Sequence record: PP885733.1
Length of the DNA: 64,000 nt
Direction: 5' to 3' (one strand)
Shown: positions 1 to 64,000 of the stretch, piece after piece
How the letters are laid out: every line of letters begins with the position of its first letter
How positions within the stretch are numbered: position 1 is the first letter of the stretch
Translations under genes and position numbers: made by a program
The notes under the pieces: model-generated
The model's database searches: none
Told to the model about the DNA's origin: nothing
Seen by the model: the letters and a program-made list of their open reading frames with translations, nothing else

Positions 1-906
1 TCAACCACCCATGAAGTTCGGGTTCTGAATGGTACGAGCATCTTTGTTCATGCTGTCCAGGATACCGTTGTTCTGGATTGCTGCCAGGTTGGCAGTTGGT
101 TGTTTGAAGCCAGCTGGAGCAGCGCGACCGCCTGGGTTGTACAGAGGCATACGTTTCATCACAGCACGTGCGATTTCTTTTGCAGCCAGTGTATCGAACT
201 CCATCAGGCCAGTGAACTCAGTAGAGATTTCACGAACCTGACCAGAAGCCTGTTCAACGTTGAAGCTGAACTCGTAGTTCGGACCTTCTTTAGGCATCTG
301 CCCCAGAACCAGAACGGCGTGACGCACGTCCTGCCAGTTACGGGTAGGCTCGAAGTAGATGGAGCTCATAGAGATCTCATCCAGCAGCAGCTCACCGGAG
401 TAACCCAGGGTGATGATTTTCGGATGACGAATCGTTGGATCGTTCAGCAGGTAGCTGATCCAAGTATCGAACATCTTGGAGAAGGTTTCGCCTTCCGGGT
501 CCAGAGCCATGTGGCTGATAGAACCGAACTGGCGGGTAGAACCAACCGGGAAGCTCAGGGTAGAACCACCTGCCCAGGTGATGTCGTGGTAATCAACGGA
601 AGTACGAACCGTCAGACCACTCCACTCACGAGAACGAGTTTCCATGTATGCACGGAGCAGGCCATGGAGATCTTTACCACCTGGCAGGTTCGAGAACGCT
701 GCTGGGGTAGAAAGGTTCACACAGTACGGACGCTGTGAAACGTACGGCTGTTCCTGAACGTAACGGAAGTTGTTTGGTGCGAAGCCATACTGACCACCAT
801 TGGCGGCATTGATCAGCGGAGTGTTACCGATATCGAATGCGCGTTTGAAGTCAGAGTTACCTGGCATCAGCGTCAGGTTGTCGCGATGCGGAAAGTTAGT
901 AGCCAT
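1..906 (-). CDS. Tail tube protein (phiKZ gp30-like)
   Basis: 301 aa ORF directly downstream of the sheath gene; size and position match the conserved sheath-tube pair of phiKZ-like phages. Confidence 0.7.
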   Translation of the reverse strand: MATNFPHRDNLTLMPGNSDFKRAFDIGNTPLINAANGGQYGFAPNNFRYVQEQPYVSQRPYCVNLSTPAAFSNLPGGKDLHGLLRAYMETRSREWSGLTVRTSVDYHDITWAGGSTLSFPVGSTRQFGSISHMALDPEGETFSKMFDTWISYLLNDPTIRHPKIITLGYSGELLLDEISMSSIYFEPTRNWQDVRHAVLVLGQMPKEGPNYEFSFNVEQASGQVREISTEFTGLMEFDTLAAKEIARAVMKRMPLYNPGGRAAPAGFKQPTANLAAIQNNGILDSMNKDARTIQNPNFMGG

Positions 907-919
907 CTTTCTTCATTCC

Positions 920-3118
920 TTATTGTTCGGTCAAGCTGTCTTCGTTGTAGGCTTCCAGCACCGAGTTCATCATGTAAACGCCTTTACCGAACCAGAGGCG
1001 GGTAACAGCATACATGACAGACTTGGAGGTCGGAGAGTCTTCACGGAACGAAGTAACAACTTCCCAGTTGGAGATTACAGAACCGAACAGTTCACGGATA
1101 CGTGCTTCGGCACCATCTTTAACGAATGCCAGATAACCTTCACGGCCAATCTGAGTATCGCCAGAAACCTGGATCCACAGATCCTGCAGGATCTTCTCAA
1201 CGCACACGCACTTCCACACGTTGGTCAGATCTTTCAGCACACTGTTGATGTTGTCATAAACAGTTGGCAGCGCCGGACGGCAGAACTGAGACGTGTTGAT
1301 TGGAGTGACGGTGATAGAACCGTTGGTCAGGTTGTTTGCAGCCGGATCATCAGCTTCGAATTCCACGAGTGGATCGTGCATGATGCGCAGGATGCGGTTA
1401 CCTTCATGGTCAGGCATCAGAGATGCGTACATCTTACCGTCTTCACCACCACCTGCAACTGCGAAGGCGTACATGGTATCCAGGTTCAGAGAGAACCGGT
1501 TCCAGGTCACTTCGTCAATTACACGGGCGTTCCAAAGGTTGATGGAAGAACGACACGCATGAGACTTGTAGGTCTCAGATTCAGGAATCATGCTGATACG
1601 AGTATTCAGCATAGTCGCCGTAGAGTACAGCTCTTCCTGGGTTTTGGTGCGCAGGTATTCAGTTGCACACGGAACAACGATGATGTCTTTACGCTTATTC
1701 AGCATCTGGATCATGGCCAGTTTAACATCAATGTTGAACCCGACGTCCCACATGAAAGAGGTACGGTTACGGATGACGTCTTTCACGTCCAGCGAGTTCT
1801 GGTATTCCAGCAACCACGCCAGGTACAGCATCTGGTTCATTTCCCAGCACTGTTTGTGAGATACGATTGCATCCGGGTCAGATACGTCAGTAATCCATTC
1901 GCCATCCAGATCATCGATCCAGTTGGAAGGTTTAGCTGGGTACTGGCCGTCTTTATCAGCGAACGGGTTGATACCGCCGTTAGCCTGCTGATAGTGGTTC
2001 AGGCTCACACGGGAACCTTCCAGCTTGTCAGCAACTTTCAGTGCGCCACCGAACACGATGCGGTGATATGGTTTACCGTAATGGTCGACCAGATCCAGCG
2101 GGTTCATGATAGCGTACTTAGGCATACGGTTGCTCAGTACAGTCGGAGGAGTCTGACCACCATCGACATACTCTGCTTTGTAAAGTTCATTACAAACGGT
2201 ATTGATGTTGTTCTGATAAATGAAGGTGTTGTTGAACGGCGCTTCACGATCAGAGGTCGGACGGTTGACGTTTTTACCGGTATAGGTATCAACGGCAGTT
2301 TTCAGGCTGTAGCGAACTTTCAGGTCGGAGACCATGTCGAACAGAGTAAAGGTGGTGTCCGGAGAACCACTTACGCTGCTGAATGGAACACGCAGGCCGT
2401 TTGGCAACAGGGTACCGATGTTCAGTACGAACGGGTACGCGCCGTTGGTGATAACAAAGCGAGCGATTTCAGACCAGTCGGTGCTGTAGCTGTGACCCAT
2501 CGCAGCATAGCTTGCGTTGTAGGCATCACCGATACCAGCTTCCAGTTCATAGAACGGATAGAACTTGCCTTTGGTCCCGACAGGGATGTCAGGAGTAGAC
2601 GCATCAGCCGTTACTTCGAATACTGCAGCTTTGCCAACTTCCAGATCTTTCACGAACTGAGTGGCTGGACAGATCCACTTACCTTCAACGGTAGGAGTGG
2701 CGTCGTCCGGAACTGGGTTGCCAGCATCGTCAACAGCATAATCGCCCGAAGGCAGACGTTTGTAGTTTGGTACATCACCAGAGAACACAGCAACGCCGCC
2801 CAGAACACGCGCTTGCACGGTGTTGTTGGTCAGACGTTTGAAACTGAAGCTAGCCTGTGCGGCATCGCCGAGTTTCATGATCGCCAGAGAAACCGGGTTG
2901 TAATACATCCCGAACGCATCAGTAGTGTCACCGAATTTCTCAGTGAAGCCACCTACCGACGTGGTCGCGCGACGGGTAGGCCCTTTTGGGGTAACCATCG
3001 CGAAGTCCGGAAAGTGAGCAGGAGAAGAGATAATGGGAGTTGTGCTCGCGAATTCTTCGCGGGACACGATACCCTCATTAACTACTTTCCCTGGAATCAC
3101 TTTGTTAAAAGTTTCCAT
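920..3118 (-). CDS. Contractile tail sheath protein (phiKZ gp29-like)
   Basis: ~732 aa from METFNKV (GAGG SD upstream; ORF track extends to 3157); sheath-like C-terminus (WDVGF..., LWFGKGVY); next to tube gene. Confidence 0.8.
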   Translation of the reverse strand: METFNKVIPGKVVNEGIVSREEFASTTPIISSPAHFPDFAMVTPKGPTRRATTSVGGFTEKFGDTTDAFGMYYNPVSLAIMKLGDAAQASFSFKRLTNNTVQARVLGGVAVFSGDVPNYKRLPSGDYAVDDAGNPVPDDATPTVEGKWICPATQFVKDLEVGKAAVFEVTADASTPDIPVGTKGKFYPFYELEAGIGDAYNASYAAMGHSYSTDWSEIARFVITNGAYPFVLNIGTLLPNGLRVPFSSVSGSPDTTFTLFDMVSDLKVRYSLKTAVDTYTGKNVNRPTSDREAPFNNTFIYQNNINTVCNELYKAEYVDGGQTPPTVLSNRMPKYAIMNPLDLVDHYGKPYHRIVFGGALKVADKLEGSRVSLNHYQQANGGINPFADKDGQYPAKPSNWIDDLDGEWITDVSDPDAIVSHKQCWEMNQMLYLAWLLEYQNSLDVKDVIRNRTSFMWDVGFNIDVKLAMIQMLNKRKDIIVVPCATEYLRTKTQEELYSTATMLNTRISMIPESETYKSHACRSSINLWNARVIDEVTWNRFSLNLDTMYAFAVAGGGEDGKMYASLMPDHEGNRILRIMHDPLVEFEADDPAANNLTNGSITVTPINTSQFCRPALPTVYDNINSVLKDLTNVWKCVCVEKILQDLWIQVSGDTQIGREGYLAFVKDGAEARIRELFGSVISNWEVVTSFREDSPTSKSVMYAVTRLWFGKGVYMMNSVLEAYNEDSLTEQ

Positions 3119-3224
3119 ATGAAAAACCTCGTTAATTTTTTTGATCAAAAAAATCAATCGTATGACCCAAATTCGGGCAGATGGTTAACGTTAACACGCA
3201 TAACATTATTTCAGGACTGCAGCT

Positions 3225-4100
3225 ATGATGCTAAATGGTTATGAGACTACAGTAGGTAGTCGCTTTAAGGTTAAGGACAAAGTCGAGGAGACTGTAAAGT
3301 TACTCCAAAGTACTAACCGCCTTGACATGGTAGATACTCGTGGGGTATTCGCAATTGACCAGAAGAACGACTTTGGTCTTGCTCCATTTATCTTCCCAAT
3401 CTCTGTTCTTAACTACATGCGCGAACCTGTAACAGTTCTCGATCAACGCACCTACTTTAATAGTCAGGGCCGTAACGTGAACGTACCGGAATACAACATT
3501 ATGTTGTTAGGTGCTATTCTTCAACAGGACCTCCAGCGCAACAACCTGTCCTTGGTTAAATCTGTCCGTCCGTACACTATCAAAGCATTCGCTAATGCTG
3601 TTGGTAATGCAATTGGTCGTACAGTAACTTTGGACATTCTTCAGAAGATGACACTGCGTATCATCCTGGCACACTATTTCGTGTGTTTGTCTGAAGATCC
3701 AAACGTAGACTGGAAGTTTGTATCTGCAAACGCCGTCTCTCGTTCTCTGCGTGTTTCTCAGCAGGACGTTCTGGAAGTAGCTGATGAAGTTGGCTTCCTG
3801 AGTAAGCTGGAAGATCTCCAGAAAGCGATCGTAAACCACCCTGCACTGTTCCCGCTGAAGCGTCTGGACATTGGTGGTCTGGTAGCCGCTGGTTCTTCTA
3901 TCTTCTTCGCAACGTCGGGCTTCCGCCAGCTGATGGGTGCTGCACTTGAGATGCCTACATTATTTACGGCTATCTGTCACGGTGCTGCGACTCAGCGTAT
4001 TTATCAGAACACTGCTGTTGGTCAAGAACTGAACGTTAAGACCGATAAGTCTGTTGAGAACTTCATCCGTACAGTTGAGTATTACTTCAACTCGAAATAA
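3225..4100 (+). CDS. Conserved virion protein (phiKZ gp28-like position)
   Basis: 291 aa ORF divergent from sheath; synteny only. Confidence 0.5.
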   Translation: MMLNGYETTVGSRFKVKDKVEETVKLLQSTNRLDMVDTRGVFAIDQKNDFGLAPFIFPISVLNYMREPVTVLDQRTYFNSQGRNVNVPEYNIMLLGAILQQDLQRNNLSLVKSVRPYTIKAFANAVGNAIGRTVTLDILQKMTLRIILAHYFVCLSEDPNVDWKFVSANAVSRSLRVSQQDVLEVADEVGFLSKLEDLQKAIVNHPALFPLKRLDIGGLVAAGSSIFFATSGFRQLMGAALEMPTLFTAICHGAATQRIYQNTAVGQELNVKTDKSVENFIRTVEYYFNSK

Positions 4101-4124
4101 CGTTTACTTCTTGGGGTGTAATTA

Positions 4125-6929
4125 ATGACCGCATATTCTCTTGAATATACCCAAGACAGAAACCCAATGGTTGATTACGCTACAAAGAACATGTGGGGTA
4201 ATCCTGAACTCGATTCCCAGTATCAGATCAAACTGAGCCGGGTATCGGGTAACCAGGGTTTCATTAACGACTTTCCTTACTGGGGTAAGAGACATCTCCT
4301 GCCTAGTAACCTTGAGTTCTATCATGTCTTTAGCTTAGCTGGACTTGATATCGGATTCTGGAACATGGGGAGTCGTGGGGAGAGCTGGTATCCACACAAC
4401 CAGTGGATTAAAGCAAGTACCTTTGCTCGTAACCGTGGTATCAACATTGATATCTATTCGGGTAATGGTTCCATGTTTGTTCGTGATGAAACTTACATCA
4501 TGGATACGTTCCAAGGCGGTACATTACTGTGCATTCCTAAGAACGTTAACTTCCCTCTCCCGTTGGGTAAGAATCTTTATATGCACTGTTACACTGTGGA
4601 CATCAACACCCGCACTGTATCAGATGCAAATCTGCTGAAGTACTCAGTCGGTTATGTCGGGCACATCTATCAGAAGCCTGCGGACTTTGATCGTGTTAAG
4701 CTGAACTACGATACGTGGAAAGCTTTCAACATGGGTCAGGTTCTGTTCTGGCACAACGGTGTGACCAAAGACATCAACTCTATCACTTGTATTCCAGGTG
4801 ACATGATTGAGGCAAGCTATGATCCTTCCATTGAGATCATTGCAAGTTATCGCTACAACAAGATGCCTGACTACTATTCGGAAACGGATAAGAAAAGGAA
4901 AGTGATCTTGTTCCCAGGTTTCAAAGACAAGCCGCGTGTCTATCGTTATTACGATGACTGTATCTACTTTGTAACCAACCGTCGTAATGGCAATATGTAC
5001 TACTATAACCGTAACTCTGAAGATGCTGTTCGTCAGCTAACTCATCAGGACTACGGGATGTGTGCATCTTACATTGACTTCCTTGCGGATCGACATATTA
5101 ATGAAGACCCGACCAAGAAGACCACCATCAATGACATTGACATTACTGTGGCTTATCACAAGACTCTGTGGAAGGTTCCTGTCGGACCAACTTCAAGTCG
5201 TATTAACGATCTATATTTGCTCGAAGATTTCAACGATATCCTCGACGCACTGACAGGCGTTAAGTCATCTATTCCTGAGTGGACAGCTAACAAGCTGGAA
5301 AGCTCTCCGACTAACTTGGTACTGAATCGGGATGTTCGCTTCCTGAAGACCAAAGCTATTCGTGAAGGGTTAGGTTATAATGGTTGTGCTGTTGCTATGA
5401 GTAACACACCGCTGTACATGCCTTATGACCCACCGGGAACACCTAACCATAAACCGATCTATCTCACTCCTCCTTATACTTCTGGGTTGGGCTACAAAGT
5501 CCCGCCAACTTACGTTGAGTATTCCACAGCGTATGAGTATGGAGAAGATGGTCTCCTGTTACGTTTACGTCAGGTGATCAATCAGGAATGGTACATGCCT
5601 AGCGAAGACTGCTTCTATGTTGAGTGGGCATTGGGTAAAGCAACTCAGAAGGTTGACTACGTCGTTTCACAGAAAGACGTTAAGATCAAACTGGGTTATG
5701 GCTTCCGTGTTTATAAAGCACCTTACGCCGCACCTCCTGAACCTCCTGAGGGAGATGGTAAAGAGATTAAGGTCAGTACTGATGGGACTAACCCGTATCC
5801 TCCAGACGGTAAAGAACTCCGTGTGTGGGAACTGGATCAGGGTGAGGGTGAAGATCCTGACTTGCCAGATGGTGGTTTCCTGAAAGGACCTTGGGTTGAT
5901 ATTACTGGAACCGATGAGTACGAGATCATCAACGGATATGTTGTCTTCCGTTTCGATACGGTCAACTACATGGGCTTGGTAGTTTCTGACTATCACCACA
6001 TCTATAACAGTTTCAACCTGTCTCACATTGACAACTCGCTGTCCTTTGCTATCACACGTAGCTGGACTATCGGGGATAAGATCCTTGAGATGGAACCAGG
6101 TCAAATTGACATCTGGATGAACCGACATCCTCTTACCGAGAACGTCGACTACTATCTCGATTTCCCGAACGTCTACATCACTAACAAAATGTGGTTAGTT
6201 GATGGACCACAGTTCTTCCAGTATCGTGCTACCGGTCTTTCTAAGAACGGTTTGGTGAACACGAGTGAGCTGGGGATTGTTGCTGACAGTGTGATCGGTA
6301 TGAATGGTCGTTATAACCTTCGTATCGACAGACCAACCAAAACCATTATGGGTGGTCGTTTGTTCCTGACACAGACGGTTGACTCAGGTGAGGATATTAA
6401 CCACGGTCGTAATGCAGCTAAGTACAATGGCTGGCCTTATGAGGTCAAACACATTTACTGCGCTAACAAGTACGTCGACTGGTATGATACTTATTGGGGT
6501 TATGAGGAAGCACGAGAACTCGATAAGAGAATCTCTGACTACCTGACCGAGCACGTCAAGTACAAACCTAAGGAAGCAACCACTACGGTATATATGGAAG
6601 ATGACAAGTATCGTCTCTATAGCCCGTTCCTAAGTATGATTGTCAACGAACTGCTGTTAGGGTTCATGGATGCACCTGCTCCTTCTGGGAAAGAGATTCC
6701 TTACCCAGCGAGTCTTATTGATAACATGACTCGTGAACATCAGTGGATGCTGAAATACGATCCAATCGTTAACGACATCGACTTACGGTTCTTTACCGTA
6801 CAGCCTTACAACAACAGAGAGATCGTAGAGGTCACTCCTGACCAGCTGACCTTTATCAAATCGATTAATGATTTGTTCTTAGGCGGTAAGGTCTATATCG
6901 AGGGTTATTTCGAGGTGAAGCATGTTTGA
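4125..6929 (+). CDS. Large virion/baseplate protein (phiKZ gp27-like position)
   Basis: 934 aa ORF between sheath and terminase; synteny only. Confidence 0.5.
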   Translation: MTAYSLEYTQDRNPMVDYATKNMWGNPELDSQYQIKLSRVSGNQGFINDFPYWGKRHLLPSNLEFYHVFSLAGLDIGFWNMGSRGESWYPHNQWIKASTFARNRGINIDIYSGNGSMFVRDETYIMDTFQGGTLLCIPKNVNFPLPLGKNLYMHCYTVDINTRTVSDANLLKYSVGYVGHIYQKPADFDRVKLNYDTWKAFNMGQVLFWHNGVTKDINSITCIPGDMIEASYDPSIEIIASYRYNKMPDYYSETDKKRKVILFPGFKDKPRVYRYYDDCIYFVTNRRNGNMYYYNRNSEDAVRQLTHQDYGMCASYIDFLADRHINEDPTKKTTINDIDITVAYHKTLWKVPVGPTSSRINDLYLLEDFNDILDALTGVKSSIPEWTANKLESSPTNLVLNRDVRFLKTKAIREGLGYNGCAVAMSNTPLYMPYDPPGTPNHKPIYLTPPYTSGLGYKVPPTYVEYSTAYEYGEDGLLLRLRQVINQEWYMPSEDCFYVEWALGKATQKVDYVVSQKDVKIKLGYGFRVYKAPYAAPPEPPEGDGKEIKVSTDGTNPYPPDGKELRVWELDQGEGEDPDLPDGGFLKGPWVDITGTDEYEIINGYVVFRFDTVNYMGLVVSDYHHIYNSFNLSHIDNSLSFAITRSWTIGDKILEMEPGQIDIWMNRHPLTENVDYYLDFPNVYITNKMWLVDGPQFFQYRATGLSKNGLVNTSELGIVADSVIGMNGRYNLRIDRPTKTIMGGRLFLTQTVDSGEDINHGRNAAKYNGWPYEVKHIYCANKYVDWYDTYWGYEEARELDKRISDYLTEHVKYKPKEATTTVYMEDDKYRLYSPFLSMIVNELLLGFMDAPAPSGKEIPYPASLIDNMTREHQWMLKYDPIVNDIDLRFFTVQPYNNREIVEVTPDQLTFIKSINDLFLGGKVYIEGYFEVKHV

Positions 6930-8658
6930 TAAGAACCCCAAAATCCAAACGGCTCCAGTTGCTCCAGCTCAGGGTACCAATCCTGAGAACAACGGTGACC
7001 GTAAGGTGGTGCGCTATTTGGATCAGATCTTTGATCCAGATGTTCACCCCCTTGAGGACAGGGCCAAATACGTAGTTCCTTATGAAGGGGAACTCGTTCA
7101 CGATACAGCTAACCACCGCATCCTCATCGTTAAACACGTTGACAAGTATGCGACATGGAAGACGACGTTTGAAAACTACTGGCTGTTGCCAGAGCAAACG
7201 AACGACGACTATGATCTGTTCCCTAAACACGAGTACGGATTCCTTCAGGGTGAACTCGCTTTCGCGATTGACTTCTCTGAACGTCCGGCAGTAGCTCGCG
7301 TTGACTCCAACGCCACGGGCAGCGATGCTGCTTACGCAATGGTCTATAAAGGGTCACTGATCAATGAAAAAGGCGTCGTTATCTCTGCGACCTATGAAGG
7401 ACAGAACTTGGTCAGTAACAAGATCGCTGTCTCTCCTGTGGTCATCGATAACCTTGAGAACAAAACCATCGTTGGATGCAATAGCTTCTCTGTTACTCAG
7501 AATGAAGCTGCGTTACCAAATGGTACTCGTTGTACTCTGGTTTACTACGATATTGCAGGTCGTCCAATTCCTCCTACGTATCCAATCGTAGTCCAGCACT
7601 GTGCTTATCTGCGCGATCACCAACTGAGTGTTCGTTACGTTAAGAACATTGAACTGATTGCTCCGTGGTTCACGAACAGTATGCGTCCTCGCACCATGTT
7701 CGTTCCGATCAACTTGCCTCTGACTGCTATTGAGTTCAGGGCACGTGTCCACTACAGCGACGGTTCTTCCGAAGAACATCCGGTTAACTCCATCAGTGGG
7801 GATTCTGGTTTCACTCTTCATGGTCTGGACCAGTATAAACCTACGACGCCTAACCAGGTGTCCGATGCGGTAGTATTGACCTATGCGTTTAAAGAACACG
7901 AGCAAGCACTCATCGCTCAGCCAGGGTCGCCTCGTCACATGTCTGAAAGCTATGAGATTGTGGCTACTCCCGCTCAGGGTGCTTATAGTCCTCGCATTTA
8001 TAGCTATCCTTACTGGGATGCTACTGTGGGTTACAAACTTAGACACTGGCTTACTGATCTTGATCGCAAGTATTGCCGTGATGTCACTGACCAGGTCACC
8101 CTGAACCAAGCTTCTCCGGTATTCAACGGTAAGAAGTTCGGGGAAGAGCAGCCAATGATCTTCAACCTGAACATGCGCGATGTTTCTGCAGTTTACGAAC
8201 CGTGGGCATTCGTTCAGTACACGACGATCACTCTGTACAACCCGCCAACCAACGTTGGTCGTAAGTGGGATGTTCGTCACTCCTACTCTCGTCCTCCGTT
8301 CAGCGCGCTGACTGTCGAGTACATTCAGCAGGTTAACGGATCTGTACTGGCTAAGTTCTCTAAATACTCTACTACGGCTGAGTTCATTGCTGATGCTTAC
8401 GATAAGTTCGAACCAATGTTTGATCCTCGTACTGAAATCAAGCCACCACAACCAACTCACTTCGATTTGGTTCGTGTCAATGGAACGGCACGTACAGGTA
8501 TTCCGGTTGATGCACAGAACAACCTCCCTATCTCTGACTTGACGTTGGCAGATGGTGAGACTATGTACATCCGCTGGGTACGTCGTGATAGCACTGGCGC
8601 TGAACTTCAGCTTGGTGTTTCTGCGACAGTCTGTAAGAAAGTGACTGCGTTCAGCTAA
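6922..8658 (+). CDS. Virion protein (phiKZ gp26-like position)
   Basis: 578 aa beta-rich ORF overlapping the previous stop; converges on terminase; synteny. Confidence 0.5.
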   Translation: MFDKNPKIQTAPVAPAQGTNPENNGDRKVVRYLDQIFDPDVHPLEDRAKYVVPYEGELVHDTANHRILIVKHVDKYATWKTTFENYWLLPEQTNDDYDLFPKHEYGFLQGELAFAIDFSERPAVARVDSNATGSDAAYAMVYKGSLINEKGVVISATYEGQNLVSNKIAVSPVVIDNLENKTIVGCNSFSVTQNEAALPNGTRCTLVYYDIAGRPIPPTYPIVVQHCAYLRDHQLSVRYVKNIELIAPWFTNSMRPRTMFVPINLPLTAIEFRARVHYSDGSSEEHPVNSISGDSGFTLHGLDQYKPTTPNQVSDAVVLTYAFKEHEQALIAQPGSPRHMSESYEIVATPAQGAYSPRIYSYPYWDATVGYKLRHWLTDLDRKYCRDVTDQVTLNQASPVFNGKKFGEEQPMIFNLNMRDVSAVYEPWAFVQYTTITLYNPPTNVGRKWDVRHSYSRPPFSALTVEYIQQVNGSVLAKFSKYSTTAEFIADAYDKFEPMFDPRTEIKPPQPTHFDLVRVNGTARTGIPVDAQNNLPISDLTLADGETMYIRWVRRDSTGAELQLGVSATVCKKVTAFS

Positions 8659-8662
8659 CAAG

Positions 8663-8704
8663 CATAACCCCTACCCCTCCTCACGGAGTGGGTAGGGGAA
8701 TATG
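8663..8704. terminator. Bidirectional intrinsic terminator; identical to 11639-11680
   Basis: CCCCTACCC-ctcc-TCAC-ggag-tGGGTAGGGG hairpin between convergent genes. Confidence 0.85.
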
Positions 8705-8709
8705 TTTCT

Positions 8710-11043
8710 TTAGAATTGTCGACCGAATCTTGCAAAGCGAGATTTCTTGGAACGTTGCTCAATCAGACGTTTCTGTCTTTCTTGTTTAGCGTTCTCAATG
8801 ATCTCATCGATGGTGATTGTTTTACGCATCTCTTTAGGAATCAATCCAGAGAGTTTACGTACTTCGGCTTCAATACGAGAAGCAATGGTACTGTTGTCTG
8901 TACCGAGTAGTTCTTTGGTTAAGTTGTTAATACGCTCTTTAATACGGATGAACATATCCAACTGCGCTTTCGTATACTTAGGTTCTTCCCCGTTGTCACG
9001 CAGAGTTTTAACCTCTGTCATCGTGGCGCCTTGTGGGATGTTGTAATAAGCTTTGTTGTACCCGAGCTTAATGAACCAGTAAGTCAGAAGCCAAGCAATT
9101 ACCAAGTCATCGTGACCTTTCGAGGCGTGGTCAATACGACCATCCTTATCAACTTCCAACCCGATCAATTCGTCAACAAGTAAAGGATAACCAATACCAG
9201 CTCCGGTAAGTGAAACAGCTTCAAAGATAAAGCCGTACATCTCACGACGGGTTTGTGGCGTGGTTGCAAATCCGAACTTACCTTTATACTTGAGGTAGAA
9301 CTCTTTTGTTCTGTACTTGAAGTTAACTTCACGAACATCACGGAGTTCAGACTCATAACGAATTGGGTACTGGTAGATGTCGTTAAACAGACGCTTGAAC
9401 GGATCAATACCATAAGCAGGCAGAGTGATAAGCAAACGCTCGATCATCATAGCTGCACGGTTTCGTTCAATAATCAGCATGGAGTTAGGGATGCGTATCA
9501 GGAGCTCTTTAACCACGTCTGTAACGTCGTCAAGGAACGCAAGAGGATAACGTCCTGTCCCAATTACTTCACCGCTCTTAAGTCGTCTGAGGACCAATGT
9601 ACATGCATCTCGGTCGTTCGCATCCGAGGTATCCATACCCATCAGTATGTATTCATCTTCGGAGTTGATGTAGAGATCGAGTTCTTCTTCTGAGATGAAC
9701 CAGTCTACGAATAGTCCGGTATCCAGAATCTCCTCATTGCGTAAGAACGATTTCTTAGATGATGCTAAAGACTCACGAGTGAAGTCGTCGAAGAGTTTGT
9801 TCATCCCTTCTTCTGTCCACATCATCAACAAGTCGATCTTAGCCTTAGACCAAGACAGACCCAGTTTGTCCATGGTCTCTTTCACCCAGTTAGGACCAAA
9901 GCCTAATTGCAGGTGAGTAAACATCATACCAATACGAGGAGAGGTGGTCTTAACCGGAGATGCTTTAATGCAGCGCTGAACCAAGTGACTCTCAGAGAAG
10001 CTATCGTAGAACGATTCACGCCACTCAGTAGAGTTCTTGAAATCATCGTGCATGTAACGACCTTCCGCCTTCAGGATCGAGTTAGGCGTTGTCGCTTTAG
10101 CTGTAAAGTAAGGAATACCTTTTTCACGTGCTTCTTTCTGCGCCGTCAGTGTTGCTGGCGCTGCACCGTTTACGATGTTTTCTATGTACTTCGTCCATGC
10201 AGGTTCGTCGTACAACAGAACTTCGAAGGTAGAACCACGAGCCACGTTCTCTGCGCCGTCCTCACCACCCGAAGGTACACGTACTTCAAAGGTGTTCTTT
10301 TTATCAGCCCCGAATGCTTCATAAGAAAGAATGTTACCAGCATCCTTATCCTTATATGTCATGTTACACATATAGTGAGGTAGAGCTGAACGTATCTTCT
10401 TAATCGCTTCAACGAACTGCATACGGTTCGAAGCCGCAAGTGTAATAAGACCGGTACGGAAACCACGACCAGTCAGATACTGCATAATAAATGTCAGTAC
10501 CTGCATCCCTACAGTTTTACCAGACTGACGAGGCATCAGGATAGTAGTAGGTAAATGGTTAAGGCAGCACCAGATGAAAGAGATAACAGCACGGTTAGCA
10601 CGGAAACGTGAGGAGCCGTTGACTTTCACTACTTCACGGATTGCATACCAGATGTTCTCATTACACTCATTGAGAATCATCATCTGCTGTTCATCCGTCA
10701 GATTAGGATCCCATGGGTCGAGATCTTTAATCAACGGGTTGTTAATCTGTAAGAGGAAGTAATAGTTCTTAATCCCCATCTGTCTGAACAGTTCTGCGGT
10801 ACGGAGGAATGACTTGTTACTTGTCTCTAAGTGAACTCCTCCCCCATATCGGGAGAAGTCCTTTAAGAAGCGTACAGTCTTCAGAGTCCATAAGCTATCT
10901 TCCTCATAATGAGCCACGATTCTTTCATCGTGATCGGTCAGAGGAGTTCGCTTATCCTTATCATCCATAAGGTACTCGGGAAGAGCCGCCGCTTTGCCTC
11001 CTAAATGAGTTAGGAGCTTCTTGGCGAGGCTTAACTTATCCAT
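8710..11043 (-). CDS. terL: Terminase large subunit
   Basis: Walker A PRQSGKT, Walker B LLYDE, RNase H-like nuclease MGMDTS and HDDLVIA; start placed at MDKLS after AAGGTG (track starts at 11055). Confidence 0.9.
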   Translation of the reverse strand: MDKLSLAKKLLTHLGGKAAALPEYLMDDKDKRTPLTDHDERIVAHYEEDSLWTLKTVRFLKDFSRYGGGVHLETSNKSFLRTAELFRQMGIKNYYFLLQINNPLIKDLDPWDPNLTDEQQMMILNECNENIWYAIREVVKVNGSSRFRANRAVISFIWCCLNHLPTTILMPRQSGKTVGMQVLTFIMQYLTGRGFRTGLITLAASNRMQFVEAIKKIRSALPHYMCNMTYKDKDAGNILSYEAFGADKKNTFEVRVPSGGEDGAENVARGSTFEVLLYDEPAWTKYIENIVNGAAPATLTAQKEAREKGIPYFTAKATTPNSILKAEGRYMHDDFKNSTEWRESFYDSFSESHLVQRCIKASPVKTTSPRIGMMFTHLQLGFGPNWVKETMDKLGLSWSKAKIDLLMMWTEEGMNKLFDDFTRESLASSKKSFLRNEEILDTGLFVDWFISEEELDLYINSEDEYILMGMDTSDANDRDACTLVLRRLKSGEVIGTGRYPLAFLDDVTDVVKELLIRIPNSMLIIERNRAAMMIERLLITLPAYGIDPFKRLFNDIYQYPIRYESELRDVREVNFKYRTKEFYLKYKGKFGFATTPQTRREMYGFIFEAVSLTGAGIGYPLLVDELIGLEVDKDGRIDHASKGHDDLVIAWLLTYWFIKLGYNKAYYNIPQGATMTEVKTLRDNGEEPKYTKAQLDMFIRIKERINNLTKELLGTDNSTIASRIEAEVRKLSGLIPKEMRKTITIDEIIENAKQERQKRLIEQRSKKSRFARFGRQF

Positions 11044-11137
11044 TCGATGAATCACCTTGATTTTAATTTGGAAGGCTTACAAAGCCCTGTAGGCAATGTG
11101 CCTTATCAAATAATACTGATTCATCTGCATTCTTCCA

Positions 11138-11160
11138 CAGACATATATTATCATAGTGTA
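11138..11160 (+). promoter_or_regulatory. Putative early (virion RNAP) promoter
   Basis: ATATTAT-catag-TGTA; same motif recurs upstream of 6 other + strand genes. Confidence 0.6.
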
Positions 11161-11189
11161 AAACCATTCACTTTAATAAGGAGCTTTAT

Positions 11190-11633
11190 ATGTCTGCAAC
11201 TCAATCACCTTACGCTGGCCGTTCACCAATTGCTGAACTGCTTCGTGATGTAAAAGAACATCGTCATTCATTTGGCGATACTGATTTCGCTGTACTGAAG
11301 AAAGCAATCTGCGACATTCAGGAACAGTCATTCGAAGGCAACCGTCTTGATCAAGGTTTGATTATTGATCATAATGTTAAACCGAAATACATTCACAACG
11401 TAATGTTGATGACCAAACCGGGATTCAAAGATCGCGGTGAGAAGATCCTGGGCGGGGTTGTTATCAATCTCTACTGGCGTCGTCCGAATATCGATGTTGC
11501 TCAGCTGGTTATCCATGCTAGCGATGCGCGTCCTGTTCAGATCGGCATTCGTGTTAAGTTCAAGAAGTTCGGTGGATATGCATTCTACCCATGCGGAACT
11601 AATCAGATCCGTGATGTCCTGAACTCACTCTAA
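11190..11633 (+). CDS. Hypothetical protein
   Basis: 147 aa, AAGGAG SD, own promoter and terminator. Confidence 0.75.
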   Translation: MSATQSPYAGRSPIAELLRDVKEHRHSFGDTDFAVLKKAICDIQEQSFEGNRLDQGLIIDHNVKPKYIHNVMLMTKPGFKDRGEKILGGVVINLYWRRPNIDVAQLVIHASDARPVQIGIRVKFKKFGGYAFYPCGTNQIRDVLNSL

Positions 11634-11638
11634 GCAAA

Positions 11639-11680
11639 CATAACCCCTACCCCTCCTCACGGAGTGGGTAGGGGAATATG
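11639..11680. terminator. Bidirectional intrinsic terminator; identical to 8663-8704
   Basis: 42-bp exact copy between convergent genes. Confidence 0.85.
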
Positions 11681-11682
11681 AT

Positions 11683-12288
11683 TTATTTCATTTTTTCTAT
11701 CAGATAGTCAACGGAGGTTTCTGGAGTGATGATCTCAATATGAGTACCAGGAGACATGACTTCAAGAATCCCGATAGCATGAAGATATTTATCACGCATA
11801 ATCTTCCAGTTGGTTGGATCCTTCAACCAAAGATCTTTCTGATCGACAGCTCGGTCGCAATTGGCCAGTCGTTCAAGGAAGGTCTCGTGAGTAATGTCCA
11901 GGAAGAACAAGAAGTCAGGTGCGATATCATGCCCTGCTACTCGCAATGCCTTTTCATTGAGGGAGTAAACAGCGCTAGGCGGGAATCGCTCAGTAGACTG
12001 ATACACCATCGAACTCACCACGTTACGATCTGAGATCAAACCAGTATAGCGGTGTTGAGATACCACCATGTCGAAACACTCGATACGAGAAGCGATGATC
12101 ATCATCATCTCGTAGTGCTTCGGCAGATAGTTCGCATTGTTCATGCGTTTGATTTCTGCGGCATGAGGAGTTTCAGTAAACGGTTCGTTCACTAACCGCC
12201 AACCTAACTTCTCAGAGAGTTCTTTTGCCAGTCGTGATTTACCAGCAAAGTCCAAACCTTCTAACACGCCATACTTACGTTTAATCAT
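11683..12288 (-). CDS. tmk: Thymidylate (dTMP) kinase
   Basis: P-loop EGLDFAGKS, EP motif, ISDR motif, PDFLFFLD. Confidence 0.9.
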   Translation of the reverse strand: MIKRKYGVLEGLDFAGKSRLAKELSEKLGWRLVNEPFTETPHAAEIKRMNNANYLPKHYEMMMIIASRIECFDMVVSQHRYTGLISDRNVVSSMVYQSTERFPPSAVYSLNEKALRVAGHDIAPDFLFFLDITHETFLERLANCDRAVDQKDLWLKDPTNWKIMRDKYLHAIGILEVMSPGTHIEIITPETSVDYLIEKMK

Positions 12289-13760
12289 TATGTCATCGCA
12301 TCCATCGTTAAAGTTCGCAGGACGATGTAAAGCATCAACGAGGTACGCAGAGACGTGATCTTAATGTCAGTCTTGATACCAGTCATTGCTTTAACTAATT
12401 CGTCACCATTGTTTCTGAGCTTCAGCAATAGAGCGTTTGACGATTTACTTGAGGTGTATGCACCACGGATCTTAAAGAAGATATTCTTTATATCGTTGTG
12501 GCGAATGCTGTTGGAGTTGAGATACTCAAACAAGTGAGCGATCACATCATCAACAAACAGTCGGTACTGTTCACCTTTAGGGTGAGCGTACTGCATTGGG
12601 AAATCCCGAAGGATCATCTCAAGCTTATCAGCATCCGTTCTTGGTATTGCTTTAGCGGCATAGATTGCAAGTTCCTGTTTATAAAAACTGTTCTTGTCGT
12701 TCAATACACCACTAATATAGTTACGATAACGAGTCTCTCGTTTCTGAACATCTTTGATATTCAGTTCACCATCCAGGATGGCTAAACCAGAGTCGGTTTC
12801 CACCAGGTCGACGGAATCCTTAATCTCATACAGAACTTTGGTATAGTCGTTGATTACACCTTTGAGACGGGATTCCATATCGTTCACCATGTAAACGATT
12901 TTCTTATCGTTATCCATCTTCGTAAAGGCATCAAAGTGAATACCAGTACGAGGGTCGATAATGAACTCTGCACGAGCACGGAACAGCTCGTTCCATGAAC
13001 CATAACGCTTGATATCAAACTTCAACGAAAGCTTGTTGTAGGCGGTTACAGCGACACTGTGCTTAACAAGGTAGCCGTAATAGTGGTTCATGATAGAAGT
13101 CATGATACGATAGTGGAAAAGCATGATGATGTTAACCATCGCATCTTCTTTCAGGTTACGTGGTAGGTCTGAATTCCATACCCGGTGTAACAAATAGATG
13201 CAGGACAAGTTAAAGACTTCAGATGAAACTTTAAAGTCTTTGTTGATCCATTTGGTCTTGATCAGTTCATCTCGTAAACGCACTTCATCAACATCGATAA
13301 TGTCACGGAAGAAAGTAACACGATCAGAAGTTTTAAACAGAACACGATGCGTTCCCAGATATGGCGAGCCGAAGAACTCAGTGTGATCGTTGTCTTTCGT
13401 TGCGAAGCCATAGACGTAGCGCTTAAGGGTTTTAACCCAACGTTCGTTAATGACGAGATCATCCACATACGCGTCGAAGATGTCTTTAACAGCATCATCA
13501 CGGTTGTAGTTGAAGTTAGGTTGGAGTGCTTCCATACCGGCGACGAACTCTGGGGTTAACAGAGATTCCATACCGCCGAACTGGTTGAACGCAGGTATTG
13601 GACCAAACATTGTGACTGGAGCATCAGGGTTAGCAGCTTCTAACCCAGCCAACATCTCAGTCAGTTCGGGATCTTGCATTGAACGTTCATACAGTTCTTC
13701 TGGAGACAGTTCCACAAAGCGGTACTTAATAATACCGCTATATAAAGAACGTTTGTCCAT
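12288..13760 (-). CDS. Conserved phiKZ-like protein, probably virion-associated
   Basis: 490 aa, translationally coupled to its neighbours. Confidence 0.55.
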   Translation of the reverse strand: MDKRSLYSGIIKYRFVELSPEELYERSMQDPELTEMLAGLEAANPDAPVTMFGPIPAFNQFGGMESLLTPEFVAGMEALQPNFNYNRDDAVKDIFDAYVDDLVINERWVKTLKRYVYGFATKDNDHTEFFGSPYLGTHRVLFKTSDRVTFFRDIIDVDEVRLRDELIKTKWINKDFKVSSEVFNLSCIYLLHRVWNSDLPRNLKEDAMVNIIMLFHYRIMTSIMNHYYGYLVKHSVAVTAYNKLSLKFDIKRYGSWNELFRARAEFIIDPRTGIHFDAFTKMDNDKKIVYMVNDMESRLKGVINDYTKVLYEIKDSVDLVETDSGLAILDGELNIKDVQKRETRYRNYISGVLNDKNSFYKQELAIYAAKAIPRTDADKLEMILRDFPMQYAHPKGEQYRLFVDDVIAHLFEYLNSNSIRHNDIKNIFFKIRGAYTSSKSSNALLLKLRNNGDELVKAMTGIKTDIKITSLRTSLMLYIVLRTLTMDAMT

Positions 13761-14605
13761 TAGCGTTTCCTTGGGACGTACATTTTCAGTGAGTCAGCTT
13801 TACCCTTAGGATCAGAGTAAGCGAGATATTTCTTCATCTCATTGTAGTACATGTCTTTAAACTCACGACCTGCATCAGCATAGCCTTGAATCTCATCCTG
13901 GACATCTTCCACAGACACACCGAAACGACTAACAGCTTCCTGCATACCACGACGACAGTTCTTATAGATGTAAGCCTTAGTACCCAGCTCAATCCACTCA
14001 GCGAACTTGTCATGCATCTTCGGATGAAGAGATGTAAAGTGATCATCAAACGAGAGTACCACTTTGGCGATCATATTAAACATGGCAGAACCTGCATCAC
14101 GAATGATGAAGGAGTTATTACCTGTCATGGTAATGTTGGTAAAGGTACGCTGAACGTTACTGTCATCAAGACCGTTGATCAGACGGCTTAATGCATTGTT
14201 CATCTGCCCAGTACCACAGTTGGCATAACCACTAAAGTTATTACCATTCATGATAGCCCGGTTGATATTACCCGGATAGACTTCTAATACCTGCATGATG
14301 CGACGACCACCGGTTAAGAAGTCAGGAACGTTTACGGCAATTACACCACCGGCCAGGTTTTCAATTCGTGCATAACTAAGATCCACCACTTCAGTTGTAC
14401 CACCCGCCACGTTCATTAGCGGTGCACACATCTTCATGATAACCTTTTCACGAATACCCTGATCGACTGTGAATTCACTATTGACTGGTTGCCAAACACT
14501 ACCGTACCCGTTATTAGGATTGTCAAAAGCGAGTTTCAACATATACGGTGAGATGTCAGACGGACCATCAACAATGTAGTTGATAGCAAAATCTACAGCG
14601 CTCAT
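13760..14605 (-). CDS. Conserved phiKZ-like protein, probably virion-associated
   Basis: 281 aa, SD upstream, coupled to the next gene. Confidence 0.55.
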   Translation of the reverse strand: MSAVDFAINYIVDGPSDISPYMLKLAFDNPNNGYGSVWQPVNSEFTVDQGIREKVIMKMCAPLMNVAGGTTEVVDLSYARIENLAGGVIAVNVPDFLTGGRRIMQVLEVYPGNINRAIMNGNNFSGYANCGTGQMNNALSRLINGLDDSNVQRTFTNITMTGNNSFIIRDAGSAMFNMIAKVVLSFDDHFTSLHPKMHDKFAEWIELGTKAYIYKNCRRGMQEAVSRFGVSVEDVQDEIQGYADAGREFKDMYYNEMKKYLAYSDPKGKADSLKMYVPRKR

Positions 14606-14646
14606 ATTTATACCCTTGCAAGGAACTTACAAATGATTTAAACAGA

Positions 14647-14689
14647 CATAAACCCCTACCCCACCTTTCGGAGGAGTAGGGGCAATATG
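14647..14689 (-). terminator. Intrinsic terminator closing the RNA island transcript
   Basis: Minus strand CCCCTACTCC-tcc-GAAA-ggt-GGGGTAGGGG followed by TTTATGTCTGTTT; variant of the 8663/11639 family. Confidence 0.8.
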
Positions 14690-14696
14690 CTTTAAT

Positions 14697-14791
14697 CACC
14701 GACGGTCCCAAAGAGGTCTGGAGTCCTCTATCCCTGGAACCCGTTTCGTCCACTTATTTCACATCGTCGGACTCATCAGGGTGTACGATGC
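14697..14791 (-). ncRNA. Type I hammerhead ribozyme
   Basis: Minus strand: CACC (stem I)-CUGAUGA-GUCC...GGAC (stem II)-GAAA-CGG...CCG (stem III)-UC|GGUG; complete invariant core; 7-bp pseudoknot GCAUCGU/ACGAUGU between the 5' flank and loop II; predicted cut between 14701 and 14700. Confidence 0.92.
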
Positions 14792-15370
14792 TCCCACTAA
14801 GAAGTAGGTCGAGTTACCCGATATCGTGCAAATCTCATTGTGAGATCCATTGGTCACTTTGAACATCGATGTTCAGGACCCAAATGCAACTGTCGTTCGG
14901 GTAACTCAATAGGTGTGCTCAACGCTTAGAGCTGAACGACGAATCACGTCTGTCTCGTTCGCTCTAGGTCAAGCACGAATGGGTACAACGTTCCCAGCTC
15001 TGATAGATATTGTTTTTTATGACCGCCCAGGATGGAGTTCGGGTTCTACCATCATCTATAACCCGGATATACCGGGAGTGCATTCAGCTTATGCTACTGG
15101 ACATTCTATCAGCGCGTTGTGATAGCCGGAATCCCCGGCAACCCACCAGAGGCTACTTACAATAGCGGACTTCTGCCGCCGTTCACTCTCTGGATTTATC
15201 CCTGAGCAGGTGAAAGCTACTCAGAGTTTGCCTTCTCCAGCCAGTCGGGGAGGTGAGACCCCAATACCGGAGAAGGTCTTACAACCAATGTCGACTGGTA
15301 GACTCCTGTTAAGCGGCCCTGGCAGCAGGCGCATTAACCCAAATCTACGCTTCCCGACGTTTCGGTTGTT
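14701..15370 (-). ncRNA. Putative large structured ncRNA (~670 nt) ending in the hammerhead
   Basis: No credible ORF; nested helices 14811-14821/14897-14907 (11 bp perfect), 14915-14922/14969-14976, 15000-15007/15105-15112; pseudoknot 15231-15238/15269-15276 with 15241-15247/15292-15298; G-U pairs favour the minus strand. Confidence 0.65.
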
Positions 15371-15376
15371 ATCCTT

Positions 15377-15871
15377 TTAAACCGCACAGCCATCCTTGCA
15401 GTCGTTGTCAGGAATAATGGCAGCAGCTTCTTTCGTTGCTTCTTCCATACGTTCCTCGTTACGAGCTTGTGCGTCTTCCAGGTCGCCAAAGTGCAGGTTA
15501 TCCGGATCGAAGTTATCGATGGACACTTCTGGCTTGTCGGCCTTGAGTTCTTTGACTTTCGCTTCGAACTCGGTGAAACCGCCGATGTAAACATCATCGA
15601 GCAGAATCTGTGGAACAGTGCGAACTGGACGACCCAGCATTTCACTGAGCTTTTCGCCGTCAATACCTGCAGCGCGAATATCAACGTAAGTGAATTCGAT
15701 CTTTTCGCGTTCACACAGAGCTTTTGCGCTGTCGCAGTATGGGCAGTTCGGGCGTCCGTAAATTACAGCTTTCATTGTTGGTGGTCTCAGCTTGATAGTA
15801 ACTTCTCCACCCGATACAAAAGGCATGGAGTGCGGATAGTTATAAGGTTCTGGTGGTACGTAACCTTCCAT
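15377..15871 (-). CDS. Glutaredoxin with N-terminal extension and acidic Cys-containing tail
   Basis: CPYC active site, TVPQI and IGGF motifs; TAAGGA SD. Confidence 0.9.
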   Translation of the reverse strand: MEGYVPPEPYNYPHSMPFVSGGEVTIKLRPPTMKAVIYGRPNCPYCDSAKALCEREKIEFTYVDIRAAGIDGEKLSEMLGRPVRTVPQILLDDVYIGGFTEFEAKVKELKADKPEVSIDNFDPDNLHFGDLEDAQARNEERMEEATKEAAAIIPDNDCKDGCAV

Positions 15872-15886
15872 TATGAATCCTTAATA

Positions 15887-16250
15887 TGGCTCGGTCTTGA
15901 GAAGGTCTTCCTCAACTACTGTGATGACACCCAGTGGTAGAAACTAATCATCCACCATCATGTCACTACGACGTCTAAGACGCAACCGAGGTAATTTGAT
16001 AGGCAGGCTCCGAGTAACGATCTCGGCTTATCACTTAGTACAGTACAGAGGGAGTTGTCCCTAATAACCGCTAACAAGGTCACCCGAGTGGTTACGGGGG
16101 AGTTTGTACCTAAGCTTGCTCCCATAAGCAGCCGCCGTTGAAATATGGGTACGGGCTATTCGTCTTTACGTTGTGGTGGGAAGTGGATCCCAGGTATGGT
16201 CGCCGAAGCGCCCCTGGCCTGTTGTACCCAACTGCAAATAGCCCGTAGTT
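15887..16250 (-). ncRNA. Putative structured RNA (~360 nt) between tRNA-Ser and glutaredoxin
   Basis: ORF-free; helices 16150-16160/16237-16247, 16146-16151/16225-16230, 15997-16002/16028-16033, 15890-15896/15984-15990; cUUCGg tetraloop on the minus strand at ~16201-16210. Confidence 0.55.
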
Positions 16251-16252
16251 TC

Positions 16253-16341
16253 TGGCAGAGAGTAAGGGATTCGAACCCTTGTGCCCCGAAGGACAACCTC
16301 CTTAGCAGGGAGGCGACTTAAACCAGCTCATCCAACTCTCT
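16253..16341 (-). tRNA. tRNA-Ser(GCT), encoded CCA
   Basis: Cloverleaf, anticodon loop CTGCTAA, long variable arm with UUCG loop, GTTCGAATC T-loop, ends GCCA. Confidence 0.95.
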
Positions 16342-16345
16342 AATC

Positions 16346-16421
16346 TGGCGCTCGTGACAGGGCTCGAACCTGTGACATACGGATTAACAGTCCGCCGTTC
16401 TACCGACTGAACTACACGAGC
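16346..16421 (-). tRNA. tRNA-Asn(GTT), encoded CCA
   Basis: 76-nt cloverleaf, anticodon loop CTGTTAA, GTTCGAGCC T-loop, ends GCCA. Confidence 0.95.
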
Positions 16422-16427
16422 AAAACT

Positions 16428-16895
16428 TTAATTCGCACCAGAATGAATGTTGACTTTCGGAGAGTCGATAGTCAAAGATCCCGAAGCTCTGATGCTCAAA
16501 CCATCAGCGGCAGCTTTCTTGCCGTTGATTACTGAAACTGTTACACCAGTATCACTGATGACGTACGCTTCCATATCTGACGTGATGTAGATAGGAGGTA
16601 CTGGCATATCTTTGGGCGTGTTCTGATAAATGATGGCGACACAGTTATGCGGGAGATTGAGATCACCGGCAAAGTCACCTATCTGTTTTGTTTCAGGACA
16701 GACCCTGTAAACCGTGTAGTCATGATGGAGTACACGACAGCGTTCCTCGCTGATAATTGGGAGAATGCCTTTAGAGTTAAAGAACTCTTCCTTCATGGCA
16801 CTCACTTGCGCGATAGCTTGATCGGCAGGGAGATCTGAAACATCAACATTCATAAGAATGCGAGAATCAGGAGTACGAATGGTTTTCAACAACAT
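16428..16895 (-). CDS. Hypothetical protein
   Basis: 155 aa ending 6 nt before tRNA-Asn. Confidence 0.7.
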   Translation of the reverse strand: MLLKTIRTPDSRILMNVDVSDLPADQAIAQVSAMKEEFFNSKGILPIISEERCRVLHHDYTVYRVCPETKQIGDFAGDLNLPHNCVAIIYQNTPKDMPVPPIYITSDMEAYVISDTGVTVSVINGKKAAADGLSIRASGSLTIDSPKVNIHSGAN

Positions 16896-17073
16896 AGCTT
16901 TCTCACTTAGTTAGTTTAGTTGGAGTTTGCTAGTTCGATAATCCCCCGCTTTTCATTTAAGGAAGCGCTGATTCTTACTTACAATTCAAGGGATCCTCCG
17001 CCTTCGCCTGACACCTTGGTCAATGCAAATAGGATTCCAATCTATCGTGTTGGGAAGGGCTGCGGGGTTTATC

Positions 17074-17277
17074 TTATCCTGCGTTAAATGAAGAATGTAC
17101 AACGCCTGGTTCCTGAGAACCTGAAACGCCGATCATCTTCACCGTCACTGGATCGTATTTAGACCACAGTTCTGTGGCCTCGTACTTGGCAGCGCATTCG
17201 CTAACTGCCGCTACGACACAAGAGTCGTATTCATCATATCCTACAGAATCGGTTCTTTCTACGATATACAGATTCAT
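17074..17277 (-). CDS. Small phage hypothetical protein
   Basis: MNLYIVERTDSVGYDEYDSCVVAA...HSSFNAG, a pattern common in phage small proteins; start placed at the internal ATG (track starts at 17388). Confidence 0.7.
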   Translation of the reverse strand: MNLYIVERTDSVGYDEYDSCVVAAVSECAAKYEATELWSKYDPVTVKMIGVSGSQEPGVVHSSFNAG

Positions 17278-17546
17278 CAATTTAGCCTCAGTTATTAAAC
17301 GATCAGTGTTTATAACGTCGGTAGAATGTGTGATATCGATTTTTCCAAATTGTGATTGACTTATACTTTCCGTAGGCGTCACTCTCACAGAAAGACCTGT
17401 CTCGACTCATGCAACCATTTAGTTGCGGCGTCCGTCACAGGTAGACATCGGGTAGTCCCGCAGAAGAGGCAGAGTGCCATGGCGTAACACTCACTTTGAT
17501 CTACGGGACTTTGATCGTTACAGAGTATAGAACTCTGACTGATTAA

Positions 17547-17822
17547 TTACTTTACTTCGTACCAGTCTTTACCATTCAGGTCGCTTACTGACGGAACCCA
17601 GGTGTTGACTGTCCCGGTTTTGGCATTGACGATAACGAAGAAAGGTTCGACGTATGCTTGCTCACCATCAGGGAGAGTTACATCGATGGCCGCTACTGAA
17701 CCATGTTGTTGAACGTAGATATCTTTACCGTTCCATCCAGCGCGAGCTACCTTGCGACGATTCTGCTTGAGAAGCAAAGCTTCTGGATAACCCATCCCTG
17801 GTGTTGCGAGTTGCTGAGTCAT
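17547..17822 (-). CDS. tad2: DUF2829 / Tad2-like cyclic-nucleotide sponge (anti-Thoeris)
   Basis: Family hallmarks KVARAGWNGK and WVPSVSDLNGKDW; 91 aa; AAAGGTG SD. Confidence 0.8.
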   Translation of the reverse strand: MTQQLATPGMGYPEALLLKQNRRKVARAGWNGKDIYVQQHGSVAAIDVTLPDGEQAYVEPFFVIVNAKTGTVNTWVPSVSDLNGKDWYEVK

Positions 17823-17844
17823 ACTTCACCTTTGTAATCGAAAT

Positions 17845-17882
17845 AAAAAGGACCCCTAGAGTCTGCACGACCTATAGGGGTC
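17845..17882 (-). terminator. Intrinsic terminator directly upstream of tad2
   Basis: GACCCCTA/TAGGGGTC stem followed by TTTTT on the minus strand. Confidence 0.65.
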
Positions 17883-17942
17883 AATAAGCGATACCAGCAG
17901 GCATACGCTTTTTCTGTTTACTCATTCAAATCGAATAAACAC

Positions 17943-17967
17943 AAAAAGAGTAGGGACCGAAGTCCCT
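17943..17967 (-). terminator. Intrinsic terminator
   Basis: AGGGAC-TTCG-GTCCCT followed by ACTCTTTTT on the minus strand. Confidence 0.7.
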
Positions 17968-18457
17968 TTCTCTGGAACGGATATGAAGGAAGCTTAAAAC
18001 CTTCTTAAAGGGAACTCAAGCAAGACCCTTTAAGAAAGCGAGAGCCCTGGGGTATTGAATCCAAGGCTCTCCACTTTAAACGCTTTGGAGGAGATAGACA
18101 ATGAAGGCCAGACTTTGCGGAGCACAGCTTTCTTACTGACAACTCATTCATTAGAGAGATCACTAAGAAAGGGGATGTTGGCTGCATCCCACTTTATTAA
18201 CGAGGAGTATAGCAATGGCAATAGCACTAAAACGATGACGAAGGGAGCTGGCAAAGGCACACTTCTGTAAGGGAACTCGATTCTAAGATCCTTAAAGAAG
18301 TGGAGACGCTATTTTTACATAGTATCTCCGAACCCTGTAAAATTAAAATCATTCAACAAGAACGACAATGAGCAATGTGCAAACATGAGTATGAAAATCG
18401 TCGAGAGCAAGTTCGATTTATTTCACATAATATATTAGACTGCCATTTAAAAATAAG

Positions 18458-18477
18458 TAGATATTATCGTATTGCTA
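18458..18477 (+). promoter_or_regulatory. Putative early promoter
   Basis: ATATTAT-cgtat-TGCT, 40 nt upstream of the 18517 ORF. Confidence 0.5.
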
Positions 18478-18516
18478 AACGAATGAGATATTTAAAATAA
18501 CCTAGAGGAACCCACC

Positions 18517-19137
18517 ATGAACTTAGAAATTATTCGTAAACGTTTATCATCTCAACTTCGTAATCATTTCCCAGTGGTGAATGAAGTACGCGCAAGCATC
18601 GTATCGCCATTGGACTTAACGGGTCCTCTGCTGAAGACTGAAGTAATCTATGCATTCGAATTCATCATCAACAATACTGAGCGTTATCATACGTTCGCTG
18701 TTGAACGTGATCGGGACATTTACTTCACCCGTCCGAAGGAAGGCATCCGTCAGGATCTGACTCTCATGATCCGTACTCGCGACTTCCGTCTGCTGCTGAC
18801 CGAAGATCCGCTGAACCACCAGGACGTCATCGGCAAGTTCCTGGAGAACAAACTTTGTCAGGGTGCTCGCGATTATGTAGAGGAAATTGTCTCTTCATAC
18901 ACCCAGTATGCCAAAGAAGGTCTTGGTAAAGATATCCATATCTGCCAGGGCTTCGTTATCCGTCGTTTCCACAAACAGGTCATGAGCTACGATGCCGACA
19001 TCGAGCTTCTGGTCAAAGGTGCAGAAGCGACTGAGTATTCTCGATATACCGGAAGGATTGAATCCGGTCTGCTGAAAGGGCTGAAAGATTCCAAAGGAAC
19101 GCCAGTCCTCCCGCGTGACATTTACGCAACCATCTAA
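18517..19137 (+). CDS. Hypothetical protein
   Basis: 206 aa, AGAGGA SD. Confidence 0.75.
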   Translation: MNLEIIRKRLSSQLRNHFPVVNEVRASIVSPLDLTGPLLKTEVIYAFEFIINNTERYHTFAVERDRDIYFTRPKEGIRQDLTLMIRTRDFRLLLTEDPLNHQDVIGKFLENKLCQGARDYVEEIVSSYTQYAKEGLGKDIHICQGFVIRRFHKQVMSYDADIELLVKGAEATEYSRYTGRIESGLLKGLKDSKGTPVLPRDIYATI

Positions 19138-19165
19138 ACCCAATAACTCTAAGAGGAATTTATTC

Positions 19166-19549
19166 ATGGCTAGCAAGAAACCCGCTAAGCAAAACAAAGT
19201 CAAACCGAACCTGAACAAACCGGCTCCGAAGCCAGTAGTCCATTTGGATTACCTGCGTGTCTATCACGAGGTACTCAAGCACGAGGATGTGCTGGACATT
19301 GAACTGGATGATATCTTCGCTGCTACAATGCGGGTATTAGAGGATAACCTGGCTAAGAGCAAGCTCTCCAAAGAGCCTGACAACTTGGCCGTTGAAATCC
19401 TCGTTTCGAAAGTAATGGAAGAGTTGGTCGACAAACCAGTTTCTCTGGAAGATGTCGCAAAAGAAATGGCAGCTGAGCTTGGCTTTGCCGGAGATGACAA
19501 ACTCATCAAAGAAGCCGTGGCTGCAGCTCGTGAAGTAGAAATGGCGTAA
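19166..19549 (+). CDS. Hypothetical protein with Lys/Pro-rich N-terminus
   Basis: Start placed at MASKKPAK after AGAGGA; followed by a terminator. Confidence 0.75.
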   Translation: MASKKPAKQNKVKPNLNKPAPKPVVHLDYLRVYHEVLKHEDVLDIELDDIFAATMRVLEDNLAKSKLSKEPDNLAVEILVSKVMEELVDKPVSLEDVAKEMAAELGFAGDDKLIKEAVAAAREVEMA

Positions 19550-19558
19550 ATCAAATCC

Positions 19559-19590
19559 AATACCTCCAGCCCTCACGGGTTGGGGGTATT
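19559..19590 (+). terminator. Intrinsic terminator
   Basis: AATACCTCCAGCCC-TCAC-GGGTTGGGGGTATT. Confidence 0.7.
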
Positions 19591-19622
19591 TGTAGTATCA
19601 CTTTAACTTAGAGAGAAAGAAA

Positions 19623-20471
19623 ATGAAAATCGAAGACATCCTGGCTCGTGACACCACTCTGGTTCCAACCATCATCTCTGCAATGAAAGCGATTGATAAT
19701 GGCGGGTTCAAATGTGGACGCAATGAAATCGAAATGATCAAGACTTCTGACTTGCTTCACTTCAATGTCATTTCAATGTACGTGATGGGTGAGAAGTTTC
19801 CGAACTTCTTTTTAGAAGTTCATCTCCCTGATGTAGCTAAGCCGATCGGGTCCATTGCTCCTGTACGGGACGAGGAGACTGGGCGAATCATTAACTGGCT
19901 CATCATCCGTCGTTTCGAAGATCGTCGGTATGTGAACACTACAGACGGTCTGTGGGAAGATATGGCTCACCATGTGATCAAGGTATTCTTCACCAAAGAA
20001 GAAGTCTTCCAGCAGGTGTACCGCGAAGCTGCGTTGGATAATCAGGGAAGTCAAATAGGGCATAGTTCTAAAGCTGGCATTCAAGAACGTACCCACAATG
20101 GTCATCCGGTCGAATCGATCAGTCGTGAGCGATTCAAAGACATGTTGGAAATGGGACTCTCCAACCATCCTGAATGTCTGGGCGTTCATTACGGTTACTT
20201 TGAGATTGATGATGAATCAGCTTTCAAAGATGTCGTCTTCAGACTGTTTACTGCCGGTGATGAAAACGGCACATATCCTCAAGCGTTAATGCTTGATGGG
20301 AACAGTCGGTTCGGTCGCATTCTGGGTAGCTTCCACTTGAGGGGTCATCTTGTTCAGATGAAATCTCAATGTTACCAGGGCGAAAAGGTAATCAACGATT
20401 CCGCCGAACTGTTCGATGCTATTAATGAATACCTGGTGAGACCTTCTCGTGCTTATAACACCCACTTCTAA
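19623..20471 (+). CDS. Hypothetical protein
   Basis: 282 aa, SD present. Confidence 0.75.
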   Translation: MKIEDILARDTTLVPTIISAMKAIDNGGFKCGRNEIEMIKTSDLLHFNVISMYVMGEKFPNFFLEVHLPDVAKPIGSIAPVRDEETGRIINWLIIRRFEDRRYVNTTDGLWEDMAHHVIKVFFTKEEVFQQVYREAALDNQGSQIGHSSKAGIQERTHNGHPVESISRERFKDMLEMGLSNHPECLGVHYGYFEIDDESAFKDVVFRLFTAGDENGTYPQALMLDGNSRFGRILGSFHLRGHLVQMKSQCYQGEKVINDSAELFDAINEYLVRPSRAYNTHF

Positions 20472-20886
20472 AACCAAACTTCTGAAACTCTGTGAAGATC
20501 TTCGCAGGGTTAAGAAGAAGATTCCAACCGACCCTCGTAAGGTCAGTCCCACACCAGTCCAACTGAAATCAGCTATGGATACTATCCGTAGTAAGGTGAG
20601 GGAAACACAAGCCATCAAGTTTGATGTCGATGGTGGCGGTCCTAAGTACTTTGATGTCGGATATGTGGCAGGTGGTCGTGATCACTATGTCGTTCCGATC
20701 ATGGAAGTCTTCTCGGTTGAATCAACCCGTGCTGATAGTCGTCTGTTGTTAACCGCTTGGTTTGACGATGAAGCCCATGCTCACATCACCGTTCTGGATG
20801 GACGATACAAGATGGTTATCCGTTATGCTACTCCTGAAGATGTGGCTAAATGGATTAATGACTATCTTGTCATTTTCTATTCCTAA
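20449..20886 (+). CDS. Hypothetical protein
   Basis: 145 aa, overlaps the previous gene. Confidence 0.7.
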   Translation: MLITPTSKTKLLKLCEDLRRVKKKIPTDPRKVSPTPVQLKSAMDTIRSKVRETQAIKFDVDGGGPKYFDVGYVAGGRDHYVVPIMEVFSVESTRADSRLLLTAWFDDEAHAHITVLDGRYKMVIRYATPEDVAKWINDYLVIFYS

Positions 20887-21018
20887 TTAAATTAATTTCT
20901 GACTCCTATTCTTATCTATTGTTTAGGGGTAGGGGTTTATCCGGACAGGATGAATTAATATAATTACTGAACGAAGTGAAGTATCCTTATTCCATCTGTT
21001 TACCAAAGGTAAGTTAAA

Positions 21019-21399
21019 ATGAGTTATCAGCAAGAATTAGGATTATCCGGAATGATCATTTTCAGTGTGTTAACACTGTTCTTGATTCTCAAACTGGTTA
21101 AGATCAATAAAGACAGAGATCTAGAATCAGCGGGTATTATTAATCAGATAAGACAACATCTGGTTATGCGAATCAATGAGTGGTTAAATCACGAAGGGAT
21201 GATTCCTGAAAGGGAATTGGTTTCTTTGTGTAAGAAATACGAAACACACTTCTCAGGTAAGTTCAAGATTGATGTGGACGTACACGCTGGGTGTTTCTTA
21301 ATCATTCTTACCCATAAGTGGATGAAGCATGAGATCTCCGGATACATGACTCCTCCAAGATTTAACCTCGAAAACAACATTCCATATAAGGTGAAATAA
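21019..21399 (+). CDS. Single-pass membrane protein, paralog family A
   Basis: N-terminal hydrophobic helix; LNHEGMIPERELVSLC motif. Confidence 0.7.
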   Translation: MSYQQELGLSGMIIFSVLTLFLILKLVKINKDRDLESAGIINQIRQHLVMRINEWLNHEGMIPERELVSLCKKYETHFSGKFKIDVDVHAGCFLIILTHKWMKHEISGYMTPPRFNLENNIPYKVK

Positions 21400-21401
21400 C
21401 C

Positions 21402-21761
21402 ATGTTCGAATTGAACAACCACACGCTGTACGGTATCATCATCGGCATCCTGGTAATGAACTTTCTGGTGCCTTTCCTGAAAGCACTGTTTGGTCCAGCT
21501 CCAGTACCGAAGATCAACCTGAGCACTCTGACCGCTTTACCTCGGATGAACTCAACTGATCTGGCGTATATGGTCGCTGAAATCATTCAACAGAACGATG
21601 GTAAGTACTGGCTGGTTAGTTATTCGACTAACAGTGCCAATGTCGCTACCATAACGTTCGGGTATATGAACCAGGGTGAAGCCTACAAGCTGGATGTCAT
21701 GTGCTGCATTGATGACAGTATGCCGCCAAAGTACCCACTGAACAAACGTCGTAAAAAGTAA
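21402..21761 (+). CDS. Single-pass membrane protein
   Basis: N-terminal hydrophobic helix, 119 aa. Confidence 0.7.
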   Translation: MFELNNHTLYGIIIGILVMNFLVPFLKALFGPAPVPKINLSTLTALPRMNSTDLAYMVAEIIQQNDGKYWLVSYSTNSANVATITFGYMNQGEAYKLDVMCCIDDSMPPKYPLNKRRKK

Positions 21762-21839
21762 CAATACTCTGTTTATTAAATAGTTGCCGTAAGGTGACTA
21801 TCCTAAACCAACGTAAATCCATTACAGGAAATCAAAACA

Positions 21840-22508
21840 ATGTTCACATCTGTCCATGCAACTGCCCTGATCATCCGTGTGCTGATCTCTTACATCGCGG
21901 GTAACGTATCCGCCCTGAACGAAATCCTGGTCGAAGAAGTCGGTGTAGGTGACACCATCATTCTGTTCCAGCGCGGTACACTGATTGTCACCATGTCGCG
22001 TGTTGGCGGAAAAGGAGTTCTGTTGATCAAAGATGTCCGAGCGGGCATTGATCATGAGTTCAAACTCAACAGCGCTAAAACACCGATTACTAAGCGTGTG
22101 ATTAACGACCTGGAAGTTTGGTATCACCGTCAACTGCGTGAGCAGGAAGTTGAAGCTCGCACTATCGGCGGGAATTTGATTCGCAAGTTGAACCTTCAGA
22201 AAGAACTGGCGAAGTTCGGATTCATGGATCGCCTGTTCGGTAAATCCAAAGCCGTTCTGCTGAAGACCAACAACGTGGCATTCGACGATCTGATCACAGT
22301 TGCTGCTGAAGTATCAGTAAGCGTGTTCGGTAAAGTGACTGCTACGGTTGCTGCTTCCACAACGCTGGGTACTGTCGACTATCCGGTTCGCCGTATCCTG
22401 CCTGTGTACTTCGGTACTGATAAACAGTTCACTGCAACTGCGGCCGAGCCGATCAATGACTACGTGTTCAGCGTAATCGATGATCAGTTGTATTCACTGC
22501 TGAAATAA
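21840..22508 (+). CDS. Hypothetical protein
   Basis: 222 aa, CAGGA SD, terminator at 22516-22545. Confidence 0.75.
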   Translation: MFTSVHATALIIRVLISYIAGNVSALNEILVEEVGVGDTIILFQRGTLIVTMSRVGGKGVLLIKDVRAGIDHEFKLNSAKTPITKRVINDLEVWYHRQLREQEVEARTIGGNLIRKLNLQKELAKFGFMDRLFGKSKAVLLKTNNVAFDDLITVAAEVSVSVFGKVTATVAASTTLGTVDYPVRRILPVYFGTDKQFTATAAEPINDYVFSVIDDQLYSLLK

Positions 22509-22573
22509 TCATATCGAGTGAGCGTCCTTAATCGGGCGTTCACTCTCTTATGGTTGTTTATTATTTAATCTAA

Positions 22574-22933
22574 ATGGAGGAATTAAGTATGTGGTTAGTT
22601 ATCGTTTTGACAATTGCGGTATCTGTCTGGTTATGTTACCGTCAATATAACCATTGGGAACAGTATCGCGATGATCTCTCAACGGCAGAATTGATCAAAA
22701 CAGAAATAGGATCACAACTGCGTGATCTTTTGAATGCAGATGGTACCATCCCTTATAAAGAGATGGTTAAAATTTGCGCACTGATGAACTTAACCCGTGA
22801 ACCCACTGTCAGATACATGGTAGCACGTCGTAAGGTCACAATCACCGTTACCTTGAGACGAGCCAGGGTTTTAATCGAGTTAAACAACGAGAGCATGAAG
22901 AACCTGCCGGTGGACGGTTACGATTCTTTATAA
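22574..22933 (+). CDS. Single-pass membrane protein, paralog family A
   Basis: N-terminal TM; LNADGTIPYKEMVKIC motif. Confidence 0.7.
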   Translation: MEELSMWLVIVLTIAVSVWLCYRQYNHWEQYRDDLSTAELIKTEIGSQLRDLLNADGTIPYKEMVKICALMNLTREPTVRYMVARRKVTITVTLRRARVLIELNNESMKNLPVDGYDSL

Positions 22934-22946
22934 CAGGAGTTAAACC

Positions 22947-23357
22947 ATGTCTTGGGATTACTGGGATTTAAAGATCTACGGACTGATAGTGTTCGTGATC
23001 ATCTTTGCATTAATGGTTGCTGCAGTCTGGTTGGGAACAATCCTACTCCAGGAAGCTGAGTCCATTAAGGCTGCTTCTAAGAACGTTCAGTCTGCATTTG
23101 CTTTTGTGGAACTGGAAGTCAACAAGAAGCTTTCGAATAACAACGCTATCCATTTCTTCGACCTTATGAGGATCGTGGAGATGGCTGCTAAACGGATGCC
23201 ATTCGTAAAGGTTTCTGTTGAGAAAGCATTTGAACGAAACCAGGTGAGTATCATCATTGAGTCTGATGGTATTAAGGCTCGATATACATTCCTGGCTACT
23301 ATCGTTGAATATCCTAACAAAGCAGCTATTACCAAATCAGCAGCTACTGGTAGTTAA
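22947..23357 (+). CDS. Single-pass membrane protein, paralog family A
   Basis: N-terminal TM; LSNNNAIHFFDLMRIV motif; CAGGAG SD; terminator at 23360-23394. Confidence 0.7.
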   Translation: MSWDYWDLKIYGLIVFVIIFALMVAAVWLGTILLQEAESIKAASKNVQSAFAFVELEVNKKLSNNNAIHFFDLMRIVEMAAKRMPFVKVSVEKAFERNQVSIIIESDGIKARYTFLATIVEYPNKAAITKSAATGS

Positions 23358-23651
23358 TTAAGAGGTATGTGAGGTAATGCTTACATACCTTTTTACTCCA
23401 TTTGTATCTTATGCAATTCTGTTACTTTTCTTCTCTTACTTTACTACTTTTAGTGGTGAGTAAGGGGGAGAAAGAGGGGGATTGTCCTTGACCTGGCAGT
23501 CAGGCCAATCTCTATATCTATTATAGGTTTTATACTAATAGTATATTACAGATAAGTAGAGAAAGGGATTGACACCTTGTGAAATAAAAAATTCCCAAAA
23601 TTCAATTAACTCAGTTATCCTTAAGTGGGTAACTGGGTAGGAGCTATATGT

Positions 23652-24224
23652 ATGTCTCAATTACAAGAGTTACAAGAGAACCTATTAGGAACAGTAATTC
23701 AACAGTTAGTACCTGACTTGGCTAAGTGTATCTCGTTACAGAAAGAAGATCGAGTACAGATCAATACCGTAGTGGGTATCTTTACTTATGTTCCTTTCTC
23801 TCAAATTCATGCATCATACCGTTTAGAGTTTGATGGTCATCGGGTATACTCTACCCGTGGTTTAGGTAAGAAGCCTACTCTGGGTAATGTGGACAATTAC
23901 ACTGACTGGGCTGAGAAAGAAATACTCCGAGATCTTACCCTTGGGGAATATAACGAAGAACTTCGTAAGGTCGTTAATAATATATACCCGGCTAAGGCTG
24001 GACCAGAGAAGGTAGAAGTGAATTATGAAGATCTACAGAACCTGATATCTTTAGCTACCGCAATGGCTCCAGGTATCTTACCTAAGTATGTTGACAATCT
24101 CCGTACACAAGCTAAGGGCTGTATGCGCTCTAAGTTACAACACCTTATCGATATGCCTGGTCATGCTGAAGACAAGATCGGTCATGCTAAACGTCTAACT
24201 AACCTGATGGAGAAATTCCAATGA
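23652..24224 (+). CDS. Hypothetical protein
   Basis: Start placed at MSQLQ after TAGGAG. Confidence 0.7.
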   Translation: MSQLQELQENLLGTVIQQLVPDLAKCISLQKEDRVQINTVVGIFTYVPFSQIHASYRLEFDGHRVYSTRGLGKKPTLGNVDNYTDWAEKEILRDLTLGEYNEELRKVVNNIYPAKAGPEKVEVNYEDLQNLISLATAMAPGILPKYVDNLRTQAKGCMRSKLQHLIDMPGHAEDKIGHAKRLTNLMEKFQ

Positions 24225-25279
24225 AAATCGGTAAAATGTTGAAAGAAGAACACGGCTTTGATTTGGCCTCGCAGTTCATGTTCGCTGAACGCTATGGTTA
24301 CAACAAATATCTCATTGATGGCATTATGGCTGATAAGTGGTCCTGCCTGTTAAAATGCCACATTGATGACCTGGTTGAATTCACCGGTATCCCCGCTGAG
24401 AAGTTTGCAGAGTGGAGTGAAGGCGATGGGCAGACTCGTGAGTATTGCGCTCCACTGGGTAGACCATATCCTGATAACCCTCCAGTTATGGCTAATATCG
24501 ATATTCCTGCTTTTGAACAAGCCAAGCTGTTTGCAAACAAAACGGCTTTCGGCACCACACTCCGTGCAGGCATCACTCCACTACCTGGTGAAACTGAATT
24601 CAAACCAAGTGAAGGTGACCTGGTTCCAGAAATACCACCCATCATGGATTACCCATGTTCATTGGTTCGTCGCAATGAAGATGTTCCTGAAGCAAATGAG
24701 GAACAATTGCAGGCGCTGTTCAACCGCGTAAGGAATTACCACAAGGACCATCCATTAGTTATTCATCATGAACTTCAGATTAAGGACATCGAAGAACTGT
24801 TCCCACATCTGAAGCGCAAACCTGAACCTGAGATTCGTCTGACGACTTCTCAGATCAAAGCACGTTGTTCTGATTTGGATCTTGAAGAGATCTATTTACA
24901 GCACTTCAAAAATCGTGCGTTGGGTCTGTACAACGAAGGTGTACAGACTGATCCAGAAGTACTCGATGTTCAACTGTCGAGTACTAACCGCGATGTCACT
25001 ATGAAGGAAATCAATTACCACGTTCTGGAAGCTGTGGCTAAGTACTTCAATGAGAACGAACAGTTCCAGTCAGAGTTAACCCTGTTCGGCATGACTATCG
25101 CTCACCGCATTAACTTCGTGGCTAAACACGATGCACCTATCGAAAAGCCAGAAGCTGAAGTTTGTACGGTTCCAATTGACCTATTGCAATGTCTCTATGA
25201 TATTGCCTGTGAGCACAACTACCCAATCGCTGCTGACGCGTGCGAAATTCTCCAACAAGCTAGAAAGGAAAAAGAATGA
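24221..25279 (+). CDS. Protein with N-terminal XRE/HigA-like HTH
   Basis: SQFMFAERYGYNKYLIDGIMADK...LVEFTGIPAEKF matches the XRE helix pattern. Confidence 0.55.
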   Translation: MKIGKMLKEEHGFDLASQFMFAERYGYNKYLIDGIMADKWSCLLKCHIDDLVEFTGIPAEKFAEWSEGDGQTREYCAPLGRPYPDNPPVMANIDIPAFEQAKLFANKTAFGTTLRAGITPLPGETEFKPSEGDLVPEIPPIMDYPCSLVRRNEDVPEANEEQLQALFNRVRNYHKDHPLVIHHELQIKDIEELFPHLKRKPEPEIRLTTSQIKARCSDLDLEEIYLQHFKNRALGLYNEGVQTDPEVLDVQLSSTNRDVTMKEINYHVLEAVAKYFNENEQFQSELTLFGMTIAHRINFVAKHDAPIEKPEAEVCTVPIDLLQCLYDIACEHNYPIAADACEILQQARKEKE

Positions 25280-25695
25280 ACATCATTACTTTAGGCAATG
25301 ACGTCTGGGGTCTTATTCAACAGGCCATTGATACCACCGGTATCGAACAAGGTATCATCGGCGTCAAAGTTCCCCGTATGGGTATCGAAGAAAGCTGTGA
25401 GTTTCATGAAGGGGTGTTCTATATCCAGGACAATAACCCGGAACTGAACTTTGCTTATCTTCCGACCCCAAACATGGATCACTTCAAATCCGTGCAGGAC
25501 AACTATGCTGCGTTAGCTCGCCGCGTGGAGCGCGATGGATTAGACGGTGTTCGTTATAACCGTATCTTCATCGCAGTCTATCAGGAAGTAGAAGTTCCCG
25601 AAGTCGTTGTAAAAGCTCACGACATCTTCCTGGACATCACTTCACCGACTTACTCAAGTTATCGTTGCGTAATGACAGTTAAGGATAAGAAATGA
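25276..25695 (+). CDS. Hypothetical protein
   Basis: 139 aa, ATGA overlap. Confidence 0.7.
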   Translation: MNIITLGNDVWGLIQQAIDTTGIEQGIIGVKVPRMGIEESCEFHEGVFYIQDNNPELNFAYLPTPNMDHFKSVQDNYAALARRVERDGLDGVRYNRIFIAVYQEVEVPEVVVKAHDIFLDITSPTYSSYRCVMTVKDKK

Positions 25696-26102
25696 AATCA
25701 CGTTACTATTTCCTGATTTCACTTATCCTGATTGTTGTGATGTGGGGTTTGAAGGAATCAAATAAATATACAGAGTACCATAACCACAACGTGGAAGTGG
25801 TTCAGAAGTATTCCGGTGCATCTGGGGGTAAACATTCCCGGATGCATTTCATCGTTGTCTACCGTACATCGGACAACATCTTCTTTGACCGCAATGTGAG
25901 TGCAGCCTGGTATTCACAAATTGAACCCGGAGATCAAGTAACCCTTAGTCTCCGTCAAATGGACATCAAACAGAACACGACTGATAACGTCATCTGGTTT
26001 TTTGGTTATGTCCTGTTTCAGGTGATATTTGGTTTCGGAGCCCTTATCATCTTTGTATTGGGCTGTTCTCCTAAACTCCGTAAATGGATGGTAACAGAAT
26101 GA
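25692..26102 (+). CDS. Membrane protein (two TM segments)
   Basis: N- and C-terminal hydrophobic helices flanking a small beta domain. Confidence 0.7.
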   Translation: MKSRYYFLISLILIVVMWGLKESNKYTEYHNHNVEVVQKYSGASGGKHSRMHFIVVYRTSDNIFFDRNVSAAWYSQIEPGDQVTLSLRQMDIKQNTTDNVIWFFGYVLFQVIFGFGALIIFVLGCSPKLRKWMVTE

Positions 26103-26425
26103 TTAAGACGAAACACGTTAAGAAAGAGCTGGCAGAAATCATCCTGCCAGTTATGGAGCACATCGCCAAGTACGGGACTGATCAATATACTCCCGAAGTT
26201 GTGTACCAGCACAACGGTATTGAGTATAAAGCAGTTTGCGAGGTTAACGAAGCCCGCGAAGTGTTGACAGTTACTTTGTACGACTACTATGGTTGCTATC
26301 CGAAGTTCGAAGCACCATTAGGTCAACTGGCTCATCTCATCCCTGAAAACCATGCAAAGCGCTTTGCAAATGAGAACCCACACCTGGTAACTTACGCTTA
26401 CCGCCTTCTTAAGAAAATGCACTGA
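26099..26425 (+). CDS. Hypothetical protein
   Basis: Start placed at MIKTKH (ATGA overlap). Confidence 0.7.
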   Translation: MIKTKHVKKELAEIILPVMEHIAKYGTDQYTPEVVYQHNGIEYKAVCEVNEAREVLTVTLYDYYGCYPKFEAPLGQLAHLIPENHAKRFANENPHLVTYAYRLLKKMH

Positions 26426-26432
26426 GGTCAAC

Positions 26433-26744
26433 ATGTTCGATAAATACACCCCTGAATCGGTCAGTGAGAAAATCGTTCAATCTCTGACCGACGCTGTTGA
26501 AGAACATTACGATGCATTGATGTCTGGTGAAAAGCAGAACATCTTTATCAGCACCGAGTTCGAAAACGGCCTGCGTTATAACCAGCATCAGCTGGGTGTG
26601 GAACATGAAACCACAATCAGCATTACCCGGTACGGTAAAGTTATCTACAAAGTAGTGTACTCTACCGACCTGTCTGACATGATCAAAGGCGGAATGAAAG
26701 ATGCCGCCAACATCCTTTACCACTATCTCATTGGGGTCAAGTAA
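26433..26744 (+). CDS. Hypothetical protein
   Basis: 103 aa, GAGG SD. Confidence 0.7.
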   Translation: MFDKYTPESVSEKIVQSLTDAVEEHYDALMSGEKQNIFISTEFENGLRYNQHQLGVEHETTISITRYGKVIYKVVYSTDLSDMIKGGMKDAANILYHYLIGVK

Positions 26745-27226
26745 TGACAACTCAAGCGCAGTACTATATCGAACGTCGTTTCGGCGAAACCATCGTTAGC
26801 CGTTTAGCTCGCGATGACAAAAGTGTTGTACATCTGGCCCGTTACCTCGGTCGTGATGAAGCAGACATCATGCAGGTCTTCAACGGACATGCTCCTCTGG
26901 CCAGCGCTGTAACCTTCCAGGGTCTTGATACATATTTCGGAACTAACCCAGGTTACTTTGAAGAAGTTTACAAAAACTGCTACAAAGTTCTGCTGAAAGA
27001 AACTGAATCTAACTTCGATGATTCAGAAGTTCCAACAGAAACAGTTCAGACTCCAGAAGAAGCGGCAATGACCATTACCATGAAACCACCAAAAGGTTAC
27101 ATGTTGGTTCCTATCGAAATGGTTCGCGGTATTCTGGAGCACATGTCCGCCGGTCACGACCACTGTGACGAATCGCTGGAACTGTGGAAAATGGCTGATG
27201 CTGTTGAAAAGGAGCAGGGCGAATGA
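26744..27226 (+). CDS. HigA-like (XRE HTH) protein
   Basis: LARYLGRDEADIMQVFNGHAPLA...LDTYFGTNPGYFEEV parallels HigA LA..LGVS...IS.I.NG...I...L...FGTS..FW. Confidence 0.65.
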   Translation: MTTQAQYYIERRFGETIVSRLARDDKSVVHLARYLGRDEADIMQVFNGHAPLASAVTFQGLDTYFGTNPGYFEEVYKNCYKVLLKETESNFDDSEVPTETVQTPEEAAMTITMKPPKGYMLVPIEMVRGILEHMSAGHDHCDESLELWKMADAVEKEQGE

Positions 27227-27600
27227 GTTACTTACAGATCTCCCAGTTTGACAAAGACGATATCGATGACGTTCAAAAGAACGACGAAGGTCATCCGTTC
27301 TTTGACTACTGGGAATACTGCGATTACCAACAGGACTGCCACGAGCGTCTCAATGTTGAAGGTCATGCTGAACTCCTGAACGAGTTCTTCGGTATGACGC
27401 CAGGTGAGGAAATGGATTACTACATCCTGGACAAAGAGAAGCTGGAAGCTTTGATTAGTCTGTTCGATAATCATAACTGGGATGACGATCTCCCGTCATA
27501 CAAAACCAAAAACGTGGGCATCCTCGAAGAACTCAATAAGCGTTTAGCTGATTTCGACTTCGACGGTGAACAACACTTAGTAATTTCCTGGGATTATTAA
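27223..27600 (+). CDS. Highly acidic hypothetical protein
   Basis: 125 aa; about 32 D/E against 9 K/R by hand count. Confidence 0.7.
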   Translation: MSYLQISQFDKDDIDDVQKNDEGHPFFDYWEYCDYQQDCHERLNVEGHAELLNEFFGMTPGEEMDYYILDKEKLEALISLFDNHNWDDDLPSYKTKNVGILEELNKRLADFDFDGEQHLVISWDY

Positions 27601-28311
27601 ATGAAAGAGCTAATCAATTTCGTACTGGAACTATCCACCGCCATCGAACTGGCACGACATGATCCTATTGATCGTTCTGTCAGCTTCCGTGGGTTGGAGT
27701 TCGACTTCAGTGAAAGCGGCACCTGCTGGGTCAAATTGAATGACGAACAGGTAGGGACAATAGAAACAGACCCTGACGAAATAAAGGTCGATATCTATTC
27801 TCCTAATACGGTCCGGACAATTAAGTCCACCCGGTTCCAGGTTGTCGAAAGTCGTACTCTCGGCAGTAAGGTCACCATGCAAGTTCTGGAAGACTTCCTG
27901 GAAATGATCTATACCGGTGAAGATGCGGTCCAGTGCATCATCCGTGAGACTCGACCCAAGAAGCAGAAACCTGCCTCAGAGCCAGAGCCAATGTATACAT
28001 CTGGTTTCCTGTTGACTCAGAAGTGGTTGAAGTATAAGTACACCGCTGAAGAAAACACCGGTCTTACCTATGCCCAGTGGTTGGTTAAGTATCTGGAGCT
28101 TGGTGACCTGGCAACACACTTGACGACTCCTGGTGCTTATAACCTAACCGACATGGATATCATCAAGATCTCCGGTTCCCTGGGTTATCTCCCAACTCCT
28201 GCTGAAGAGTTCTACCGCACCATGGCGAAAGAACTTTATGACATGAGCATCCTCAACGAACAGGAACTTCAGCTGTTCGGTTCTTATTTGAAGCCGAAAG
28301 ATGAAGAGTGA
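27601..28311 (+). CDS. Hypothetical protein
   Basis: 236 aa in operon. Confidence 0.7.
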   Translation: MKELINFVLELSTAIELARHDPIDRSVSFRGLEFDFSESGTCWVKLNDEQVGTIETDPDEIKVDIYSPNTVRTIKSTRFQVVESRTLGSKVTMQVLEDFLEMIYTGEDAVQCIIRETRPKKQKPASEPEPMYTSGFLLTQKWLKYKYTAEENTGLTYAQWLVKYLELGDLATHLTTPGAYNLTDMDIIKISGSLGYLPTPAEEFYRTMAKELYDMSILNEQELQLFGSYLKPKDEE

Positions 28312-28960
28312 TCTGAAGGCAATGGCTGCTGTCCTTCGGGGCAGCACTGACTTAACCACATTTAAGAAGGAAAAGAAAGTGGCAGAACTTATTGTACGTA
28401 ATGGCGACATTCGTGAACTGGCAACCAAAGTCCGTAAAGAAGTAGCGAATCTGGTATTGGCTGATACCCGCTCTACTGTTATCGACCACTGCGGGCACCG
28501 CATCGTGATTACTTTCGCTGACGATATCCCGTCCTCGGGTACCCGTGTTCAGGTCTGGTTGGGTAAAGTGAAGATGATGGAACATCTGTATCATCCGGAA
28601 GCCAGCTGGCCTGATGCTGACGATCATGTTGAACGCACCACACTGCTCAACGTCCTGACCCATTACTATGAAGTACTGTGGTCTCGCTCTAAAGTTGAAC
28701 ACACGCTGAGGAAATTACTTCAGGAAGGTAATGGTAGCGTTAAACTTCCTAATGGGCAGACTTTGAAATCAGAAGTTCGTCATCGCCCTGGCGGAGATCG
28801 TACCGTATCGTTGTATTCCCATGATGATTATCCGATGTTCTCCATGATCACTTATGAACGTGATCCAAACGTGGAACACATCTGGTCAGCAATAAAACAC
28901 AACTTTAGCTCGCCTGGTTTGATAGGTCCAGCCGATCATTCGATCACGTTGGTTGACTGA
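28301..28960 (+). CDS. Hypothetical protein
   Basis: 219 aa in operon. Confidence 0.7.
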   Translation: MKSDLKAMAAVLRGSTDLTTFKKEKKVAELIVRNGDIRELATKVRKEVANLVLADTRSTVIDHCGHRIVITFADDIPSSGTRVQVWLGKVKMMEHLYHPEASWPDADDHVERTTLLNVLTHYYEVLWSRSKVEHTLRKLLQEGNGSVKLPNGQTLKSEVRHRPGGDRTVSLYSHDDYPMFSMITYERDPNVEHIWSAIKHNFSSPGLIGPADHSITLVD

Positions 28961-29256
28961 TGAGTAAAGTCATCGGACTCAGATCCATCTTTCCTGGGGT
29001 GGGTAAACAACCTGCTCCACCTTCTTTGGTATCATTCCTCAATTCACGGGGAGTTAACACCATTGAAGAACAAGATGCATTCGCCAACAAGTGCTTCATT
29101 AACAAAGGCGTATTCCGCCAGATCATGAGTGGTGAGAAAACTAATATCGGTGATGAGATGATTCTTCAGATTTCATTCCACTCCGGAATTACTTTCGAAA
29201 GTCTCAAGACAGTCCATGACAACTGGCTACGTCATCAAAGAGGTAGACGCCGTTGA
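28960..29256 (+). CDS. XRE-like HTH protein
   Basis: QDAFANKCFINKGVFRQIMSGEKTNIGDEMILQISFHSGITFESL fits the XRE pattern. Confidence 0.6.
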   Translation: MSKVIGLRSIFPGVGKQPAPPSLVSFLNSRGVNTIEEQDAFANKCFINKGVFRQIMSGEKTNIGDEMILQISFHSGITFESLKTVHDNWLRHQRGRRR

Positions 29257-29699
29257 GTAAAGCGGATAAAGAACTCGACCGTATTCTCTATGAGATAAAC
29301 GGTTACACCCACCATGGATGGTGGTGGAAGTTGAAAACTCATACTCGCTGGTTGTTTGATAAACTGCGGTTACGGGTAATCGAATTGAAAGGAAGTAAAC
29401 GCACTCGTAGTTTTCTGCACCATGATCTCCGTGAGTTACGATACATGTCTTACTGGGAAAGAGGCTTTGCAGATCTACGCTATCTTAACGAGCAAGGTAA
29501 ACTGGTAGTTGGTCGTTTCCGTCTGGATGGTCACTATGGTTCGATCATTCTAACCGAAACCGCTTGCCCTGTTAAATTTGCCAAACCAACCAAAGGCCCA
29601 CAAACCTTTAAACGTGCTGATCACGAATCCAGTCTTCTGTTATTCTTCGGAATGATTAGACGCCGTCGTTGGTCTATCACTTACGGCCAATGCTTATAA
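29253..29699 (+). CDS. Hypothetical protein
   Basis: TTG start after AGAGG; terminator follows. Confidence 0.65.
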   Translation: MSKADKELDRILYEINGYTHHGWWWKLKTHTRWLFDKLRLRVIELKGSKRTRSFLHHDLRELRYMSYWERGFADLRYLNEQGKLVVGRFRLDGHYGSIILTETACPVKFAKPTKGPQTFKRADHESSLLLFFGMIRRRRWSITYGQCL

Positions 29700-29705
29700 C
29701 TAACT

Positions 29706-29738
29706 CCTACCTACTCCTCACGGGGTAGGTAGGTTTTA
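29706..29738 (+). terminator. Intrinsic terminator (repeat family)
   Basis: CCTACCTACTCC-TCAC-GGGGTAGGTAGG-TTTT; near-identical to 36646-36678. Confidence 0.85.
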
Positions 29739-29757
29739 TAGTTGTATTTATTTTCGT

Positions 29758-29778
29758 ACAGATATTATTAGAGTGAAG
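29758..29778 (+). promoter_or_regulatory. Putative early promoter
   Basis: CAGATATTAT-tagag-TGAA. Confidence 0.6.
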
Positions 29779-29817
29779 AACCTAACCTAATTTAATTCCA
29801 CTAAAGAGAGAATCATT

Positions 29818-30597
29818 ATGAAAATCAAACTTGATAAAGAGCTGATTGAGAAACTGTCTGTTGTTGCTGTTCAAGCTGTATACGCAGCAATCAAAGATAA
29901 CAAAATGTCTCTTGACTTTGGGGTCGATGATATCAAGGGCGTTGTCTATGTTCGTCAAAACGGTTTCGGTAATAAGTATCCAGGTACCGAAACTTACTAC
30001 TTCAGTGTCAAACTGTTCGATAACATTATTCTTACTGAAAACGGTGTCGCCATTGTAGGATATAAAGGCGATGCAATCGGTGATGCGCAGGATCACATCC
30101 GTGGTGCAATTCACACCATGATCAACAGTACACGTAATTACAACGACCCGTCTGCTGATTTGATCAAACAGGTTCATTCAGCTATCGCACAACCTGGCAA
30201 CAAAACCATTCACAATCCGGTAGAAGGAGTAGAGGTAACATTCCAATATCTCCAGGTTAAACGTGATGACGGTTTGGGTGATAATACATCATTCGAAACT
30301 GTCTTTACACTCGATGGTCAACCCCAGGCCCAGTTCACTCAGTTCGGTAATTGCAGCATGGCGGTTAACCCTTTGCATACCGGTGTGATGGCGATCATCG
30401 CTCCTCAAATTCAGCAGCTTCTTCAGATCCGTAAATCGCCGGACTTCTACATTACTGAACATACGTCGTACAATCCGAACACGTTGTTGTTCAGCCAGCC
30501 GGGTCCTGGGATGTTGTCAGCTAATGGTGGTCCTCTGTTTAACAGTCCACTGCAGTATGGTCCGGGTCAACGTGGTGGCTTCAACACTTTTAATTAA
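29818..30597 (+). CDS. Hypothetical protein with low-complexity G/P/N tail
   Basis: 259 aa, SD present. Confidence 0.75.
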   Translation: MKIKLDKELIEKLSVVAVQAVYAAIKDNKMSLDFGVDDIKGVVYVRQNGFGNKYPGTETYYFSVKLFDNIILTENGVAIVGYKGDAIGDAQDHIRGAIHTMINSTRNYNDPSADLIKQVHSAIAQPGNKTIHNPVEGVEVTFQYLQVKRDDGLGDNTSFETVFTLDGQPQAQFTQFGNCSMAVNPLHTGVMAIIAPQIQQLLQIRKSPDFYITEHTSYNPNTLLFSQPGPGMLSANGGPLFNSPLQYGPGQRGGFNTFN

Positions 30598-30606
30598 AAG
30601 AGGTAA

Positions 30607-31227
30607 ATGATGTTAATTACCAAGAATACGGTAAAGGAAATCACGGCTGACATTACAGCTCATGTTAGTCGTTTGATCGACGGTGAAATCTCTCATACCG
30701 AAGAGTTCACCAATGGTCGTGGTGTGAACTTCGAAATTGAGTACAATGCAAACCCACATACCAAACTCGGTAGTGTGTGTATTAAGCTCAAGCACGTTGA
30801 ACTCCACTCACCACCAATCCCGTTCAAGAACAACGGGAATCCAAAGAACAATCGCGGGATTGCTCTGGGGCACTTCCTAACTCGTATTGAGAAGGAGTGC
30901 GTCGAAGAAGGTCTGTTCTGGGCATTGATTGACCATGTCACTCGTCAGACAGATCTCCGCGATGTTGTATCGGGTACTACTGGCGAAGTCAAAGTCAGTA
31001 CTCCGTTAGGTATCGACATTTACTGTCATACCGATTATAACCATCGTGTATTCCAAATCACGAAGCACGGCAAACAGGTATATGCTTTCGAAGAAGCTAT
31101 TGACTTCGAAGCAGGCGGTGAATCAGAAATGCTTCTGCCAGTTGAATACCTGACCAAACTTATCCATCGCGTTCTGAGCAACGCGTTCACTGAAGCTGAA
31201 TTTGAAGACTTTGAAATCGGAGCATAA
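30607..31227 (+). CDS. Hypothetical protein
   Basis: 206 aa, AGAGG SD. Confidence 0.75.
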   Translation: MMLITKNTVKEITADITAHVSRLIDGEISHTEEFTNGRGVNFEIEYNANPHTKLGSVCIKLKHVELHSPPIPFKNNGNPKNNRGIALGHFLTRIEKECVEEGLFWALIDHVTRQTDLRDVVSGTTGEVKVSTPLGIDIYCHTDYNHRVFQITKHGKQVYAFEEAIDFEAGGESEMLLPVEYLTKLIHRVLSNAFTEAEFEDFEIGA

Positions 31228-31229
31228 CT

Positions 31230-31862
31230 GTGATCGTTACTAAAGAGTGCCTGCGTCAGCTGGCAGAGTCAGTACGAAATGAAATCGCCCTCACCATCCT
31301 TGAGGGTAAACTTCTGAATGATTCCATTGAGGTGGAGTTTGATGAAGAAATCACCATCGGGTTTAACTACGATGTTGATAACAGCAAAAACCGTGCTCTG
31401 GTGAAAGTCTCTCACAAGGGTGTCGATATCGGGACTGTTCAGATTAAAGATCTCGATACCTTTAAAGAGAGTATTCGCAAAATCAAAGGTGCTATTCAGT
31501 GGGGTATTGAAACTGAAGACTATCTGATTCGTCAGCTCAGCCGTTATCTGATTAACCGCTTCATGACTACCGATCCTGCGATGATCGATGTTAAGGACCG
31601 GTTGATGAAATCATCAGATACAGTTCGCTGGTCCGTAGGGAAGTTAAACTTCTCTGCGTGTAGTAGTCAGGTGTGGACTAGCATCCGCTGTAAGGCCGAA
31701 GGTGGTGGTGTTCTTTATGAGAACATCAAGACCAACGTTATCGGTGTAACAACCGCACAGGGTTATCAGGGACTCAGTGTTGCTAACCTGATTGCTGAAT
31801 CCCAACGTGTCCTGGCCGCAGCAATAACCTGCGAAGCAGTTAGCTTCCCAGTAGAGGTCTGA
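31230..31862 (+). CDS. Hypothetical protein
   Basis: 210 aa, GTG start, GGAG SD. Confidence 0.7.
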   Translation: MIVTKECLRQLAESVRNEIALTILEGKLLNDSIEVEFDEEITIGFNYDVDNSKNRALVKVSHKGVDIGTVQIKDLDTFKESIRKIKGAIQWGIETEDYLIRQLSRYLINRFMTTDPAMIDVKDRLMKSSDTVRWSVGKLNFSACSSQVWTSIRCKAEGGGVLYENIKTNVIGVTTAQGYQGLSVANLIAESQRVLAAAITCEAVSFPVEV

Positions 31863-31863
31863 T

Positions 31864-32184
31864 ATGGCTATCCCTAAGAAACATGCTCCACGAGTAACTA
31901 AGTTCGTTGAGATAGTTCTAGGGATGGTTGTTGAAGAAAAGATAGATAGAGCATTCCATCGAAAGGGTGCTCTAGATTCCAACTATCAACTTTCCCTATT
32001 TAGTACCGGTCTTCTGCCATTGTATAATGACGATCGCATAGAGTTCTACGCCAAAGTCAATGATAAGAAGACAGACATGTTTATTTTATCTGGAGAGGAT
32101 CTTGCTAATCACAGGCTTGATCCTAAGTTAGTCAAATCCGTCGCTGATGCGATAATGAAACTTCGAATTAAGGAAATCAAATGA
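31864..32184 (+). CDS. Hypothetical protein
   Basis: 106 aa in operon. Confidence 0.65.
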   Translation: MAIPKKHAPRVTKFVEIVLGMVVEEKIDRAFHRKGALDSNYQLSLFSTGLLPLYNDDRIEFYAKVNDKKTDMFILSGEDLANHRLDPKLVKSVADAIMKLRIKEIK

Positions 32185-32873
32185 AACTGATCAACGTATC
32201 TGAAATCATCAACCTGCAAGCATTGGCCCGTGGTGTTATCGCGGTGGCTCTTAATGAGATCGTTGCAAATCCTGATCACAAAGCCGTTCTGCCATTCACT
32301 CAGGTTCTGTCCCTGGACGGTCACCAAATCCGTGCTGAGTACGCACCTATCTACGGCAGCCATATCCAACACGCTGGACACTCCATCCCGCACACTTGCG
32401 GTAAAGACGGTTATGTTGGCGAGCTGACTCTGATGTTACCTACCGGCGCCAAGTTCCCAATCCGCTTCGAAGAAGAAGACTTCGGTAAGCCGGTGCCTGA
32501 TGATCAGATCGATGGCATTACTGAAGAGTTCATCTACCATCTGCGTCATGCAGCGGTTGATCAATACCTGATCAAATCCCTGGGCGATAAGATCACTGAG
32601 CTGTTCGAAGCGAACGATCTGGGCGAACTGGAACGTATGGCGGAAGGTCTGATTCGTATCAGCTACTCCGACCACAGCCACACCATCACGTACCGCAGCC
32701 CTGAAATGGACATTCGCTTCACCATGCATTACGATGACGGCGTGAACCTGTACGGTCTGCATCCTGACTTCCACCGCAATGCTATCGCAACCAACTATGT
32801 GCGTTGCTACATCGACGCAGTCGTTGAAGGTTACATTAGCCCAGACCTGCAAGTCACTCTGACCGCCGAATAA
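32181..32873 (+). CDS. Hypothetical protein
   Basis: 230 aa, AAGGA SD. Confidence 0.75.
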   Translation: MKLINVSEIINLQALARGVIAVALNEIVANPDHKAVLPFTQVLSLDGHQIRAEYAPIYGSHIQHAGHSIPHTCGKDGYVGELTLMLPTGAKFPIRFEEEDFGKPVPDDQIDGITEEFIYHLRHAAVDQYLIKSLGDKITELFEANDLGELERMAEGLIRISYSDHSHTITYRSPEMDIRFTMHYDDGVNLYGLHPDFHRNAIATNYVRCYIDAVVEGYISPDLQVTLTAE

Positions 32874-32912
32874 GTAAACCCCTTTAACCAATTCAAATAG
32901 AAGAGAAAAGAA

Positions 32913-33191
32913 ATGATCAATAACGATGCAGTGGTAAAATGTGTTCACGACGCAGCTGATGCTTTCCATTCACGTCTGGCTAAGCTGGGTGCTACAGAGA
33001 TGTACACCGACCCGCAATACCCGGTGACCTGCACTCTGTTCGGTTATAGTAATGATCGCAACAATCAGATCATCGAAGTCAAACTCGGGAACACCGTTAT
33101 TGACAAACTCATTATCACCAACCGCCGGATGAAACATCGTTGTAACTTCCGCCATGTGTATGGCGTTAAAAGTCGCATCTCGGGGCTCTAA
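32913..33191 (+). CDS. Hypothetical protein
   Basis: 92 aa. Confidence 0.65.
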   Translation: MINNDAVVKCVHDAADAFHSRLAKLGATEMYTDPQYPVTCTLFGYSNDRNNQIIEVKLGNTVIDKLIITNRRMKHRCNFRHVYGVKSRISGL

Positions 33192-33288
33192 TGTTCAACC
33201 CTGTTAACAGAGCACGCGCTCACCGTCACTCCGAAAAACTACCTAAGGGGTAACAATTCTGTTACCCCCATATCTTCGGAGACTTATA

Positions 33289-33534
33289 ATGAATCGTACT
33301 CGTTCTTATCGTCGTCATAAACTGCAAGTGAAGAAAGCCAAAGTGTCCCGTTACTGGAATGCTTGTACCTGGCAACCATTTGGTTATCGCCAGCAAACTG
33401 ACAAAGCCATTATCGGTCGTGTAGCGACAACTCCAAAAGCCTGTGGGTGTTGGATGTGTACTAATGCTCGTCAGGTGTTCGGTGAACCATTTGCAGATGT
33501 GCGTCGTAAACAACATTACGTAGATCAGGAGTAA
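33289..33534 (+). CDS. Small basic protein with CxCxxC motif
   Basis: Arg/Lys-rich N-terminus and PKACGCWMC; GGAG SD. Confidence 0.7.
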   Translation: MNRTRSYRRHKLQVKKAKVSRYWNACTWQPFGYRQQTDKAIIGRVATTPKACGCWMCTNARQVFGEPFADVRRKQHYVDQE

Positions 33535-33539
33535 TAAAG

Positions 33540-34001
33540 ATGCAGCGATTCGAATTCACAGTTAAAGGCAATGTCCTGATCGTTGATGACCTTGTGAACA
33601 ACGGGTCGCTGCGTATCACTTGCAAGCCATTAAGCAAACCCGAGATCTCTCCGGTGCTGACTGCTTGGAACGACCTTGAAACATCAATTAACAATGGTGA
33701 TTTATATCTGTCACTTCACGGAATAAACACCATACAAGAAGTAAGAGGATTTAACCTGAAAGGGGAAGTTGATTTAAAGTCTTCCCACCTGCACGACCCA
33801 GTCATCTTTAATAGTCGCCTTGATATGTCCTCGATAAGAGCAAAGGTCACTATTATGAATTCCGAGCTTACACGTATTGGAATCACCCACTTCGGTGAAG
33901 TCACCTTTAACGAATGTAACCTCGAACATAACTATATACCCATCCCGCGGAATCGCCGGATTAATGTGGTATACTTCCAAAATAGAATAGTGGAGATTTA
34001 A
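33540..34001 (+). CDS. Hypothetical protein, paralog family B
   Basis: NDLETSINNGDLYLSLHGIN motif shared with the next gene. Confidence 0.7.
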   Translation: MQRFEFTVKGNVLIVDDLVNNGSLRITCKPLSKPEISPVLTAWNDLETSINNGDLYLSLHGINTIQEVRGFNLKGEVDLKSSHLHDPVIFNSRLDMSSIRAKVTIMNSELTRIGITHFGEVTFNECNLEHNYIPIPRNRRINVVYFQNRIVEI

Positions 34002-34003
34002 CC

Positions 34004-34504
34004 ATGAGTCGTTATACCTTTAAACTGGATACTGAAAAACGCGTTTATGTTATCACTGACACAATGGTCGGTGGTACTTTGACAATCGAACAATCGATGT
34101 CAAGAATGTATGTAATGACCAGCGAAAATGATCAGCTGGTTGATCTGGCTAACGACATCCAAAGCGCTCTGAGCGAAGGCGGGTTGGCTCTGGAACTCCA
34201 CGGTGAAAATCTGATCACTTTCAAAGATGCCAAAACCCCATGGTTAACCGGCCATCTCCAATTACGTCGCTGCACTATCGCGACCCCACATCTCCACAAC
34301 GTTACGCTAATTGATTTCAAAGCGGACTGCGTTGATGAGATAACAATAACCAACTCCACTATACAGGACTTCTCGTTCTATCAGGTTGGTAAGTTGCACT
34401 TCAGTCACTGCTTCCTGAACGACAAGTATGATTTCCGCAAAGAGATCACTTGCACAGCGAACGAGTGGCATCTCAATACTAACGTAACGGGGACTATGTG
34501 GTGA
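34004..34504 (+). CDS. Hypothetical protein, paralog family B
   Basis: NDIQSALSEGGLALELHGEN motif. Confidence 0.7.
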   Translation: MSRYTFKLDTEKRVYVITDTMVGGTLTIEQSMSRMYVMTSENDQLVDLANDIQSALSEGGLALELHGENLITFKDAKTPWLTGHLQLRRCTIATPHLHNVTLIDFKADCVDEITITNSTIQDFSFYQVGKLHFSHCFLNDKYDFRKEITCTANEWHLNTNVTGTMW

Positions 34505-34839
34505 TACGTTTCTTTGAAGGCGGTGGTTTTGAGTTAACCGTTCTCACTACCTTCACCAGACCTATCATCGAGGGAGTTACAAAGTTCCGTGACTCCCTTG
34601 GGTATATTGTTCCTATGAACAAGTTACCTAATCGATTCCCAAACGGTATTGATTCGTTAAGGATGCACTTCCTTAACTTTACGGCTGAACGCAATTACCA
34701 GGAAGGATTCGCGTACCATATTTGGCCGAATTTCCCTCGCAGATGCTTACCTATGGTTACATATCTGCACAGTCTAAACTTAATTGACGGGTTCGACATC
34801 GACGAACTCGGCTACGTCACCTATGATGAGGAATTGTAA
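34498..34839 (+). CDS. Hypothetical protein
   Basis: 113 aa in operon. Confidence 0.6.
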   Translation: MVIRFFEGGGFELTVLTTFTRPIIEGVTKFRDSLGYIVPMNKLPNRFPNGIDSLRMHFLNFTAERNYQEGFAYHIWPNFPRRCLPMVTYLHSLNLIDGFDIDELGYVTYDEEL

Positions 34840-36638
34840 TGTCTAAGAAAACTATGATGATCGAACTGCTGTGTACTTCTGGTCTGTCGATGTATGCACG
34901 CGAACATGGCGGTGCATTGACCGATGGTACTTCGATCGAAACCATTATTGACAACGTGGATGTTATCGAAACTGGTTACACCCAGGGTCTGGCAGAAAAC
35001 GAAATCAAAGATCTGATCCGCAGCGCGATTATCGATCGCGATCTGTCCAAAGCCATCGACATCTGGAAAGAAGTCTGTGCAACCGCTCCGCACCTTCAGG
35101 GCACTTACGAGTTGTCCTTCAAAGCAGAACTGATCGCTGGCAACTTCACTGTTGATCCGCTGTATCTGGCTCGCTTTGGTACTCGTATCCTCGAAGGCCA
35201 CATGGGGCTTATCGAAAGCCGTGCCGAACTGCGCACTCGCGCTTCCCGTATCTTCCACGCTCTGGTCGACGCTGACCGTTCTCCTGAAGAACGTTCTGAG
35301 CGTATCAAAGAGTTCATGTCCATCATGATGGTCGCACCTCATATCCAGCGCGATATGATGAAAAGCTGTCTGCATGAAGATATCGTGACTCGTCATTTCG
35401 ATCCACTGTCTTCCGGTGAACGCGTTTATGCGTTGGAGCAATATCTGCAAAAGCTGATCGACGACGATGCTCCAGAAACCGACGTGCTGGAAACCCCAGT
35501 AGTTCCTAAACTGGAAGTGGTCGAAGATAAGCCAGAAGAAGCTGTTACTGGCTATCTGCACTTTGCTGGTACCGCTCATCTGCTGGGTGGCGTCCACAAA
35601 CATGGTCATCTGGGCGAAGAAGTAACTTACTTCCATGAACTGCTGCAACCTAAAGCAGGTAGCAAACTGGATCAGGCTCGCGAAGCCATTAGTTACATCC
35701 ATCGCTCTGAACATCAGCGCGCTCTGTGCGCCGTTATCTTCCGCAACGAAGAGATGGCTCAACTGGATGCTCTTGACGATCCTCGTAAACGCGCTTACAG
35801 TGTTGAAGATCAGATCGTTTCTATCATCACTACCGGTACCACTGGTACTTCTATCTACGGTCACCAAACCCGCAGCCAGCGTGCTCAGGTTGAGCGCACC
35901 AAAGCGAAACTGGAACAACCACAACGCAATCCTCATGTGATGAATCAACATATCGATTGGTCAGCACACCTGACCAAGATTCTCACTGAGCTGTCGTCAA
36001 TTACTGGTGAAAGTCAACAGGAGCTTCTGAAACGTATGGGCGAGTTTAAGAATGGGCAACTCTGTGTATCTGGAACTCGTGCCAACCAGTTCCTTACTCA
36101 GATCCTCAACAATCTGAACCCAGGTACTGTATCCGATATCGCATCCCCTGGCGGGCAGTTGAACTATCTGCTCGGCGCTTTCAGTGAACCACGTCGTCGT
36201 GTGCAAGCTGCTGCCGTTCCAGTTAAGGGACTGACTAAACCACATGCTGTTCAGCCGATGCAGATCTCTGGCGGTTCTGTGGAGCTTCGTCAAGAAATGG
36301 CGTCAATGTTCGATCAGATGGGCGTTGACTATATCTTTACTGATGTAGTCGAACCTCCGAAGTTCGAAGAAACAGCCCGTCAGTATCTGGGTCATTTCCA
36401 GGGTGTTACCTGGCAGATGACTTATCAGTCTGATACTCAGATCGCGTCCATCATCCCAGTACTCAGCGGTAAACCTGCTGGCGCTATTGGGTTTGATATT
36501 GCAGCACAAAACCTGGATGCATTGTGGGAGCTGGTTAAAGTTGCGGTGACCACACAGTCGCCTCGCAAATACCTGATCGCTCATTCTGACAGTGTTGGTG
36601 CTCACCTGTCTCGTGAAGTTGCGGTCACTCTGGCATAA
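34839..36638 (+). CDS. Large hypothetical protein
   Basis: 599 aa, GAGGA SD, strongly biased codons, followed by a terminator. Confidence 0.8.
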   Translation: MSKKTMMIELLCTSGLSMYAREHGGALTDGTSIETIIDNVDVIETGYTQGLAENEIKDLIRSAIIDRDLSKAIDIWKEVCATAPHLQGTYELSFKAELIAGNFTVDPLYLARFGTRILEGHMGLIESRAELRTRASRIFHALVDADRSPEERSERIKEFMSIMMVAPHIQRDMMKSCLHEDIVTRHFDPLSSGERVYALEQYLQKLIDDDAPETDVLETPVVPKLEVVEDKPEEAVTGYLHFAGTAHLLGGVHKHGHLGEEVTYFHELLQPKAGSKLDQAREAISYIHRSEHQRALCAVIFRNEEMAQLDALDDPRKRAYSVEDQIVSIITTGTTGTSIYGHQTRSQRAQVERTKAKLEQPQRNPHVMNQHIDWSAHLTKILTELSSITGESQQELLKRMGEFKNGQLCVSGTRANQFLTQILNNLNPGTVSDIASPGGQLNYLLGAFSEPRRRVQAAAVPVKGLTKPHAVQPMQISGGSVELRQEMASMFDQMGVDYIFTDVVEPPKFEETARQYLGHFQGVTWQMTYQSDTQIASIIPVLSGKPAGAIGFDIAAQNLDALWELVKVAVTTQSPRKYLIAHSDSVGAHLSREVAVTLA

Positions 36639-36645
36639 GTTCTAC

Positions 36646-36678
36646 CCTACCTACTCCTCATGGGGTAGGTAGGTTTTA
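36646..36678 (+). terminator. Intrinsic terminator (repeat family)
   Basis: CCTACCTACTCC-TCAT-GGGGTAGGTAGG-TTTT. Confidence 0.85.
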
Positions 36679-36715
36679 TGCTTCTTTTATTTTTGGTGGG
36701 GGTATATATTTTTAG

Positions 36716-36739
36716 ACAAATATTATCTGCATGTATAAC
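36716..36739 (+). promoter_or_regulatory. Putative early promoter
   Basis: CAAATATTAT-ctgca-TGTA. Confidence 0.6.
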
Positions 36740-37219
36740 GTAGAGGATATATTAATGAAGAAGAAAGAGATTATAGAAACATGCCGTAATCTGCTGTTTA
36801 ATGCGTTATCGCATGTTCTCCAGGATATCAATGGAGTGAATCCATCACCGGTAAAGGAACCGCCTGAATCGCTCTCATATGAGAGCAACAGTGATATCGG
36901 GTTTCTGGTAAAGAGATGTCAGAAAGACGGACCAATGCAAACCAGCTTCGATCATTACTTCGTAGCAATTGCGGTCAGCACTTATCCAGTGATCATTGAT
37001 GTCTTTGATATTACTAAGACAGGTCCGGATGTTTATCTTACCGGTAACGGTAAAGCTATTCATCTATTCAACCTGCAAAGTGAAACAGGGTTGAAAACAA
37101 ACGACGAGCTAATGAACATTCTTGATCGTACTATCTACGATCATGCTGAGTTGCTCGGGGTATTAACCAAATATGCGGAGGGAAAGAATAAGCGTGAAGA
37201 CAGAAAAGGTCGTAAGTGA
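36731..37219 (+). CDS. Hypothetical protein
   Basis: True start probably the ATG at 36755 after AGAGGA. Confidence 0.65.
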   Translation: MYNVEDILMKKKEIIETCRNLLFNALSHVLQDINGVNPSPVKEPPESLSYESNSDIGFLVKRCQKDGPMQTSFDHYFVAIAVSTYPVIIDVFDITKTGPDVYLTGNGKAIHLFNLQSETGLKTNDELMNILDRTIYDHAELLGVLTKYAEGKNKREDRKGRK

Positions 37220-37568
37220 CATTCTGAATAACGCCGCCCTAAATAAAGATCAGGTCCCATACAAAAACGTTTACTTCGTCAAGGTCCTTAATCCTGGTGA
37301 CCGAGTAAATCTTTTCGTAAGCTTCCGATTTAAAACTTCCGGCGGGGAAGTATTCATATGTCGGGCTGACATCAATCTGGAAAAGACGGAGAAGAATGTT
37401 CGATTTGGTATTCATCACCTGATACCCATCAAACGTGAATCTTTCACACTCTTCCAGAAAAACTTAACCATCGGACATCGTTCTATTGTTGAGATCATCA
37501 ATGGAACTATTGCACCAGCATTCACTGAACGTTTAAATAGATTAGAGGAAATGTTACATGGCAACTAA
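37173..37568 (+). CDS. Hypothetical protein
   Basis: ~125-131 aa; start uncertain. Confidence 0.6.
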   Translation: MRRERISVKTEKVVSDILNNAALNKDQVPYKNVYFVKVLNPGDRVNLFVSFRFKTSGGEVFICRADINLEKTEKNVRFGIHHLIPIKRESFTLFQKNLTIGHRSIVEIINGTIAPAFTERLNRLEEMLHGN

Positions 37569-37950
37569 AGCGGTTATCCAATACGGCACAATGAAACTGA
37601 ACCAGATCGCAGCAGAGCGTAAAGGCAAACCAATTCCAAACTGGTGGAAGGTTGAAGACGTTCAAGGTTTCGGTCTGCGTATCAATGAAGGCGAACTGAA
37701 CCTGATGTTAGCAGTACAGGCATTCCCAGTTCCTGAAGCTGGTCCTGGCAACTTCCTGGTCAAGTTCGTGACCACGTTTATGTCGGCGCCAGTCGGGGCA
37801 CATGGGTATGAGTTCATGCCTATGCCGGTGGGTCCGATGTTGCAACAAGACTTCCCTATGTATGCGGTCGATGAACAAGACCTGCAAGATGGGATCATGC
37901 AGTTGATCGCTGACGAAGCAGAGAACATCCTGTGTCAGATACTGCAATAA
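37558..37950 (+). CDS. Hypothetical protein
   Basis: 130 aa, AGAGGA SD. Confidence 0.7.
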   Translation: MATKAVIQYGTMKLNQIAAERKGKPIPNWWKVEDVQGFGLRINEGELNLMLAVQAFPVPEAGPGNFLVKFVTTFMSAPVGAHGYEFMPMPVGPMLQQDFPMYAVDEQDLQDGIMQLIADEAENILCQILQ

Positions 37951-38086
37951 GCTCCTAGAAACGATTCTGGGACGTTAAATTAAGTAATACTGGTGTATGT
38001 ATTATTTAGGTAGATAAAGTCATATGGCGCATTCTGGAGCTTATGACTAACTGACAAACAAACTTTAATCCAAAAGGAAATAAGTA

Positions 38087-39037
38087 ATGAAAGACTTTAA
38101 CATCTATGCTTTCGGCGGTACTGGTATCACTGTTCTGAACAAATACCTGAGCATCGGTAAGAACTCCCGTTTCGTTGATCAGGTAATCGGCGTTGATACC
38201 TCTGAAGCCAACCCGGTAGAAGACGGTATGTATCCAGTTCTTCGTCTGGAAGGTGCCGAAGGTTCTGGTGGTGATCGTACAGCACACCGTCCGAAGTTTG
38301 AAGACTTCGCCAAACAGATCTTCGCCAAACACGCTCCGTCCAAACTGAACATCCTGGTTTACTCTCTGGCTGGCGGTACCGGTTCCTCAATCGGTCCGTA
38401 CGCGCTGCGCTACCTGCTGCAGAAAAAGATCCCGGTACTGGTGGTCTGTGTTGGTGACATCTCTACTCTGAAAGAGCAAGAGAACACCGTTGACACCCTG
38501 GGCTCAATGTACAACCAGTCTCAGCTGAACAAAGTGCCGGTTGTCTTCTCCTACCTGGAAAACACTCCGGAAGTTTCACAGGGCGAAATCAACCGCCGCG
38601 CGTGCAGCATTATTGATAATGCACTCATGATGTTCAACCTGAAGAACGAACGTATCGACTACGCTGACCTGAAGAACTTCTTCTACTTCACCGACGTAGT
38701 TAAAGCCGATCCGATCATGACTCAGCTGACCTTCCTGGGCGACGCCGATCTGCCAAACTACAAACGCAAACCTGTAGCGGCAATCAGCCTGTACAACGAT
38801 ATCGACGATATTCGCGTACCATTCGAAAACATGCTGTACCGTAAGTCCGGTCTGTTCGGTTCCGAATTCGCTGGCGCCGAGCATTCAATCCACGCAGTTC
38901 TGGATCACGGCTCAACTCTGGAAAGCCTGAAACAGATCATCGCGGATCGCGAAGAGAAAACCAACGAACTGGCCGGTATCTTCAAGAACGTTGAAGCTAA
39001 CCCGTTTGGCGCTGGTTCTAGCGACGGTATGATCTAA
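38087..39037 (+). CDS. phuZ: Phage tubulin PhuZ/TubZ
   Basis: FGGTG, GVDTS, GSGGDR and the tubulin signature SLAGGTGS; 316 aa. Confidence 0.93.
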   Translation: MKDFNIYAFGGTGITVLNKYLSIGKNSRFVDQVIGVDTSEANPVEDGMYPVLRLEGAEGSGGDRTAHRPKFEDFAKQIFAKHAPSKLNILVYSLAGGTGSSIGPYALRYLLQKKIPVLVVCVGDISTLKEQENTVDTLGSMYNQSQLNKVPVVFSYLENTPEVSQGEINRRACSIIDNALMMFNLKNERIDYADLKNFFYFTDVVKADPIMTQLTFLGDADLPNYKRKPVAAISLYNDIDDIRVPFENMLYRKSGLFGSEFAGAEHSIHAVLDHGSTLESLKQIIADREEKTNELAGIFKNVEANPFGAGSSDGMI

Positions 39038-39051
39038 ACCTTAACAAAGGG

Positions 39052-39076
39052 GCTCCGGGAAATCCCGGAGCTTTTT
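39052..39076 (+). terminator. Intrinsic terminator after phuZ
   Basis: GCTCCGGG-AAAT-CCCGGAGC-TTTTT. Confidence 0.8.
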
Positions 39077-39082
39077 ACGCTT

Positions 39083-39370
39083 ATGAAGATAATGTTTAAT
39101 CTGGCCGGTTATCGCGGAGCACTGGCTGAAATAAATAGCAACGACATGGCGGCAGCCAATGACATCATAAGTCAGGTCTGTTCGGACAATGGATTTCCGG
39201 TAAAGCCAACCCACTTCGATTCCAATCAGTCGTTCAAACATTCTCATGCGTTTGAGGGAATCCGAGATTATGTAGAAGAGAAACTCTTTTGCATTCCTAC
39301 CACAGATGTAGCCCATTTGGTTGATCTGGGTAATCTTCAATTTCAATTAACTCTTCACAACCGGAAATAG
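39083..39370 (+). CDS. Hypothetical protein
   Basis: 95 aa. Confidence 0.6.
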   Translation: MKIMFNLAGYRGALAEINSNDMAAANDIISQVCSDNGFPVKPTHFDSNQSFKHSHAFEGIRDYVEEKLFCIPTTDVAHLVDLGNLQFQLTLHNRK

Positions 39371-39372
39371 CG

Positions 39373-39843
39373 ATGTACAACATTGATAGACGTGGACTAG
39401 AAGCAGCCATTACTATCGGCCTCATACCTTCGATTAAGAAGAATGAGGATCAAGGCGATCAGGTAGCGTACTACTTCAATATCTCTTTGGATATGCTAGT
39501 GGGTGCGTTAAACAGCAAGCACCGTAATCTGGACGACGCAGTAGAAGAACAGCTGAACCGTTTCCCAGATGACTTACAACTTCCTTTCTTATCGGAAATC
39601 ATTTATAACGAACTGGTTGAAATCAAACGTCAGTTCATCAGTGCCGGTTTTGATAACCGTCTGAAATATAAACTGGTTCACCGTGAAGTGGGTCGTTATA
39701 AGTTCTACGGCATCGCTATGGACCTGGATGAAACATTCCTGGACATGTGTGATAAAGAGCTGACTGAACCTACCGACGATGTTAGTAACGCAGTGGCAGC
39801 GGAGCCGACAATTGAACAACTTAACGCCCTCGTCAACTGGTAG
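39373..39843 (+). CDS. Conserved hypothetical protein
   Basis: 156 aa in the PhuZ-DNA polymerase interval. Confidence 0.7.
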   Translation: MYNIDRRGLEAAITIGLIPSIKKNEDQGDQVAYYFNISLDMLVGALNSKHRNLDDAVEEQLNRFPDDLQLPFLSEIIYNELVEIKRQFISAGFDNRLKYKLVHREVGRYKFYGIAMDLDETFLDMCDKELTEPTDDVSNAVAAEPTIEQLNALVNW

Positions 39844-40384
39844 CTTTATCACGTTCCGTGGCTTCGATAAAGAAATCGAAGCTTACCTGGAACCGAAGAT
39901 TCCGCTATCACACAAGTTGATTAACCAAATCGAAATACCAATCATTGTGGATGCTCTCCGCGAGTATCTGATTCGTAATGCTGGGTGTTTCACGATCAAA
40001 GGGTTCTACCGACCAAGTGATCTTTCCATCTGGTATGATCGGGAAGCATTGATCGAAGAGTTCGATGATCTCCTGATTAAGTTCAAAGACTTCATCTATA
40101 CCTTGGGTGTGGATACAGGAACACAGTACACACTGATTCGTTACCAGGATAACTTAAACTTTATCATGGTCGATGTAGTGGATAACCGTGAGCCGGAATT
40201 CCCAAGTCTGGATGAAGAGAACGAGTTACGCTTCAAGTACGCGCTTGAAGAAGCTCAAGGTCATCTGGAAGCAATGATCAGTCGGATGCAAGACAAGTTC
40301 GACTATATTCAGGATCCCGATGCATTTGTGAAAGAACTCATTGGTGATCGCTTACCAGAAGTGTTGAGAAGGCATCTCATATAA
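39779..40384 (+). CDS. Conserved hypothetical protein
   Basis: ~190-201 aa; start may be the TTG at 39812. Confidence 0.7.
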   Translation: MLVTQWQRSRQLNNLTPSSTGSFITFRGFDKEIEAYLEPKIPLSHKLINQIEIPIIVDALREYLIRNAGCFTIKGFYRPSDLSIWYDREALIEEFDDLLIKFKDFIYTLGVDTGTQYTLIRYQDNLNFIMVDVVDNREPEFPSLDEENELRFKYALEEAQGHLEAMISRMQDKFDYIQDPDAFVKELIGDRLPEVLRRHLI

Positions 40385-40391
40385 GGGGGAA

Positions 40392-40826
40392 TTGGTGAAG
40401 TTGTATTCAGTAAACATTTCACCTTTACTCCGAGTGATTAAACGTTTTGATTTAGACCGAGATACCTTCTTCGACATCATCTTTGACTTCCTCTCGCACC
40501 AGCGGGAGGAGGTCTTGAACCTGCGCTTATATCAGCGTTATGGATTTATGGGTGATCGTATAAAAGAAGAGATCCGTCCTATTTTATACACGTTACTAAA
40601 TGAACTCCATCGCTCGGATAATGTGGAAGGGTATTTTGTAAATAAGACACAGTTATATGTAAAAGACGGAGATTACGAATATGACCACGAACACGACGAT
40701 GCAAGAACAACCGAAATCGGTATACAGTCACACTCTGATGTATCCCGGCGTTCCGTTGAGCTCGCTTATCTCGATGACTGGCCTTTTGCTCGGCGCTTAC
40801 GGCGTTCAGCACCAACTGGCGATTGA
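40392..40826 (+). CDS. Hypothetical protein
   Basis: TTG/GTG start after AAGGGG; 3' end overlaps the next gene. Confidence 0.6.
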   Translation: MVKLYSVNISPLLRVIKRFDLDRDTFFDIIFDFLSHQREEVLNLRLYQRYGFMGDRIKEEIRPILYTLLNELHRSDNVEGYFVNKTQLYVKDGDYEYDHEHDDARTTEIGIQSHSDVSRRSVELAYLDDWPFARRLRRSAPTGD

Positions 40827-41004
40827 TCCCAATCTGACCAGTGAACAAATCACCAGCGGTGATAAAATCGCTGACCAGCGTTTCATGAATGAGTACATGG
40901 CGTTCAAGAACTCTCTTGATAGCCTGTCTCGCGACTACACACGTATCGTCTGTACCGCACAATCAAACGGAACAGCGTTATACCTTCATCTATATTGCTA
41001 TTAG
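40681..41004 (+). CDS. Hypothetical protein
   Basis: 107 aa, GGAG SD. Confidence 0.65.
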   Translation: MTTNTTMQEQPKSVYSHTLMYPGVPLSSLISMTGLLLGAYGVQHQLAIDPNLTSEQITSGDKIADQRFMNEYMAFKNSLDSLSRDYTRIVCTAQSNGTALYLHLYCY

Positions 41005-41012
41005 GTAAGCAC

Positions 41013-41702
41013 ATGCAAATTGAAACCAAAGAGTTTGAAGGCGTGGATGATGCGACTGTTTATGTCAGCATGAACAACTTCAACTACGACAAACTCATTG
41101 ATCGAATCATCAAACATACCGGTATGGGTGATACCGAGTTAACCGATGGGGTAATCCAACGGATCTTCAAAGATCTGGCTAAAGTGTTCAACCAGAACAA
41201 GCGCAAAGAGCTGACCCCAGAAGAAGTTAAGGTGGCCGAAACCTTCATGAAGGATTTGGTTGGTCTGCGCTTTAGCGACTATGAAGATGAAGAAGCTTCT
41301 GAGTTCTACGTCGCACTGAGCGAAGCTATGGAGTGGAGCTTACAGAACTTCCAAGAGGTTCTGACTGGTGCCATTCCGCTGGAAGAAGTTAGCGATACTT
41401 CCAAAGACTTCTACGATGCACTCCTCGAACTGATGGATGCGGAATCGATGATTGATGAAGAAGATGGGGAGCTCGCAATGGCTACTCTGGAACGTCTTCA
41501 GGAAATCTTATCCGATTATGTCAGTGGTGAGTTCGATGAGCTTCAGCTGGCGATTCTGGCCGAGATGGAAAAGAACCTGTTGGATGGTGAGCTAATCACC
41601 GGACTGCAAGTTGAAAACCGTCCAGGTCGTGTCGTTAAGCACGGGGATTCTTTGGTGACGTTCCCGCTCATCTTAATGAAGGCAACTGGTAATGGATATT
41701 AA
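41013..41702 (+). CDS. Acidic hypothetical protein
   Basis: Start placed at MQIETK after TAGG; D/E-rich helical sequence. Confidence 0.7.
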   Translation: MQIETKEFEGVDDATVYVSMNNFNYDKLIDRIIKHTGMGDTELTDGVIQRIFKDLAKVFNQNKRKELTPEEVKVAETFMKDLVGLRFSDYEDEEASEFYVALSEAMEWSLQNFQEVLTGAIPLEEVSDTSKDFYDALLELMDAESMIDEEDGELAMATLERLQEILSDYVSGEFDELQLAILAEMEKNLLDGELITGLQVENRPGRVVKHGDSLVTFPLILMKATGNGY

Positions 41703-42111
41703 ACTCATCAAAGATGGTGATATCGTTAACTTCGATATGATCAAACCAGGAATCTTCGGTGATCAATACAAGGCGGCTATCGTGTCAGCAGTTTGTGACT
41801 ACAATACCGCCCGTATTGTTGATCCCGATATCAATTCCAAACATGCCAACTTCTATCCTTTCTTTAAGGATAGCGTTGACAACGTAGATAATCCCAACAT
41901 CTACAAGTATCTGATTCTTCAGCTGGACAAGACCGTTTCGAAACTGGTGGTTATTGGGTTCCCTTGGATTAACCAAGACAGCCTGAAAACTATCCAGACT
42001 CGTTACGCTACTGTAATCATCCAGAACTTCCAAGAATACCATCGTGCTCCATTGGTGGACTTCCTGGAAAACCTCGGGGTGACTTACCAGTATACGGTAT
42101 CTGATCAATAA
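41692..42111 (+). CDS. Conserved hypothetical protein
   Basis: 139 aa immediately upstream of the DNA polymerase. Confidence 0.7.
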   Translation: MDIKLIKDGDIVNFDMIKPGIFGDQYKAAIVSAVCDYNTARIVDPDINSKHANFYPFFKDSVDNVDNPNIYKYLILQLDKTVSKLVVIGFPWINQDSLKTIQTRYATVIIQNFQEYHRAPLVDFLENLGVTYQYTVSDQ

Positions 42112-42206
42112 AAATAATTAACTGATTACTGAATCTACCATAAGGTAGGTTCGGTAATCTATTTACCTCACAATTATTTTTTTTTTATTCCAATGAGGGA
42201 ATCAGC

Positions 42207-44285
42207 ATGTCTGGAGTTGGTCCTTTTCTCTCGGAAGACTACGGGAGTGACCGCAGCTTAATTAAGCACGCGCTCGATCAATATTCAATGGTGATTGGTC
42301 GTTCAAACCAGTTACCTGAAGACGAGGTTCGTAGCAATCTCGTTGAGTTCTTTAAAGACCATCGCGATCAGTATAAGTCTCGTCGTGCTAAGGTAATCGT
42401 TAAGAACAAAGTAGAAGACCGCGAAGTTAAAATCATTCCACTGTCTTCTGTATTCAAGCATGTACAAGAACGTAACTATCACTTTAGCCCGTCGATGGTG
42501 GCTTACAAGAACTCTGATGAAGAAGAGTGTGTGAATAGTATCGGTACGCGTAAGTTCATCGACAACCGTTCCTACTATAAGGGACTGATGCAGAAAGCAC
42601 GTGACGTCGGTGACATTGAAAACCGTGATAAGTACAAAGAGATTCAGAACGCCTTTAAGATCTTCAACAACGCCCAATCCGGCGCTATGTCATCTGAAGG
42701 CACACCAATCAACAACAAGACCGGTCACACTTCACTGACCTCCACTTGTCGTTGCCTGACCTCTACAGCCAACCTCATCAACGAACAGTTCATTGCGGGG
42801 AATAGATTCTACAATACACCGGAGAATACACTACAGGCTATCGTAGCGAGGCTTAAGGTCACGGATTATAAAGCACTTGAAACCGTGATGGAGAAGTACA
42901 ATCTCCATTATGCTACCACCGAAGATCTCATGGATCGCGTTGAGTACTGCTCTCGTCGTTATTGGCAGTCAGCTAAACACATGGGGATTATCCGTAAGTT
43001 CCTGGAAAACATATCTCCTCTGGAACGTTCTGCTGTTCTGTATAACCTGGACCTGGTATCGCTGTACAAACACAACACCAAGTTCATGAACCAGTTCTTC
43101 GATGAGTGGGTTCACATTGCAGATCCAGAAGAAGGTAAAACTGAGAAAGATTACCTGGCTCCAGATAACGGTGACAAATACGTTCTGTGTGTTTCCAAGC
43201 TTCCTCGTAAACCGTCGAAGACTGTCATCAATGCACTGAACACCCACCACATGGAAGTAGAAGGGAAGTACACTGACTTTATGCATCAGTTCTTCCATTC
43301 AACCATTCCACCATCAGGACTGTTTGATGTTACTTCTGCGGTACGTGACTGTGTACTGACTTCCGATACTGACTCATCTATCTACACCGTGGATGAAATG
43401 ATCGAAGCATATACTCATGACCGTGACAAAGGTATCCGTCTTAACGGTGTTCTGACTTACTTCATTCGCATGATCTCTGTTGATCAGCACCAACAGCTCT
43501 CAGCTAACTTAAACGTAGCTAAGAAGAACCTGCGTATGCTGGGTATGAAGAACGAGTACTACTTTGGTGCCTACGTTACCACTCTGATGTCTAAACACTA
43601 TTATGCCAGCCAGCAAATGGTAGAAGGTGTGATGAACGTCGAGCCGGAAATGGAAATCAAAGGTGTTCACCTGAAGTCATCTAAGATCGCTTCGAACATT
43701 AAAGACTTCGCTCAGAAACTGATGGGCGATACTTTAGACGCGATTGAGAACAAGAAGAAACTCAATGCTCCTGAAACTCTGAGAGAGATTGGTGATCTGG
43801 AACGTACCATCGTTGATGATATCCAGGCTGGGGATTGGAAGTGGTTGTCACGTCAGGGTGTTAAAGGTGCGGCTTCTTATAGCAAACCAATGGCCTCTGT
43901 GTACTTCTACCACGAGTTGTGGGAACAAGTGTTCTCAGCTAAATACGGTCCTGCTCCTGAGCTTCCTTATGTTGGGATCAAGATGTCTGTAGACCTGGGT
44001 TCTAAAACTAAGATCAAGGAGTTCGTAGAGAAGCTGGAAGATAAAGAACTGGCTGAACGTTTCCAGAAGTTTATGGATGAGAATGGTCGTACTGATTTAG
44101 GTAACTTGGTTATCCCTATGGAACGTCTGCAGTTCATGGCCGACATTCCAGCCGAAGTGAAACAAGCTATCGACTATCGCACCATCATCAAACAGAACCT
44201 GAAATGCGTTTATGAAGTTCTGAACTCAACCGGTCTGTACTTTATGAATGACAGCATCACTCGACTGGTATCTGACGAACACTAA
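42207..44285 (+). CDS. Family-B DNA polymerase, catalytic subunit of a split enzyme (phiKZ gp50-like)
   Basis: PolB motifs KIFNNAQSG, LTSTCR, TSDTDS, SKHYY, IKGV; no proofreading domain. Confidence 0.85.
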   Translation: MSGVGPFLSEDYGSDRSLIKHALDQYSMVIGRSNQLPEDEVRSNLVEFFKDHRDQYKSRRAKVIVKNKVEDREVKIIPLSSVFKHVQERNYHFSPSMVAYKNSDEEECVNSIGTRKFIDNRSYYKGLMQKARDVGDIENRDKYKEIQNAFKIFNNAQSGAMSSEGTPINNKTGHTSLTSTCRCLTSTANLINEQFIAGNRFYNTPENTLQAIVARLKVTDYKALETVMEKYNLHYATTEDLMDRVEYCSRRYWQSAKHMGIIRKFLENISPLERSAVLYNLDLVSLYKHNTKFMNQFFDEWVHIADPEEGKTEKDYLAPDNGDKYVLCVSKLPRKPSKTVINALNTHHMEVEGKYTDFMHQFFHSTIPPSGLFDVTSAVRDCVLTSDTDSSIYTVDEMIEAYTHDRDKGIRLNGVLTYFIRMISVDQHQQLSANLNVAKKNLRMLGMKNEYYFGAYVTTLMSKHYYASQQMVEGVMNVEPEMEIKGVHLKSSKIASNIKDFAQKLMGDTLDAIENKKKLNAPETLREIGDLERTIVDDIQAGDWKWLSRQGVKGAASYSKPMASVYFYHELWEQVFSAKYGPAPELPYVGIKMSVDLGSKTKIKEFVEKLEDKELAERFQKFMDENGRTDLGNLVIPMERLQFMADIPAEVKQAIDYRTIIKQNLKCVYEVLNSTGLYFMNDSITRLVSDEH

Positions 44286-44306
44286 TTAATTCTATGTAAA
44301 CATATT

Positions 44307-44335
44307 GAGTTCAGGAGCCATTGGCTCCTGAACTC
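44307..44335. terminator. Bidirectional terminator (14-bp perfect inverted repeat)
   Basis: GAGTTCAGGAGCCA-T-TGGCTCCTGAACTC between convergent genes. Confidence 0.75.
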
Positions 44336-44345
44336 GTGATATGTG

Positions 44346-45437
44346 TTATATAAAGGTTTTGACATCGTTGTGTAGCTGAGTAAACTTGGTAGCCCAGTTC
44401 TGATCCTTGATTTGGTTTACTTGAGCCTGGAAAGACTCTTTATAGTAATCCCTTAATGCTGCCATGAATACCCCGTCAACCGTCCCTATAGCCTTGTTAT
44501 AGGCTAGATACTTCTCAGCCATACCTAAGGCAGGGAAAGTCCATACCCAGCTCAGTTGCATGAACATGAGGCTTTTGTAGGTATCAGGGAAGATCATCTT
44601 ATACTGATCTACAGCAATGTTTACAGGTTGGTTAATCTGGATGAACTCAGTATATGACTTCATAGGTTCCGTCAGCATAGCACGGTTCTTATGGTCAGTA
44701 TAATCCTTCAAGTTACCGGCGTAAGGTTCCAGTGCGAATTCGCCCTTACTTATATAGATGGAGTTCTCTCTACTATTAAGGTAGTTAAAGTTAACCAACT
44801 CGTTGTGGTAGAGATAACAGTTCATCAATGGGAAGTTAGCGATATACCCATGAGGAGAGTTACCGTATTCCCGACCTGACTTCAGCCAGCGGTAGAAACC
44901 AATAACTAAGGCATAGATGTCAATCTGGATGATGGTGTGGATCGGAGTCTCAGCTTTCCTGTCCTGAGTATCCATCAACTCCGTGAGATCCCAACGTTGT
45001 TTCGTATCCGTCGTGTAGATTGGATAGAAAGGAACGAGGTTATTTAAATCTGAACTGAAGTAACTATTAATTTGTACACGATCGGGTTTTCCGAAAGGTA
45101 CGACCAGAAGTGTCCTGTGGTTTGATTCTGGATAGACCGATAAAGGATGATCCTTTCCTTTATTGTACAAGCACGTCATTGACATCAAACTTGCCAGAGA
45201 CTGTGCGTTGGTATCGATCACATTAATTAAGTAGTCGGTAGTCCATTCTACGTTCACGGAGAAGACTTGTAATAACCCAACCAGTGGGTTCTGGTTTTGA
45301 ACTGTTCGCCCACCGAGGTTAAGCCAGCTTTCGAAAGAGTCATCGTTACGTGCCATGATTCTTCTGAGGTTGCCTAAACCACCGTAGGCTTTCATCGAAT
45401 AGTTCATTCCATTATGTTGAAGCTTTAAGTTAGACAT
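44346..45437 (-). CDS. Conserved virion protein (phiKZ gp52-like position)
   Basis: 363 aa on the opposite strand between DNA polymerase and chimallin; synteny. Confidence 0.55.
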   Translation of the reverse strand: MSNLKLQHNGMNYSMKAYGGLGNLRRIMARNDDSFESWLNLGGRTVQNQNPLVGLLQVFSVNVEWTTDYLINVIDTNAQSLASLMSMTCLYNKGKDHPLSVYPESNHRTLLVVPFGKPDRVQINSYFSSDLNNLVPFYPIYTTDTKQRWDLTELMDTQDRKAETPIHTIIQIDIYALVIGFYRWLKSGREYGNSPHGYIANFPLMNCYLYHNELVNFNYLNSRENSIYISKGEFALEPYAGNLKDYTDHKNRAMLTEPMKSYTEFIQINQPVNIAVDQYKMIFPDTYKSLMFMQLSWVWTFPALGMAEKYLAYNKAIGTVDGVFMAALRDYYKESFQAQVNQIKDQNWATKFTQLHNDVKTFI

Positions 45438-45605
45438 TAATGGATAGCCCTTCAGAAAACATCATTAATTTTTTAATGACACTTTCTATTATATGTAAAA
45501 TAAACTTTCAAGGTTAATCCTTGAAGGTATAACGGGAGTCGTACGTTTATTTGTCTTTCTACATACGATTTCGTTGTTATTTTTATCACTCCAAAATAAT
45601 TGAAG

Positions 45606-45627
45606 TCTATATTATTAGAGTGTATAG
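45606..45627 (+). promoter_or_regulatory. Putative early promoter of chmA
   Basis: TATATTAT-tagag-TGTA. Confidence 0.65.
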
Positions 45628-45698
45628 AAGAACAAGTGTTTCTTCAATATCTCCCACTAAGTAAATTAACGTTAATCTATTACTAAGGAATTTATATA

Positions 45699-47606
45699 AT
45701 GTCTCTCGATAACAACTTCGACGCAAACAACTCTTCTTCCAACAAACCAAACCAAGGTGCAAACACTAACATGAGCAACAACCCATTACTCGACCTGCTG
45801 GGCGTAGCAAACCTGATCTCTTCCACTCACTCCATCGCGGAAGTGAACGACATCCAGAAATCTCTGGAAGACACCGTGAAGTACCTGGATAAGAACACCG
45901 CATCTCAGGCGCAGAAACTGTCCCTGCCGCGCACTATCCAGCAGATCACTTCTGACATCAGCCCGCAGCTGCCAGGCATCGCACTGAGCACCGTTGTCAA
46001 CAACACCTGCTACGTCATGCCAGTTCTGTTCTTCAAATCCGGCGTAACCGAAGCGACTGAAAGCATCTACCTGGCCAACGAAACCATGCCGCGCGGCGTT
46101 GCTAAAGCAGCGACCAGCTTCATGAACGGCGAGCTGATGGAACGCATCAAACAGGCGTACGCAGTACGTGACGGCAAAACCATGGATCGCGTGATCATCG
46201 TTTCCCCGAAAGTGGAAAACCTGGAAGCGAACCTGAAGAACGCCCTGAAAGTTGAAGACGTCGTTGTTGACGTTCGCAACTCCATTCTGAAAGAGTGGAC
46301 CACTGGCCTGTTCAACCTGGTTGGCCTGGACGTGATCAAAGCTGGCGGCAAACTACCGGTAATGTTCAAAGACGGCAAAGTGTTCGGTAAAGACGACGCG
46401 GCTGTTGCTCGTGTTGAAGCGGTAAACAAACTGTCCATCGATGGTAAACCAACCTCGTACAACCTGGCGGTTAAACTGTCTACCACCAACAAAAACAACA
46501 CCCAAAACGTCAACTCCAACAACACCAAAACCATCGCGACCAGCTACCTGACCGTTACCCTGGAAGCCATGAACCAGCAGCAGTTCCTGCAAGCTCGTCA
46601 GCAGCGCCCAGGTCACGGCGTCGGTCCTCTGGTACCAGTAATCTCCACCGGCGTAACTCTGCCAGGCGAAACTCTGAACCAGAACAACTCCATGCTGACC
46701 GCACTGCTGGGTCTGTACGCTTCTATCGGCGCAAACCAGCTGCAGTTCTTCTCTGAAGCGTTCCGCGGTAAAGAAGTGGGTAACCGTGGTAACATCGGTA
46801 ACTTCAACAACTACCTGACTCAGATGCTGGGCGGCGCATACGGTACGCAGCAAGCTATCACCGACAAAAACATCACCAACGCCGCGGTTACCAACGCATG
46901 GCTGCAGAACTACGTAGCTCCGAACGCAGTATACGTTCTGGATCTGCCAATGTTCTCTGACGACGTTTCTAACGGCGACTTCTGGTGGAACATCATCGGT
47001 AAACAGTCTGGCTCTACCTACCACCGTACTCTGATCGCTCTGCTGGATAGCCTGTCTGGCGGCAACTTCTCTACCATCATCGCAGAACACGCCAGCCGTG
47101 CTGGTCGCGACGCGAAGAAAGAGTGGGCTGCTGGCGACGCAATCCTGAACGCAACCCAGATGATGATCCCAACTGGTATCGCACAGGGCAAAGACGGCAA
47201 ATGGTTCAACCTGGCTGAAGTTGACGGCATGTTCCTGCGTCAGGAAAACTACTACGGTTCCAACGAAGCAGCAGTCAACGAATACCTGGCACTGCTGAGC
47301 GGCCATTCTGGCGGCGACTGGAAAGTACGTCAGTTCAACATCTACAACCGTCTGAACCAGCTGTTCAGCTCCAACGTCATCATCGATGGCTGGTCTCGTC
47401 GCCTGATCTGGTCTGATGCGTTCTTCAACACGATCGCAAAAGCAATGGCTGGCGCGGGTATGCTGAGCATGTCCGGTTCTGTAGGTCAGTCCATGTGGAC
47501 CATGCAGTACAGCAACGACTACCTGACCAACACCATTTCTGCGGGCATCAACCAGTCCATGCCGGTTGGCGCAATGCAGTTCAACGGTGGTTACACTCAC
47601 TACTAA
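45699..47606 (+). CDS. chmA: Chimallin, phage nuclear shell protein
   Basis: 635 aa, very strong high-expression codon bias, early promoter, position between the gp52-like gene and nvRNAP beta' as in all nucleus-forming phages. Confidence 0.85.
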   Translation: MSLDNNFDANNSSSNKPNQGANTNMSNNPLLDLLGVANLISSTHSIAEVNDIQKSLEDTVKYLDKNTASQAQKLSLPRTIQQITSDISPQLPGIALSTVVNNTCYVMPVLFFKSGVTEATESIYLANETMPRGVAKAATSFMNGELMERIKQAYAVRDGKTMDRVIIVSPKVENLEANLKNALKVEDVVVDVRNSILKEWTTGLFNLVGLDVIKAGGKLPVMFKDGKVFGKDDAAVARVEAVNKLSIDGKPTSYNLAVKLSTTNKNNTQNVNSNNTKTIATSYLTVTLEAMNQQQFLQARQQRPGHGVGPLVPVISTGVTLPGETLNQNNSMLTALLGLYASIGANQLQFFSEAFRGKEVGNRGNIGNFNNYLTQMLGGAYGTQQAITDKNITNAAVTNAWLQNYVAPNAVYVLDLPMFSDDVSNGDFWWNIIGKQSGSTYHRTLIALLDSLSGGNFSTIIAEHASRAGRDAKKEWAAGDAILNATQMMIPTGIAQGKDGKWFNLAEVDGMFLRQENYYGSNEAAVNEYLALLSGHSGGDWKVRQFNIYNRLNQLFSSNVIIDGWSRRLIWSDAFFNTIAKAMAGAGMLSMSGSVGQSMWTMQYSNDYLTNTISAGINQSMPVGAMQFNGGYTHY

Positions 47607-47644
47607 TAAGTAGCGATATAAACCTGGTAGTTAATTAGCAAACC

Positions 47645-47682
47645 ACAGAGAAGGAGGGAGCAATCCTTCCTTCTCTGTTTTT
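47645..47682 (+). terminator. Intrinsic terminator after chmA
   Basis: ACAGAGAAGGA...TCCTTCTCTGT-TTTT. Confidence 0.8.
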
Positions 47683-47701
47683 ACTTAGGAGTTTTATTTT
47701 T

Positions 47702-49291
47702 ATGTCAACCATTTCTGAGATCCTTAATAAGTTCTCTGAACAGTCGATGATTCCGTCCCTGCTCTTTGATAAAATGTTGCAGGATACTGGGATTCAGCCA
47801 AAACCAGACGACCAGAGTTTCTACTCTCCGTTGTATCCTGACTTTGACGACTACGATCTCAAACACGACACATCGGTAACTCCTCCAATCTACCTGAACG
47901 ACTTCGACTTCAACATTGAAGAAGATCGTGCTCGTGTGGTGGAACTCCTTCGTACCGAATATGAAGGAAACAACTTTGACACTGTTGCGGCTTGTCAATG
48001 TAAGAAGTATCGTAGTAACAGTTATCTGGGTTCCGGCTTCCTCTGTGACAACTGTGGTACAGAAGTTGTTAAACCACTGACCAACAAGATCGAAACAAAG
48101 GTCTGGTTGAAACGTCCAGCAATGGTAAGCGGGTTCTTATCTCCGGCGATGTATGCGGTATTCTTCAGTAAACTGAATACCAAGTCTCCGAAGGTAAACC
48201 TGGTTGACTATTGGATCAATGGGGAGATCCGAGCAGAGAAACGCTTTAAGGACGTGAACAACAACGCGTTCAAAATCGCACAAAAACTGGAAGCATTCCG
48301 AGCCACTTTAGGTATTGACTTTGGCTATAACAGTTTTGTGGAAAACATCGATCTCATCATTCGCGGAGCGATCGAGCACGATGTCGGTAAAGTAATCGAT
48401 TTGACGGAAAGCGATCGATTGAACTATTCCCTGTTCTGGGAGAAGTATCGTAAGAAGGCGGTATTCAAATATCTACCATTGCCTAACAAAATAACCACAG
48501 TCGTAGAAAGCGACCAACGTGACCGTTATGTCAATAAAGAGCAAACTGATCTGGATAAGATCTACTTTACTCTGGCTGACACTTATCCGATTGACGATAT
48601 TCGTGTGGAAGATAACGAAGAGTTGATGGGTAAGAACATGAAGGCGCTGGTAGACGCATTGGCTGAAGTTCAAAAGAACATCCTGTTCGGTAAGAAAGGG
48701 ATGATTCGATATCATGCTGGTGCTGGTAAGTTACCATTAACCGGTCGTTCTATTATTACCGGTGAGTCTGGAGTGTGTCGTTCTGATACCGTCGTGTTAC
48801 CATGGCTGTATGGAATCACCTGTCTGGATAAACACCTGACCAACTGGTTATATCGTAAAGGTCTGACACCTCTGAAGGTTAAAGAGGTAATTCGTACGGC
48901 AGCGTATACTCGCCATCCTTTAATAGAGGAATTCTATAACTGGATCGAAACGAATCGCTACGCCATGATTACGGCAGGCCGAAACCCATCCATCCAGTAT
49001 CTGTCAGCTCGTGGATTCTTCTGTACCTTTAACAGGGATCTCGATGACAAATCCATTCGTATTCCGATCACCACCGTTAAGGAATTCGGTGCGGACTTCG
49101 ATGGAGACCAAATGTATGTGATCTTCATCCCGGATATGATGTCGAAAATCGAAGCATATTCCAGCTGGGGTCACCATCAGATGTTGGATCCTAACAAACT
49201 GTTTAAGACCAGCCGTTTTGCAACCCACACCAAGACCAACCTGTTGAACATCAACTCGGCGTTCTTGGATGAACCAATCGCGGATGAATAA
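47702..49291 (+). CDS. Non-virion RNA polymerase beta' subunit, N-terminal/catalytic part (phiKZ gp55-like)
   Basis: Zn motif CQC...CDNC, GRNP, catalytic GADFDGD; uninterrupted. Confidence 0.9.
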   Translation: MSTISEILNKFSEQSMIPSLLFDKMLQDTGIQPKPDDQSFYSPLYPDFDDYDLKHDTSVTPPIYLNDFDFNIEEDRARVVELLRTEYEGNNFDTVAACQCKKYRSNSYLGSGFLCDNCGTEVVKPLTNKIETKVWLKRPAMVSGFLSPAMYAVFFSKLNTKSPKVNLVDYWINGEIRAEKRFKDVNNNAFKIAQKLEAFRATLGIDFGYNSFVENIDLIIRGAIEHDVGKVIDLTESDRLNYSLFWEKYRKKAVFKYLPLPNKITTVVESDQRDRYVNKEQTDLDKIYFTLADTYPIDDIRVEDNEELMGKNMKALVDALAEVQKNILFGKKGMIRYHAGAGKLPLTGRSIITGESGVCRSDTVVLPWLYGITCLDKHLTNWLYRKGLTPLKVKEVIRTAAYTRHPLIEEFYNWIETNRYAMITAGRNPSIQYLSARGFFCTFNRDLDDKSIRIPITTVKEFGADFDGDQMYVIFIPDMMSKIEAYSSWGHHQMLDPNKLFKTSRFATHTKTNLLNINSAFLDEPIADE

Positions 49292-49959
49292 TGATAAACG
49301 CAACTAGTGCATTTTCGAGAGCATGTTCCGGATCTATGACTGAAGGAAGTGCTAATGCGTTTGACCAGTTCATGGGTAACTTCTATCAGAAGTATGAGAA
49401 CCTAACCGGATGGCTAGGTGAAACCATGCAGTCTGTTAAAGACGCTCACCGGAACTTTATGGATAGTCGCATGTGGGAATTCGGAAACCGCATGAATGGG
49501 AAGGACGGCACATATGTAGGACGTTTCGAAATCGGCTATCTGTCTGAAGCTAAGTATCAGCAACAGGCTACCGGGTTCATGCGTGACTACATTATGGCTA
49601 ACCCAACAGCAATGGCTCTTTATGAGCTTGAGCGTATCTCTGGTTATGACGGAGATTTCAGTGCTCTGTGTAACGGCATCGGTCGTGACAACTACTTCTA
49701 TAACAAAGCAATGGACGGTAAGGTTCACTTTGACGCAGAAGCAGAAACTCTGACCCGTACTGTTTATACCAATAGTCGTGATAATCTCACTCATCTCACA
49801 TTCCGTGAGCGTGTGGATATTCATCGTACTTGGGCGGCCACTAACCTTCATATCGCAAATGACATGTTCGACCCAACCAGTGTAACTGGCGGGAAGATTC
49901 TGAGCGTTGAAGAAGTGGAAGAAATCAAACGTAAACTAGCAATGGAAGCTGGAGAGTAA
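49291..49959 (+). CDS. Conserved core hypothetical protein
   Basis: 222 aa coupled to beta'; terminator at 49966-49995. Confidence 0.7.
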   Translation: MINATSAFSRACSGSMTEGSANAFDQFMGNFYQKYENLTGWLGETMQSVKDAHRNFMDSRMWEFGNRMNGKDGTYVGRFEIGYLSEAKYQQQATGFMRDYIMANPTAMALYELERISGYDGDFSALCNGIGRDNYFYNKAMDGKVHFDAEAETLTRTVYTNSRDNLTHLTFRERVDIHRTWAATNLHIANDMFDPTSVTGGKILSVEEVEEIKRKLAMEAGE

Positions 49960-50046
49960 TACTGAGTAGCTGGCCTCCGGGTCAGCTACCCTTTATGTCT
50001 TTATTTTTTTTTGATTCAATGATTTGATAACTTCCACTGTGGGTAA

Positions 50047-50514
50047 ATGAAAATGAAGAATTTGGGTTATTGCGAATTGCAAGTAGACCTCGGTAGCGGA
50101 ATGAAGTTGGTTAAAGCCATCCAGGATAAACTGGGCGCTGAAATCGACATCATCCCCGTTAATAAGCTCCACGCTACTATCATGTACGATGTACGCAATC
50201 CTGATGTTGAGCCAAGTAAATCTGATAAGGTTTACAAAGCCAAAGTTATCGGGGTTCAGGAAATGGGCGAATCCACTTCTCGGTGGCACGCAGCTGCGTT
50301 GATTTTGGAGTGCGAACCTGTCCAGGATCGTCACCAGAAACTGAAGGATGAAGGTTTCGAACATTCCTATCCAGATCTCCTCTTACACGTTTCGATCTCT
50401 TATGGCGAAGCTACCGGCATTGTCCTTCCTGCGTTGGAGGAGATGCTTAAAGAAGGTAAGCTCCCTGGGACTATCGTTCTGTGCAATGAAACCTGGGATT
50501 CGTGCAAAGACTAG
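50047..50514 (+). CDS. acb1: 2H phosphodiesterase, Acb1/T4 gp57B-like (anti-CBASS)
   Basis: Two Hx(T/S) motifs, LHATIMY and LHVSISY, about 70 aa apart; ~155 aa. Confidence 0.75.
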   Translation: MKMKNLGYCELQVDLGSGMKLVKAIQDKLGAEIDIIPVNKLHATIMYDVRNPDVEPSKSDKVYKAKVIGVQEMGESTSRWHAAALILECEPVQDRHQKLKDEGFEHSYPDLLLHVSISYGEATGIVLPALEEMLKEGKLPGTIVLCNETWDSCKD

Positions 50515-50618
50515 TAGTGTGAGTAACTGGGTGTGGACCTAAGCTGTTCACTTGTATCTTGTTTCTGGACTATGATACTTAAGGATAACACCTTACTTAA
50601 TTATAGAGAGAAATCACT

Positions 50619-50774
50619 ATGTCTATGTTTTCTGATCAAGTAGCTTTCGGTGCAGCAATGTTATCAGGCATTGTGGTGATGATCTTCGGATACGTCGCCT
50701 GGAATGGCATTAAGAAAATTGTTGCTGACTGCCGCCACAAAAACCACGCTATGGCTATGCGTAATCGCCATTAA
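50619..50774 (+). CDS. Small membrane protein (51 aa), absent from the ORF track
   Basis: MSMFSDQVAFGAAMLSGIVVMIFGYVAWNGIKK...; purine-rich SD; one TM helix and a basic tail. Confidence 0.6.
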   Translation: MSMFSDQVAFGAAMLSGIVVMIFGYVAWNGIKKIVADCRHKNHAMAMRNRH

Positions 50775-50847
50775 TCAGAATTAGGAACCTCCGTCATTGG
50801 GGGTTCCTATTCTTAATCTATTATTTTTTTGTTCGAGGAGAACAGAA

Positions 50848-51258
50848 ATGCCAAAGGGCGTAGTAGCGACTATGGATACTGTTGGGTATCTCACGGAACC
50901 TACAGTGAAGGCAGACCGCGCAATCACATATTGGTTCGCAAACCGTATTGACCAGTGTATCATCCTCCGGGACATTTACTCTTATCAATACGTCGTTGCC
51001 AAACATCAGGACGATAAGGGTTCTGATGAGAAATTCCTTCAGGATGTAGAAAGTAACTTGAGGGGTTATTTATTGGAAATCTTTGAAGGTGCTTCGGTAT
51101 CTGCTCGTGCTGTTCGTGAGCATGATTATGACAAGATGTTTACTCTTGCAGTATCTGCCGTAGTCTTCGAAGATGGAAAAGAATACGACGTAGCTCAGGC
51201 CGTTTACATCAACGGGTCTAACTACGAAATCATTGATAAAGGTAGAGGGTTAAGATAA
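50848..51258 (+). CDS. Conserved core hypothetical protein
   Basis: Start placed at MPKGV after GAGGAG. Confidence 0.75.
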   Translation: MPKGVVATMDTVGYLTEPTVKADRAITYWFANRIDQCIILRDIYSYQYVVAKHQDDKGSDEKFLQDVESNLRGYLLEIFEGASVSARAVREHDYDKMFTLAVSAVVFEDGKEYDVAQAVYINGSNYEIIDKGRGLR

Positions 51259-52058
51259 TGGCGCATCCAGCCGTACAACAGCTTGATAAGTCAAAGCACG
51301 GTAAACTTGTCGACTTCCTGAACTCCAGCTTCAAGTCCATGGAGATCGGCGGTAAGAACGTTATTCAATCACCAGACGGAGAGTTCCTGGAATACGTCCT
51401 GATGGACGAGCAATACTTCCTGGACAACTGGCTGGCTCAGTTCGCAATCGGTCAAGTTGGCCAAACCAACTACTTCAACCACCAAGAGTGGTCTGATATG
51501 ACTCAGGGCTTCACCAAAGGTGTTATCGTCCTGAATGCCGATCAACAACCGGTTCTTATTATCCGTAAGTTCATTGATATGGACTTGGGTGTTAACGCTC
51601 AATCCTATCTGGACTATTATGCTCGTCAGGCGGCACATGCCGTATTCATTCCTGAGAAATCAGAAGTGGATGAGATCGTTAACCACTTCAGCGAGGTCGC
51701 TGTGGCGTTAACTGGTCAGAACCCTGACTACGATACCCTGACAGCGTTGATCCCGTATGAGTACTATCTGGCTCATGGTGTGGATCCTACGGTCGTTAAA
51801 CAGGTTATCCATATCCGCGATAACTTCTCCTATAAAGGAGAGAAGCTGGATGAGTCGTCTGAGATTCTGCCAAAGGTTGAAGAGATTCTGTACAAGAATG
51901 CCCGCGGCGGTAAACTCACCACTCTGGAAAAAGATCTGATCTCTGAGATCACCGAAGATCAATTTATTTTCAACGACGACACCAATATCGTAGATACCAA
52001 TGTTCAGACCACCAAAGCTGAACAATCACCTGATGATTACGACCCAATGGCTGATTAA
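51258..52058 (+). CDS. Conserved core hypothetical protein
   Basis: 266 aa, coupled to the previous gene. Confidence 0.75.
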   Translation: MAHPAVQQLDKSKHGKLVDFLNSSFKSMEIGGKNVIQSPDGEFLEYVLMDEQYFLDNWLAQFAIGQVGQTNYFNHQEWSDMTQGFTKGVIVLNADQQPVLIIRKFIDMDLGVNAQSYLDYYARQAAHAVFIPEKSEVDEIVNHFSEVAVALTGQNPDYDTLTALIPYEYYLAHGVDPTVVKQVIHIRDNFSYKGEKLDESSEILPKVEEILYKNARGGKLTTLEKDLISEITEDQFIFNDDTNIVDTNVQTTKAEQSPDDYDPMAD

Positions 52059-52083
52059 TTAACCAGTGGGTGTAGAGGAAACG

Positions 52084-53220
52084 ATGAAGAAAAAGTTTAA
52101 AGGTTTGTTCTCAACAGACCACCATACACTGCACCCACATACTCCTACTCGTCATATCCTCAGTAACCTGACAACCTTCTATGAGAAGGAAAACAAGTTA
52201 GAGGATATTGATCTTAGTCTCTGGGGTGGAGACTTCTTTCATGATCTGGCACCAGCCAACGATCCAAACATACTTCTGTGCCAACGTTGGGTGAAACGCC
52301 ACCTTCAGCTTTGTCATGACAAGAAAGTTCATGTAAGGGTTCTCGAAGGCACCTCATCTCACGATTGGGGACAACCAGAAATGTTTGATATCATGCGACC
52401 TAAGGACAGTCCATATATCAAGTATATCAATACACTCTCTATAGAGTACATTCCTGAACTGAATCTCCACATCATGTACGTCCCGGATAACTTCGGTCAT
52501 ACCTCGACTGAGATTATCTACGAACAGGCATTAAAACTTCTAGCCAACAATAACCTGACTCAGGTTGATATGATCGTACTTCACGGCGGGTTCGATTACC
52601 AGCTTCCACCAATCGCTAACAAGAATGGATCCTTGTACGATTCGGTCAAATGGCAAGCATTGGCTAAGAAAGTCATTTTCAGTGGCCACATTCATAAACC
52701 GTCCGAAAAGGGTATTATCAAATGTGGTGGTTCTTTCGACAGAACAGCATTTGGTGAGATGCACCCAAAAGGTGCTTATCGGTTTGAATGGGACGACGAT
52801 TCATTCAGTGCGTCATTCTGGGAAAACAAAAATGCCCAGATCTATGACAAGATCCTCATTAATAAGGAGATGGATGCTAAGCAGATCACCAGAGAGCTTA
52901 ACAACTATCTTGCAAAGAACCCTCCAAAGAACACAAAGATTCGTTTGGTCGGTGGATTGGCTTCAGTAACAGGTACATTGATTAACGAGTACAAGGAACA
53001 GTACCCTCAATACTCCTTTGACGTGGATAACGCCAAAGAAGATAACATTGAGATCGATGACACTTTATATACTCCAGAGATGTACACTGGAGTTGCTCTG
53101 AACGCCGGGAACCTTAAGGATAGTTTGTTTAACTTTATGGGTTCCACCATTCACCAGAACAATGACATTGATGTGGGTATGCTGGAGACCTTATTAGCAG
53201 AGGTTATGGATGAATCGTAA
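52084..53220 (+). CDS. SbcD/Mre11-like metallophosphoesterase nuclease
   Basis: Motifs DHH, GDFF, EGTSSHD, HGG, GHIH; start at MKKKF after AGAGGA. Confidence 0.88.
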   Translation: MKKKFKGLFSTDHHTLHPHTPTRHILSNLTTFYEKENKLEDIDLSLWGGDFFHDLAPANDPNILLCQRWVKRHLQLCHDKKVHVRVLEGTSSHDWGQPEMFDIMRPKDSPYIKYINTLSIEYIPELNLHIMYVPDNFGHTSTEIIYEQALKLLANNNLTQVDMIVLHGGFDYQLPPIANKNGSLYDSVKWQALAKKVIFSGHIHKPSEKGIIKCGGSFDRTAFGEMHPKGAYRFEWDDDSFSASFWENKNAQIYDKILINKEMDAKQITRELNNYLAKNPPKNTKIRLVGGLASVTGTLINEYKEQYPQYSFDVDNAKEDNIEIDDTLYTPEMYTGVALNAGNLKDSLFNFMGSTIHQNNDIDVGMLETLLAEVMDES

Positions 53221-54001
53221 TTTAGGTACTATCCCAATAAGTGTCGGTACAGCACTTGCATTGGAGATATTAACCGGCACCCCTATGCATAAGTATCACG
53301 CTCTCATGTTCAATCTGAGAACGTTAATACGAAACACAAGGCAAGCTTATGACGATGTTGTTCCAGGGCGTCAGGAGCTGTTTGAAGCCGTTAGGGATGA
53401 CGTTAAAGGTATTGCAGAGTTCATAGTCTCGTTGAAGTTGAGAACGACATTGGAGTTAAAGTTTTACTACCCCAGCTATAAGTCGTTACCAAGACTGTTT
53501 CCTTTAGCCAAGTTGAAAGACGTTAAGGTTAAAGGAACTCAGCTTCAGAAAGATACACTCGAACTGGACGAGTGGGTTGCTAACAAGATCTGTGATGAGT
53601 TTGGTCAAGCTATTACCAAGAACGATTCGGTTATCCCTCGTTTTCCTGGCGATGCTTTAATCATGACTCATCACCCGGTCGATCTCGTTACAACAGAATC
53701 TTACACGAGACTCCATCTATTAGAATCACACACCGGTAACATTAAGAGTTATTCTCTTTTCTATACCAAGTTAACAGGTTCGGATAAACTGGTTAATATC
53801 CCCTTGAACAAAGTCACGATTCAACTGTTCGGGGATAACTCAGTGAACTTCTATTCCTTTAACCAAGGTGTGAAGAACGAAATCAAACAGCTTGCTGATA
53901 TAGCGAAATGGAGCACAGCATCAACTCCATCCTTCGTAGCACGATCAATCCGCTCTCTTGGCCCAAGCCCTGAGAAAGACATCCTTTTGAAAATGATATA
54001 A
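53210..54001 (+). CDS. Conserved core protein (phiKZ gp66-like position)
   Basis: 263 aa following the SbcD gene; synteny. Confidence 0.6.
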   Translation: MNRNLGTIPISVGTALALEILTGTPMHKYHALMFNLRTLIRNTRQAYDDVVPGRQELFEAVRDDVKGIAEFIVSLKLRTTLELKFYYPSYKSLPRLFPLAKLKDVKVKGTQLQKDTLELDEWVANKICDEFGQAITKNDSVIPRFPGDALIMTHHPVDLVTTESYTRLHLLESHTGNIKSYSLFYTKLTGSDKLVNIPLNKVTIQLFGDNSVNFYSFNQGVKNEIKQLADIAKWSTASTPSFVARSIRSLGPSPEKDILLKMI

Positions 54002-54012
54002 GTGAGATTAAA

Positions 54013-54810
54013 ATGAGCAACTTCGGTGGAAACAATAACGGTCAACAATTCGCACGTCGTCCTCAGACTCTGTTCAACGACTACCGTTACCCGATGCCTA
54101 CTTCTGACAAACCGGTTGAAGGCGCTAAATACCCAGCGCGTTGGACCTGGGAACTCGGCCTGTCTGGTCAGATCTTCTTCAAGGTCAATGACGGCGTCTG
54201 GGGTAAAGATGATAAGAACGCGAAGTCCAAAGAAGTTGAACTGTCCAACTTCGATCGTAACGCAATCCTGAACCTGATGGAAAATGCGATCAACGATGTG
54301 AACTTCTCCAAAGCTCAGTACCACGTTAAGAAGATCACCTTCGGTAACGGCGGTAAACTGAACGACTACCCATCTACCCTGGCTACCTTCACCATCATCC
54401 GTGATCCTGAAGGTAAAATCCTGGTGGGTTACACCAAAGGGACTTACAAAGTAATGTTCCCGTTCACTTCTCCATACGAGTCCACTATTCTGGTTGCACA
54501 GAACGGCGGCGAGCCTCAGGAAGCGAAAGGTCTGATGAGTCGTGTCTTCTGTAAGGCATTCATCGACTACTCTCGTAAATTCCTGGATCAGTACGAGTAC
54601 GAAAACTACAAACCGAAAGAGAAGAAAGACAGCGGCAATGGTGGTAACTTCAGCCGTGGTAACGGTGGTGGTAACTCCTGGGGCGGTAACAATAACCAAG
54701 GTGGCGGCAACAGCGGTGGTAATAGCTGGGGCGGTAATGGCGGGAATGGCAATGGCGGCGGTCAGCAATCTCGTTCAATGCCTGAGTTCGATGGCGACAT
54801 TGACTTCTAA
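54013..54810 (+). CDS. Probable ChmC-like nucleic-acid-binding protein with G/N-rich tail
   Basis: SSB-like architecture with a G/N low-complexity tail ending DGDIDF; position just before the sigma-like and PicA-like genes. Confidence 0.6.
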   Translation: MSNFGGNNNGQQFARRPQTLFNDYRYPMPTSDKPVEGAKYPARWTWELGLSGQIFFKVNDGVWGKDDKNAKSKEVELSNFDRNAILNLMENAINDVNFSKAQYHVKKITFGNGGKLNDYPSTLATFTIIRDPEGKILVGYTKGTYKVMFPFTSPYESTILVAQNGGEPQEAKGLMSRVFCKAFIDYSRKFLDQYEYENYKPKEKKDSGNGGNFSRGNGGGNSWGGNNNQGGGNSGGNSWGGNGGNGNGGGQQSRSMPEFDGDIDF

Positions 54811-54884
54811 TATCTGGTAGTTGCATAACCCTAACCTAGAGAGCTTTCTGGCTCTCTAGGTTTTATGTCTCTATACTTTTTTGA

Positions 54885-54908
54885 ACAGATATTATTAAGA
54901 TGTATAAC
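54885..54908 (+). promoter_or_regulatory. Putative early promoter
   Basis: CAGATATTAT-taaga-TGTA, after the terminator at 54833-54866. Confidence 0.6.
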
Positions 54909-54925
54909 ATGAGAGGAATTTAGCA

Positions 54926-56560
54926 ATGCGTTATGATATCAGGATGTCTGGCAAAAAGAACATCGATGCTATCATCGTCACCCATAACGGCGAAGAGATC
55001 ATCTTTAAAGGTGTTCAAAAAGTTAATGGCGGTGATGCTGACCAGGAACTCTTTGAATTCATGAACGAATTCTTCCAGGGTGTTGATCCAGTGGTTCTGG
55101 ACAAACTCTGGGTACAGCTCAAGAAAGGCAAGCAGATTCTCGAACCTGGCTACTTCGATGAAACTGATAGTTCCGAACTGACTGAGCTGCGTGCTAAGAA
55201 CATGGACTATAAGTATCTGACCTCTGAACTGGAACATGTAATCCGCGATATGTATAAGCTGATTACTCCAAGTGAAATTGGTTATGGCGCTCTGGTCTCT
55301 GGCAAATGCGCTGCACCGAAAGATCTGATGGCAATGAGTCAGATGGGTGACTATCCGGAAGAAACCACAATTGACGATGTCAAGTATGGTGAGTTGGTTA
55401 AACTGGCGTTCGCCGGTCAACTGACATTCCCGATCATTAACCAACTGCTCGATCACATCTATGTAATCACCGGTAAAGATTACAAAGACGCAGCACCTGG
55501 CCGTATGATGTCCCAAATCGAATCCTTAAAGGCAATGCCTGGTTGGACGATTCTGGATACCTATGTCCGAGCATCCTGCCTCCGTCAGGAAGCAAGACGC
55601 AATAGTGTTGGCGTTGTGTCGGATGTTAAGTACATCGATCACATTGTATATAAAGGACTGTTCAACAAACTCTGTCTGACATTCTTGCCAAGCAAAGCTG
55701 CCGGTAAGAACCTGTCGAAAGAACTGAACAGTTTGGTCGAAGGTGAAATCCGTGGTGGGACTGATATCAAGTTCAAAACCTATAAGGATCCAAAGCCCGG
55801 TTCCGATGATCAATCGATTCCGGAATCCTATCGTATCGCTCAGGCGGTTAACGGTACCGATGAGATTGCTCAGGCTGAGTACTTCACTTTCAATATGTAT
55901 ATTGAGAAGGAAGGGCAAGATGCATTCGGTAACCCGACAGTTGTTCTGGAGAAGAAACCAAAAGACTTCTTCAGCTATCAATGTGCAGGGTTGGGAATTA
56001 AGAATCAATTCCTGGCTGAGCGTCTTTTCAATAACCTGCCACGAGTATGGAAGTTCCAACTGAACACAATCCATATTAAGCTACTCCAGATGACTTTTAT
56101 TAAAGACATCAACTATTACCTGATTCCAGTTCTGAACTATGATCAGTTAATGGCGGCGTTGTGTCTGGCACAGGTTAAACTGTTTGAAATGGGATTCGAG
56201 CATTTGGCTACGCTCATGACCATTGTCCGTAACCCTGACTATCCTTTAGCGTATCTGGACGACGACTTTAAGTTGACGACCAAAGATCGTGAAATGCTGG
56301 TCGAACTGTGTGACGTTTACACCGGGCAAAATGTAAACAGCACCGAAAACATTCTGGTGAAATCCATCTCTGATTTCCTGGATGAGTTAAGCACTTCCGG
56401 TTGGGATTCGACTATCGAACCTGGTCTGTTGGGCAATGAGAAATTCGTAAACGCAATGAGTGGCGGTCACCGCTATCAGGTCGACATGGTGCCTGAGATC
56501 AAACGAGAACTCCTGGCGTTAGTTAAAATGGCAAATACTGTAGAAGCAACTGAGGAATAA
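54926..56560 (+). CDS. nvRNAP specificity (sigma-like) subunit, phiKZ gp68-like
   Basis: 544 aa; size and position in the conserved block. Confidence 0.65.
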   Translation: MRYDIRMSGKKNIDAIIVTHNGEEIIFKGVQKVNGGDADQELFEFMNEFFQGVDPVVLDKLWVQLKKGKQILEPGYFDETDSSELTELRAKNMDYKYLTSELEHVIRDMYKLITPSEIGYGALVSGKCAAPKDLMAMSQMGDYPEETTIDDVKYGELVKLAFAGQLTFPIINQLLDHIYVITGKDYKDAAPGRMMSQIESLKAMPGWTILDTYVRASCLRQEARRNSVGVVSDVKYIDHIVYKGLFNKLCLTFLPSKAAGKNLSKELNSLVEGEIRGGTDIKFKTYKDPKPGSDDQSIPESYRIAQAVNGTDEIAQAEYFTFNMYIEKEGQDAFGNPTVVLEKKPKDFFSYQCAGLGIKNQFLAERLFNNLPRVWKFQLNTIHIKLLQMTFIKDINYYLIPVLNYDQLMAALCLAQVKLFEMGFEHLATLMTIVRNPDYPLAYLDDDFKLTTKDREMLVELCDVYTGQNVNSTENILVKSISDFLDELSTSGWDSTIEPGLLGNEKFVNAMSGGHRYQVDMVPEIKRELLALVKMANTVEATEE

Positions 56561-56564
56561 TAGC

Positions 56565-58100
56565 ATGAATCTGGTAAAAGCACGCGTAGGTCTGACTAAC
56601 TTCTATCACAACCAAGTTATTCGTAACGTGGCGATGGACTTCGACTCTACGATCATCGATCAGATGACTGAAGAGAATATCTCTGGCGGTATCTCTGGCG
56701 CAACTCTGCTGAACGCAGCTGTAATGTCTGGTGGCCTGAATGCTCAGGCTTCTGGTTATGCAAACATCGTTGGCGGTTGGAACGAATCCAAAGGTCTGAT
56801 GATGCTGACCTTCGTCACCGAAGATACACCGGTAAGCGTTGTATATATGAACGTTATCGGTTATGTGACCAACAACGGTTCCCTGGAAGGTCTGACTACC
56901 GATGCGGTATTCACTCCGGTAATGAGCTGGAAGTCTCACGAAACGTTGACTGGTTCTCTGAACATCGATAACCCAACCAACGTGAAACGCACCATCGGCG
57001 GTCGTACTGACTATCTGCTGAATGATGGTTCTCAGAACTCCATGATCTCTCTGCGTCCGAATGACGTTATCGATTATTCTATCGAGCGTGCAAACCAGCA
57101 GGACATCATGAACCGTATGCAGGAAGAAGGTCTGGACAGCATGATCCCTACCACTACCGTAGGTGCTTCTGATATCAACCGTGTCGGCGTGGTAGCATCC
57201 AAACGTTCTAACGTTAACCCATCCATGTATGCAGCGGACATTCTGAAAGCCGGTACTGGTTATCAGCGTAACGCGTCCATCAGTAACAACATGCTGGACA
57301 GCATGGGTACAAACGAATCCGCATTCGACGGTATGTTCAACGAACTGGCAAACCTGTCTTATCAGGCAAGCAACGTTGAACCGAATCTGATTCGAGATGA
57401 CTTCTTCCATGAAATGATGGAAATGATGGGTACGTCTCAGATGCGCGGGTTCCGTGGCTGGTCTATCATGGATCTGGTATCGGCATTCGAAAACCTGAAC
57501 GATGTTCTGGACCTGACCTTCATGGATCAGTCTCAGTTCCCAACCGTGGACTTCACCCAGAACACTGAAGTACTGGGTACCTCACAAGTTGAAGATATCG
57601 TATCTCAGGAAATCACGCTGAACATCATGGACCTGATGATTAAGTATGGTCTGAACATGATCAGCTTCCGTGGCTCCAACTGTGACAACTTCGGCGGTGA
57701 CGGCAGTGGCTCCAACATCGTAATCATGCCGTATAACCCGGCGTCATTATCTGATGACGATTACACCGTCGGTAATAAAGCAGAAGGTTTTGTAAATGAA
57801 CTGCAGTCCCAAATCTTTGCAAAACTGAACGGTGTTCGTTTGCATCAGATGACTCCTGTTCGTTTCGACGTTACTGCGGAACTGTTCGGTACCTGTGTAA
57901 TCAACATCGTAGTTGTCGACGAAAACAATCAGCAGTTGGGCTTCTCCATTAACGACGCTGGAGTTCCTAATGGAATGTTCTCCCGCTGCTTCCCAACGTT
58001 TGCGTTGAACAACTTCAGTTCGGTGGTCGGTGATAAAGAGTCTGCGCAAGTAGCTGGCTCCAACTTCTTCCAGAACCTCGAAACCTATTTCAAATATTAA
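56565..58100 (+). CDS. Probable nuclear import factor PicA/Imp1 (phiKZ gp69-like)
   Basis: 511 aa directly after the gp68-like gene; synteny only. Confidence 0.55.
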   Translation: MNLVKARVGLTNFYHNQVIRNVAMDFDSTIIDQMTEENISGGISGATLLNAAVMSGGLNAQASGYANIVGGWNESKGLMMLTFVTEDTPVSVVYMNVIGYVTNNGSLEGLTTDAVFTPVMSWKSHETLTGSLNIDNPTNVKRTIGGRTDYLLNDGSQNSMISLRPNDVIDYSIERANQQDIMNRMQEEGLDSMIPTTTVGASDINRVGVVASKRSNVNPSMYAADILKAGTGYQRNASISNNMLDSMGTNESAFDGMFNELANLSYQASNVEPNLIRDDFFHEMMEMMGTSQMRGFRGWSIMDLVSAFENLNDVLDLTFMDQSQFPTVDFTQNTEVLGTSQVEDIVSQEITLNIMDLMIKYGLNMISFRGSNCDNFGGDGSGSNIVIMPYNPASLSDDDYTVGNKAEGFVNELQSQIFAKLNGVRLHQMTPVRFDVTAELFGTCVINIVVVDENNQQLGFSINDAGVPNGMFSRCFPTFALNNFSSVVGDKESAQVAGSNFFQNLETYFKY

Positions 58101-58117
58101 TTACGGAAACTTAGACA

Positions 58118-59626
58118 ATGAACAAGCTGAACAAACTGTACGAAGCAATGCTGAAATCCTGGGGTTGCTCTATCGATGACCAGGCTGCGATCACTCTGAA
58201 CTTCTCCGGTACCGATGTACCCGTTAAGGTCGATGACAAGCAGGTCTATCTCCCGACTTCTGAAAACCTGAGCGGGATCACCATCGGTAAGGTATTCTTC
58301 CATCCGGCATGTGAATCCATCATGTCTAAGGAAACCGAAATCTTCAAAGTGATCCGCAAACTGTCTTCTGCGAAAATCTATGCTGTATTCCAGCCGATCT
58401 TCGAAGTTCTGGTAGCGGTAGCTGGTAAGAAGTCCGGTAAGACGCTGACTGGCAAAACTCTGGAAATGCTGGAACCGTTCAAAGCAGTAACCAAAGCGGT
58501 TAAGCAGGAAGTTATCGATCTGATCAAAACCATCAGCATCACGCTGGAAGACACCGGTCTGGATACCCGACTGATTACCTTCAGTCTAATCAAAGGCGGT
58601 AAGAACGAAAACGACGAGCCGATCTATTACACAGCGACTCCAAGCTTCCCGTTCTATACTGAAATCTATCGCACCGCAGCGCAGAACGAACATCTGAAGC
58701 ACAACGATCGCATTACGTTCAACAACCTGAATCTGTCGATGCAGGCAATCCGTACTGTAATTAACCTGTTCGAAATCGCACTGCCGGCGTGTGTTGATCC
58801 AAGCCGTAAGAAGTATTCTGTAACTGTTCCTGAAGCAGCACGTCTGGTTGCATATCTGCATTCCTACGGCCTGGTCGCATCTGACATCAACAGTCTGATC
58901 GGTAAGTTCCGTAAAGAGTTCGACGCCATCGGTATCTACGGCGTTGATCTGGATTGGCTGAGCGACCTGGATGAGATCGGTGAAATCAAAGGTCTGATCC
59001 CAGCCTTGGATTATAACAACTATAATCTGACTTCTGCTCCAGAAACGCCAGCGGCAAACTCCGGTGCTCGTATCAGCAGCTATAACCCAATGGCGAATGT
59101 ACTGAATACTGCAAGTACTCAGAACGCTCCTCAGGCGGTGACTTCTGCTCCGGCGAATACTCCGAAGGTTCCTGACTCTCTGCCAGGCGAACAGTATCAG
59201 GGTTGTGACTACTCTCCAACTAACGGCATCTTCGAATTCAAATTCCAGCAGTCCAACGGTATGATTCGTGTGCGTCGTCTGTCTGAAGACGGTCGCTTCA
59301 TCTCGGAAGATTTCCAGAACCCGATGATGCAGAACAACCAGCAGGGTATGATGGTTAACCCAGCCATGATGATGCAACCGAACATGATGATGATGCAGCC
59401 AAATATGATGATGATGAATCCTCAGATGGGCAGCGGCATTCCAATGGTCGGTATCGGTAACCCACAGGGTCCTGCTGGAATGGTCTTCGACCGTTACACC
59501 AATCAGTGGATCCCAGGCAACCCACAGATGGCAGCACCAATGAACAACACTGGAATGAACAATTCCGGCATCCCTAACACAATGGATATGGGGTTCGGCG
59601 GTACTGGTAACATCAACAACTTCTAA
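58118..59626 (+). CDS. Conserved core protein (phiKZ gp70-like) with M/N/Q/P-rich tail
   Basis: 502 aa; FHPACE motif; position before nvRNAP beta. Confidence 0.6.
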   Translation: MNKLNKLYEAMLKSWGCSIDDQAAITLNFSGTDVPVKVDDKQVYLPTSENLSGITIGKVFFHPACESIMSKETEIFKVIRKLSSAKIYAVFQPIFEVLVAVAGKKSGKTLTGKTLEMLEPFKAVTKAVKQEVIDLIKTISITLEDTGLDTRLITFSLIKGGKNENDEPIYYTATPSFPFYTEIYRTAAQNEHLKHNDRITFNNLNLSMQAIRTVINLFEIALPACVDPSRKKYSVTVPEAARLVAYLHSYGLVASDINSLIGKFRKEFDAIGIYGVDLDWLSDLDEIGEIKGLIPALDYNNYNLTSAPETPAANSGARISSYNPMANVLNTASTQNAPQAVTSAPANTPKVPDSLPGEQYQGCDYSPTNGIFEFKFQQSNGMIRVRRLSEDGRFISEDFQNPMMQNNQQGMMVNPAMMMQPNMMMMQPNMMMMNPQMGSGIPMVGIGNPQGPAGMVFDRYTNQWIPGNPQMAAPMNNTGMNNSGIPNTMDMGFGGTGNINNF

Positions 59627-59637
59627 TACATAAAGTG

Positions 59638-59672
59638 CTACCTCCTACCCGCAAAGGTAGGAGGTAGCTTTA
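59638..59672. terminator. Bidirectional terminator
   Basis: GCTACCTCCTACC-CGCAAA-GGTAGGAGGTAGC between convergent genes. Confidence 0.8.
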
Positions 59673-59689
59673 CATTACTTTCTTTTTTG

Positions 59690-60031
59690 TTATTCACGGA
59701 TAACACGGTTAATACGAACTAATGAATCAACCTGAGTACGAGTAGGAATATATATCCCTTGAAGGTACGACCAATCAGCCGTAGGGTCCTCGATTCCATT
59801 AATAAAGGAAACGACCCAGATCATATCTTCAGGTACAGATTGACCATCTTCTTTATTTCTTAACTCACGTAGGAATTTATGGAAGTTGAATCGATACGCA
59901 AAAACAATGTTTCTTTCCACAAATGGAGCGTAACTTGCACCTTCCAGCAATATCTCTTTACATGACCGGATGATTGTTTTGAACTCATCGGTGTAGTAAT
60001 ACGGGTTGCCTTCCGGAATCATAATGGGCAT
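59690..60031 (-). CDS. Small conserved protein on the opposite strand (weak LysM/tail X-like pattern)
   Basis: 113 aa, AGGA SD; WVVSFINGIEDP segment. Confidence 0.6.
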   Translation of the reverse strand: MPIMIPEGNPYYYTDEFKTIIRSCKEILLEGASYAPFVERNIVFAYRFNFHKFLRELRNKEDGQSVPEDMIWVVSFINGIEDPTADWSYLQGIYIPTRTQVDSLVRINRVIRE

Positions 60032-60070
60032 ACTTTTCTTTCCTATAAAAATCGAGCCAAAACAACTTAG

Positions 60071-60092
60071 GCAGATATTATCTATATGTTAC
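60071..60092 (+). promoter_or_regulatory. Putative early promoter
   Basis: CAGATATTAT-ctata-TGTT upstream of nvRNAP beta. Confidence 0.6.
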
Positions 60093-60113
60093 TAACATAG
60101 AGGTATTTAGACA

Positions 60114-62210
60114 ATGAGCCAACAGAACCAAATAACTCCCAATACCGCTGGCCTAGCTATCGGCATGAATACAAACCGTGCGACTAACTCCGCATCTCGT
60201 TTGTATATGCTCGGTAAGAACCAGGGCAAGGCAGCTGTAATCTGGGGTAGTACCAACCGCAAGTATATGTCGGGCGATGAGCAGGAATATGCGAAGACTG
60301 CTCGTAAGGTCGAAGCCTTATCCGACATTGAAGTCGAGGAGGTTCTATTCGTCAAGAACATCCTTAACGATAAATCTCCGAACATGTGGGGAACGTATTA
60401 CGTTATCGTTAAGGACCTTGAAACGGGTTTCTATGATGTAATAGAAATGCCGCAGTTCAACGCTCAAAATATGGATCTCGGTTTCGAGTACAATTATGAC
60501 AAGGATAAACTGAGAGCTGTTAAGAAAGGTGCCCGCTTTAATAAAGGTACAATCTTCGCAACCTCAAGTCGTATCACTGAAAGCAACGAATGGTGTCCTG
60601 GTATTGAAACCAAAGTTGCTGCAATGTCTCACGTCTATACCGAAGAGGACGCCGTATTCATTTATGAGAGCTATGCCAAGAAGATCGGTGTAACTTTCAA
60701 ACGTTCCCATGAACACCAATGGAACGAAGACGAATGGATTCCGCTGAACCTCTATGGTGATATCGACAATCCACAGCCATTCCCACTGTCTGGTGAGAAG
60801 GTTCGTGAAGATGGTATCGTGATGGGCTTCCGTCGTAAAGATCCAGATGCTGCTATGGCTGGTCTGACGAAGAAAGCACTGATGACACCAGATCCGATTT
60901 ATGACGTGTTGTTCTATAGTTCTCCTAACTGCGTGGTTGCGGACATTCAGGTGGAGACCGAGCGTTATAAGAACCTCAGTAATAACAAACGTGCTGAAAA
61001 GCGTAGCCAACCTCATACCCGAGTTCTGGAGAAACTGGAAGAGGAACAGAACGCATTCGCAAACAGTATCGTTGCCTGGTATAAGATCAAGCAGAAACAG
61101 TATATCAACAAAGAGCCGCCAATTACTCCGGCTCTCTGGAACCTGATCTGCTTCTATGGCGCTGGCGGGATCACCCGTGACTTCAGTACGCCGCAGTCCA
61201 ATGGTCGCTATACCAAAGTGAAACGCAAGATGGGTAACATCCAGTTGAAAGACTGGCGTGTACAGATCCATCTGCGCGAAGACGTTCACGGCCAGGTTCG
61301 ATTCAAGAACACTGGTATGGACGGTAACAAATCCGTAATCATGAAGATCCTCCCTGACGAATGTGCTCCGATTGACGATCATGGTGTACGCGCCGATATG
61401 ACCGTAGGTAACACTCCGGGCTTCCGTCGTCAGATCTTTAACTCCTTCATGGAACTGGATGTGAACTTTGTAAACATTCACGTCTATCCGTTAATCAAGA
61501 AGGCGTATGAAGAGAAGGACTTCAAGAAGGCGTGGGATTTGGCATATGAGTTCTACGACACCATCTCTCCAGAACAATCTGGTTATATGGCGAACTTCAA
61601 CTCTGACGAGAAGATGGCTCACCTCGACTGGATTATGAAAGACGAGAATGAGTTCAGTGTACTTGGTAACCCGGTTGGTGATATTCAGGGGATCAAGATC
61701 ATTGAGCGGTTGCATGAGAAGTATAAACACATTCAACCGACACCTGTCACCTATAAGAACGAATTCGGGGAAACAGTCCGTACCCGTCACCCAATCGTGA
61801 TTAGTTCTGTATACTACATCATGTTGGATAAGTTCGGTGATGATATTTCTTGTCAATCCACACCACGTCTGAATATCTTCGGTCTGCCAACATCTCTGTC
61901 GAAACAAGAGCGTGCTCGTGACTTCTATCGTGCAACTCTGAACCGAAATGTGGGCGAAACTGAAGGTCGTCTGTTTATCAACCAAAAAGGTGGCGCAGCC
62001 GCAGTTCGTATGTTGGCATTAGCTAACTCTGCTGAACTGCTGGAAGAAGCCGTGAAGCGATTGATTCGTGCGGATAACCCGTTCACGATTCCTCGACTTG
62101 TTTACCCAGGGGAAGAAACAAAGAACCACTCCCTCCAGGTAATCTCCAACATGTTGTCTGACTTTGGATTAGTAATAAGGAAAGAATGTGAAGAAGATAA
62201 AGCTCCGTGA
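60114..62210 (+). CDS. Non-virion RNA polymerase beta subunit, C-terminal part (phiKZ gp71-73-like)
   Basis: Beta motifs EEDA, GNKSVI, YYIMLDK, VGETE; uninterrupted. Confidence 0.88.
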   Translation: MSQQNQITPNTAGLAIGMNTNRATNSASRLYMLGKNQGKAAVIWGSTNRKYMSGDEQEYAKTARKVEALSDIEVEEVLFVKNILNDKSPNMWGTYYVIVKDLETGFYDVIEMPQFNAQNMDLGFEYNYDKDKLRAVKKGARFNKGTIFATSSRITESNEWCPGIETKVAAMSHVYTEEDAVFIYESYAKKIGVTFKRSHEHQWNEDEWIPLNLYGDIDNPQPFPLSGEKVREDGIVMGFRRKDPDAAMAGLTKKALMTPDPIYDVLFYSSPNCVVADIQVETERYKNLSNNKRAEKRSQPHTRVLEKLEEEQNAFANSIVAWYKIKQKQYINKEPPITPALWNLICFYGAGGITRDFSTPQSNGRYTKVKRKMGNIQLKDWRVQIHLREDVHGQVRFKNTGMDGNKSVIMKILPDECAPIDDHGVRADMTVGNTPGFRRQIFNSFMELDVNFVNIHVYPLIKKAYEEKDFKKAWDLAYEFYDTISPEQSGYMANFNSDEKMAHLDWIMKDENEFSVLGNPVGDIQGIKIIERLHEKYKHIQPTPVTYKNEFGETVRTRHPIVISSVYYIMLDKFGDDISCQSTPRLNIFGLPTSLSKQERARDFYRATLNRNVGETEGRLFINQKGGAAAVRMLALANSAELLEEAVKRLIRADNPFTIPRLVYPGEETKNHSLQVISNMLSDFGLVIRKECEEDKAP

Positions 62211-64000
62211 GTTTGCCAACCTCTCCTGTGTGTCGATGCTGCAGTTTACTGAGCGTCGTTTCAGGATCGAGGTCATGGATGACCACAACGAAACAGTTGT
62301 AACGGATACGTGGTCGTTAGCTTTGTCCTGGTTCAGTCTGATAGTTCATCGTCATTATGACAAAGAACCTTATCACTGTGACGAAGTCGTGGTATTGAAA
62401 AGTGTTGATGGACGCCAAGCATTTATCGATGATGGTCTCCTGAAAACTCCGATCGATAACTTCCTGGCTCGCCTCATGCCTAAGTATGACGATCCGGTAT
62501 TCTACGATTTCATTAAACAGCTGGTGTTTACCTGGCATAACCAATGTCATAACTATCTGGCATTGAAATCTGAAAACGCCGTAGTATCGGCGCGCTCTAT
62601 TGACGTACTCCACGTCTATCAGCATCCGAAGGTCGCTGACCTCAAACGTCGTGTTATGAGCCATGAGACATCTCTGGCTGACGCTGCGATTGAGTTCGAG
62701 CACATCATGATGACAGAACCTGATTTCGATAAATCGGTATTCGGTCTCCTGTATCGTACTCGTTCGGTATCTTCGGTTCAGTCGTTCCAGCTGGTAATCT
62801 CTCGTGGTGACGTGTTTGACTTGAATAACGTAATCTTGCCAAACACGGTAATGACGTCTTATGCTGACGGTATCACAAACCTGACTGACTCCTTGGGTGA
62901 CTCCAAAGGTGCTGGCTTCTCTCTGATCAGTAACGGCTCAGCACTACAGGACTCCGAGTGGTTCCATAAAAAGATCCACAACGTTGCTCAGGTAGTGCAG
63001 GCGGTTCAGTATCAGACTGACTGTGGTTCTACTCATGGTCCGATCATCAAGATCATCAGTAAGGACTTCCGTAAATCTCTGGCCGGCAAATATCGTATTA
63101 ACGATGACGGCACAACGACTCTGCTGACATATGACGAAGTCAAGAAGCTGGACACAGGTTCGGTTATCAAGATTCGTTCTGTGGCGTGGTGTCATAACTC
63201 CAAAGGCGGGAAGCCATGTAGTAAGTGTTTCGGTAAGATGGAATCAGCATTGCCGTATAATCCGTATACTGGAAAGTCTGCGGTACCTGGCGTGTTCTAC
63301 GGTTCCACCTTTGCCGAACCAATTGGTCAGTCCATCCTGAAAACTAAGCACCGTATCGGCACAGCAACTGCCGTAGGGTTCAAAGTACAACGTCAGGATG
63401 TTGACTATATTACCACGGATGACTCGGGTGACTTCATCTACTTCAATAAGGGAATCCTTAACGAAGATTCGGATCCGTATCTGATCCTGGATAAAGAAAC
63501 CCAGCAGGACTTCTCTGACTTCCAGTTCATGGATGGCATTGAAGATCTGGATGTTACACGACTGCGTACCTATGACTCGATCAAACTTCGTATCAACATT
63601 ATTAACCCAATGTTCGATAATAAGAAGGCGGTTCATTATCCAATCGTTGTAACTACTATTGCATCTCGTGATGCTCGAATGACCAAAACGTTTATCGAGT
63701 ATCTGTTGAGCAAACCAATGGAAGAAGAAGGTCGTACCTTTAAGATCAGTCTGAAAGACTATGACTTCAAAGAGCCGGCTTTCGAACTCCCACTGGTAAA
63801 CGAAGACCTGGATGCGTATCGTAAACGTGTGGAAGGCTTCCTGAAGTTCCCTAACGTCAATCGTCGTTGGGAAACCAAGGTGACCGAAGAACTGCACGGC
63901 GAAACGATGATCGCGTTCTGGAAAGTGGTAGATGAAAAGTATAAGGATGCTAACATCGTTATGCACGACATCTTCCTGTGGTCCTGTATGGCTCGTAATC
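62188..64000 (+). CDS. Non-virion RNA polymerase beta' C-terminal subunit (phiKZ gp74-like); runs off the window and is absent from the ORF track
   Basis: GTG start after AAGGA; open frame MKKIKLREF...; beta' motifs DCGST, CHNSKGGKPCSKCFG, IGQSILKTKH. Confidence 0.85.
   Translation, partial: MKKIKLREFANLSCVSMLQFTERRFRIEVMDDHNETVVTDTWSLALSWFSLIVHRHYDKEPYHCDEVVVLKSVDGRQAFIDDGLLKTPIDNFLARLMPKYDDPVFYDFIKQLVFTWHNQCHNYLALKSENAVVSARSIDVLHVYQHPKVADLKRRVMSHETSLADAAIEFEHIMMTEPDFDKSVFGLLYRTRSVSSVQSFQLVISRGDVFDLNNVILPNTVMTSYADGITNLTDSLGDSKGAGFSLISNGSALQDSEWFHKKIHNVAQVVQAVQYQTDCGSTHGPIIKIISKDFRKSLAGKYRINDDGTTTLLTYDEVKKLDTGSVIKIRSVAWCHNSKGGKPCSKCFGKMESALPYNPYTGKSAVPGVFYGSTFAEPIGQSILKTKHRIGTATAVGFKVQRQDVDYITTDDSGDFIYFNKGILNEDSDPYLILDKETQQDFSDFQFMDGIEDLDVTRLRTYDSIKLRINIINPMFDNKKAVHYPIVVTTIASRDARMTKTFIEYLLSKPMEEEGRTFKISLKDYDFKEPAFELPLVNEDLDAYRKRVEGFLKFPNVNRRWETKVTEELHGETMIAFWKVVDEKYKDANIVMHDIFLWSCMARN

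Follow-up and report, generated by a model that had tools for sequence, protein, structure and literature searches.

The minus strand of Pantoea phage Survivor (PP885733.1), a phiKZ-like jumbo phage with a genome of 271,576 bp, carries a row of small genes and non-coding spacers between positions 17880 and 14647 of the window (the whole 64,000-nt stretch that was analysed). This raised the question of whether the row is a single RNA-producing unit and which RNAs would be released from it. We consider it probable (about 0.65) that minus-strand 17880-14647 is a conserved cassette expressing tRNAs and non-coding RNAs. It contained tad2, two small ORFs, tRNA-Asn, tRNA-Ser, a structured module, a tRNA-like cloverleaf, a glutaredoxin gene and an RNA of ~670 nt, with a hairpin element at either end (Table 1). 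A preliminary description had proposed tad2, two tRNAs, glutaredoxin, a large RNA, a hammerhead and a terminator hairpin, and all of these were located on the minus strand.

Table 1. Features of the minus-strand cassette of Pantoea phage Survivor, in the direction of the minus strand (positions in the window).
Feature	Position	Strand	Basis
Hairpin CCCCUAUAGG..CUCUAGGGG with U-run, directly upstream of tad2	17853..17880	-	upstream boundary element
tad2 (Thoeris anti-defence 2-like, DUF2829), first gene of the unit	17547..17822	-	Pfam PF11195
Hypothetical ORF, 104 aa from GTG (67 aa from ATG 17277)	17074..17382	-	ORF list
Intergenic spacer, sequence conserved, stability ordinary	16896..17073	-	MFE z -0.3
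Hypothetical ORF (p155), 155 aa	16428..16895	-	ORF list
tRNA-Asn(GUU)	16346..16421	-	ARAGORN; Rfam tRNA 73.7 bits
tRNA-Ser(GCU), CCA encoded	16253..16341	-	ARAGORN; Rfam tRNA 51.5 bits
Module A, conserved structured element 4 nt past tRNA-Ser	16150..16246	-	comparative
Module B, unannotated tRNA-like cloverleaf	15887..15989	-	covariation
Glutaredoxin ORF	15377..15871	-	PF00462, E 2.5e-11
Large non-coding RNA, body	14791..15376	-	covariation in 12 aligned relatives
Type I hammerhead, 3' end of large RNA	14697..14790	-	core and covariation
Terminator-type hairpin, 12 bp, one U.U mismatch, GAAA loop, then UUUAUG	14653..14682	-	sequence
TATG right after hairpin, candidate late-promoter start for DUF7484 gene	14647..14650	-	motif

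The cassette was carried by Survivor, pEt-SU, OBP, N1M2, Kc263, AH04, SXP01, Sureiya and Yubaba, which belong to one phiKZ-like jumbo clade. Conservation of the element order had been suggested as a check, and the order recurred across at least six host genera. The large RNA with its hammerhead formed a family of nine sequenced phages, four viral contigs and one metagenome contig. This family was absent from Aeromonas phages PS1, D6 and ZPAH34, which are the next-closest relatives. This meant that it is not essential in the wider group.

The two boundary hairpins belonged to a set of four CCCCUA..UAGGGG hairpins in the window, where 0.03 were expected. The inner part of the upstream hairpin (17863-17851) scored as terminator-like in a terminator scan. 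The same scan gave no other terminator-like site on the minus strand from 17851 to 14821, in agreement with the earlier remark that the stretch holds no other obvious terminator. The product of the first gene was predicted to be a Tad2-like domain protein, matching PF11195 over its full length (1-73/73) with an E value of 4e-16 and 59.8 bits (cut-off 25). Homologues of tad2 were present at the equivalent place in pEt-SU and one IMG/VR contig. Pfam searches gave no match for the 104-aa ORF or p155. The spacer between these two ORFs was 72-82% identical to Kc263, pEt-SU, Sureiya and N1M2.

Folding energies were compared with dinucleotide shuffles. The z-scores were -3.4 for 17546-17383, -0.3 for 17073-16896 and -1.4 for 16252-15872, and the large RNA reached -4.9. 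For coding controls they lay between -1.1 and -4.1, which overlapped the values of the gaps, and thermodynamics alone therefore did not separate the gaps from coding DNA. The claim that every gap is folded thus held in part: comparative evidence supported it for 16252-15872 and 15376-14701, and folding energy alone did not.

Module A was the element that had been called a pseudoknot and suspected of self-cleavage. It was found in six phages or contigs, and its start lay no more than ~10 nt from the 3' end of either a tRNA or the tRNA-like element, with its conserved core ~25 nt further in. The core was invariant and the outer helix covaried; of 22 consensus pairs, 4 were compensatory. In AH04, the module followed the tRNA-like element and not directly a tRNA. 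It showed no Rfam match and no hammerhead core. Module A was a conserved module, but no hallmark of a ribozyme was found in it.

Module B formed a four-way junction with 36 consensus pairs, 18 of them compensatory, in six sequences. It had the outline of a cloverleaf, with a 7-bp acceptor-type stem (in Survivor, six pairs and one mismatch), short D-like and long conserved 'anticodon' arms, a T-like arm and a discriminator plus CCA at the 3' end. This G-CCA end directly after the acceptor stem was present in four of the six members. We also considered whether module B is a true tRNA. Its D-like loop of 4-6 nt lacked GG and so did not provide the canonical G18 G19. The 'anticodon' arm had ~18 bp and a conserved 15-nt loop instead of a 5-bp stem and a 7-nt loop. 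Five members had a T-like loop of UUAAACU or UUAGAGU and Survivor one of GAAGACC, none of which corresponded to UUCRANY. Neither default-mode ARAGORN nor the tRNA model of Rfam reported the element; the intron mode of ARAGORN called a tRNA in four of the six (Survivor excluded) with inconsistent anticodons. Judged by these features, module B is tRNA-like and not a tRNA. The glutaredoxin ORF that follows it had its domain at residues 36-96, and the N- and C-terminal extensions were missing in relatives.

Past the glutaredoxin gene, the gap 15376-14606 measured 771 nt and held no conserved ORF. The RNA of ~670 nt occupied 15376-14701, with a body of ~575 nt and the hammerhead as its last ~95 nt. 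Its landmarks were a first hairpin at 15365-15354, a most conserved core at 15218-14970 and a long-range helix between 14909-14897 and 14821-14809. The 5' conservation boundary was sharp and opened with a covarying hairpin. The 3' domain was universally conserved, and the middle domain was variable and dispensable. Pairing was scored in alignment A4 at 76 pairs, 55 in the body and 21 in the hammerhead. The pairs were formed in 91.4% of cases versus 76.5% in shuffles and 37-49% in slid controls. Compensatory changes were found at 48 of the 76 pairs versus 29.5 in shuffles, and none of 500 shuffles reached 48. Indel lengths were mostly not multiples of 3, and neither 3-base periodicity nor a conserved ORF was seen, which indicated that the RNA is non-coding. 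The core was 80-84% identical across genera in which the flanking protein-coding DNA was beyond a blastn match. The RNA matched no Rfam family, whether searched alone or within 14400-18300 at E<=10, or in eight relatives at E<=0.1. The large structured RNA of the preliminary description was therefore borne out by covariation in the 12 aligned relatives. It is a previously undescribed RNA that ends in its own hammerhead.

The hammerhead core consisted of CUGAUGA (14779-14773), GAAA (14747-14744) and a GUC ending at C14701, with A14744 paired to U14702, and cleavage was predicted between C14701 and G14700. Stem I was formed by 14783-14780 with 14700-14697, and stem II by 14772-14769 with 14751-14748. 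Stems II and III were closed and stem I was open. The tertiary contact that links stem I to stem II was a pseudoknot of 5 bp (14790-14786 with 14766-14762), which was recovered by unguided RNAalifold and its pairs were seen as CG/UA/GC, AU/GC/UA and UA/CG in different relatives. The core did not change in any of the 12 aligned relatives except at N7 (U, C or A), a position at which the consensus permits variation. Thirteen distinct relatives shared the conserved ribozyme, and compensatory changes were seen in stems I-III as well as the pseudoknot. Its covariation score was 0.342 versus 0.147 in shuffles (0 of 500). Across 20 hammerhead pairs, pairing reached 85% versus 74.8% in shuffles (0 of 500) and 28-45% in slid controls, and 10 pairs had changed on both sides; covariation was confirmed on A4. 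The best hammerhead match in Rfam was Hammerhead_3 with 15.5 bits versus a gathering threshold of 48.5, and larger scans gave no report. As controls, five ordinary phage type I hammerheads were searched in Rfam; one scored 33.2 versus 34 and four were not reported. The sub-threshold score is a limit of the models and not evidence against membership. The canonical core and the covariation upheld the predicted ribozyme with its site at 14701.

Past the cleavage site, a second conserved RNA of ~240-290 nt was present in 9 of the 12 relatives, and Survivor had only the terminator-type hairpin. In all 12 relatives, the alignment placed this hairpin before the DUF7484 virion gene (13760-14605), with the GGGGUUUAUG tail in 8 of them. 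It may act as a terminator, with a short U-run (UUUAU). The TATG motif after the hairpin was likewise found in 8 of the 12. Late promoters of phiKZ have only T(-3)ATG(+1) in common (PMC7598289), and the TATG at 14647-14650 is a candidate late-promoter start for the DUF7484 gene.

The elements followed one another closely. The distances were 6 nt from p155 to tRNA-Asn, 4 nt from tRNA-Asn to tRNA-Ser, 16 nt from module B to the glutaredoxin start, ~0-10 nt from the glutaredoxin stop to the large RNA and 18 nt from the cleavage site to the terminator. Since features 0-18 nt apart are too tight for separate promoters, we infer co-transcription. In Sureiya, Yubaba, N1M2 and metagenome contig L034, the large RNA came directly after the end of a tRNA-Met, which left no space for a promoter there; in OBP, tRNA-Arg, tRNA-Met and an ORF lay between glutaredoxin and the large RNA. 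The most economical reading of this arrangement, and a reasonable one, would be co-transcription with later tRNA-type processing and self-cleavage. The unit would be transcribed as a single precursor, and host enzymes of tRNA processing would cleave it at the tRNAs and at the tRNA-like cloverleaf. Self-cleavage of the hammerhead at the predicted site would define the large RNA's exact 3' terminus, which would carry a 2',3'-cyclic phosphate. This cut would free the large RNA from what lies downstream, which is the terminator hairpin in Survivor and the second RNA in most relatives. The product would be a large linear RNA that can be compared with GOLLD and ROOL, the ornate large RNAs that phages and prophages encode near tRNA genes. 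In Survivor, it may remain joined to the glutaredoxin mRNA.

The preliminary description had instead suggested a circle. A second self-cleaving element after tRNA-Ser would, together with the hammerhead, free a 1.55-kb piece (16250-14701) whose ends, 5'-OH and 2',3'-cyclic phosphate, an RtcB-type ligase could join to give an exonuclease-resistant circular RNA containing the glutaredoxin ORF. The real hammerhead with its predicted cyclic phosphate at 14701 and the conserved module directly after tRNA-Ser are in line with this idea, and hosts of this phage group commonly carry rtcB. However, the 271.6-kb genome held one credible hammerhead, and no other ribozyme (twister, pistol, hatchet, HDV-type) was detected in 14400-18300 at E<=10. 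Module A, with its lack of a hammerhead core and its place behind a tRNA-like element in AH04, gives no sign of being the partner. The internal cloverleaf at 15989-15887 would probably be an RNase P target. By established enzymology, the 5' ends left by tRNA processing carry a phosphate and are not substrates that RtcB joins. Because Sureiya, Yubaba, N1M2 and OBP have tRNA genes between glutaredoxin and the large RNA, the piece is not a conserved unit. The 283 annotated features, mostly 'hypothetical' genes judged by annotation only, included no RNA ligase, RtcB or Pnkp, a weak point given the sparse annotation; the only annotated ligase was a DNA ligase (142972-144939). We regard the 1.55-kb circle as extremely improbable. 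A smaller circle of the large RNA alone (~15376-14701), closed or re-ligated through the hammerhead cyclic phosphate and a 5'-OH from an unrecognised 5' cleavage, is very unlikely. Its 3' end chemistry would be suitable and the sharp 5' boundary with its covarying hairpin would fit, but no ribozyme was detected at that boundary, no consensus helix joined the two ends and the annotation lacked an RNA ligase. Where tRNA-Met precedes the RNA, tRNA 3' processing would by established enzymology leave a 5'-phosphate.

The large RNA and the hammerhead might also act in cis as an insulator or leader of the late virion operon (DUF7484 gene onward) and not as a free RNA. Self-cleavage of read-through transcripts would then separate early or middle from late expression, or set the stability of the downstream mRNA. 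The element was always directly upstream of the DUF7484 gene, with the conserved hairpin and TATG between them, and control of transcript stability has been proposed for hammerheads in phage intergenic regions. However, such a role would not need ~575 nt of covarying multi-domain structure. Nine relatives had another structured RNA and a hairpin between hammerhead and gene, and the next-closest relatives held the gene order without the RNA. This role is therefore unlikely. A reading of the non-coding stretches as neutral spacers or remnants of genes, with a hammerhead-like core by chance, deserves almost no credence, although the folding energies overlapped those of coding controls and Rfam reported no family. 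It was refuted by the covariation results, in which compensatory changes far exceeded both shuffled and slid controls; the invariant core in 12 of 12 relatives and the cross-genus identity of the large-RNA core, where blastn found no match in flanking coding DNA, also stood against it.

We compared the cassette with known systems. Perreault et al. 2011 (PMC3088659) described type I hammerheads in which stem I and loop II are joined by a pseudoknot. As in these, the Survivor core had CUGANGA, GAAA, the A15.1-U16.1 pair and the GUC triplet; it had three helices, an open stem I and the 5-bp pseudoknot between loop II and a 5' extension of stem I, and it lay in a phage intergenic region, like those of that study. 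It differed in a branched stem III of ~45 nt with a conserved UCCAG-type loop, in the long loop II of its family (17-22 nt), in its 3' fusion to a structured RNA of ~575 nt and in not reaching the Rfam threshold. The cassette also resembled the tRNA cluster of phage T4 with its co-transcribed stable RNAs species 1 and 2, and tRNA-punctuated processing in general. Both place tRNAs and tRNA-like or stable RNAs a few nucleotides apart on one strand, presumably in one precursor cut by RNase P and 3' processing enzymes. Unlike the T4 cluster, Survivor also has the tad2 and glutaredoxin genes, the ~670-nt RNA and a predicted self-cleaving ribozyme. In at least part of the literature on viroids (Avsunviroidae) and retrozymes, the hammerhead 2',3'-cyclic phosphate is described as joinable by tRNA-ligase or RtcB-type enzymes, and the Survivor hammerhead is predicted to leave the same end. 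Those RNAs have a ribozyme at both ends or tandem repeats, whereas Survivor has a single hammerhead with no repeat and no partner detected. On this ground, a ribozyme-bounded circular RNA of viroid or retrozyme type was not supported.

The closest likeness was to GOLLD and ROOL. The Survivor RNA exceeded 550 nt, had many covarying helices and was phage-encoded. Its family had a universal 3' domain and a dispensable variable middle domain, and lay beside or directly after tRNA genes, with tRNA-Met in four members as in GOLLD env-38. One GOLLD RNA is located downstream of tRNA-Met, and co-transcription with tRNAs is possible for such RNAs. However, the GOLLD and ROOL models in Rfam gave no match to the RNA alone or 14400-18300 at E<=10, or to eight relatives at E<=0.1. 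The hosts of Survivor-type phages are Gammaproteobacteria, the phages are lytic, nucleus-forming jumbo phages, and the RNA has a built-in 3' hammerhead, which to our knowledge has not been described for GOLLD or ROOL. The cassette is probably best read as a tRNA-linked non-coding RNA cassette like those of GOLLD and ROOL, with a built-in 3' hammerhead. Going further, the ~670-nt RNA could represent, as its first example, a new class of large phage RNAs that fold autonomously, are specific to nucleus-forming jumbo phages, mature through their own 3' hammerhead and work as RNA-only machines like GOLLD and ROOL. This proposal is tentative and, on the present comparison, rather doubtful. If it is true, the RNA may function, for example, in oligomeric assembly or as a catalytic or scaffolding RNA tied to the adjacent tRNAs and tRNA-like RNAs, and its cyclic-phosphate end would matter for stability or later ligation.

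All elements listed in the preliminary description, namely Tad2, two tRNAs, glutaredoxin, the gap, the hammerhead core and the hairpin, were found on the minus strand. The window was identical in sequence to positions 1-64 kb of the genome of Pantoea phage Survivor (PP885733.1, 271,576 bp), with coordinates unchanged. The same gene order was observed in Edwardsiella phage pEt-SU, Serratia phages Sureiya and Yubaba, Kosakonia phage Kc263, Shewanella phage SXP01, Klebsiella phage N1M2, Erwinia phage AH04 and Pseudomonas phage OBP. In this order, a divergent upstream gene and a long stretch of intergenic DNA preceded a small gene, small ORFs, tRNAs and glutaredoxin; after an unannotated gap of 760-1270 nt came the DUF7484 gene, another virion gene and the gene for thymidylate kinase. 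The small gene was of the Tad2 type where tested (pEt-SU and one IMG/VR contig). Homologues of the DUF7484 gene included those of phiKZ-like jumbo phages, such as Pseudomonas phages EL and OMKO1 and Escherichia phage Goslar.

Features of the cassette and its downstream neighbour in Survivor
Feature	Position or length	Strand	Remarks
Tad2-like protein	17547-17822	-	PF11195, E 4e-16
tRNA-Asn(GUU)	16346-16421	-	
tRNA-Ser(GCU)	16253-16341	-	
Module A	~16246-16150	-	"pseudoknot" of the preliminary description; near-invariant 45-nt core, covarying outer helix
Module B	15989-15887	-	unannotated predicted cloverleaf, tRNA-like; 3' end 16 nt upstream of the glutaredoxin start
Glutaredoxin ORF	15377-15871	-	PF00462
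Non-coding gap between glutaredoxin and DUF7484 genes	771 nt	-	
Large RNA	15376-14701	-	~670 nt
Predicted hammerhead	14790-14697	-	CUGAUGA 14779-14773; GAAA 14747-14744
Terminator-type hairpin	14682-14653	-	
DUF7484 gene	13760-14605		downstream of the locus; homologues in 196 phage records

Conservation of the gap ran from the glutaredoxin stop codon through to the hammerhead. The large RNA was 76.5% identical to that of pEt-SU over its full length. Its core (15218-14970) was 79-84% identical to N1M2, the Serratia phages and Kc263, and part of this core was 83% identical to SXP01; in the flanking protein-coding DNA of the same phages, blastn matches were gone. The region was non-coding. Its longest ORFs were short and unconserved, and their strand and frame differed between phages. 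The indels between Survivor and pEt-SU had lengths of 6, 4, 1, 1, 3, 2, 2, 7, 3, 1, 1, 1 and 1, and substitutions in the large RNA had no three-base periodicity. Two "hypothetical protein" genes were annotated over this region in relatives, at 3233-3745 of the N1M2 locus L007 (N1M2_252) and at 4007-4198 of the Kc263 locus L004. Their ORFs were unconserved, and both are probably annotation artefacts.

The structure of the large RNA was predicted with RNAalifold from 12 sequences, which gave 71 pairs; 41 of these showed compensatory changes. A curated structure of 76 pairs in 14 helices was built from the RNAalifold helices, one extra helix and the hammerhead. In this structure, 91.4% of cells were paired (76.5% in shuffled alignments), 48 pairs were altered on both sides (29.5 ± 2.9 shuffled) and the covariation score was 0.485 (0.217 shuffled). 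None of these three values was reached in 500 shuffles. When the partners were slid, only 37-49% of cells were paired, with scores of 0.09-0.12. The clearest helices were one of 9 bp (alignment columns 118-126/155-163) and a long-range one of 10 bp joining 14909-14897 with 14821-14809, which closed a 3' domain found in every member. Since the alignments were made with ordinary MAFFT, which is not structure-aware, several helices are probably still absent from the model. About 200 nt in the middle of the RNA were missing in two IMG/VR contigs (L016 and L020, uv16 and uv20), and this part was diverged in OBP (L009). All three retained the 5' part and the 3' domain together with the hammerhead, and the natural deletions point to the middle domain as the dispensable one. 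This meant that the large RNA was modular, with a universal 3' domain.

Known RNA classes were considered for the large RNA. No family in Rfam 15, which includes GOLLD, ROOL, RNase P, group I and II introns and tmRNA, matched the RNA alone (E<=10), the region (E<=10) or the relatives (E<=0.1). Across the window, the region, the RNA by itself and eight relatives, Rfam returned tRNAs and chance-level matches and nothing else. An RNase P RNA was suggested by AAGUCCGC and GAACCCGA-type motifs, but their bases formed a local covarying hairpin and not a P4-type helix, and the Rfam RNase P models were silent. A group I intron would need flanking exons, which were lacking; glutaredoxin was complete in relatives and the Rfam intron models were silent. 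No description of the large RNA was found in the literature. These results gave good support to a new family of large structured RNAs with a built-in hammerhead in culturable jumbo phages.

A type I hammerhead was predicted at the 3' end of the large RNA, and its canonical core was complete. Stem II was GUCC/GGAC, stem III was long, and in stem I GGUG paired with CACC directly 5' of CUGAUGA. The triplet GUC ended at C14701. From the core sequence, the cut was predicted between 14701 and 14700, in agreement with the cleavage position proposed earlier. The core was common to all eight relatives, four IMG/VR jumbo-phage contigs and one metagenome contig, and among members it varied at N7 alone (U, C or A), as the consensus permits. 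In the 12-sequence alignment, the fold was 85% paired compared to 74.8% in shuffles, with a covariation score of 0.342 compared to 0.147 (each reached by 0 of 500 shuffles). Both sides were altered in 10 of 20 pairs, and pairing fell to 28-45% when the partners were slid. A pseudoknot between loop II and a 5' extension of stem I was recovered by RNAalifold unguided, and its sequences changed together: CAUCG/CGAUG in Survivor, UGUCG/CGACA in Sureiya, CGUCG/CGACG in Kc263 and GUUCG/CGAAC in SXP01. Pseudoknots of this type are a known route to fast hammerhead cleavage (PMC3088659).

Rfam did not report this hammerhead; its best match was a sub-threshold Hammerhead_3 of 15.5 bits. Five ordinary phage type I hammerheads from unrelated viral contigs (L010, L013, L014, L018 and L023) were used as controls. 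One scored just below threshold (33.2 bits against 34) and four were unreported. Therefore, the silence of Rfam at 14701 reflected the models and not the sequence. A LAGLIDADG-2 RNA match on stem III (11.4 bits, E 4.5) was taken as chance. Scanning the whole Survivor genome for core and stem II gave the 14701 site and three core-like strings, which were rejected as hammerheads because all lay within annotated CDSs and had weak stems. A candidate second hammerhead in SXP01 (GACGAAACGG..CCGUC, L006 3975-4030), ~350 nt upstream of the large RNA, was rejected as well. It was a 3' hammerhead half that lacked the CUGANGA strand, and it is therefore probably a remnant. No description of hammerheads in jumbo phages was found in the literature.

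The large-RNA family comprised 9 of 50,697 phage records, four viral contigs and one metagenome contig. The collection scans gave 14 viral matches, of which six were true, two metagenome matches and one unrelated match in genomes. Searches of Aeromonas phages PS1, D6 and ZPAH34 and of phages EL and RisingSun, made with an nhmmer profile and with a regex for the hammerhead, recovered neither the large RNA nor the hammerhead. The metagenome contig L034 (VFSW01420984.1, 1237 nt) had the same arrangement, with tRNA-Met ahead of the large RNA and its hammerhead and the beginning of a second RNA after them, which identified it by sequence as an additional member. The 5' neighbour of the large RNA varied. 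In Sureiya, Yubaba, N1M2 and L034, the first hairpin lay a few nt from the end of tRNA-Met; in Survivor, pEt-SU and Kc263 the neighbour was the glutaredoxin stop codon, and in OBP and AH04 another ORF. In 9 of 12 relatives, a second conserved structured RNA of ~240-290 nt separated the hammerhead cleavage site from the hairpin. This RNA opened with a covarying hairpin with the loop GCCYUAACYGUGA. It was located in the retrieved loci L003 (4610-4880), L004, L007, L008, L009, L011, L015, L016 and L020. It was lost in Survivor, pEt-SU and SXP01, so that the hairpin followed the hammerhead by ~18-30 nt there.

All 12 relatives had the terminator-type hairpin ahead of the DUF7484 gene. Hairpins with a CCCCUA..UAGGGG frame occurred four times in the window (8668-8698, 11644-11674, 14653-14682 and 17853-17880), where 0.03 were expected. 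The first three were CCCCUAC..GUAGGGG, two of them identical, and one of the four lay in the gap between two convergent genes, a position expected of a terminator. A search of the window for early-promoter motifs by over-represented k-mers yielded the terminator element alone. A consensus scan of the minus strand from 17851 to 14821 gave zero terminator-like sites, which agreed with the claim that the cassette had no other obvious terminator. The Survivor copy before the DUF7484 gene was followed by UUUAUG, and the hairpin ended in the GGGGUUUAUG form in 8 of 12 relatives. Conservation among phiKZ late promoters is limited to TATG (PMC7598289). A late promoter immediately 3' of the hairpin is plausible because the GGGGUUUAUG ending fits this TATG.

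The proposal that every intergenic gap is folded held in part. MFE z-scores were -3.4 for 17546-17383 and -4.9 for the large RNA, but -0.3 for 17073-16896 and -1.4 for 16252-15872. Coding controls in the same dinucleotide-shuffle test gave -1.1 to -4.1, and MFE z-scores thus failed to set the gaps apart from coding sequence. The spacer 16896-17073, as stable as its shuffles, was 72-82% identical to Kc263, pEt-SU, Sureiya and N1M2, and its conservation was owed to something other than overall folding. The strongest local folding signal (z -7.4) came from the 694-nt divergent intergenic region 17823-18516, which was 79% identical to pEt-SU and had little identity to others. It had hairpin-plus-U sites on the minus strand at 17967-17952 and 17880-17853, and may encode small RNAs upstream of tad2.

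The gap between tRNA-Ser and glutaredoxin (16252-15872) contained two conserved modules. Their order was swapped in AH04, which indicated separate, independent units. In six phages, at most ~10 nt separated the start of module A from a preceding tRNA or module B, and its conserved core lay ~25 nt deeper. It had no Rfam or ribozyme-family match and no hammerhead core. Module B was conserved in SXP01, N1M2, AH04 and two viral contigs. Its acceptor-type stem was 7 bp (six pairs and one mismatch in Survivor), and the other arms were a short D-like arm, a long "anticodon" arm with an invariant 15-nt loop and a T-like arm. Compensatory changes were found in 18 of 36 pairs, and four of six members ended in 3' G-CCA. 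ARAGORN in intron mode called a tRNA in four of six members, Survivor not among them, with inconsistent anticodons. These features mark module B as tRNA-like rather than a tRNA. The Survivor glutaredoxin ORF itself had extensions of 32 aa (N-terminal) and ~50 aa (C-terminal) that were absent in most relatives. A separate conserved gene for a hydrophobic peptide of 41-42 aa lay just upstream of glutaredoxin in relatives (loci L002, L003 and L008) and was lacking in Survivor.

With the parts, order, conservation and structures of the cassette observed, we infer its probable expression and processing as follows. A single precursor was suggested because the features were 0-18 nt apart and a tRNA abutted the large RNA in four relatives. 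The whole unit would be transcribed as this precursor, and RNase P and tRNA 3' processing enzymes would cut at both tRNAs and probably also at module B. Hammerhead cleavage at 14701 would separate the large RNA from the hairpin or the second RNA and leave it with a precise 3' terminus bearing a cyclic phosphate. Such processing into modules is a reasonable reading of the sequence. The preliminary description had further proposed, as a speculative step, that the piece 16250-14701 could become a circular RNA carrying the glutaredoxin ORF, with a second self-cleaving element supplying a 5'-OH near 16250. No such element was detected with the Rfam ribozyme models on the region or in the whole-genome hammerhead scan. 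The tRNA-like module B lay inside the piece, and in four relatives the piece was interrupted by tRNA genes. No RNA ligase was annotated in the Survivor genome, where most proteins are unnamed. The sequence thus gave no support to the circular RNA.

Bacteria and phages rarely encode large RNAs with complex structures, and the known classes are few: GOLLD, ROOL, OLE and raiA. To our knowledge, their roles are still unknown despite structural and functional work. The closest analogy was with GOLLD and ROOL, large phage and prophage RNAs that are encoded close to tRNA genes and may be transcribed together with the tRNAs. The large RNA belonged to neither family and differed from them by its built-in hammerhead. 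Our results showed that standard annotation models miss canonical hammerheads and a tRNA-like element, and that several annotated "hypothetical proteins" over the region in relatives are probably not genes. The family sits in culturable lytic phages with tractable hosts (Pantoea, Serratia, Klebsiella aerogenes, Pseudomonas fluorescens and Erwinia). Together with natural variants lacking domains and a 3' end that would be set by a ribozyme, this would make the role of tRNA-linked large phage RNAs directly testable.

Follow-up and report, generated by a model that had tools for sequence, protein, structure and literature searches.

Genomic context of the locus

The DNA analysed here (the window, 64 kb) is identical to nucleotides 1–64000 of the genome of Pantoea phage Survivor (PP885733.1, 271.6 kb). 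All annotated genes between positions 11683 and 17822, including those for tRNA-Asn and tRNA-Ser, lie on the minus strand, and among them is an unannotated gap of 771 nt (14606–15376), flanked by a glutaredoxin gene and by the gene of a 281-aa virion protein. This gap has no annotated or conserved open reading frame (ORF) and houses the motif described below.

To place the phage, we compared the 281-aa neighbour protein with its homologues. Its counterpart in Edwardsiella phage pEt-SU is 91% identical, and phiKZ-like phages (OMKO1, Churi) as well as EL, Goslar and RAY have more distant versions of it. In the NCBI taxonomy, Petsuvirus (the genus of pEt-SU), Nimduovirus, Branisovskavirus and Meadowvirus belong to the Chimalliviridae, and OBP has been described as chimallin-encoding (PMC10299810). 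Survivor itself is unclassified in NCBI, so that the label ‘nucleus-forming’ follows from relatedness; judging from sequence similarity, it appears to be a Petsuvirus-like phage allied with the Chimalliviridae. The preliminary description of this DNA had assigned it to a nucleus-forming jumbo phage, which would fit the close match to the Petsuvirus protein.

A hammerhead motif followed by a predicted terminator

Read on the minus strand from 14791 to 14697, the motif has the sequence GCAUCGU-A-CACC-CUGAUGA-GUCC-G-ACGAUGU-GAAAUAAGU-GGAC-GAAA-CGG...CCG-UC/GGUG, where the slash marks the predicted cleavage site; the earlier reading of this strand was reproduced exactly. The cleavage position, C17, follows from established hammerhead numbering, in which A15.1 corresponds to 14744 and U16.1 to 14702. 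Stems I and II are 4 bp each, loop II is 17 nt and stem III is 43 nt long (Table 1). Because stem I (CACC/GGUG) is open-ended, the element is a type I hammerhead. The 5′ flank (14791–14785) and loop II (14767–14761) share seven complementary positions, six of them Watson–Crick and one G·U, and the A-rich remainder of loop II would act as the return strand of the resulting pseudoknot. Energetically, the hammerhead fold (−23.5 kcal/mol) together with the pseudoknot duplex (estimated at −7.6 kcal/mol) competes with a best nested fold of −27.0 kcal/mol.

The terminator-like element, situated 18 nt past the predicted cut, is a 13+13 hairpin, CCCCUACUCCUCC-GAAA-GGUGGGGUAGGGG, followed by UUUAUGUCUGUUU. 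By its sequence, a G+C-rich hairpin with a U-rich tract at the end of the unit, it would be an intrinsic terminator, and the hairpin is kept in the relatives with compensatory changes. Four copies of the terminator motif GGGGTAGGGGTT are present in the window (0.01 expected), one of them directly past the stop codon that closes the next minus-strand gene block. A simple terminator scanner did not list the hairpin at 14682–14653. The hammerhead site lies outside any repeat, with the terminator motif alone recurring. The element had been proposed to sit at the end of a long ORF-free RNA and not in a repeat element, and this agrees with what we find: a conserved structured RNA with no conserved ORF and with the terminator just 3′ of it.

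Table 1. Features of the RNA, the predicted ribozyme and the terminator, in 5′ to 3′ order of the minus strand (positions in the window)
Feature	Position	Strand	Basis
RNA-A body, with the hammerhead as its 3′ domain	14792..15365	-	conservation, covariation; 5′ end approximate
Complete predicted type I hammerhead, including the 5′ pseudoknot strand	14697..14791	-	sequence read; sole descriptor match in the window
Pseudoknot 5′ strand GCAUCGU, 5′ flank of stem I	14785..14791	-	complementary to 14761-14767
Stem I 5′ strand CACC (positions 2.4-2.1)	14780..14783	-	partner 14697-14700
Catalytic core C3 U4 G5 A6 U7 G8 A9 (CUGAUGA)	14773..14779	-	invariant in 13 except position 7
Stem II 5′ strand GUCC (10.1-10.4)	14769..14772	-	partner 14748-14751
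Pseudoknot 3′ strand ACGAUGU within loop II	14761..14767	-	covaries with 14785-14791; G14768 precedes
A-rich rest of loop II, GAAAUAAGU	14752..14760	-	A-rich segment kept in all relatives
Stem II 3′ strand GGAC (11.4-11.1)	14748..14751	-	alignment covariation
Core G12 A13 A14	14745..14747	-	invariant in 13 sequences
Stem III: A15.1-U16.1 and CGG/CCG base, then extended irregular hairpin	14702..14744	-	predicted fold, covariation
Stem III apical loop ACUCCAGA	14724-14717	-	YUCCAR motif conserved
C17, predicted cleavage site, bond 14701/14700	14701	-	GUC triplet invariant in 13 family members
Stem I 3′ strand GGUG (1.1-1.4), start of predicted 3′ product	14697..14700	-	alignment covariation
Intrinsic-terminator-like hairpin 14682-14653 and U-rich tract 14652-14640	14640..14682	-	strong predicted hairpin

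Chance expectation and database models

A type I descriptor (CUGANGA, GAAA and UH, with minimum lengths of 3 bp for stems I and II and 4 bp for stem III) matched one site when both strands of the window were scanned. Simulating the window 300 times with a first-order Markov model gave a chance expectation of 0.043 matches per window with these loose descriptor settings and 0.01 with the observed stem lengths, a rate that is low yet not negligible for a scan of many windows, which makes the comparative evidence decisive.

A search with the Rfam hammerhead models, proposed as a check in the preliminary description, placed the element below threshold. At gathering thresholds, Rfam 15 reported two tRNAs only, and no hammerhead, over the whole window; in E-value mode over 14400–16500, the best hammerhead hit was a partial match to Hammerhead_3 with 15.5 bits, compared with a gathering threshold of 48.5 bits (E = 10). 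The models considered, RF00163, RF00008 and the rest of clan CL00010, are a criterion of detection and do not define the class, and their E-value mode gave zero matches in six relatives. The probable reasons for this miss are a loop II as long as 17 nt, a stem III of 43 nt and a stem I of only 3–4 bp. Since the Rfam models are blind to the element, its support comes from comparative analysis and not from the database.

Conservation and covariation of the ribozyme

Thirteen distinct sequences have the element at the syntenic locus, namely eight isolates (Survivor, pEt-SU, N1M2, Kc263, Yubaba, SXP01, AH04 and OBP) and five uncultivated jumbo-phage contigs, of which four are IMG/VR contigs of 261–271 kb and one is a short metagenome contig (L034). 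Outside the alignment, Sureiya matches the gap almost as Yubaba does. Throughout the 13 sequences, CUGA-N-GA, GAAA, the A15.1–U16.1 pair and the GUC triplet, C17 included, are invariant, and the sole core position that varies is N7 (U, C or A), the one hammerhead core position known to be free. The conserved core thus includes H, not G, at position 17, as in the hammerhead class. Fixed catalytic positions combined with a varying free N7 are the pattern expected of selection for catalysis. All invariant hammerhead nucleotides had been said to be present in the element; they are, and they are also fixed across the 13 homologues.

The predicted pairing was assessed on this alignment (A4). With the structure and pseudoknot in register, 91.6% of cells are paired, compared with 25–52% when the 3′ partners were slid by 1–3 columns, and both sides change in 12 of 22 pairs, which was matched by 0 of 500 shuffles. 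The pseudoknot helix is 97.4% paired in the 13 sequences and changes on both sides in four of its six pairs, its variants being CAUCGU/ACGAUG, CAUCGC/GCGAUG, UGUCGU/ACGACA, CGUCGA/UCGACG and GUUCGU/GCGAAC. This 6–7-bp pairing between the 5′ flank and loop II would provide the tertiary contact that characterises the hammerhead class. All four pairs of stem I show compensatory changes (CACC/GGUG, CUAU/AUAG, ACAU/AUGU); the inner three are retained in 12–13 of the 13 sequences and the outermost forms in only six, leaving stem I effectively 3–4 bp long, and in pEt-SU the stem has an internal A·A mismatch. Compensatory changes therefore back both halves of the proposal that a short stem I is accompanied by a pseudoknot between loop II and the 5′ flank.

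In stem II, the fourth, distal pair is C–G in six sequences, U–A in four and unpaired in three. The inner three pairs of stem II and the basal four pairs of stem III never vary and are thus uninformative on pairing in either direction, and the extension of stem III (columns 61–64 × 91–94) shows covariation in three of four pairs. Pair conservation or covariation hence delineates the three helices around the core. The apical loop of stem III, UCCAG, has several complementary CUGG/UUGG segments in RNA-A, among which the partner is not separable with 10–13 sequences.

A large structured RNA upstream of the predicted cleavage site

The RNA that ends in the hammerhead, RNA-A, is about 665 nt long and lies 3′ of two tRNA genes and the glutaredoxin gene. 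Over its full length, the gap is 76.6–77.5% identical in nucleotides to that of pEt-SU, and blocks of it are conserved in all relatives. For ten full-length copies, RNAalifold predicted 150 pairs, with two-sided changes in 77, and a more conservative run gave 78 pairs, of which 41 are compensatory. Outside the ribozyme, RNA-A has 64 predicted pairs. Scored on the same alignment from which the structure came, they are paired in 91.5% of cells, and 36 of them vary on both sides, compared with 6–14 in slid controls. The ten aligned sequences that cover RNA-A and the ribozyme share no ORF that keeps its position, frame or length. N1M2 has an annotated CDS antisense to RNA-A and Kc263 has a 63-aa hypothetical CDS over its ribozyme copy, both of which are probably spurious. 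In N1M2 and Yubaba, a tRNA-Met gene stands immediately 5′ of the conserved RNA-A, and the 5′ end there may consequently derive from tRNA processing.

We also searched for described relatives of RNA-A. Tested against Rfam, positions 14400–16500 gave, tRNAs aside, weak sub-threshold matches to unrelated families (E 0.03–10) and no large-RNA family; E-value searches of nine related loci yielded no usable hammerhead match and no family for RNA-A or RNA-B. None of GOLLD, ROOL, RNase P RNA, tmRNA and group I or II introns was found in the loci of six relatives at E ≤ 1, and ARAGORN reported no tmRNA. By blastn, RNA-A has no similarity to E. coli genomes and plasmids, and hence shows no sign of host origin. 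RNA-A was not found in the literature outside subscription journals.

Between the predicted cleavage site and the terminator, ten relatives have a second conserved segment of 260–300 nt, RNA-B, in which 31 of 65 predicted pairs covary. Survivor, pEt-SU and SXP01 retain the ribozyme without RNA-B, which was not found in their whole genomes at blastn sensitivity.

Distribution of the family

For the distribution searches, we built a family covariance model (R1) from alignment A4. It found one site in the window, scoring 95.5 bits over 14697–14793, with Survivor being a seed member of the model. Family members score 77–96 bits and ordinary phage type I hammerheads 20–39 bits, a cross-detection that is partly circular because the ordinary hammerheads were fetched by the same core pattern. 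The RNA-A profile matches 13 jumbo-phage sequences, which are all of the ribozyme carriers and none besides, and each RNA-A found also bears a hammerhead. A scan for RNA-A independent of the hammerhead returned chance matches and two known members, its pattern being narrow enough to miss pEt-SU.

Distant chimallivirus loci were scanned with the descriptor, the R1 model and the RNA-A profile. About 2.5 kb either side of the marker gene, neither ribozyme nor RNA-A was detected in PS1, D6 and ZPAH34 (Aeromonas phages), RisingSun and EL. The gaps of the Aeromonas chimalliviruses have extra tRNAs in place of the ribozyme and RNA-A. Pattern scans were run twice on IMG/VR and once each on metagenome and genome collections. 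The metagenomes yielded two sequences, contig L034 and a duplicate (L035) of another contig (L013); the remaining pattern matches were ordinary hammerheads or chance, with zero family members in bacterial and archaeal genomes, and the relaxed IMG/VR scan added no further family members.

Proposed mechanism and role

Our preferred reading, to which we assign a probability of about 0.78, is that the locus encodes a genuine type I hammerhead self-cleaving ribozyme that is the 3′-terminal domain of the ~665-nt RNA-A and most likely defines its 3′ end. The orientation of the genes and of the terminator suggests that RNA-A would be transcribed from the minus strand. In the transcript, stems I and II and the long, irregular stem III would meet at the conserved core, as the covariation supports, and a helix of 6–7 bp between the 5′ flank and the first half of loop II would keep stems I and II in a side-by-side position. 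By the established hammerhead mechanism, the 2′-oxygen of C17 (14701) would then attack the adjacent phosphate in-line, with G12 (14747) as the general base and G8 (14774) participating in acid catalysis.

Such a cut would leave an upstream product, RNA-A, that ends in a 2′,3′-cyclic phosphate and still has the entire ribozyme on it. In Survivor, the downstream product would be a 50–60-nt piece with a 5′-hydroxyl, which begins with GGUG and carries the 18-nt spacer and the terminator hairpin; held by only 3–4 bp, it should dissociate at once, which would make the cut irreversible. In the ten relatives that have RNA-B, the identical cut would part RNA-A from RNA-B. Since RNA-A has retained the ribozyme in every case, including those in which RNA-B has been lost, the conserved role of the ribozyme is probably that of fixing the 3′ terminus of RNA-A. 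There is no obvious benefit in removing a terminator hairpin, which normally protects a 3′ end, and the case for this role therefore comes from distribution and not from mechanism.

The placement of RNA-B suggests a different use for the same cleavage: the ribozyme could be real and selected to make the 5′ end of RNA-B, or that of a read-through mRNA for the 281-aa virion protein, giving it a 5′-hydroxyl that 5′-end-dependent RNases would recognise poorly; the Survivor copy would in that case be a leftover. The covarying RNA-B begins right past the cleavage site in 10 of the 13 sequences, and hammerheads are common between the genes of polycistronic phage transcripts (PMC3088659), one further example being an activated-sludge contig (L030) with its hammerhead between two ORFs. 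However, Survivor, pEt-SU and SXP01, although devoid of RNA-B genome-wide, have an intact, covarying ribozyme and pseudoknot, and between the ribozyme and the downstream gene lie a conserved terminator and, 5′ of that gene's start codon, a conserved motif. This explanation is plausible for the relatives with RNA-B but unlikely overall.

Less likely again is a purely structural role within RNA-A, in which the hammerhead-shaped domain would not cleave in vivo, being either kept inactive by the rest of RNA-A or by a protein or used only as a three-way-junction scaffold. The failure of the Rfam models to recognise the element, the very short stem I and the conserved stem III loop YUCCAR, which suggests other contacts, would fit such a module, and inactive hammerhead-like RNAs are on record (PMC3088659); but G5, A6, G8, G12, A13, A14 and C17 are invariant despite having no role in secondary structure, while the free N7 varies, and invariance of nucleotides needed only for catalysis fits selection for cleavage, not for shape alone. 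We give almost no credence to a chance match to the consensus or to a part of an unannotated coding gene. Short-stem descriptors do match random sequence (0.01–0.04 per 64 kb), a mechanical 61-aa ORF (14568–14753) overlaps the site, and the copy in Kc263 is crossed by its annotated 63-aa hypothetical CDS; both ideas are nonetheless contradicted, the first by compensatory changes across the 13 sequences and the second by the failure of any ORF to keep its position, frame or length among the ten aligned sequences.

Returning to cleavage at the 3′ end of RNA-A, we consider it probable, with rather less assurance than for the ribozyme itself, that the hammerhead is the maturation module of an undescribed family of large, ornate phage RNAs (the ~665-nt RNA-A with more than 60 covariation-supported pairs, mostly accompanied by RNA-B), which would be encoded in a tRNA island and restricted to a single clade of nucleus-forming Chimalliviridae, and that the function of RNA-A itself needs a precise cyclic-phosphate 3′ end.

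Relation to known ribozymes and large phage RNAs

At the level of sequence and predicted structure, the element appears to have every feature by which the hammerhead class is defined. The class is well known from phages, where hammerheads are common. Those of phage and prophage intergenic regions (Perreault et al. 2011, PMC3088659) share with the Survivor element the core, the three-way junction, the open stem I and the intergenic setting. About 40% of natural hammerheads, of all three types, have a pseudoknot between stems I and II, and such pseudoknots are required for fast cleavage (PMC3088659); as in the described pseudoknotted type I hammerheads, the tertiary lock of the Survivor family is such a pseudoknot (6–7 bp here) and not a loop–loop contact. 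Among our own scan matches, unrelated phage contigs (L030, L084, L061, L110 and L114) have a stem I of 3–5 bp, a loop II of 15–19 nt and a pseudoknot of 6–10 bp, a shared design that makes the architecture of the Survivor element one of an already known kind. Unlike the described phage hammerheads, the Survivor family has a 43-nt stem III with the conserved apical loop YUCCAR, stays below the Rfam thresholds, and has a ribozyme that closes a large structured RNA as its terminal domain, not one placed between ORFs.

RNA-A resembles GOLLD and ROOL, large ornate RNAs of phages and prophages: it too is phage-encoded and non-coding, measures several hundred nucleotides, and combines many covarying helices with adjoining tRNA genes. 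However, RNA-A matches neither Rfam model, even at permissive thresholds, and its hosts, in contrast to those of GOLLD and ROOL, are Chimalliviridae infecting Gammaproteobacteria. To our knowledge, neither GOLLD nor ROOL has been described as ending in a self-cleaving ribozyme.

HDV-like ribozymes form the 5′ ends of retrotransposon RNAs, and hammerhead and HDV insulators have been engineered. As in those systems, the predicted self-cleavage in cis would set an exact terminus independently of the polymerase, leaving 2′,3′-cyclic-phosphate and 5′-OH ends; the HDV-type and insulator examples are eukaryotic or synthetic, whereas the Survivor ribozyme would stay on the phage RNA and shed a terminator or a second RNA.

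Implications

In the literature outside subscription journals, we found no report of a hammerhead in Chimalliviridae, jumbo or nucleus-forming phages. The ribozyme adds to a known class, and the more novel item is the RNA-A that it terminates. For searches of phage genomes, the family illustrates that the Rfam models miss hammerhead variants with a long loop, a pseudoknot and a short stem I. The prediction pinpoints one phosphodiester bond and two diagnostic end chemistries, and the relatives with and without RNA-B form a natural comparison for the purpose of the cut.

The predicted cut marks the 3′ boundary of a large, covarying and apparently undescribed RNA that is present in at least five genera of nucleus-forming phages. 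This boundary offers a handle on an RNA in a system in which transcription and translation are physically apart and, if the hammerhead is indeed its maturation module, RNA-A would have a function of its own, be it as a scaffold, as a ribozyme or as a partner of the RNA-export or translation machinery.

A large structured RNA around the hammerhead

The predicted hammerhead ribozyme of Pantoea phage Survivor forms the 3' domain of RNA-A, a conserved, strongly covarying non-coding RNA of ~665 nt, ribozyme included, that is common to the Petsuvirus, Nimduovirus, Branisovskavirus, Meadowvirus, OBP and SXP01-type jumbo phages, where its genomic home is the tRNA island. RNA-A has no family in Rfam and no match in the searchable literature. 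Two annotated hypothetical coding sequences, N1M2 gp252 and Kc263 gp258, overlap RNA-A or the hammerhead; because neither ORF is conserved in close relatives, both are probably spurious gene calls.

Relatives also carry RNA-B, a second conserved structured RNA of 260-300 nt, with covariation in 31 of its 65 predicted pairs and a retained hairpin loop, GCCYUAACYGUGA. In 10 of the 13 relatives its start lies directly 3' of the predicted hammerhead cut, whereas Survivor, pEt-SU and SXP01 lack it genome-wide at blastn sensitivity.

The apical loop of stem III in the hammerhead, ACUCCAGA, is conserved family-wide as YUCCAR, and is similar to a stretch of RNA-A, AAUCCAGAG, whose predicted pairing partner is CUCUGG. 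Among the 10-13 sequences compared, this similarity makes it possible that the loop docks on that CUGG/UUGG strand of RNA-A or competes for it.

Coordinates of RNAs, motifs and overlapping or neighbouring features
Feature	Location	Strand	Remark
RNA-A body	window 14792-15365	minus	
Stem III apical loop ACUCCAGA	window 14717-14724		consensus YUCCAR
RNA-A segment AAUCCAGAG	window 15186-15193		
Predicted partner CUCUGG	window, about 15146-15151		
GGGGTAGGGGTT(T/A) motif	window 8665-8677, 11641-11653, 14650-14662	minus	terminator-type
GGGGTAGGGGTT(T/A) motif	window 20926-20938	plus	terminator-type
Short conserved motif	window 14606-14640	minus	between terminator and 281-aa gene start codon
RNA-B	L003:3453-3740, L005:1531-1800, L004:1637-1960, L007:1598-1890		relatives only, absent from window
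N1M2 gp252	L003:2733-3245	antisense	
Kc263 gp258	L004:1532-1723		
tRNA-like match, PS1	L046:1544-1625		46.7 bits; syntenic intergenic gap
tRNA-like match, ZPAH34	L048:1890-1968		38.2 bits; syntenic intergenic gap
tRNA-like match, D6	L047:99-172		30.3 bits; upstream edge of tRNA cluster

Neighbouring genes and hammerheads elsewhere

The syntenic loci examined in the Aeromonas phages PS1, ZPAH34 and D6 contain neither RNA-A nor the ribozyme; each has an unannotated tRNA-like match, judged against a gathering score of 29. The glutaredoxin ORF of Survivor (window 15377-15871) encodes 164 aa, about 1.3-2 times the length of the thioredoxin-domain genes at the same position in relatives (79-122 aa), and is separated from tRNA-Ser by a 380-nt unannotated stretch (15872-16252).

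Hammerheads of the same design, free of RNA-A, lie between two ORFs in contigs from activated-sludge and other metagenomes (L030:700-786, minus strand; L024:95-181), with a 3-bp stem I, a UACCGG/CCGGUA pseudoknot, a loop II rich in A, and GUA as the cleavage triplet. Another contig (L010, IMG/VR, 17.5 kb) has four hammerhead-like sites on the plus strand spanning ~3.3 kb (8882, 11187, 11467 and 12135), a clustering that matches the arrangement described for prophages.

Transcription signals

The terminator-type motif GGGGTAGGGGTT(T/A) has four copies in the window, where 0.01 would be expected, and is present in several places per record in relatives; it looks like a standard transcription stop signal of Survivor's phage group. 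Ahead of the start of the 281-aa virion-protein gene, the short motif that reads AAUCAUUUGUAA in Survivor and is GAUCAUAUGA-like in relatives is a possible promoter for the phage-encoded RNA polymerase.

Follow-up and report, generated by a model that had tools for sequence, protein, structure and literature searches.

GOLLD and ROOL are large, ornate RNAs of phages and prophages that are encoded beside tRNA genes (PMC5737381), and both form multimeric cages (bioRxiv 10.1101/2024.12.08.627333). Hammerhead ribozymes are common in phage intergenic regions, where pseudoknot-stabilised examples are established, and hammerheads of every type are documented to gain stability of their active fold from such pseudoknots (PMC3088659). 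The stretch of DNA analysed here, which we call the window, has 64,000 nucleotides and is identical in sequence to bases 1-64000 of Pantoea phage Survivor (PP885733.1, 271,576 bp). A first-pass annotation, made from the letters alone, had singled out ~670 nt of it as an ORF-free, structured RNA with a ribozyme-defined 3′ end, and we refer to this RNA as module A.

The annotation had been reminded of GOLLD and ROOL by size and tRNA proximity, and these are indeed the closest analogues by context, module A being a member of neither. GOLLD (RF01998) and ROOL (RF03087) are ~580-800 nt, non-coding, multi-junction, pseudoknotted and tRNA-adjacent in phages, and module A likewise has a predicted large multi-junction pseudoknotted fold near tRNA genes, a resemblance in kind and not in membership. 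They occur mainly in Firmicutes or rumen phages, whereas module A occurs in Gram-negative jumbo phages of the Chimalliviridae, and module A differs further in having a ribozyme of self-cleaving type, with predicted cleavage, as its 3′ domain. We know of no description of such a 3′ domain for GOLLD or ROOL. The phi29 pRNA is also a phage-encoded non-coding RNA with conserved structure, and module A adjoins virion and packaging genes, but pRNA, which is ~170 nt, lacks a ribozyme and is part of the virion machine, has no sequence or structural similarity to module A and serves as a lead only. The bacterial and phage pseudoknot hammerheads of Perreault et al. (2011, PMC3088659) share with the module A ribozyme the core, the GUC site, three helices, a pseudoknot between the stem I side and loop II, and the phage intergenic setting; it differs from theirs in being tied, as a fixed terminal domain, to one specific large RNA family and in having a long three-part stem III, a conserved loop and a score far under the Rfam thresholds.

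Genomic setting and distribution of module A

Module A lies in Survivor inside a block of minus-strand genes (Table 1) that runs, in transcription order, from three small ORFs through tRNA-Asn, tRNA-Ser and a glutaredoxin gene to the ORF-free stretch, the virion genes and thymidylate kinase. The RNA begins 8 nt past the glutaredoxin stop codon. The flanking 281-aa virion protein has homologues throughout phiKZ-like phages; a terminase gene also lies near module A. That the stretch holds no credible ORF, as had been claimed, agrees with our comparison: the longest ORFs within 14606-15376 are 69, 61, 56 and 51 aa, and none of the ORFs of the module A region is kept intact among the homologues. 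Protein-level matches merely follow the conserved nucleotide core, splitting into different frames, and the hypothetical ORFs annotated on the module A region in two relatives differ in frame and strand and are not conserved.

We found module A in 12 distinct sequences, from other cultured phages and from four distinct uncultured viral contigs. The other cultured phages carrying it are Edwardsiella phage pEt-SU, Pseudomonas phage OBP, Serratia phages Yubaba and Sureiya, Klebsiella phage N1M2, Kosakonia phage Kc263, Erwinia phage AH04 and Shewanella phage SXP01. All eight share the gene order, with a 760-1270-nt ORF-free stretch at the equivalent place. By BLASTN, pEt-SU matches the whole stretch at 77% identity and the other phages align in blocks. 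The uncultured jumbo-phage contigs (L013, L019, L020 and L027) were recovered, together with OBP, by an IMG/VR pattern search with the hammerhead core. Module A directly follows the glutaredoxin gene or a tRNA-Met in relatives, and in the AH04 clade it is placed after a different gene, with its own upstream TATATTATG. Both module A and the hammerhead are absent from the distant syntenic phages Aeromonas D6 and PS1, EL and RisingSun, and D6 and PS1 retain the gene order despite having no module A. The Chimalliviridae setting suggested in the first-pass annotation fits the taxonomy of the close relatives, since Petsuvirus, including pEt-SU and OBP, is placed in that family (NCBI taxonomy).

Several other matches were set aside. 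A viral-contig pattern taken from the central domain gave a false match, L010, which is a GAACCC coding repeat, its true match being pEt-SU. Scanning metagenomes with a hammerhead-plus-GAUAUC pattern yielded two loci only, one duplicating L019 and the other, L034, scoring 13.1 bits with the hammerhead model and omitted from the alignments; the sole match of the same pattern in 185,579 bacterial and archaeal genomes was GC-rich Mycolicibacterium coding DNA and is ascribed to chance.

Across the window and 13 homologous loci, Rfam 15 at the gathering score returned nothing but tRNAs, and ARAGORN found two tRNAs and no tmRNA in the window, which bears out the earlier failure to match the stretch by eye to GOLLD, ROOL, tmRNA, RNase P or group I/II introns. 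In E-value mode (E up to 10 in the region and up to 5 in six relatives), the only relevant match was to Hammerhead_3 at 15.5 bits, and nothing recurred in the relatives. Membership in GOLLD or ROOL was rejected: their covariance models matched nothing in the region, whether at the gathering score or with E allowed up to 10, nothing in the 13 loci, and nothing at E up to 5 in six of those loci. An intron inside a gene was also rejected, as the flanking genes are complete and no reverse transcriptase or endonuclease ORF is present, and RNase P-like and group I-like motifs picked out by eye (AGAAGUCCG, AGAACCCG and GAUAGAAUGUCC) lack the needed pairings or element order. Literature searches on jumbo phages, Chimalliviridae and phiKZ in connection with hammerheads or structured RNA yielded no description of module A. 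Judged by sequence comparison, module A is an RNA family not described before, carried by Petsuvirus-like jumbo phages (OBP / pEt-SU group).

Conserved structure on the minus strand

The 12 distinct sequences were aligned with MAFFT on sequence only, from the first helix through the hammerhead (alignment A2), and homology spans the whole RNA in all of them. RNAalifold on A2 gave 68 pairs, with compensatory changes in 41. We also assembled a 129-pair model that took the Survivor fold as its start, kept the helices surviving in the alignment and added two pseudoknots. On A2 this model is paired in 83.2% of cells, a figure that falls to 37-46% once the 3′ partners are slid by 1-3 columns, and compensatory (both-side) changes occur in 73 pairs, against 20-39 in the slid versions; as the model derives partly from one of the aligned sequences, the paired percentage is inflated and the compensatory counts are affected less. 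None of 500 shuffles reached any measure observed for the model. The structural support is thus that of 12 sequences in about three clades, set against slid partners and shuffles.

The minus strand folds better than the plus strand (-292.8 kcal/mol, z -6.05, vs -251.6 kcal/mol, z -4.6; 20 shuffles each), and because G-U cells (147) outnumber A-C cells (59) in the model, we assign the RNA to the minus strand. The covariation across the 12 homologues agrees with the structured non-coding RNA proposed by the first-pass annotation: on this comparative evidence, the stretch is predicted to encode a conserved multi-domain, pseudoknotted minus-strand RNA family, whose purifying, compensatory evolution points to function.

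The helices and domains are listed in Table 1. P1, which closes the 5′ domain, covaries between ACAACCGA/UUGGUUGU, UAUAAUCCCU/AGGGAUUGUA, CCCAGU/AUUGGG and GACCCA/UGGGUU. Conserved GUGAACGG and UAAGUAGC accompany P6 and P6a and are followed by a variable hairpin. The long-range pseudoknot is 89% paired, with covariation among ACAAC/GUUGU, GCAGC/GCUGU and GCGAC/GUUGC. The central domain is the best-conserved part of the RNA, with ~80-84% nucleotide identity to N1M2, Yubaba and SXP01, and it is nevertheless not indispensable, because two contigs (L020 and L027) lack it and OBP has other sequence in its place; P1 and P2, for their part, are absent from the AH04 clade. Two junction strands of the 3′ multi-branch domain, GAACGAAAG and GCGAUAUC, are invariant. 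We considered and set aside a possible switch in which a GAACCCG loop would pair with CGGGUUC of the hammerhead: Survivor, AH04 and Kc263 have 6-7 bp of such complementarity, N1M2 and SXP01 no more than 4-5 bp, and contigs without the GAACCCG loop retain an identical hammerhead.

Almost all the helices of the first-pass annotation, which had described the stretch as almost continuously paired, recur in the minimum-energy fold and are conserved. Its 11-bp closing helix (14811-14821 / 14897-14907) extends to 13 bp in Survivor and covaries, its inner hairpins at 14832-14846 and 14860-14875 were found at 14831-14847 and 14852-14880, its domain closed by 15000-15007 / 15105-15112 was confirmed, and its hairpin at 15308-15338 is present. 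Two further proposals held in part. The long hairpin at 14915-14976 is present in Survivor, but its length and sequence vary among relatives. In the proposed 8-bp plus 7-bp pseudoknot, the 8-bp arm corresponds to a covarying 10-bp helix (15231-15240 / 15267-15276), whereas the 7-bp arm (CCAGUCG 15291-15297 / CGACUGG 15241-15247), which could form in Survivor, lacks conservation in pEt-SU and N1M2 and has a competitor in the covarying helix 15354-15358 / 15290-15294.

Table 1. Positions of module A, its predicted elements and its neighbours in the window (numbering of Survivor bases 1-64000)
Feature	Position	Strand	Remarks
tRNA-Asn	16346-16421	minus	
tRNA-Ser	16253-16341	minus	
Glutaredoxin gene	15377-15871	minus	
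ORF-free stretch	14606-15376	minus-strand block	
Predicted mature RNA, module A with hammerhead	14701..15369	minus	~669 nt; first base of P1 to cleavage site; homology in 12 sequences
5′ domain	15281..15369	minus	P1, P2, P3, apical hairpin
P1	15362-15369 / 15281-15288	minus	covaries
P2	15354-15358 / 15290-15294	minus	100% paired; compensatory changes
P3	15341-15348 / 15298-15305	minus	
Apical hairpin of 5′ domain	15308-15338	minus	
Junction GUAAGACC	15275..15282	minus	identical in 12/12 sequences
Hairpin P4	15231..15276; stem 15267-15276 / 15231-15240	minus	95.4% paired; compensatory in 7/10 pairs
P5-P6 region	15146..15226	minus	includes conserved UAAAUCC
P5 hairpin	15200-15226	minus	
P6	15188-15193 / 15146-15151	minus	94% paired; compensatory in 3 pairs
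P6a	15176-15180 / 15164-15168	minus	inside P6; 88% paired; compensatory in 3 pairs
Long-range pseudoknot, 5′ strand ACAAC	15116..15120	minus	pairs with 14985-14989 in P10 loop
Central four-way domain	15000..15112	minus	closed by P8; P9 and three hairpins within
P8	15105-15112 / 15000-15007	minus	
P9	15097-15102 / 15025-15030	minus	
Hairpin loop AAGCUGA	15084-15090	minus	sequence-conserved; central domain
Hairpin loop UAGAACCCGAACU	15036-15048	minus	sequence-conserved; central domain
Hairpin P10, GGG AACGUUGUA CCC	14981..14995	minus	loop gives pseudoknot 3′ strand 14985-14989
Long interrupted hairpin	14915..14976	minus	in Survivor minimum-energy fold
3′ multi-branch domain	14809..14909	minus	closing helix and two inner hairpins
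13-bp closing helix	14897-14909 / 14809-14821	minus	88.5% paired in 12 sequences; compensatory in 7/13 pairs
Inner hairpins of 3′ multi-branch domain	14831-14847 and 14852-14880	minus	
Short hairpin P13	14793..14808	minus	immediately 5′ of hammerhead; moderate support
Type I hammerhead ribozyme	14697..14790	minus	last ~90 nt of RNA
Hammerhead pseudoknot	14786-14790 / 14762-14766	minus	5′ flank with loop II
Stem I	14780-14783 / 14697-14700	minus	
Core CUGAUGA	14773-14779	minus	
Stem II	14769-14772 / 14748-14751	minus	
GAA	14745-14747	minus	
Stem III	14741-14744 / 14702-14705	minus	conserved apical loop 14717-14724
Predicted self-cleavage site	14700..14701	minus	after C14701 of GUC
Terminator hairpin and UUUAUGUCUGUUU	14640..14682; hairpin 14653-14682	minus	starts 18 nt past cleavage site
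TATG in UUUAUGUCUGUUU	14647-14650	minus	after terminator hairpin; conserved
Two virion-protein genes	from 14605 downward (13760-14605 and beyond)	minus	thymidylate kinase next

The 3′ hammerhead and the sequences downstream

From the homologue comparison, the 3′ end of module A is a complete predicted type I hammerhead, which reads on the minus strand as ...GCAUCGUACACC CUGAUGA GUCC-loop-GGAC GAA ACGG...CCGU C / GGUG... and is assigned to type I on account of its open stem I and capped stems II and III. The core CUGA(U/C/A)GA, the GAA and the GUC cleavage triplet are found in 12/12 sequences, and ACGG/CCGU is invariant. Stem I, of 3-4 bp, takes six different complementary forms, with compensatory changes in 4/4 pairs, and stem II alternates between GUCC/GGAC and GUCU/AGAC. 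Stem III is long and in three parts, its outer part being invariant and uninformative for covariation and its loop sequence being conserved (YUCCAR). Pairing in the hammerhead reaches 87.3% of cells, vs 21-51% with slid partners. Just 5′ of stem I, every sequence has 4-7 bp of complementarity with loop II, a pseudoknot that covaries between CAUCG/CGAUG, CGUCGA/UCGACG, GUUCG/CGAAC and CCCG/CGGG. The ribozyme-defined 3′ end proposed at 14701 is thus supported by the invariant core and covarying stems, with cleavage predicted after C14701.

A covariance model built on the 12 hammerheads scores its members at 82-102 bits, detects unrelated phage-contig hammerheads at 30-36 bits and has a single significant match in the 64-kb window, where the hammerhead pattern occurs once vs 0.11 expected. 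The best of the Rfam hammerhead models, Hammerhead_3, gave 15.5 bits vs a gathering score of 48.5 (E = 10), and none matched in six relatives at E up to 5, low scoring that is probably explained by the long stem III and the pseudoknot. Because of this score, and because the stability of the hammerhead segment alone is ordinary (z 0.09), the evidence for the ribozyme is comparative, not energetic. A second, 5′ hammerhead, which would permit a circular RNA, was not found in the window, and the upstream sequence of SXP01 shows a defective half-motif only.

The terminator hairpin past the predicted cleavage site is GC-rich, has 12 pairs (-29.2 kcal/mol, z -5.2) and is conserved in all relatives. 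Its motif, GGGTAGGGG(T/A)(T/A)TAT(G/C), also marks three more gene ends in the window and occurs at several positions in the genomes of relatives, and because it recurs at other gene ends, we regard the hairpin as the usual terminator of the phage. In phiKZ, TATG is the motif of late promoters and starts (PMC4666361), and a separate late start for the virion genes at the conserved TATG is plausible. Between hammerhead and terminator, Kc263, N1M2, Yubaba, Sureiya, OBP, AH04 and the four contigs carry a second conserved structured RNA of ~280-330 nt, module B, which had no BLASTN match anywhere in the Survivor genome and which stands alone in Aeromonas phages D6 and PS1, where neither module A nor a hammerhead accompanies it. 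From this distribution, the hammerhead travels with module A, not with module B, and it is retained even where the target for removal is the terminator alone.

Proposed maturation and role, and alternative explanations

We propose, with moderate confidence, that module A is a stable ~669-nt minus-strand non-coding RNA, matured by its hammerhead and most likely acting in trans. Judging by strand and synteny, it would be transcribed as the tail of the tRNA-glutaredoxin unit. The homologue comparison shows covarying domains with at least one long-range pseudoknot, and a type I hammerhead with a pseudoknot of its own that would keep it in its active shape. The predicted cut after C14701 would detach the RNA from the terminator hairpin and the 18-nt spacer before it and, in most relatives, from module B. 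Hammerhead cleavage after C17 leaves a 2′,3′-cyclic phosphate on the upstream RNA and a 5′-OH on the downstream piece, and by analogy with this chemistry mature module A would end in a cyclic phosphate. Because stem I has only 3-4 bp, the downstream piece should dissociate, taking with it only the 3-4-nt 3′ strand of stem I, and the ribozyme should remain attached to the mature RNA as its 3′ domain. The cyclic phosphate and the loss of the terminator would together give a defined 3′ end resistant to exonucleases and polyadenylation. The 5′ end may arise through processing in Survivor, through 3′ processing of tRNA-Met in N1M2 and Yubaba, and from a TATG-type start in the AH04 clade. The mature RNA would then most likely act in trans during infection, as a folded RNA or an RNA-protein particle, a proposal that matches other large ornate phage RNAs beside tRNA genes (GOLLD and ROOL).

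Because module A starts only 8 nt after the glutaredoxin stop in Survivor, it could remain a 3′ UTR there, and in relatives it directly follows the gene or tRNA-Met; moreover, prophage hammerheads that flank genes have been proposed to process long transcripts (PMC3088659). An element acting in cis, which stabilises or insulates the tRNA-glutaredoxin transcript while the hammerhead cuts the polycistron and no RNA acts in trans, nevertheless seems unlikely to us: a fold of ~670 nt that has several domains, pseudoknots and both junctions and loops that are invariant goes far beyond the needs of mRNA stabilisation, the RNA of the AH04 clade follows a different gene with its own upstream TATATTATG, and the hammerhead is retained where only the terminator lies downstream. 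Its place immediately upstream of the virion block, with the terminator in between, would also suit a leader or riboswitch-like regulator that controls the virion genes (13760-14605 and beyond) via the terminator hairpin. This we find very hard to credit, for the hammerhead would cut such an RNA off from both terminator and genes, the hairpin motif also ends unrelated genes in the window, the conserved TATG after the hairpin suggests a separate late start (PMC4666361), and the gene order persists in Aeromonas phages D6 and PS1, which have no module A.

Module A with its hammerhead looks as if it had been inserted upstream of module B, the more widespread of the two, and domains have been gained and lost between relatives, both of which would accord with a selfish RNA element in the tRNA island, remnant or active, such as a self-splicing intron that has degenerated or a mobile RNA with a ribozyme. 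Such an origin is quite improbable, however, in that no group I/II intron or other Rfam match was found at E up to 5-10, the locus has neither a split host gene nor an ORF for a reverse transcriptase or endonuclease, module A is single-copy at one syntenic site, and its purifying, compensatory evolution suggests function. That the stretch is no RNA gene at all, and instead holds unannotated small ORFs or a DNA element such as an origin or packaging site, might be read from the hypothetical ORFs annotated here in two relatives and from the terminase gene nearby, but is barely conceivable when those ORFs are unconserved and differ in frame and strand, the helix substitutions are compensatory, with minus-strand G-U at 147 vs A-C at 59, and the complete hammerhead core is conserved.

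To our knowledge, phage and bacterial RNAs of such size and complexity are rare. Earlier classes (rRNA, group II introns, RNase P, OLE, GOLLD, ROOL and raiA) each opened new biochemistry or structural biology. As a hammerhead-matured RNA, module A would be a rare case of a natural bacterial or phage hammerhead with an identifiable job, the maturation of one specific non-coding RNA by predicted cleavage, and the built-in ribozyme predicts a precise 3′ end for it. Cultured, tractable phage-host pairs are at hand in OBP/Pseudomonas fluorescens, N1M2/Klebsiella aerogenes, AH04/Erwinia billingiae and Survivor/Pantoea. The phages that carry module A belong to a family that builds a phage nucleus, in which RNA handling between compartments is an open question. 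We tentatively raise the further possibility, one we hold to be doubtful, that module A represents a new large functional RNA class specific to jumbo phages that form a nucleus. It would then be either a new large ribozyme or a higher-order assembly, made of RNA only or of RNA and protein, with maturation hard-wired via its own hammerhead and a role in the RNA economy of the phage. If this were true, module A may assemble much as ROOL and GOLLD do into their cages, and its role in the infected cell would lie in, for example, tRNA handling, export or defence evasion.

A second structured RNA

A second conserved structured RNA of ~280–330 nt, which we refer to as module B, carries the landmarks GCCYUAACYGUGAG ... 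CAAACGGUCCGC-hairpin-GAAGUUGUUGACAUCAA ... GUAGACAGCC and lies, in most relatives, after the hammerhead and before the terminator. Besides the three loci tabulated, we observed it in Kc263 (L005), N1M2 (L006), L007, L025 and the uncultured viral contigs L013, L019, L020 and L027. The Aeromonas phages D6 and PS1 have module B by itself, whereas Survivor, pEt-SU and SXP01 lack it; it has no match in Rfam. Between its thioredoxin-domain gene and the virion gene, PS1 additionally carries a tRNA-Leu (anticodon UAA) that is missing from the annotation.

Coordinates of features in Survivor and in homologous loci
Feature	Genome or locus	Coordinates	Strand	Remark
Module B	L002	~2400-2720		
Module B	L041	~1990-2375		
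Module B	L042 (PS1)	~2600-2945		
tRNA-Leu	L042 (PS1)	2044-2128		
Additional segment	L003 (SXP01)	3412-3790	-	~370 nt
Hypothetical protein N1M2_252	L006 (N1M2)	3003-3515		antisense to the RNA
Hypothetical protein QYN80068	L005 (Kc263)	2760-2951		spans hammerhead
Glutaredoxin ORF	Survivor	15377-15871	-	annotated length 164 aa
Stretch without ORFs	Survivor	15872-16252	-	
Conserved block	Survivor	~15915-15976		hairpin
Conserved block	Survivor	~16175-16229		
Terminator motif	Survivor	8690-8704	+	gene end
Terminator motif	Survivor	11666-11680	+	gene end
Terminator motif	Survivor	14647-14661	-	gene end
Terminator motif	Survivor	20927-20941	+	gene end
Terminator motif	Survivor	37804-37818		weak, 3 mismatches

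Neighbors of the RNA in the tRNA island

The glutaredoxin homologues of pEt-SU, Yubaba and N1M2 are 80–90 aa long, and the true start of the Survivor gene is probably an internal MKAVIYGRPNCPYC near 15775, in which case the ORF-free stretch upstream of it would grow. This stretch, the second without ORFs, is flanked by tRNA-Ser and glutaredoxin, and its fold as a whole is unremarkable (z −1.67). Two short blocks within it show 83–96% identity in N1M2, AH04, SXP01, pEt-SU, L013 and L019, and may represent additional small RNA elements.

In SXP01, an additional segment has glutaredoxin on one side and the RNA (module A) on the other. It contains GACGAAACGGUA...UACCGUC, resembling half a hammerhead, although this half-motif reads CUGAUGC and a hammerhead requires CUGAUGA. 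The half-motif may be a second, decayed ribozyme. The two annotated proteins that overlap the RNA in relatives, N1M2_252 and QYN80068, are probably mis-annotations, because neither is kept among relatives.

A recurrent motif, probably a terminator

The motif GGGTAGGGG(T/A)(T/A)TAT(G/C), comprising the 3′ strand of a GC-rich hairpin and a TATG-like tail, occurs five times in the window vs 1.0 expected, with all copies except the weak fifth located at gene ends. It is probably the standard terminator of phage Survivor, possibly coupled to a phiKZ-type TATG start (PMC4666361).
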